A stretch of 12,433 nt of DNA from the IMG/VR virus record IMGVR_UViG_2526164630_000020. One strand, 5' to 3'. The notes under the pieces are model-generated. The model did no database searches, had not been told where the DNA came from, and saw only the letters and a list, made by a program, of their open reading frames with translations. Made by a program: the position numbers and the translations under genes. Positions within the stretch are counted from its first letter, which is position 1, and each line of letters starts with the position of its first letter. Origin of the DNA: a virus. Taxonomy: Duplodnaviria > Heunggongvirae > Uroviricota > Caudoviricetes. Shown piece by piece: positions 1-12,433 of the stretch.

Positions 1-274
1 TACTGGCGACTCGTATGACAACGCGATGGCGGAGAGCATCAATGGTCTTTACAAAGCGGAGGTAATACACCGTAAGAGCTGGAAAAACCGTGCAGAAGTG
101 GAACTGGCCACACTCACGTGGGTGGACTGGTATAACAATCGACGATTGCTGGAAAGGCTGGGCCATATTCCTCCGGCAGAAGCAGAAAAAGCTTATTATG
201 CTTCCATCGGAAACGATGATCTGGCAGCCTGAGTTCACAGATAAAACACTCTCCAGGAAACCCGGGGCGGTTCA
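1..274 (+). mobile_element. Right end of an IS3-family insertion sequence (partial; element continues upstream of the window). Terminal inverted repeat ends ...GGTTCA at about 274.
   Basis: Plus-strand frame 2 reads ...TGDSYDNAMAESINGLYKAEVIHRKSW..., the conserved C-terminal region of IS3-family DDE transposases (orfB). Stop codon at 230-232. The next 42 bp end in ...CA-3' (minus strand reads TGAACCGCCCCGGGTTTCCTGGAG...), the TG...CA terminus typical of IS3-family elements, and from memory resembling IS629/IS1203-type ends. Homology to lambda L starts exactly at 275. Confidence 0.7.
2..232 (+). CDS. IS3-family transposase OrfB, C-terminal fragment (5' end lies outside the window)
   Basis: Open frame from position 2 with no upstream stop in the window; YDNAMAES motif and C-terminal region typical of IS3-family orfB; stop TGA at 230-232. 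The listed ORF 26..232 is the Met-initiated sub-part. Confidence 0.8.
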   Translation, partial: TGDSYDNAMAESINGLYKAEVIHRKSWKNRAEVELATLTWVDWYNNRRLLERLGHIPPAEAEKAYYASIGNDDLAA

Positions 275-930
275 CACCATGCCGCGCATCTCACACCCGC
301 GCATGCACTTGCTGCATCTGTCCTTACGGATATCGGTGGTGGGTTTATCGAACTCATCCGCCACCGCAGGACCGTTATACCCGCATTCATCTCCCCGGTA
401 ATACCACATACAGGTGTTCGCCAGCATGATGCGACCGGGAAACAGCGCTCCGTCCGTCTCCGTCGGTGTTGCCAGCACAAACGAGGCTGTCATGGCCGTC
501 AGCTCTGACATCTGCTCCACCACCCAGCGGTCGCTCAGCTCCTGCTCCGGGTCCGCTTCCGGATTGCCCGCCACAAAATTCACCGCATCCAGAAAACGGG
601 CATACACCCGGCGGCGGACCACCGTGGCCCCCACCAGGCTCTGCAGGTCCTCCGCCATTCCCGGTGACCAGACCGAACAGAATTGGACACCGTCAGCGAC
701 GGGCGGGCACTGCTGCCCTTCCCGTTCATCTCAAAGCCACTGCCGTCAATCGGGTATGCCTGATATTGCCGCCCCTGCCAGGTAACCGCCTCCCCTTTTT
801 CATTCAGCTCATTGCAGAAAAAATACCGCTCACCACCCTGTACCGTCAGGTCGATTTCCCAGAGTACCACCCGCGGTGACTGCTCTGATTTAACCGACTC
901 GTTCAGACTTTCTTCGTGAATATCCTGCAT
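275..930 (-). pseudogene. L: Tail tip assembly protein L-like gene, disrupted by two +1 frameshifts (near 681-684 and 658-662) and 3'-truncated by the IS insertion
   Basis: ORF 580..930 (MQDIHEESLNE...VVLWEIDLT...GERYFFCNE...) matches the lambda L N-terminus through ...LTVSN. ORF 272..658 (MAEDLQSLVGATVVRR...GRIMLANTC...RGDECGY...CSKC) matches the rest of L in another frame. The intermediate frame between them reads LFGLVTG (lambda LYGMVTG). About 14 C-terminal codons are missing, and the stop at 272-274 is the IS terminal TGA. Confidence 0.75.
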
Positions 931-1259
931 CAGTTCACCACCTGCTTAAACTCCGCGCTGAATTCAACCCGCAGCATGCGAACCCGTGATGACCAGGCGG
1001 CACAGGTCACCTTTATCTGCCGCCAGGCATAAGGCGGTGTCCACAGAAACGCCTTCCAGCCACCGTGCTCTGCCAGGAATGCCTCCAGATGTCGGGCCTC
1101 CTCCCGGGTCACGGAAAGCGTCACACGGTATGTTTTCAGGTCAGCATTCAGCCCCGCCGCCATACGCTGCGAATACCCGTCACCAAAACGCACTTCACGC
1201 ACCGATGGCTGCGAGTTCACCTCCATATCCGGCTTCACTTTCCAGCGAAATGTTTTCAT
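930..1259 (-). CDS. M: Minor tail protein M
   Basis: 109 aa, MKTFRWKVKP...GGWKAFLWTPPYAWRQIKVTCAAWSSRVRMLRVEFSAEFKQVVN; near-colinear with lambda gpM (109 aa). Stop overlaps the L start. Confidence 0.9.
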   Translation of the reverse strand: MKTFRWKVKPDMEVNSQPSVREVRFGDGYSQRMAAGLNADLKTYRVTLSVTREEARHLEAFLAEHGGWKAFLWTPPYAWRQIKVTCAAWSSRVRMLRVEFSAEFKQVVN

Positions 1260-3835
1260 CGCCTGCCTCCGGAAAAGACGCCGCCATCACGCATCTGCGC
1301 CTGAATCTCATCCTGCGCCCCCTTGCGGGCCATGTCATACACCGCCTTCATCAGCTGCGGCCCCGCCTGTCCGTTGGTGCCGTCGTTCTGAATCACCACG
1401 TGATTGTTCTGATTAAAACTAATGCCTTCCGCCCGCCGCATCTGCGCCGGACTTCCGGCACCGCCCACATAACCACCTTCCGCATACCCGCGCATCAGAC
1501 GATACAGGTTGCCGACGCCAATCCGGCTGGTTGCCTCCTTCGTGAAGACAAACTCCCCGCGGTGGACAATACCGGCAGGTTCGTATTTGCCACCGGTTCC
1601 CGTAAATCCTCCGGTCGCGAAATGGAAGTTCGCCGCCGCAGCCTGAATGGCCGTCCCCGTGGAGGCAGACGCCCCACCACCGAAAGCACCACCCATGGCG
1701 CTGCCAATACTCCCGACAATCCCCACCATGGCCTGCTTCAGAAAAATCTCTGTCAGCATGGAGAGCACAGAACGGGTGAAACCACGCCAGCTCTGTTCGC
1801 TGCCGGTCAGCATCGCTGCCATATTCTGTGCAATACCGTCAAAGGTCTGCGTGGCCACGCTTTTAACCTGCGAAAAACTGTCCGTCGCACTTTCTGCCCA
1901 CTCGCCCCAGCCGGACTTCAGACCGGCCATCCAGCTTCCACGAAGCTGCTCCTCCGCAGACCAGGTGTTCTTCAGTGCAGATGTGGCCTTCGCCAGCGCA
2001 TCCGGATTATCACCGTACACGTCACGAAGGCGCTGCGATTCCGACTCCCGCTGTGCCTGACGGTCCGTCAGCCCCCGGGCTTTTGCGCTGATTGCAGCCT
2101 GCTTCGCACTCTGCTGCTGTTCAAACCGCACAGCCTGATTTGCCAGCTCATTCAGCCGTTTCTGGTATTCAACCTTGTCACCCAGGTCAGCCAGCTGGCG
2201 TTTGTACTCCAGCGTCTCTTGCTCATGGGCCAGCAGGGATTTCTCCTGTGCAGACAGCTGGCGACGTTGCGCCGCCTCCTCCAGTACCGCGAACTGACTC
2301 TCCGCCTTCCACAAATCCCGGCGCTGCTGGCTGATTTTCTCATTCGCTCCGCTGTGCTTCTCCAGCGTCCGGAGCTCGGTTTCAAGCGCCAGCAGCGCCG
2401 CATGCGTCAGGTCTTCCTGACGCTCACCGGCTGACACTTTAACACCTGACGACTTCGGCTTTTTCAGCGTCGATTCATAATCCTTTTTCGCCGCCGCCAT
2501 CAGCGTGTTGTAATCCGCCTGCAGGATTTTCCCGTCTTTCAGGGCCTTATTCAGCTCTTCCTGCCGGTTAGTATATTTCTCCAGCGGCGTCAGCAGACGC
2601 TCATACGCCTTCTGCGCCTCTCCGGTATACTTCAGCTGTGATGCGTCCCGTTCGGCCCGGTCCCTGGTAGCCAGTTCACCGGCTTTTTCCATATCCGACT
2701 GCAGCGTGGCCGCTGCCAGCCCCAGACGGGCATTTTCCCGGTCATCCCATGCGCCCTGCAGGTTGGCACGGAAAGAGGAGGTCTTTCCCCGGCGCTGGCT
2801 CCGGCTCTGGTACCACTGCCATTTTTTATCCGCCTCATCGAATGCCTTCTGCGCACTGGCAAGCATATCCGCTGAGGATTCCGGACGACCGATATCCAGA
2901 ATGGCATCCCACATCGATTTGAATGCCTTCCCTGTTTTATCCGCCCAGGTCTCCAGTGTCCCCATGTTTTCTTTCAGGCGACGGGTCTGCTCATCAAAGC
3001 CTTTCGTGGCGATATCGTTCGCCGCCTGTAAGGCCCCGGCCTCATCACCGGAACGCTGCAGCTGCGCAACATACGCAATCTGCTCTGCCGTCACGTTACG
3101 GAACTGGCGCGCCATCGCCATCAGCCCCGACGTCGGGTCGGTGGTCAGTTTTCCGAAAGCCTCTGCAACCTTGTCCACCTCCACACCGGATGCAGAAGCA
3201 AAACGCGCGACACTCTGGTTGATGGCATCAAACTGTGCACCACCACGCACACCGACATTCACCAGGGCTGCCAGTGACTCACTCGCCTGGTTAAACGTCA
3301 GCCCTGCGGCCTGTCCGGCTCTGGAGAGCGTCAGCATGCGATCGGCAGTCAGTCCGGACTGATTACCGGAAAGAACCAGGGTTTTATTAAACGCTGAAAG
3401 CGTGGAATCCCCCTGGTACCAGGCGTACGCCAGCGCACCTGTCGCCACCGCCAGCGAGGTGACCCCGACCATCGGCAGGGTGATCGTACCGGCAAGTCCC
3501 CTGAACATGGGGATCATCCCGCCGAAGGAGTCCTTCACCTGACCGCCCTGTTGCAGCAGGATCAGCCAGGGATTCTGACCACCGGCAAGCTGCGTGGCGA
3601 TATCCGTAAACTGTGCGGGCAGGGTTCGCATGGCCGCTTTATACTGCCCGACGGAAATCCCGGCTTTTTGTGCAGCCAGCGCCTGACGACTCAGGTTCTG
3701 CTCAACGACACCGACGGTTTTTCTGGCGTCAGTCTCCAGTCCGGAAAAATGACGCCTTACCCGGCTCATCTGCTCATCGAAACGGACCGCATCCAGACTC
3801 AGGTCAATAACAAGATCACCAACCGGCTGGGACAT
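1256..3835 (-). CDS. H: Tail tape measure protein (lambda gpH-like)
   Basis: 859 aa single open frame, MSQPVGDLVIDLSLDAVRFDEQ... to ...AVYDMARKGAQDEIQAQMRDGGVFSGGRR; colinear with lambda H (about 853 aa). GGAGG Shine-Dalgarno about 8 nt upstream of the ATG at 3835. Confidence 0.9.
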   Translation of the reverse strand: MSQPVGDLVIDLSLDAVRFDEQMSRVRRHFSGLETDARKTVGVVEQNLSRQALAAQKAGISVGQYKAAMRTLPAQFTDIATQLAGGQNPWLILLQQGGQVKDSFGGMIPMFRGLAGTITLPMVGVTSLAVATGALAYAWYQGDSTLSAFNKTLVLSGNQSGLTADRMLTLSRAGQAAGLTFNQASESLAALVNVGVRGGAQFDAINQSVARFASASGVEVDKVAEAFGKLTTDPTSGLMAMARQFRNVTAEQIAYVAQLQRSGDEAGALQAANDIATKGFDEQTRRLKENMGTLETWADKTGKAFKSMWDAILDIGRPESSADMLASAQKAFDEADKKWQWYQSRSQRRGKTSSFRANLQGAWDDRENARLGLAAATLQSDMEKAGELATRDRAERDASQLKYTGEAQKAYERLLTPLEKYTNRQEELNKALKDGKILQADYNTLMAAAKKDYESTLKKPKSSGVKVSAGERQEDLTHAALLALETELRTLEKHSGANEKISQQRRDLWKAESQFAVLEEAAQRRQLSAQEKSLLAHEQETLEYKRQLADLGDKVEYQKRLNELANQAVRFEQQQSAKQAAISAKARGLTDRQAQRESESQRLRDVYGDNPDALAKATSALKNTWSAEEQLRGSWMAGLKSGWGEWAESATDSFSQVKSVATQTFDGIAQNMAAMLTGSEQSWRGFTRSVLSMLTEIFLKQAMVGIVGSIGSAMGGAFGGGASASTGTAIQAAAANFHFATGGFTGTGGKYEPAGIVHRGEFVFTKEATSRIGVGNLYRLMRGYAEGGYVGGAGSPAQMRRAEGISFNQNNHVVIQNDGTNGQAGPQLMKAVYDMARKGAQDEIQAQMRDGGVFSGGRR

Positions 3836-4687
3836 ATCTCACACCTCCCGGAATCCCCGCTGAAGCCATCATTAATGCGACATCATCCTCGCTGACATCC
3901 GCCACATCCGCAGACGATAAAATCTCACGCCCTCCGTCCCCACCAAACCGTACGCCTCCGGCAAGTCCTGCCGCTTTCTGCATCAGCATTTTTTCCTCAT
4001 CCGGCATCTCCGTCTGCGCTTTCTCACGCCGGGGGGCAAGCAGACTGAAATCAGAGGGATGCATATCCGGATCGCAAAAAAACAGGCTGAGTACGGCGTA
4101 CGTCAGCCCGGAAAAATGCATATCCAGTTGGGTATCGTGAAAATAATGCGTACGGTAAAAATGTCGCCAGTCGGCATATTCGGTGGATGTCATCCCGGCA
4201 AGCATGGCGCGCCAGTCAGGCCTCCCCATCTCACGCGCCAGTCTGAGGGCAAAATTCAGCTCGCCGTCGAAGACTTTCCCGCAGAAAAATCATCATCAGT
4301 CAGCGCGTTATATTTCGCCACTTCGGTGCTGTCAGTATCCGCATGAACAGCCCCGCTCATCCCGGACAGACGCAACACCACATCTTCCGCCCGGGCAATG
4401 GCATCCGCAGGCCAGGTGGTGAGCACTTCCTGTTCGATCTGCATCACAGCCTCATTCATTGACGGTGATGCCGTTTTCTGCGGATGGTTATGCCACAGGG
4501 ACATCGCCACCAGAAACGCGCCGGTTCTGACGAGATCTTCCACGCTTACCTGCAGGTTGCCGCTGGCTTCCGCCTCTTCTGCCCGCCGTTTCAGGAGGGC
4601 AAGATGCTCAATACGCTGCAGCGCAGACAATTCGGAAAGCGTGACAGACACACCGTTATATTCAAATTGTTCTGTTTTCAGAAACAT
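3816..4687 (-). CDS. T: Tail assembly chaperone G-T fusion, made by -1 programmed ribosomal frameshift at the slippery heptamer G GGA AAG (4280..4274)
   Basis: Minus-strand GGGAAAG lies at 4280-4274 with GGA and AAG as zero-frame codons of G (Gly-Lys). Reading on in the -1 frame gives GKVFDGELNFALRLAREMGRPDW..., colinear with lambda gpGT, and this frame continues as the listed ORF 3816..4229. Confidence 0.85.
4256..4687 (-). CDS. G: Tail assembly chaperone G
   Basis: 143 aa, MFLKTEQFEYNGVSVTLSELSALQRIEHLALLKR...; matches lambda gpG, ending ...SAGKSSTAS. GGAGG Shine-Dalgarno upstream. Confidence 0.9.
   Translation of the reverse strand: MFLKTEQFEYNGVSVTLSELSALQRIEHLALLKRRAEEAEASGNLQVSVEDLVRTGAFLVAMSLWHNHPQKTASPSMNEAVMQIEQEVLTTWPADAIARAEDVVLRLSGMSGAVHADTDSTEVAKYNALTDDDFSAGKSSTAS
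4274..4280 (-). promoter_or_regulatory. Slippery sequence G GGA AAG for -1 translational frameshifting (G to G-T)
   Basis: Heptamer in the correct phase relative to G; the downstream -1 frame encodes the T homolog. Confidence 0.85.
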
Positions 4688-4700
4688 GTATGACCTCCGT

Positions 4701-5453
4701 TTACCCTGCAGCGCCTGCTTCAGTAACGGTGACTTCAGCTACCGTGGCAAACTGACCATTACCGGAAATCACAGGGATCTGCACCTTACCTGTCGCCACG
4801 CCGTTTACCGTAATTGTCATATCTTTCACACTAATGGTGGCTTTCGACGGATCGGCGGAAACCACTCTGAACGTCTTGTCGGTTGCACTTTCCGGCTCAA
4901 AAGAAACCGTCAGGGTGGTTGTTTTCCCTTTTGCCACCGTACCGGATGTCGGCGTCACCTTAATCGCAGTGACCGGCGTAATTTTGCTGCGTTCTTCCGC
5001 TACAGAAGGTTTGCCCACGTTGGTCACTTTCACCGTGCGGGTGATCACTTCTTTCGCCGTCACGGCCTTACCGATACTGCTGACCCAGCCACGAAACACA
5101 TCCACCGTGCCGTTCGGAAAACGGATTTTATAGGCCCGCACATCCCCGCTTTCAAACCAGCCTATAAGCCCTTTCTGACCTTCTTCTCCCGGTTTCCAGG
5201 CCAGCGTAAAACTGGTATCTCCTGCAGACTTCTGCCCCTGCCCGGTCGCGGTCCAGTCCGCGTCTTCATCATCCAGGTAGTTATCATCGTAGGGTTCTGC
5301 CGTCATCTCGCCCGGCGTCAGATCCTTCACCTTAGCCAGTCGCAGCCAGTCATCGTCTGACAACGGGTTTGCATAGGCGTCACCCTGACCGTTATAAACC
5401 CACAGGGTGGTACCGGCACCTTTTACCGGCTCAAGGGGATTTGGTGTTGACAT
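4701..5453 (-). CDS. V: Major tail protein V
   Basis: 250 aa, [36 protein letters not shown]...; matches lambda gpV throughout, including the C-terminal Ig-like region. Confidence 0.9.
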
Positions 5454-5460
5454 ATCGTCC

Positions 5461-5856
5461 TCACATCTCGTATGTAATGGAATAAGTCAGATCCGCAGAA
5501 CTCCATAACGCCATATCGTCATCACGACGATACTCATAGCCCTGCGTAACCATCGTCGTAATCAGGTCTGCCAGTGCCGGGATCGCAGTCATCGCCGGAT
5601 AAATCCGGCTTTCCATCCACGAATCCAGCTCCGAATCCGGTACCTGTGCTGGTAAAAACACCTCAATATGCAGTGTGGCCCGCCAGGTATCTGCATCCAG
5701 CTCTTCACCGGTATACTCTGCATCCGTCAGATAAACCGCGACGGCCGGAAAATCCTCTTCGTCAAAAACAACGGGGCGACCATCAAACAGCGTCGCCCCG
5801 TGTTCATGCAGCTCCAGTGCATCCAGCACTGCAGCACGGATATCAGTATGTTTCAT
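5461..5856 (-). CDS. U: Tail terminator protein U
   Basis: 131 aa, [54 protein letters not shown]...LTYSITYEM; near-identical in length and sequence to lambda gpU. Confidence 0.9.
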
Positions 5857-6386
5857 CGTTTTATCGCAATCCTCAGTTGTTGTTTCAGCGCATATGCCAG
5901 TTCTCCGGGCAGGCGTTCACGCCGGATACGGTCAACATTCTCATCAAACGCCTGTTTCAGTGGGGCCGCCATCGGGATTTTCACCACATCAATGGGGTAA
6001 CGGTTTTTCCCGGCCACACGCTGCATGACATGCCAGCGACCATTTTTTAATCGCTGAATAAATGCCCGCTGATAACGATGCTGACCGGCTTTGAGTATGC
6101 TGTCCGGACGACGCCCCGGCATCCTGATCCCCAGCTTAATCACCGGGAGATCACCGCGGTTAACGATAATTCTGGCATTCGGATTTCTGACCGTGGCCCG
6201 TTTCAGTCTGGACCGTTCCTTTACCAGTTTCCGGTTCACCCTGGTTTCCCGGGCAACCTGTGACGAAGACTGATTAATCGCCGTTGTGGCCACGCGGTTA
6301 ATGGCCATTGCTGAAGCCGCCGGAATGGCGTTTTTACGAACCCGGCTCAGATTTTCAATCGTCTGATCAAGCCCTTTTATCGCCAT
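5853..6386 (-). CDS. Z: Tail completion protein Z
   Basis: 177 aa, MAIKGLDQTIENLSRVRKNAIPAASAMAINRVATTAINQSSSQVARE...KNGRWHVMQRVAGKNRYPIDVVKIPMA...; matches lambda gpZ, with a shorter basic central segment. Confidence 0.88.
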   Translation of the reverse strand: MAIKGLDQTIENLSRVRKNAIPAASAMAINRVATTAINQSSSQVARETRVNRKLVKERSRLKRATVRNPNARIIVNRGDLPVIKLGIRMPGRRPDSILKAGQHRYQRAFIQRLKNGRWHVMQRVAGKNRYPIDVVKIPMAAPLKQAFDENVDRIRRERLPGELAYALKQQLRIAIKR

Positions 6387-6400
6387 AATTCACCCTGCGT

Positions 6401-6754
6401 TTATCGTCGCCGGTTAACGGCGGGTGGTTGACCACGGTTGAGCCAGAGATAACAGCTGCCCCCGTCATCCGGAGAAACACGATCCACCCAGAATATCTCA
6501 CCATTAATGGTCAGCGTGTCACCACGCCGCACGGCACGAACCGTATCCGTCCGCACAAATAATGACGGGCTGCTTCCTTCAATACGGACCCCGCCACCGG
6601 CAAACCCCAGCGACTCCGGATCGTCAAAAACCCCCTGAACTTCGCTGCCACACTGTGCCCCCGAGGTGAACTGCGCACAGAGCCCCATCACTTCAACAAT
6701 CGTGCTGTCCACCCCGGCAAGGGCAGCATCAAAGGCATTCTGAAAATCACGCAT
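6401..6754 (-). CDS. FII: Head-tail joining protein FII
   Basis: ORF 6401..6790; the part from MRDFQNAFDAALAGVD...GVFDDPES...GVRIEGSSPSLFVRTDTVRAVRRGDTLTI...FWVDRVSPDDGGSCYLWL...PPAVNRRR matches lambda gpFII (117 aa). Start chosen at the Met at 6754 (the 13th codon of the listed ORF) by alignment; the start at 6790 cannot be excluded. Confidence 0.8.
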   Translation of the reverse strand: MRDFQNAFDAALAGVDSTIVEVMGLCAQFTSGAQCGSEVQGVFDDPESLGFAGGGVRIEGSSPSLFVRTDTVRAVRRGDTLTINGEIFWVDRVSPDDGGSCYLWLNRGQPPAVNRRR

Positions 6755-7121
6755 AAACAGCCATTCCGCCATCAACGTGTGTTTTTGCATCTGAGGACAT
6801 AATCAGAATCACCCGACCAACATCCGCAATCTCAACGGATTCCCCTGTTTCACCATCAATGCCACAGAGATGGAGGCAGGTCAGAACTCTGATGCGCGTT
6901 AACGCACCGGATGTATCCTCACGAACATCATGAGCCGCGGTTTCCCGCTCCCGGATCACCGTATCCCCAACCTGAACATCCTCGCCGGATGACTGTATTT
7001 CCTCTTCCCATTCCGCCACCCGCTGCGCTATCTCTGCGGCACTCCCGGATATATCCGGCTCACGCCCCAGAATCAGGGCCAGTTCATCAAGCCGTTTCAG
7101 ATTTTGCTCTTTCGTTGCCAT
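6747..7121 (-). CDS. FI: DNA-packaging / head completion protein FI
   Basis: ORF 6747..7169; start chosen at ATG 7121 (MATKEQNLKRLDELALILG...), preceded by an AGGGGG Shine-Dalgarno and matching the lambda gpFI N-terminus. The longer form would start at a GTG 3 nt after the E stop with no ribosome-binding site. Confidence 0.75.
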   Translation of the reverse strand: MATKEQNLKRLDELALILGREPDISGSAAEIAQRVAEWEEEIQSSGEDVQVGDTVIRERETAAHDVREDTSGALTRIRVLTCLHLCGIDGETGESVEIADVGRVILIMSSDAKTHVDGGMAVYA

Positions 7122-7135
7122 ATCAGCCCCCTGTG

Positions 7136-7164
7136 AAAAAAGACACGGGGGCATTTCGCCCCCG
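7136..7164 (-). terminator. Candidate intrinsic terminator or attenuator just after the major capsid gene E
   Basis: Minus strand reads CGGGGGC-GAAAT-GCCCCCG (7-bp perfect GC stem 7164-7158 / 7152-7146, 5-nt loop) followed by TGTC and a T6 run (7141-7136). Lies between the E stop (7173-7175) and the FI start (7121). Confidence 0.5.
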
Positions 7165-7172
7165 CTCACGGA

Positions 7173-8201
7173 TTATTTCACCTGTACCACCACAAACTCA
7201 TCCGGGTCCGGCAACACCATCAGCGGCGCGGACTGCGTCATGGTAAATTCACGGGCGGGATCCCCCACCGTCAGCCAGTGTTTCGGATAACGGGAAGAGG
7301 CCACCACACCTTCGGACAACGCCTGCGCATCCTGAATGGCACCGTAACAACGGATCCCATCTGCAGCAGTATTCCCCAGAACCAGCATGCCCTCCGGCAG
7401 ATAACGTTTTTCGATACCGTCTTCTGCTATATAAGACGTTTTCGCCACCACAATGGCCAGATCGCCGTAATACCCCTTGAAGGACACCACTGCGCCCAGA
7501 TCTTTCACTGCCGTTTCGAGTTGAGAATTTGAACCGCGACGGGTATCCAGTTTTTCGCGGAACAGCTTAAAACCATTCAGAAGACGCCAGACGGTACCGT
7601 CCATAATGGCAATATTCACAAGACCGCTGGCCTGGTCGCAGTAGAGGTCAAGATCATGTGTAGGATCGAACGTGTCACGATCCTGTTTTGACCACTCCTT
7701 ACCACTACCCTGAGTGATGTTATTCTTCGTCGACCTGCCAAAATCGACCTCAATTTTCTCGAACTGGTCTCCTTCCATCGTATATTTGCCATACAACACA
7801 GCATTTACCGCCTGTATTTCTTCCACCTGGACAATCGCGTGCTCTTCCTGTTTGAGGTTATCGGTAATGATACGCAGACGGCGGTAAGCCGGATCGTTCA
7901 GTTGAGCCGGATCTTCACCAGGAAGGCGCTCAACCGCCTGCTGGTAATTAAATTCGTGTTTCGGCTTGACGTAGCCCGGACGTAACACGCGGGTTTCACC
8001 ACCACGATGACGCAGCACTTTTCCTTCAACAACCGGGGAGACATAGGCCGCCACCGGCGTTTTTCCGGTAATTTTGTCCAGCATCACCTCTTCGGTATGG
8101 AAATTCACCGTACGGCGGAAAAACAGCTCCAGAAACAGCGCACGAAATTTCACTTTTTGTTCGGTATAACCGAGTAACTGGCGGGTCGTAAACAATCCCA
8201 T
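7173..8201 (-). CDS. E: Major capsid protein E
   Basis: 342 aa, MGLFTTRQLLGYTEQKVKF...GYVKPKHEF...YTMEGDQFEKIEVDFGRS...RGSNSQLETAVKDLG...DPAREFTMTQSAPLMVLPDPDEFVVVQVK; colinear with lambda gpE (341 aa). Confidence 0.92.
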   Translation of the reverse strand: MGLFTTRQLLGYTEQKVKFRALFLELFFRRTVNFHTEEVMLDKITGKTPVAAYVSPVVEGKVLRHRGGETRVLRPGYVKPKHEFNYQQAVERLPGEDPAQLNDPAYRRLRIITDNLKQEEHAIVQVEEIQAVNAVLYGKYTMEGDQFEKIEVDFGRSTKNNITQGSGKEWSKQDRDTFDPTHDLDLYCDQASGLVNIAIMDGTVWRLLNGFKLFREKLDTRRGSNSQLETAVKDLGAVVSFKGYYGDLAIVVAKTSYIAEDGIEKRYLPEGMLVLGNTAADGIRCYGAIQDAQALSEGVVASSRYPKHWLTVGDPAREFTMTQSAPLMVLPDPDEFVVVQVK

Positions 8202-8229
8202 AAATCAGTTCCTTTCATTCAGAAATCAG

Positions 8230-8607
8230 TCAGGCCACCGCGGTGGCCTGATAACGTGTTACGGCAGCGCCGCGTGACTCAGGGCACTGCCGGCAAAGGT
8301 CATTTGCCTTTTTGTGTTCATCCACACTTTCAGGCCAGCGGATTGCCTCCGTCGCAAAGGTCCCCGACTTGTAATAGGTCAGTACCGTCTCTGTGCCTTC
8401 AAGCGGCAGTACCAGTATGCCAACTGCACTACCGGCTTTCTGTCCGTCCCAGACCACCAGTTTCCCGCTGGCTTCATCCAGCATCAGGGGCGTCAGTGCC
8501 GGTGTTGCCGAGGAAATCCCGCTGCTGCCTGTGGCGGTATGAGCCGGATCATTACCGGCAAAAATACGTACTTCCGCACGCTGTTCAGTGATGGTTTTCG
8601 TTACCAT
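8230..8607 (-). CDS. D: Head decoration protein D; C-terminus probably altered by a +1 frameshift at an A5 run (plus-strand T5 at 8309-8313)
   Basis: 125 aa; NDPAHTAT...TPLMLDEASGKLVVWDG...AVGILV...TVLTYYKSGTF matches lambda gpD. After ...DEHKK the listed frame diverges, while the adjacent frame reads RQMTFAGSALSHAALP-stop (lambda ...TAFAGTAISIV), which would end at about 8259. Confidence 0.8.
   Translation of the reverse strand: MVTKTITEQRAEVRIFAGNDPAHTATGSSGISSATPALTPLMLDEASGKLVVWDGQKAGSAVGILVLPLEGTETVLTYYKSGTFATEAIRWPESVDEHKKANDLCRQCPESRGAAVTRYQATAVA
8232..8249. repeat. 18-bp perfect palindrome AGGCCACCGCGGTGGCCT at the D/E junction
   Basis: Self-complementary over 9+9 bp with a central CCGCGG; sits at or just past the D 3' end, about 30 nt upstream of the E start. 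Confidence 0.6.
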
Positions 8608-8643
8608 ATTGTAAAAACCTCCTGTTGATGATCAGCACTGACT

Positions 8644-9246
8644 TCATGGCATGGCCATGAGCATTTTCACGTCCGCATCACCGTCTGCTGACGTCTGTGG
8701 CACGCCACCCTGTACCGCTGCCGGTGAATGGTTCGCCATGATGCGTTCAAACAGGGCGGTTGTGGATGCAGAGACCGGTTCTGCCTTACCTGATCCCGCA
8801 GCCAGCACAGCCCGGGCGCTCTCCACAGTCATTCCCGGGCAGGCAGCCAGTTGTTCAGCCTGCGCCTCAGCCCCTTTTGCCTCATCCAGTGCCATGATCT
8901 GATCACGGAGTGAGGGTCCGGCATCCGCCTGCGGTGAAGCAGCCAGGATCGGGCGGGCTTTTTCCACCGTCATCTCCGGCATCGCCGCCAGCGTTGCCGC
9001 CAGTTGTTCACGACCGTTCGCTTCTTCACACGCCATAATGCGATCGGCTTCACTCTGCGTGGATGCCACCGGCTGCTGCGGTGCCGCCGCGGCCAGAATC
9101 GCCCGGGCCTGTGCAACGCTCATGCCCTGTTGTCCTGCCAGCATCGTGGCAAGCTGTTCACGTCCTTTCGCTTCCTGGCATGTCAGGATCCCCATCACTC
9201 GCTGGTTCTCCTGCGCGGCGGCTTCCGTTGCAGTTAATTGCGGCAT
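8644..9246 (-). CDS. nu3: Scaffolding protein Nu3-like, nested in frame within the 3' part of C
   Basis: Internal ATG at 9246-9244 (MPQLTATEAAAQENQRVMGILTCQEAKGRE...) preceded by a perfect AGGAGG Shine-Dalgarno (minus strand ...GAGGAGGCACT-ATG). In lambda, Nu3 is translated in the C frame from an internal start and shares the C-terminus. Confidence 0.6.
   Translation of the reverse strand: MPQLTATEAAAQENQRVMGILTCQEAKGREQLATMLAGQQGMSVAQARAILAAAAPQQPVASTQSEADRIMACEEANGREQLAATLAAMPEMTVEKARPILAASPQADAGPSLRDQIMALDEAKGAEAQAEQLAACPGMTVESARAVLAAGSGKAEPVSASTTALFERIMANHSPAAVQGGVPQTSADGDADVKMLMAMP
8791..9201 (-). repeat. Three diverged tandem copies (about 150 bp each) of a scaffold-domain motif inside C/Nu3
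   Basis: Protein repeats RVMGILTCQEAKGREQLATMLAGQQGMSVAQARAILAAA / RIMACEEANGREQLAATLAAMPEMTVEKARPILAAS / IMALDEAKGAEAQAEQLAACPGMTVESARAVLAAG, then a partial RIMAN. Matching DNA repeats are visible, e.g. CTGTTCACG..CGCTTC at about 9005 and 9155. Confidence 0.7.
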
Positions 9247-10137
9247 AGTGCCTCCTCTGACATTACTGTTCAGCGCCGTGGCCATCACACTGATGGCATC
9301 CGACGCATTGACTAATTCATCCGCCAGCCCGGCCTCAATGCCGGACTGACCTTCAAAAACGGCGGCCTCTGTTCCCGTGACGGCATCAACAGACAGACCG
9401 GTAAACATCGCCACTTTTTCGGCAAACATCCGGCGCGCCGCATCAATGCGCTGCTGCATGTCCTGGCGAACCTCTGCCGGTAAGGCTTCAAACTGATTGC
9501 CATCCACCTTGTGCGCCCCTGAGTAAATCAGCGTGATATCCACACCGGCCTGCGCCAGATGACCGGCATAGCTGACATGGCTCATCATCACGCCAATGGA
9601 GCCGATACGGGATGTCTGGGTAACCAGCCGTCGGGAGCAGGCCGACGCCAGCAGCATGGCTGCAGAACAGGCCGTGTCATTGCACAGTGCCCAGACCGGC
9701 TTCTGCTGACGGAGGCGGTAAATCATGTCAGCGCAGTCAAACGCGCCGGCGGCCTGCCCGCCCGGACTGTCAATGTCCAGCAGTATGCCCCGCACCTGGC
9801 TATCTGCCATTGCCTGCTGAAGACAGGCGACAATGCCGTCATAGCCAGTCATTCCGGAAAATGGCCGCATCCCCCCAGCCGGTGCACCAGCGTGCCGGTC
9901 ACCGGCAGTACAGCAATACCGTTCACCACCCTGTAAACACGGGCCGGTCGTTTACCTCCGGCCATGTACTCGTCCGTTTCAGCCAGCATTCCGGGAGCAT
10001 CAAACTGTACCTGCTGTTGTGGTACCGAAAGACTTGCTGCCCCCATCTCGCGCCCGAGCGCGCAAAAGAAAACCCGCGCATAGGCGGGCTCCAGAAGCAG
10101 CGGTTCATTGAATGCTGCGGCAATAATGTGTGAAAGA

Positions 10138-11729
10138 TTACGTCTCACGGGGTGTTGTCTCCTCTTCCGGCCTGCGACTCTCCGCTATCTGCTGCTGATA
10201 CGCCTGCGCTATCCACACCGGACGTGAGAGTCCGGCTTTTTGCCGCTCTGCAGATTCCCTGACCTGCTGGCGGAAAATGTCCTGATAATCCTCGCCCATC
10301 AGCGCCAGCTCTTTCTCATACGTGCTCAGTCCGGCCTCAATGCGCATCACTGATTCCTGAACCTCCTTGAGCCCGTCAATGGCCATTCTTCCGGCACCAA
10401 TCCACTCAGCCCGTGACCAGGCTGATCGCGCCTGATAAAAATCAAAACGCGCCCGTGGCGGACGAATAATCCCCCGAAGAAGTGCCTCTTCCAGCCAGCA
10501 GGAAAACATCTGCGTGGCCAGCCGGGACGCAATAAATTTTCGCCGCCCCATAAGATAGCGCCACGACTCATTGGCGGATGCGCGGGCACTTGAATAACTG
10601 ACCTTCGAGTAATCACGGGACAACTGTTCGTAGGAAACGCCAAGACCGGCGGCGATATACCGCAGCAGCGCCTGTTCAAGCGCCGAAAATCCATTGTCTG
10701 AATCCTGCGCGGTCTGAAGTTTCAGATCATCACCGGGGAAAAGGTGCGGAATTTTGACACCGCCCAGCGTCACGCTATTCGTGTCATACCAGGTGGAGAA
10801 CTTATCCAGAATATTAATAAGCGGATTATCCTTCTGCCCCTGCGGCGCACCGGCGATATATTCAAAGGCCTTTTCGGTATCAAGGTCACTTTCAATCGTC
10901 GCTGCATACATCGCCTTCACTATGGCCGACTGAAGCTGTGTTGCCTGCAGGGAATCGAGCATCTTCAGCCGTTCCATGACGCTGTAAAACTGATTGGCCC
11001 CACGGGTCTGCCCGTCCTCCACCGGCTCGAAAATATGCAGCATGGCCGGACGCCCGGTGGGAAGTTCACGCGGGATCCGTTCCCATCGTCCACTCCCGGA
11101 GAACGGAAAATCATCCTCACAGATATGGTACGCAACGGCACGACCATATCGATCGACCTCCACACCGGCCCGCAGAAAACGGTTCCCCATACCGTGTCCT
11201 GGCGTGTCCACCCGTTTCGGACTCACGGCTTTAAAACGCGTACGAAACAGTTGCGTGCTCTCCGTATCCCAGACCGGCTGCACAAAGATTTCGCCGTTAA
11301 ACGCATGAACGCCCACACCTTCACGGATAAATTCCGTAAACGTGCGTTTCCCTTCCACGTCGATCTCGCCAGACATCCCTTCTGCGTATTCCGACCAGGC
11401 CGCCTCCACCTCATCGACAAAACTTTTTGCCGCAGTCTCCCGCATCCCCAGCCAGCGCCAGTTCGGACGGTAGCTGATCAGAAACATATGCCCGACAATA
11501 TGATCCTTATGCAGGGCCACCGCATTAGCCGCTATCCCGTTATTGCGCACCAGATCATCTGCCCGGGCATTCCCCAGACGCAACGCAGGCAGCAGGGCTG
11601 CATCGGCACTCTGCGCCGGTGGCAACCACTCCGCCATTTGCCCGCCAAATCCTGCGCGCCCCCGTTGTAGCTGAGACTCTCACGAAGCGGAACGCCGTTC
11701 ACATCAATCAGGACAGGCGTTCGTTTCAT
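10138..11729 (-). pseudogene. B: Portal protein B, N-terminal about 25 codons in a different frame from the rest (apparent 1-bp deletion near a C5 run at 11659-11663)
   Basis: ORF 11532..11729 begins MKRTPVLIDVNGVPLRESLSYNGG (lambda gpB MKTPTIPTLLGPDGMTSLREYAGYHGGG). Main ORF 10138..11637 reads upstream in its own frame as GFGGQMAEWLPPAQSADAALLP (lambda GFGGQLRSWNPPSESVDAALLP) and continues colinear with gpB (...FEPVEDGQTRGANQFYSVME...AAGLGVSYEQLSR...). The ATG at 11729 overlaps the W stop (ATGA). Confidence 0.8.
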
Positions 11730-11932
11730 AACCTCACTCCCAGCGGACGACGGCGACGTCGGGTTGTCCCCAGTACCGACTCCGCATCATTGATCGCCCG
11801 GTTAAGCTCATCCAGAGAAGCCGCCGTATATTCAATTCTGCGACCATCTTTCTGGACAGACACCACCCGTTTACCGGTTAATAAATCAAGGCGCGCCTGA
11901 CGCAGCGCCTGCAGTTCAGCGACTGTAACCAT
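11726..11932 (-). CDS. W: Head-tail connector / head completion protein W
   Basis: 68 aa, MVTVAELQALRQARLDLLTGKRVVSVQKDGRRIEYTAASLDELNRAINDAESVLGTTRRRRRPLGVRL; same length as and colinear with lambda gpW. Confidence 0.88.
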   Translation of the reverse strand: MVTVAELQALRQARLDLLTGKRVVSVQKDGRRIEYTAASLDELNRAINDAESVLGTTRRRRRPLGVRL

Positions 11933-12433
11933 TCACTCCTCCGGACAGCTTCGCTGCCAGTTCTTTCAGGGTTGGCCGGGTCGTCTCTTCTTCCCGGGAT
12001 TTTGCCAGTACAGCCAGATCAAGCTGCCAGCGTTGCACGGACACACGTAATGCCGCGTAGGCATACACCAGGCAGTCCAGCGCTTCGTTACGCCGCTTTT
12101 TGTTATCCCACAGCAGACGCATCTTTCCTTTTTCCCACTTCTCCACAAGCTCTTCCGCGACCAGTTGCTGCGCCTCTGTCTGCGAAAAAATCTCCGGATC
12201 ATCAGGAAACGGATGGCATACGACGTGGCTTCATCCGCAGGCGTGGGATCGGCTTTCATACGGGCATAGAGAATTTCTTTTGCGGTGTCCGTTCCCACTT
12301 CACACAGATACACGCCCCGCTGATTGCGGGTTTTCGGCATGGTGATCACCGGCTTGCCATAGACAGATGCGCCTTTTACCGGCAGCACCCGGAAAACACC
12401 GTGTTTTTTTGATCTCTGATAACAATTTCACCA
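11916..12433 (-). pseudogene. A: Terminase large subunit (A-like), C-terminal region; partial (5' end outside the window) and frame-disrupted near 12215-12232, possibly again near the T7 run at 12404-12410
   Basis: One frame reads ...VFRVLPVKGASVYGKPVITMPKTRNQRGVYLCEVGTDTAKEILYARM...; the adjacent frame reads HPFPDDPEIFSQTEAQQLVAEELVEKWEKGKMRLLWDNKKRRNEALDCLVYAYAALRVSVQRWQLDL...LSGGVNGYSR, matching the lambda gpA C-terminus. The first frame has a stop at 12428-12430 just upstream of VFRVLPVKG. Confidence 0.75.

What the first reader, a model, noticed from the sequence alone, without database searches (positions are those of the whole stretch)
230..700. IS3-family element inserted into the 3' end of tail gene L, where the tail-tip genes K/I/J should follow
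Homology to lambda L stops at 275, about 14 codons short of the expected end, and the L stop codon is supplied by the IS terminal TGA (272-274). In the lambda gene order, K, I and J would come next on this side; the IS occupies that position instead. The prophage is therefore probably tail-defective, and the IS may mark a deletion or rearrangement joint.
Basis: partly seen in the sequence, partly recalled or inferred. Interest (0 to 1): 0.45.

Follow-up and report, generated by a model that had tools for sequence, protein, structure and literature searches.

The report
IS629 end in prophage tail gene L
The window really does end in a copy of the common insertion sequence IS629 that cuts the last 14 codons off a prophage tail gene, but this is an ordinary insertion already present and annotated in related E. 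coli O45:H2 genomes, where the tail-tip genes follow intact behind it.

Summary
Window 1-274 is the last 274 bp of IS629 (IS3 family). It abuts tail gene L (minus strand) exactly after codon 218 of 232, and the stop codon is the IS terminal TGA (272-274).

The inference drawn from it is mostly not supported.
- The window is a whole 12,433-bp draft contig of E. coli DEC11C (O45:H2). It stops inside a roughly 30-copy repeat, so nothing can be said about what lies beyond it.
- Seven finished genomes of the same lineage carry the identical junction. In the copies examined, the IS is 1,310 bp long and flanked by a 3-bp duplication (CAC). L codons 219-232, K and I follow directly, then J and, where the flank reached, lom. 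That is a simple insertion, not a deletion joint.
- In those genomes the interrupted L belongs to a different prophage with an HK97-like head and a 1,080-aa tape measure. The lambda-like prophage that fills the rest of this contig has an intact L.
- The two L genes are identical over window 275-658. Two extra bases (660, 681) that break L sit at the first diverged positions.

The link is therefore most likely an assembly cross-over. Real recombination between the prophages is the main rival. Low interest; already known.

The parts
1..274 (+). Last 274 bp of IS629 (IS3 family, full length 1,310 bp). The contig starts inside the element.
   Evidence: 100% identical to the tail of the 1,310-bp pO103 copy. 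99.3% identical to annotated IS629, whose annotated end matches window 274.
2..232 (+). C-terminal 76 codons plus stop of the IS629 transposase (OrfB part), including the conserved ...DNAMAES...K motif. The stop is at 230-232.
   Evidence: Translation. Pfam rve_3/rve_2 on the called 76-aa fragment.
250..274 (+). Right terminal inverted repeat of IS629 (25 bp, ends ...GGTTCA).
   Evidence: 22 of 25 positions match the left repeat of a full copy.
272..274 (-). TGA stop codon of truncated L, supplied by the IS terminus.
   Evidence: The same arrangement is annotated as a 218-aa L CDS in strain 2011C-4251.
275..277 (.). CAC, the target triplet. In finished relatives it is duplicated on the far side of the IS.
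   Evidence: L015 left junction reads ...TTAGCCAC|TGAACCGCC. GTG/GTG flanks in five finished genomes.
275..930 (-). Tail gene L (lambda gpL homologue), codons 1-218 of 232. As deposited it is broken by two extra bases.
   Evidence: Alignment to the intact relative and to lambda L. Pfam Phage_tail_L on both fragments.
275..658 (.). 384-bp stretch in which the L genes of the two prophages of the relative are identical. The switch from IS-bearing copy to lambda-like copy must lie here.
   Evidence: Three-way alignment. Window 1-658 differs from the IS-bearing locus of 2011C-4251 only at base 403.
660..660 (.). Extra C. Window has CATTCCCGG, prophage A has CATTCCGG, prophage B has CATCCCGG. Probably a consensus artefact.
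   Evidence: Absent from all fetched relatives.
681..681 (.). Extra A (CAGAATT versus CAGATT), lying between the second and third A/B differences. Probably a consensus artefact.
   Evidence: Absent from all fetched relatives.
930..1259 (-). Tail gene M (109 aa) of the lambda-like prophage. Together with the A-type alleles at 659-930, it shows that the rest of the contig follows prophage A.

Best explanation
Window 1-274 is the right end of an IS629 copy that transposed into tail gene L between codons 218 and 219. This was one simple copy-out/paste-in insertion with a 3-bp CAC duplication. It is inherited in the E. coli O45:H2 lineage to which the source strain DEC11C belongs.

The insertion removes the last 14 residues of the L protein and ends it at the IS terminal TGA. 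Nothing beyond it is deleted. In finished relatives the remaining L codons, K and I follow the IS directly, then J and (where the flank reached) lom.

The contig stops 274 bp into the IS only because IS629 is a repeat of about 30 copies that the draft assembly could not cross.

In finished relatives the interrupted L belongs to a second prophage, here called B (HK97-like head, 1,080-aa tape measure, 113-aa M). The lambda-like prophage that makes up window 659-12433, here called A, has an intact L. Attachment of the IS-bearing L end to prophage A in this contig is therefore most likely an assembly cross-over inside the 384 bp where the two L genes are identical.

The two extra bases at 660 and 681 that break L are then consensus errors caused by mixing reads of the two copies.

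Shown: the junction, its identity with the relatives, the simple insertion there, and the position of the extra bases. Inferred: that DEC11C has the same two prophages and that the join is artefactual.
For: Identity of the IS end and exact junction.

The window is the whole contig AIGX01000083.1 of DEC11C. DEC11C is O45:H2 (PMC6028524).

IS629-tail matches number 26-30 per chromosome plus 4-6 per plasmid in the closest genomes.

The same junction appears as one uninterrupted match in 7 of 5,426 finished genomes. All seven are among the closest relatives of the window.

In those examined, the IS is 1,310 bp with GTG/CAC on both sides, followed by L codon 219 onward, K and I, with J beyond where the flank reached. 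Upstream is always the 1,080-aa tape measure and 113-aa M.

Prophage A of the same genome matches window 275-12433 at 99.6% and has an intact L-K-I-sodC-J.

A and B are identical over window 275-658. The window follows A from 659 on. The two insertions lie at 660 and 681, within 25 bp of the first A/B difference. The first combines A's TT run with B's CCC run.

Finished relatives show 0 indels against each other over 3.95 kb, even with up to 75 substitutions.

The IS-truncated B-type L is on record on 13 contigs. An A-type L joined to the IS is on record nowhere else.

Other IS629 copies in the same tail module (in K, in J) and on pO103 are also simple insertions with 3-bp duplications.
Against: No read data or other DEC11C contig could be reached, so it is not shown that DEC11C carries a B-type prophage or an intact A-type L.

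An assembler that met a fork at base 275 might be expected to break the contig there rather than run 274 bp into the IS.

The second insertion (681) is not explained by a simple averaging of the two alleles.

The contig also has five other single-base indels away from any known A/B boundary. Plain sequencing error could therefore account for one of the two by chance.

The long A/B identity on both sides of the IS would also allow real recombination.
Confidence: 0.55

Rival explanations
1. The contig is correct. In DEC11C the lambda-like prophage A really carries the IS629-interrupted L. The IS-bearing segment was moved from prophage B into A by homologous recombination or gene conversion across the flanking L and K sequence that the two prophages share. 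K, I and J would still follow the IS.
For: A and B are identical for 384 bp on one side of the IS, and through the L remnant into K on the other. The contig as deposited reads straight from A-type L into the IS. Exchange between lambdoid prophages is commonplace (general knowledge).
Against: This combination is seen in none of 5,426 finished genomes and on no other contig of the protein collection. All seven finished relatives keep the IS in B. Precise recombination does not create the two extra bases at the A/B boundary.
Confidence: 0.3
2. The IS marks a deletion or rearrangement joint, and K, I and J of this prophage are lost or moved.
For: Only 21 of 47 IS629 sites in four O157:H7 genomes had matching duplications (PMC3271280). 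The K allele of the closest relative was found on no DEC11C contig. That is weak evidence, since one changed residue or sequencing error would hide it.
Against: The identical junction in seven finished genomes is a simple insertion with a CAC duplication and K and I behind it. The absence of K/I/J here is simply the contig end inside a repeat.
Confidence: 0.07
3. IS629 inserted independently into prophage A of DEC11C at the same nucleotide and in the same orientation as in prophage B of its relatives.
For: IS629 shows some target preference, and the same CAC triplet is duplicated at the insertion in K of other strains.
Against: Identical base, orientation and IS sequence (window 1-658 differs at one base from the relative's locus) point to a single event.
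Confidence: 0.03

Closest known systems
IS629 (IS3 family, IS51 group), abundant in enterohaemorrhagic E. coli and Shigella
   Same: The 274 bp present are identical to full 1,310-bp copies. They share the terminal TG...CA, the 25-bp inverted repeat, the transposase C-terminus and a prophage location. 62% of IS629 copies in O157:H7 lie in prophages (PMC3271280). A 3-bp duplication is present at this site in relatives.
   Different: Nothing of substance. The copy belongs to the pO103/O45-type variant, which differs from the O157-type annotated IS629 at 48 of 1,310 positions.
The annotated IS629-interrupted L gene of O45:H2 genomes (e.g. strain 2011C-4251, L = WP_032362331.1, 218 aa)
   Same: Same insertion base, orientation and stop codon. 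Window 1-658 differs from it at one base.
   Different: There the 5' third of L, M and the tape measure are of another prophage type (six amino-acid differences in L, 113-aa M, 1,080-aa tape measure). Here they are of the lambda-like type, and L carries two extra bases.
Bacteriophage lambda gpL (tail tip hub protein, PDB 8IYK chain L)
   Same: The intact relative is 232 aa, 77% identical to lambda gpL and matches it end to end (E = 8e-124). The four cysteines that hold the iron-sulfur cluster (173, 182, 205, 212) are retained.
   Different: The last 14 residues of the iron-binding domain are missing. 12 of those 14 are identical in lambda. The effect on function was not tested.

Membership tests
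IS3 family / IS629 | Near-identity to a reference IS629 over the whole element (about 1,310 bp) | tested here: inconclusive
   Only the last 274 bp are in the window. These are 100% identical to a 1,310-bp copy on pO103 and 99.3% identical to annotated IS629.
IS3 family / IS629 | Terminal inverted repeats ending 5'-TG...CA-3' | tested here: met
   The window ends ...CCCGGGGCGGTTCA at base 274. This 25-bp repeat matches the left end of full copies at 22 of 25 positions.
IS3 family / IS629 | DDE (rve) transposase made from orfA and orfB by programmed -1 frameshift | tested here: inconclusive
   The window holds only the OrfB C-terminus with the conserved E...K motif and rve_3/rve_2 hits. The frameshift is annotated in full copies with an identical tail.
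IS3 family / IS629 | 3-4 bp target-site duplication | not testable with these tools
   The left end is not on this contig. At the identical site in five finished genomes the duplication is CAC/GTG.
Lambda gpL family (Pfam PF05100 Phage_tail_L) | Sequence match to the family and to lambda gpL | tested here: met
   PF05100 hits both called fragments. The gene is 77% identical to lambda L. The intact relative matches 8iyk_L at E = 8e-124.
Lambda gpL family (Pfam PF05100 Phage_tail_L) | Four conserved cysteines of the C-terminal [4Fe-4S] domain | tested here: met
   Cysteines aligned to lambda 173, 182, 205 and 212 are all present before the truncation.
Lambda gpL family (Pfam PF05100 Phage_tail_L) | Full-length, uninterrupted reading frame | tested here: not met
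   The gene is truncated after codon 218 and, as deposited, frameshifted at 681 and 660.

The most novel reading that the evidence does not exclude
The contig is correct, and DEC11C documents an insertion sequence carried from one resident prophage to another by homologous exchange between their shared tail-gene sequence. A single IS insertion would then spread among co-resident prophages without transposing again.
Probability: 0.3. Interest if true: 0.25.

Novelty: already known. Interest (0 to 1): 0.1.

Why it matters
The finding matters little on its own. IS629 insertions in prophage genes of enterohaemorrhagic E. coli are well documented, and this one is already annotated in finished genomes.

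Its practical value is as a caution. Three features here are products of a draft contig that ends in a repeat and probably crosses between two near-identical prophage genes:
- the apparent 'IS in place of K/I/J';
- the apparent double frameshift in L;
- probably the assignment of the IS to this prophage.

Inferences about prophage defectiveness from such contigs need a finished relative or the reads.

Tried and rejected
- Junction 43-mer searched in one-genome-per-species contigs and in IMG/VR: no hit.
- Predicted left junction searched in IMG/VR: no hit.
- Exact look-up of the 128-aa truncated ORF: not on record.
- My first reading was that no finished genome shares the junction. That was wrong. 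The shared-junction loci covered only 73% of that query because their upstream part differs. Searches corrected it to 7 genomes.
- Attempts to reach other DEC11C contigs all failed. The K allele is on 9 contigs, all finished chromosomes. The I allele returned only the longest contigs.
- Hypothetical reciprocal products, meaning the frameshifted B-type N-terminal L fragment and C-terminal L fragments ending in the intact SINKLSQ tail: not on record for DEC11C.
- A 218-aa A-type 'partial' L (P0017) looked like a second case. Its contig ends one base past the site with the intact-type base G, so it is not an IS junction.
- The paper describing the DEC draft genomes (PMC3370608) is not held, so the sequencing platform could not be confirmed.
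- A programmed frameshift in L was considered and rejected, because every relative has one open 232- or 218-codon frame.

Full report
**What the window is.** The frameshifted 116-aa L fragment encoded at 583-930 is on record on one contig only. That contig is AIGX01000083.1, 12,433 bp, of assembly GCA_000250155.2, which is the window itself. Its source names the protein 'phage minor tail protein L [Escherichia coli DEC11C]'. DEC11C is an O45:H2 strain (PMC6028524).

**The observation.**
- Window 1-274 is 100% identical to the end of a 1,310-bp IS3-family element on pO103 and many other replicons.
- It is 99.3% identical to elements annotated 'IS3 family IS629'. The annotated mobile element in LC567828.1 ends at the base that matches window 274.
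- Frame 2 of bases 2-232 gives the transposase C-terminus, with its stop at 230-232.
- Bases 250-274 are the 25-bp right inverted repeat, matching the left one at 22 of 25 positions.
- From base 275 the sequence matches intact L genes. The closest intact L has 232 codons, and 275-930 corresponds to exactly 218 of them.
- The lost residues are ANFGSFLSINKLSQ, and the stop at 272-274 is the IS terminal TGA.

**What the truncation removes.** The intact relative is 77% identical to lambda gpL and matches the solved structure 8iyk_L end to end. According to PMC10721106, gpL residues 154-232 form an iron-binding domain. Its cluster is held by Cys173, Cys182, Cys205 and Cys212, and together with the N-terminus of gpJ it forms one hub subdomain. 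All four cysteines are retained. The 14 lost residues lie after the last one, and 12 of the 14 are identical in lambda. At 77% overall identity this conservation is suggestive only. Loss of function is plausible but not shown.

**What lies beyond the IS.** This cannot be read from the contig. The tail of IS629 matches 26-30 places per chromosome and 4-6 per plasmid in the closest genomes, which is why a draft assembly stops there.

The same junction is present as one uninterrupted match to window 100-650 in 7 of 5,426 finished E. coli genomes: 2011C-4251, SJ7, FWSEC0003 (O45:H2), 99E2750, UTAK-4, 2000-3039 and UTAK-2. All seven are among the best matches to the whole window.

In 2011C-4251 the L gene is annotated as a 218-aa CDS ending in the IS. 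On the far side of the IS lie K (C40 peptidase), I, J and lom. The left junction reads ...GGAAACTGCCAAAATTAGCCAC|TGAACCGCC. That is the L remnant, a second copy of CAC, and the left end of the IS.

In five finished genomes the IS is 1,310 bp, flanked by GTG on both sides in L sense, with L codon 219 following. K and I follow in all five, and the start of J is visible where the flank reached it. This is a simple insertion, not a deletion or rearrangement joint.

Other IS629 copies are likewise flanked by 3-bp duplications: in K (L002, CAC), in J (L010, GGC) and on pO103 (GTC).

I had first read as showing that no finished genome shares the junction. That was an error of coverage threshold, which searches corrected.

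**Which prophage carries it.** In every genome or contig where the IS-truncated L is resolved, the upstream genes are a 113-aa M and a 1,080-aa tape measure, and in the one locus fetched further upstream HK97-type head genes. I call this prophage B. The rest of the window (275-12433) instead matches, at 99.6%, a lambda-like prophage A of the same genomes. Its L is intact and is followed by K, I, sodC, J and lom.

The L genes of A and B are identical over window 275-658 and differ from 659 on. The window carries the A alleles at all later differences. Window 1-658 differs from the B locus of 2011C-4251 at one base, 403. The contig therefore joins the IS-bearing L end known from B to the body of A, with the switch somewhere in a 384-bp identical stretch.

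This combination occurs in no finished genome. An A-type L joined to the IS appears on no other contig in the protein collection, whereas the B-type truncated L is on 13 contigs.

**The two extra bases.** Relative to all relatives, L in the window has an extra C at 660 and an extra A at 681. Together they shift the frame, which is why the record carries two L fragments.

Both lie within 25 bp of the first A/B difference. At the first, A reads CATTCCGG, B reads CATCCCGG and the window reads CATTCCCGG. That is A's T-run followed by B's C-run. Precise recombination cannot produce this. A consensus built from mixed reads of two copies can.

The contig has seven single-base indels in 12.1 kb against 40 substitutions. 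Five of the seven change a homopolymer length. Finished relatives show none against each other over 3.95 kb, even at 75 substitutions.

If indels fell at random, two of seven landing within ±25 bp of one given point in 12 kb has a probability of about 3.5e-4 (my arithmetic). I conclude that the extra bases are consensus errors and that reads of a B-type L were present. DEC11C therefore has at least two L copies, like its relatives.

**Most likely account.**
1. An IS629 copy inserted once into L of prophage B in the O45:H2 lineage.
2. DEC11C inherited it.
3. The draft assembly walked from prophage A through the 384 identical bases into the B copy, then 274 bp into the IS, where it stopped.

I give this account 0.55.

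The main rival (0.3) is that the contig is right and the IS-bearing segment was transferred from B to A by homologous exchange. The identity on both sides of the IS would allow this. It rests mainly on the report that only 21 of 47 IS629 sites in O157:H7 have matching duplications (PMC3271280). An independent hit at the same base gets 0.03.

I could not reach any other DEC11C contig or its reads, so the choice between the first two accounts rests on inference.

**Consequences for the phage.**
- If the interrupted L is the only source of gpL for its prophage, tail-tip assembly may fail. That gpL is required for lambda tail assembly is general knowledge of lambda genetics, not tested here.
- The same genomes carry other L genes that differ from the interrupted copy at only six N-terminal residues, apart from the truncation. 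Complementation is therefore plausible.
- K starts 5 nt after the L stop with no evident ribosome-binding sequence. The IS may therefore lower K translation if K depends on coupling to L. This is inference.

**Verdict.** The feature is real, ordinary and already annotated elsewhere. Its inference about missing K/I/J and a defective prophage is not supported. The deposited contig probably misassigns the IS to the wrong prophage.

Noticed in passing
window 8300, 9870, 11656, 12206, 12421: Five further single-base indels relative to the closest finished genome. They break or alter the head decoration gene, the S49 prohead protease gene, the portal gene and (twice) the large terminase gene. Three are homopolymer-length changes. 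I did not test whether they also sit at boundaries with paralogous prophages.
   Followed up: partly
window 403: An A where both prophage copies of the relative, and all complete genomes listed among the best matches, have C. It changes Asp176 of L to Tyr. It may be a private substitution or an error.
   Followed up: partly
window 12380-12433: The right end of the contig lies inside the large terminase gene. A substitution and a single-base deletion fall in the last 21 bases, as if a second repeat boundary stopped the assembly there.
   Followed up: no
L002 4965-6274; L010 6274-7583: In other strains IS629 sits in K (duplication CAC) and in J after codon 42 (duplication GGC) of the same tail-tip module. 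The module is hit repeatedly.
   Followed up: partly
L004 911-1438: The lambda-like prophage of relatives carries a Cu/Zn superoxide dismutase gene (sodC) on the opposite strand between I and J. The HK97-like prophage lacks it, so it would serve as a marker to tell the two apart.
   Followed up: no
L008 1282-1936: A 1,936-bp draft contig of another E. coli (JAEAMZ010000174.1) with an A-type L ends one base past the IS629 insertion point, but with the intact-type base G. The coincidence of the break point is unexplained.
   Followed up: partly
L005 565-1874 versus L006 465-1774: The IS629 copy type found here (pO103/O45 type) differs from the O157-type annotated IS629 at 48 of 1,310 positions, but at only 2 of the last 274.
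   Followed up: partly
L004 2940-3005 (minus strand): K begins 5 nt after the L stop codon with no obvious Shine-Dalgarno sequence. This suggests K translation is coupled to L.
   Followed up: no
L025-L028: The relatives hold a third prophage with a B-type L that is intact (232 aa). At least three near-identical L genes therefore coexist per genome.
   Followed up: partly

What the first reader, a model, noticed from the sequence alone, without database searches (positions are those of the whole stretch)
8230..12433. Cluster of frame disruptions in conserved head genes (A, B, C, D), several at homopolymer runs
Alignment to the lambda proteins requires a frame switch in A (about 12215-12232, possibly also at the T7 run 12404-12410), in B (C5 run 11659-11663), in C (C6 run 9871-9876) and near the D 3' end (T5 run 8309-8313). 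With the two in L, that is at least six disruptions in 12 kb, while the neighbouring E, H, V, U, Z, M and W are intact. This means either a decaying cryptic prophage or indel errors in the sequence; the homopolymer bias favours sequencing or assembly error for some of them. None sits in a recognisable slippery-site context apart from the known G-T site.
Basis: partly seen in the sequence, partly recalled or inferred. Interest (0 to 1): 0.5.

Follow-up and report, generated by a model that had tools for sequence, protein, structure and literature searches.

The report
Assembly-error frameshifts in prophage head genes
The broken reading frames in these phage head and tail genes are real in the deposited sequence, but they are most likely consensus errors made when a 2012 draft assembly merged reads from several near-identical prophages, so the finding is ordinary.

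Summary
The window is the whole 12,433-bp contig AIGX01000083.1 of the draft genome of E. coli DEC11C (O45:H2). It carries a phage-21-type head module and a lambda-type tail module on the minus strand. Undoing the seven bases restores full-length D, C, B and A at 99.4-100% amino-acid identity, with no other lesion. Five of the six indels that could be tested are seen in no other sequence or almost none. The C6 variant recurs in 11 of 1,797 finished-genome records. All seven lie in blocks where co-resident prophage copies of a close relative are about 98-99% alike, and none lies in the identical or the strongly divergent blocks. Three sit exactly on paralog differences and read as blends of the two run lengths. 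The two L indels sit at the end of a 385-bp exact repeat that joins two different prophages. Best reading: collapsed-repeat consensus artefacts (about 0.72). Real decay is a minority alternative. Low interest.

The parts
1..274 (+). Right end of an IS3-family insertion sequence (3' end of the transposase gene, 1-232), abutting the truncated 3' end of gene L. This end of the contig is a multi-copy repeat.
   Evidence: bases 1-300 match many E. coli genomes as 'IS3 family transposase | minor tail protein L', and 7 records match at 100%; the gene call carries rve_3/rve_2 Pfam domains.
275..659 (-). 3' part of gene L. In the closest finished genome, both the lambda/21-like prophage (L003) and a different, HK97-head prophage (L004) match this stretch at every base except the private A403. 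L004 is the copy that carries the IS. This 385-bp shared repeat is the probable site of a chimeric join.
   Evidence: alignment of the window with L003, L004 and L026. After 660 the window follows L003, not L004.
658..662 (-). L indel 1. The window reads TTCCC, L003 and L027 read TTCC, and L004 reads TCCC. The extra base is a blend of the two paralog run lengths, at the first site where the paralogs differ.
   Evidence: distance 0 to a paralog polymorphism. The 116-aa product is found only in this contig.
681..682 (-). L indel 2. The window reads AA where relatives have a single A. It lies 21 nt from indel 1 and between paralog differences at 675 and 685.
275..930 (-). Gene L (minor tail protein). 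It is truncated by the IS and split into 116-aa and 100-aa calls by the two insertions.
8259..8607 (-). Gene D / shp (head decoration protein, 115 aa in relatives). Here the ORF is 8230-8607 (125 aa), because the last 13 residues are replaced by a 23-residue out-of-frame tail.
   Evidence: Pfam HDPD.
8300..8300 (-). D indel: an inserted T (A on the sense strand) in non-run context, GG^T^CATTT. It is not in the T5 run 8309-8313.
   Evidence: The 125-aa product occurs on one contig only among about 15 billion proteins. It lies 1-2 nt from sites that vary among haplotypes.
8644..10148 (-). Gene C (S49 prohead protease/scaffold, 501 aa in relatives, with nested Nu3-like scaffold). It is split into 99-aa and 408-aa ORFs.
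9871..9876 (-). C indel. The window has a C6 run where paralog L003 has C7 and paralog L027 has A+C6. The window (no A, C6) is one base short and reads as a blend of the two.
   Evidence: The C6 variant also occurs in 11 of 1797 finished-genome records and in 9 other loci fetched, on several backgrounds.
10138..11729 (-). Gene B (portal, 530 aa in relatives). It is split into a 65-aa N-terminal ORF and a 499-aa ORF.
11656..11658 (-). B indel. The window reads GCG where relatives have GCCG (CC reduced to C). It lies 2 nt from the C5 run, which is itself unchanged.
   Evidence: No exact match in 1735 finished-genome records. It is adjacent to a common C/T polymorphism.
11726..11932 (-). Gene W (68 aa), intact.
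11916..12433 (-). 3' part of gene A (terminase large subunit, C-terminal 172 aa). It is read in three frames because of two deletions. The contig ends inside the gene.
12207..12209 (-). A indel 1. The window has A3 where relatives have A4.
   Evidence: It is shared with one of 1852 finished-genome records (SJ7), there in a different, truly degraded prophage.
12421..12422 (-). A indel 2. The window reads GATAAC, paralog L003 reads GATAGAC and paralog L027 reads GATAAAC. The indel sits on a paralog difference, 12 nt from the contig end. The T7 run 12404-12410 is unchanged.

Best explanation
The seven frame disruptions are errors of the deposited consensus, not features of the DNA.

The contig comes from a 2012 draft assembly of E. 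coli DEC11C. STEC-type strains of this lineage carry several lambdoid prophages whose morphogenesis genes are identical in some stretches and 98-99% identical in others. The inference is that reads from two or three such copies were piled into one contig. Where the copies are identical, nothing goes wrong. Where they are very different, reads separate. Where they differ by scattered single bases, the consensus caller meets conflicting run lengths and emits a sequence one base too long or too short.

The L end of the contig is probably a false join. It links the IS-interrupted L gene of one prophage to the tail genes of another, across a 385-bp exact repeat, and the two L indels lie at the edge of that repeat.

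Shown here: the indels, their privacy, the clean repair, and their placement relative to paralog differences in a close relative.

Inferred: that DEC11C has the same paralogs, that reads were mixed, and that the platform was indel-prone. My recollection is 454 pyrosequencing, which I could not verify.
For: 1. The source is a draft contig of DEC11C.
2. Against the closest intact relative there are 7 one-base indels but only 40 substitutions.
3. In the head region most substitutions are alleles shared with other haplotypes. Only 2-3 are private, against 4 private indels there. Natural decay should give roughly ten substitutions per indel (my own knowledge of E. coli mutation spectra).
4. Repairing the 7 bases restores D 115/115 aa, C 501 aa at 99.8%, B 530 aa at 99.4% and the A C-terminus of 172 aa at 100%, with no other stop.
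5. Privacy of the indels: the D and L products occur in this contig only; the B variant is in 0 of 1735 finished-genome records; the A12207 variant is in 1 of 1852.
6. The closest finished genome has a second lambda/21-like prophage (L027). It is identical to the first over window 348-6754, about 80% identical over 6755-8004, and differs at about 80 scattered sites over 8005-12433. All five head indels lie in the last block, and none lies in the other two.
7. Three indels sit exactly on paralog differences and equal a mix of the two run lengths: 660 (TTCC and TCCC give TTCCC), 9870 (C7 and A+C6 give C6), and 12421 (AGA and AAA give AA). The permutation test gives P(3 or more of 7) of about 0.01.
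8. Four of the 5 head indels touch a common polymorphic site, against a 10% background.
9. The IS-L junction is 100% identical to that of a different prophage in 7 related genomes. The window switches to the lambda/21-type sequence exactly where the first L indel lies.
10. The contig stops 47-80 nt before a cluster of paralog differences.
Against: - No reads, coverage or second sequence of DEC11C could be examined, and the sequencing platform is unverified (paper not held).
- The paralogs used are from relatives, not from DEC11C itself.
- Three indels (8300, 11657, 12207-9) are not at differences between the two paralogs examined, and need a third copy or plain read error to explain them.
- Truly degraded prophages of this family, with frameshifted A, B and C, exist in finished genomes.
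- The C6 and A3 variants occur elsewhere, so those two could be genuine slippage mutations.
- The block and site tests were devised after seeing the data.
Confidence: 0.72

Rival explanations
1. Real pseudogenisation. DEC11C carries a cryptic, IS-hit prophage whose L, D, C, B and A genes have each acquired genuine one-base frameshifts.
For: - An IS abuts L.
- Finished genomes contain prophages of this family with frameshifted portal, protease and terminase genes and large deletions (L026; SJ7 L028).
- The A3 variant is shared with SJ7.
- The C6 variant recurs in 11 finished-genome records and in Logan/NCBI contigs.
Against: - Seven indels come with almost no private substitutions, and the repaired proteins are 99.4-100% identical to functional relatives.
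- There are no nonsense mutations, multi-base indels or deletions.
- Five of the six indels that could be tested are seen in no other sequence or almost none.
- Genuine slippage has no reason to fall on sites where other prophage copies differ, or to reproduce blends of their run lengths.
- The truly degraded SJ7 copy is 95.8% identical to the window, with 214 mismatches for 15 gaps, which is a very different ratio.
Confidence: 0.14
2. Plain platform noise. These are random indel errors of an indel-prone read technology at low coverage, unrelated to repeats or paralogs.
For: - All events are plus or minus one base.
- Two are contractions of runs of 4 nt or more (C7, A4).
- One lies 12 nt from the contig end, where coverage is usually poor.
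- The same C6 call appears in long-read assemblies that have other frameshifts nearby.
Against: - Only 1 of 58 runs of 5 nt or more is affected, and 4 of 7 events are in runs of 2 nt or less.
- There are no indels at all in 7.6 kb (682-8299), although that stretch holds 7 of the 10 runs of 6 nt or more.
- The events are significantly associated with paralog and haplotype differences.
Confidence: 0.12
3. Functional recoding. The shifts are programmed ribosomal frameshift sites or phase-variable tracts that regulate head assembly.
For: - The region does contain one known recoding site, the G-T GGGAAAG heptamer at 4274-4280.
- The G7/C7 tract in gene C varies recurrently.
Against: - All close relatives, including phage 21 itself, encode A, B, C and D as single uninterrupted ORFs.
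- No slippery heptamer is present at any of the seven sites.
- Six of the seven variants are unique or nearly so.
Confidence: 0.01

Closest known systems
Phage 21 (Jouyvirus) head morphogenesis module, and the matching prophages of STEC strains (O45:H2, O103:H2, O145)
   Same: Same gene order: A, W, B, C/Nu3, D(shp), E, FI, FII, followed by lambda-type Z, U, V, G, T, H, M, L. DNA identity is 97.7% to phage 21 and 99.5-99.6% to prophages of clonal-complex-20 genomes.
   Different: Seven one-base indels, an IS next to L, and a few substitution patches in H, V and U/Z.
Collapsed-repeat or mixed-paralog consensus errors in draft assemblies
   Same: The indels are confined to stretches where co-resident copies are about 98-99% alike. 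Blended run lengths occur at paralog differences. The contig is bounded by an IS on one side and by a cluster of paralog differences on the other.
   Different: Read depth and allele mixtures, the direct diagnostics of a collapsed repeat, could not be inspected. Three indels are not at differences between the two paralogs available.
Defective lambdoid prophages of EHEC (for example the O157:H7 prophage at L026, or the SJ7 prophage at L028)
   Same: Frameshifted terminase, portal and protease genes, and IS elements inside the prophage.
   Different: Those prophages also show large deletions, multi-base indels and substantial sequence divergence. Their lesions are reproduced in related finished genomes. 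Here the lesions are private, are all one base long, and sit on an otherwise near-perfect background.

Membership tests
Phage 21 / lambda-like head-tail morphogenesis cluster | Conserved gene order and homology: terminase A, W, portal B, S49 protease/scaffold C, decoration protein D, capsid E, then tail genes including the G-T pair. | tested here: met
   Annotation of relatives and phage 21. Pfam families on the called genes. tblastn of relatives' proteins onto the window. GGGAAAG slippery site at 4274-4280.
Sequencing/assembly artefact | The variants are absent from independent sequences of the same element. | tested here: met
   The D and L products occur only in this contig. The B variant is in 0 of 1735 records and the A12207 variant in 1 of 1852. 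The exception is C6, in 11 of 1797 records. The 12421 site is too close to the contig end to test.
Sequencing/assembly artefact | Removing the variants restores intact genes with no other damage. | tested here: met
   D at 100%, C at 99.8%, B at 99.4% and the A C-terminus at 100% identity over full length, with no extra stops.
Sequencing/assembly artefact | The errors coincide with repeat structure, that is, with paralog differences and repeat edges. | tested here: met
   (P about 0.01). The paralogs were taken from the closest finished genome, not from DEC11C itself.
Sequencing/assembly artefact | Raw reads disagree with the consensus, or read depth shows a collapsed repeat. | not testable with these tools
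   No reads or coverage data are available. The paper describing the sequencing is not held.
Pseudogenised cryptic prophage | The lesions are inherited, meaning shared by related genomes, and are accompanied by neutral substitutions, nonsense mutations or deletions. | tested here: not met
   The indels are private. There are 2-3 private substitutions in 4.4 kb. There are no other lesions. By contrast, the SJ7 prophage L028 shows what real decay looks like.
Programmed ribosomal frameshift | A slippery motif at the shift site, and the two-frame arrangement conserved in relatives. | tested here: not met
   Relatives have single ORFs for A, B, C and D. The sequence contexts show no slippery heptamer.

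The most novel reading that the evidence does not exclude
The G7 tract (C7 on the plus strand, window 9871-9876) in the prohead protease/scaffold gene C may be a genuine recurrent slippage hot spot. It would repeatedly switch off head maturation in phage-21-type prophages of E. coli. The one-base-shorter form is present on several haplotype backgrounds, in 11 of 1797 finished-genome records and in other loci fetched. On this reading the DEC11C C6 allele, and perhaps the A3 allele shared with SJ7, would be real. It would mark a common first step of prophage domestication.
Probability: 0.15. Interest if true: 0.3.

Novelty: not a real feature. Interest (0 to 1): 0.08.

Why it matters
The value is mainly as a caution. 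Draft assemblies of STEC-type genomes, which have many near-identical prophages, can show clusters of frameshifts in conserved phage genes. These mimic prophage decay and inflate pseudogene or 'defective prophage' counts. The placement test used here is a cheap way to flag such cases without reads. It asks whether indels fall only where co-resident copies are slightly different, and whether they blend neighbouring run lengths. Nothing here bears on phage biology, except the minor possibility that the G7 tract in gene C is a natural mutation hot spot.

Tried and rejected
- I looked for the paper describing the DEC genomes to verify the sequencing platform. PMC3370608 is not held. Text searches for the accession, the strain and the method gave only the serotype, O45:H2, clonal complex 20.\n- I looked for an independent sequence of the same prophage through exact look-ups of the H and V proteins. 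H occurs in two other draft assemblies whose DNA is only 99.57% identical and does not reach L or the head genes. V is unique to this contig. So no second copy of the DEC11C element exists in the collections, and the absence of the variants from Logan assemblies is uninformative.\n- I tested whether the V-gene substitution patch (4716-4769) comes from a known paralog. No finished genome matches it better than 94.5% over 181 nt, so it is left unexplained.\n- I considered that the shared C6 allele indicates common descent. This was rejected because carriers are only 96-98.8% identical to the window and lie on different backgrounds.\n- I considered that the SJ7 prophage is the orthologue. This was rejected because it is 95.8% identical and shares only one of the seven indels.\n- I considered programmed frameshifting.
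Full report
**What the window is.** All genes lie on the minus strand. An exact protein look-up shows that the window is the complete 12,433-bp contig AIGX01000083.1, reversed. It belongs to draft assembly GCA_000250155.2, Escherichia coli DEC11C, an O45:H2 strain of clonal complex 20.

The head genes are of the phage 21 type, not the lambda type. Identity is 97.7% to phage 21 and 99.5-99.6% to prophages in finished O45:H2, O103:H2 and related genomes. In those relatives the genes are intact: A 642 aa, W 68, B 530, C 501 (with a nested scaffold gene), D/Shp 115 and E 342. They are followed by FI, FII, Z, U, V, G, T, H, M and L.

Bases 1-274 are the end of an IS3-family element.

**Checking the observation.** I aligned the window to the closest intact relative (NZ_CP027388.1, locus L003). 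Over 275-12433 there are exactly seven indels, all of one base, and 40 substitutions:

| Site | Gene | Change in the window |
|---|---|---|
| C660-662 | L | +1 (relatives have CC) |
| A681-682 | L | +1 (relatives have a single A) |
| T8300 | D | +T |
| C run 9871-9876 | C | -1 (relatives have C7, or A+C6) |
| C11657 | B | -1 (relatives have CC) |
| A12207-12209 | A | -1 (relatives have A4) |
| between A12421 and A12422 | A | -1 (relatives have AGA or AAA) |

Each indel breaks a frame.

The C5 run at 11659-11663, the T5 run at 8309-8313 and the T7 run at 12404-12410 are unchanged. Of 58 runs of 5 nt or more, only one is hit.

**Are the indels shared or private?**
- The 125-aa D variant and both L fragments occur on this contig only, among about 15 billion proteins.
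- An 81-mer across the B deletion has no exact match in 1,735 finished-genome records.
- The A3 variant at 12207-12209 has one exact match in 1,852 records. That match is strain SJ7, in a truly degraded prophage with large deletions and many other lesions. It is only 95.8% identical to the window and shares none of the other six indels.
- The C6 variant is the exception. It occurs exactly in 11 of 1,797 finished-genome records and in nine other loci fetched. These lie on different backgrounds (96-98.8% identical to the window). In some it appears with other frameshifts in the same assembly, and in others alone. So it is a recurrent event, either of mutation or of sequencing, and not a sign of common descent.
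- The 12421 site is too close to the contig end to test this way.

**Is the background that of a decaying gene?** It is not. Undoing the seven single bases gives:
- D at 115 of 115 residues identical to the relative;
- C of 501 aa at 99.8%;
- B of 530 aa at 99.4%;
- the 172 C-terminal residues of A at 100%;
- L residues 1-225, up to the IS.

There is no further stop codon. In the head region most substitutions against L003 are alleles present in other haplotypes, and only two or three are private. Four private indels against two or three private substitutions is the reverse of the natural ratio. From my own knowledge of E. coli mutation-accumulation work, substitutions outnumber small indels roughly ten to one. 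The SJ7 prophage shows 214 mismatches for 15 gaps.

**Where the indels fall.** The closest finished genome contains a second lambda/21-like prophage (L027) and a third, HK97-head prophage. The third prophage's L gene is the one next to the IS (L004). The comparison between L003 and L027 divides the window into three blocks:

| Window range | Genes | L003 vs L027 | Indels |
|---|---|---|---|
| 348-6754 | M to FII | identical | none between 682 and 6754 (the two L indels lie at 660-682; see below) |
| 6755-8004 | FI, E | about 80% identical | none |
| 8005-12433 | D to A | about 80 scattered single-base differences | all five head-gene indels |

The two L indels lie in the stretch where L004 begins to differ from L003.

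Three indels sit exactly on a paralog difference, and each equals a blend of the two copies:
- At 658-662: TTCC (L003, L027) and TCCC (L004) give TTCCC in the window.
- At 9870-9876: C7 (L003) and A+C6 (L027) give C6 without the A.
- At 12420-12422: AGA (L003) and AAA (L027) give AA.

A permutation test gives about 0.01 for three or more of seven random positions lying that close to a paralog difference. Against common polymorphisms among 22 haplotypes, four of the five head indels touch a variable site, where about 10% of positions do. My arithmetic puts that between 5e-4 and 3e-3.

At informative sites the window also alternates between L003 and L027 alleles over short distances. For example, sites 10396, 10408, 10450 and 10465 alternate L027, L003, L027, L003.

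**The L end.** Apart from the private substitution at 403, window 275-659 is identical in L003 and L004. The IS-L junction (1-300) is 100% identical to the L004-type junction in seven related finished genomes, where it belongs to the HK97-head prophage. In those genomes the lambda/21-type prophages have an intact L followed by K. After 660 the window follows L003, not L004.

The simplest reading is that the assembler walked from the IS-bearing copy into the other prophage across the 385-bp repeat. Reads of both copies would then overlap in the 20-30 nt where the two L indels lie.

The other end of the contig stops 47-80 nt before a cluster of L003/L027 differences. This is what one expects of a contig that ends where merged copies can no longer be merged.

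**Interpretation.** The best explanation is that the frame disruptions are consensus artefacts of a collapsed, multi-copy prophage region in a draft assembly. This accounts for several things at once:
- the indels are private;
- all are exactly one base long;
- the repaired genes are clean;
- the distribution follows the paralog blocks;
- run lengths are blended at paralog differences;
- the contig boundaries fall where they do.

Three things are not shown: that DEC11C has the same paralogs as its relatives, that reads were mixed, and which platform was used. I recall that the DEC genomes were sequenced by 454 pyrosequencing, whose flow-space consensus would produce exactly such blends. I could not verify this.

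Three indels (8300, 11657, 12207-12209) are not at differences between the two paralogs I could fetch. They lie 1, 0 and 5 nt from sites that vary among other haplotypes. They would need a third copy or ordinary read error.

**Rivals.**
- Real decay is possible in principle, since finished EHEC genomes contain such prophages. It fits the substitution-poor background and the placement of the indels badly.
- Plain platform noise explains the size of the events. It does not explain their absence from 7.6 kb that holds most of the long runs, or their association with paralog differences.
- Programmed frameshifting is excluded, because relatives have single ORFs and the sites have no slippery motif.
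- The C6 and A3 alleles could individually be genuine slippage mutations. I give that a modest probability.

**Verdict.** It is an ordinary artefact of a known kind, sitting on a well-known phage 21/lambda-type morphogenesis cluster. Interest is low.

Noticed in passing
window 1-659 (IS end 1-274; L repeat 275-659): The IS3-family IS/L junction is 100% identical to a junction in seven related finished genomes. There it belongs to a different, HK97-head prophage. Apart from the private A403, the next 385 bp are identical in both prophage types. The contig therefore probably joins two prophages falsely. The alternative is that DEC11C has a real recombinant between them.
   Followed up: partly
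window 4716-4769 (3' end of gene V), also 4692: A dense patch of 10 substitutions in 54 nt relative to both paralogs of the closest genome. No finished E. coli genome matches 4640-4820 better than 94.5%. The intact 250-aa V protein is unique to this contig among about 15 billion proteins. The origin is unknown: it could be an unsampled V allele or a chimeric consensus.
   Followed up: partly
window 2891-3013 (gene H) and 5743-5913 (U/Z): Two further small clusters of substitutions private to the window relative to L003 and L027, including a three-base change at 3011-3013. The H protein is nevertheless found exactly in two other draft assemblies.
   Followed up: partly
window 9871-9876; loci L006-L015, L023, L031, L032: The G7/C7 tract in the prohead protease gene C is one base shorter in 11 of 1797 finished-genome records and in nine other loci fetched, on several haplotype backgrounds. 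In SF-468 it is the only lesion in the stretch examined (Z to the 3' part of A). In RM12275-C1 it appears together with other frameshifts. It is a hot spot for slippage, for sequencing error, or for both.
   Followed up: partly
L028 (NZ_CP044315.1 1185958-1212033, strain SJ7): A truly degraded prophage of the same family in a finished genome. It has deletions removing G to L and frameshifts in J, V, U, E, C, B, A, the lysozyme gene and the holin gene. It is the only other sequence with the A4-to-A3 change seen at window 12207-12209.
   Followed up: partly
window 12433 and the 80 nt beyond it in L003/L027: The contig ends inside gene A, 5 nt before a C6 run and 47-80 nt before a cluster of six differences between the two paralogous prophages. 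This is consistent with the assembly breaking where the merged copies diverge.
   Followed up: yes
window 4274-4280 (minus strand): The lambda-type G-T slippery heptamer GGGAAAG is present near the end of G, with the T ORF (3816-4229) downstream. The one expected programmed frameshift of the region is intact.
   Followed up: yes
L003 vs L027 (NZ_CP027388.1): Two co-resident prophages of one finished genome are base-for-base identical over about 6.4 kb of tail genes (M to FII). They are about 80% identical in FI/E and about 98% identical in the head genes. This sharp mosaic is presumably the result of recombination between resident prophages.
   Followed up: no
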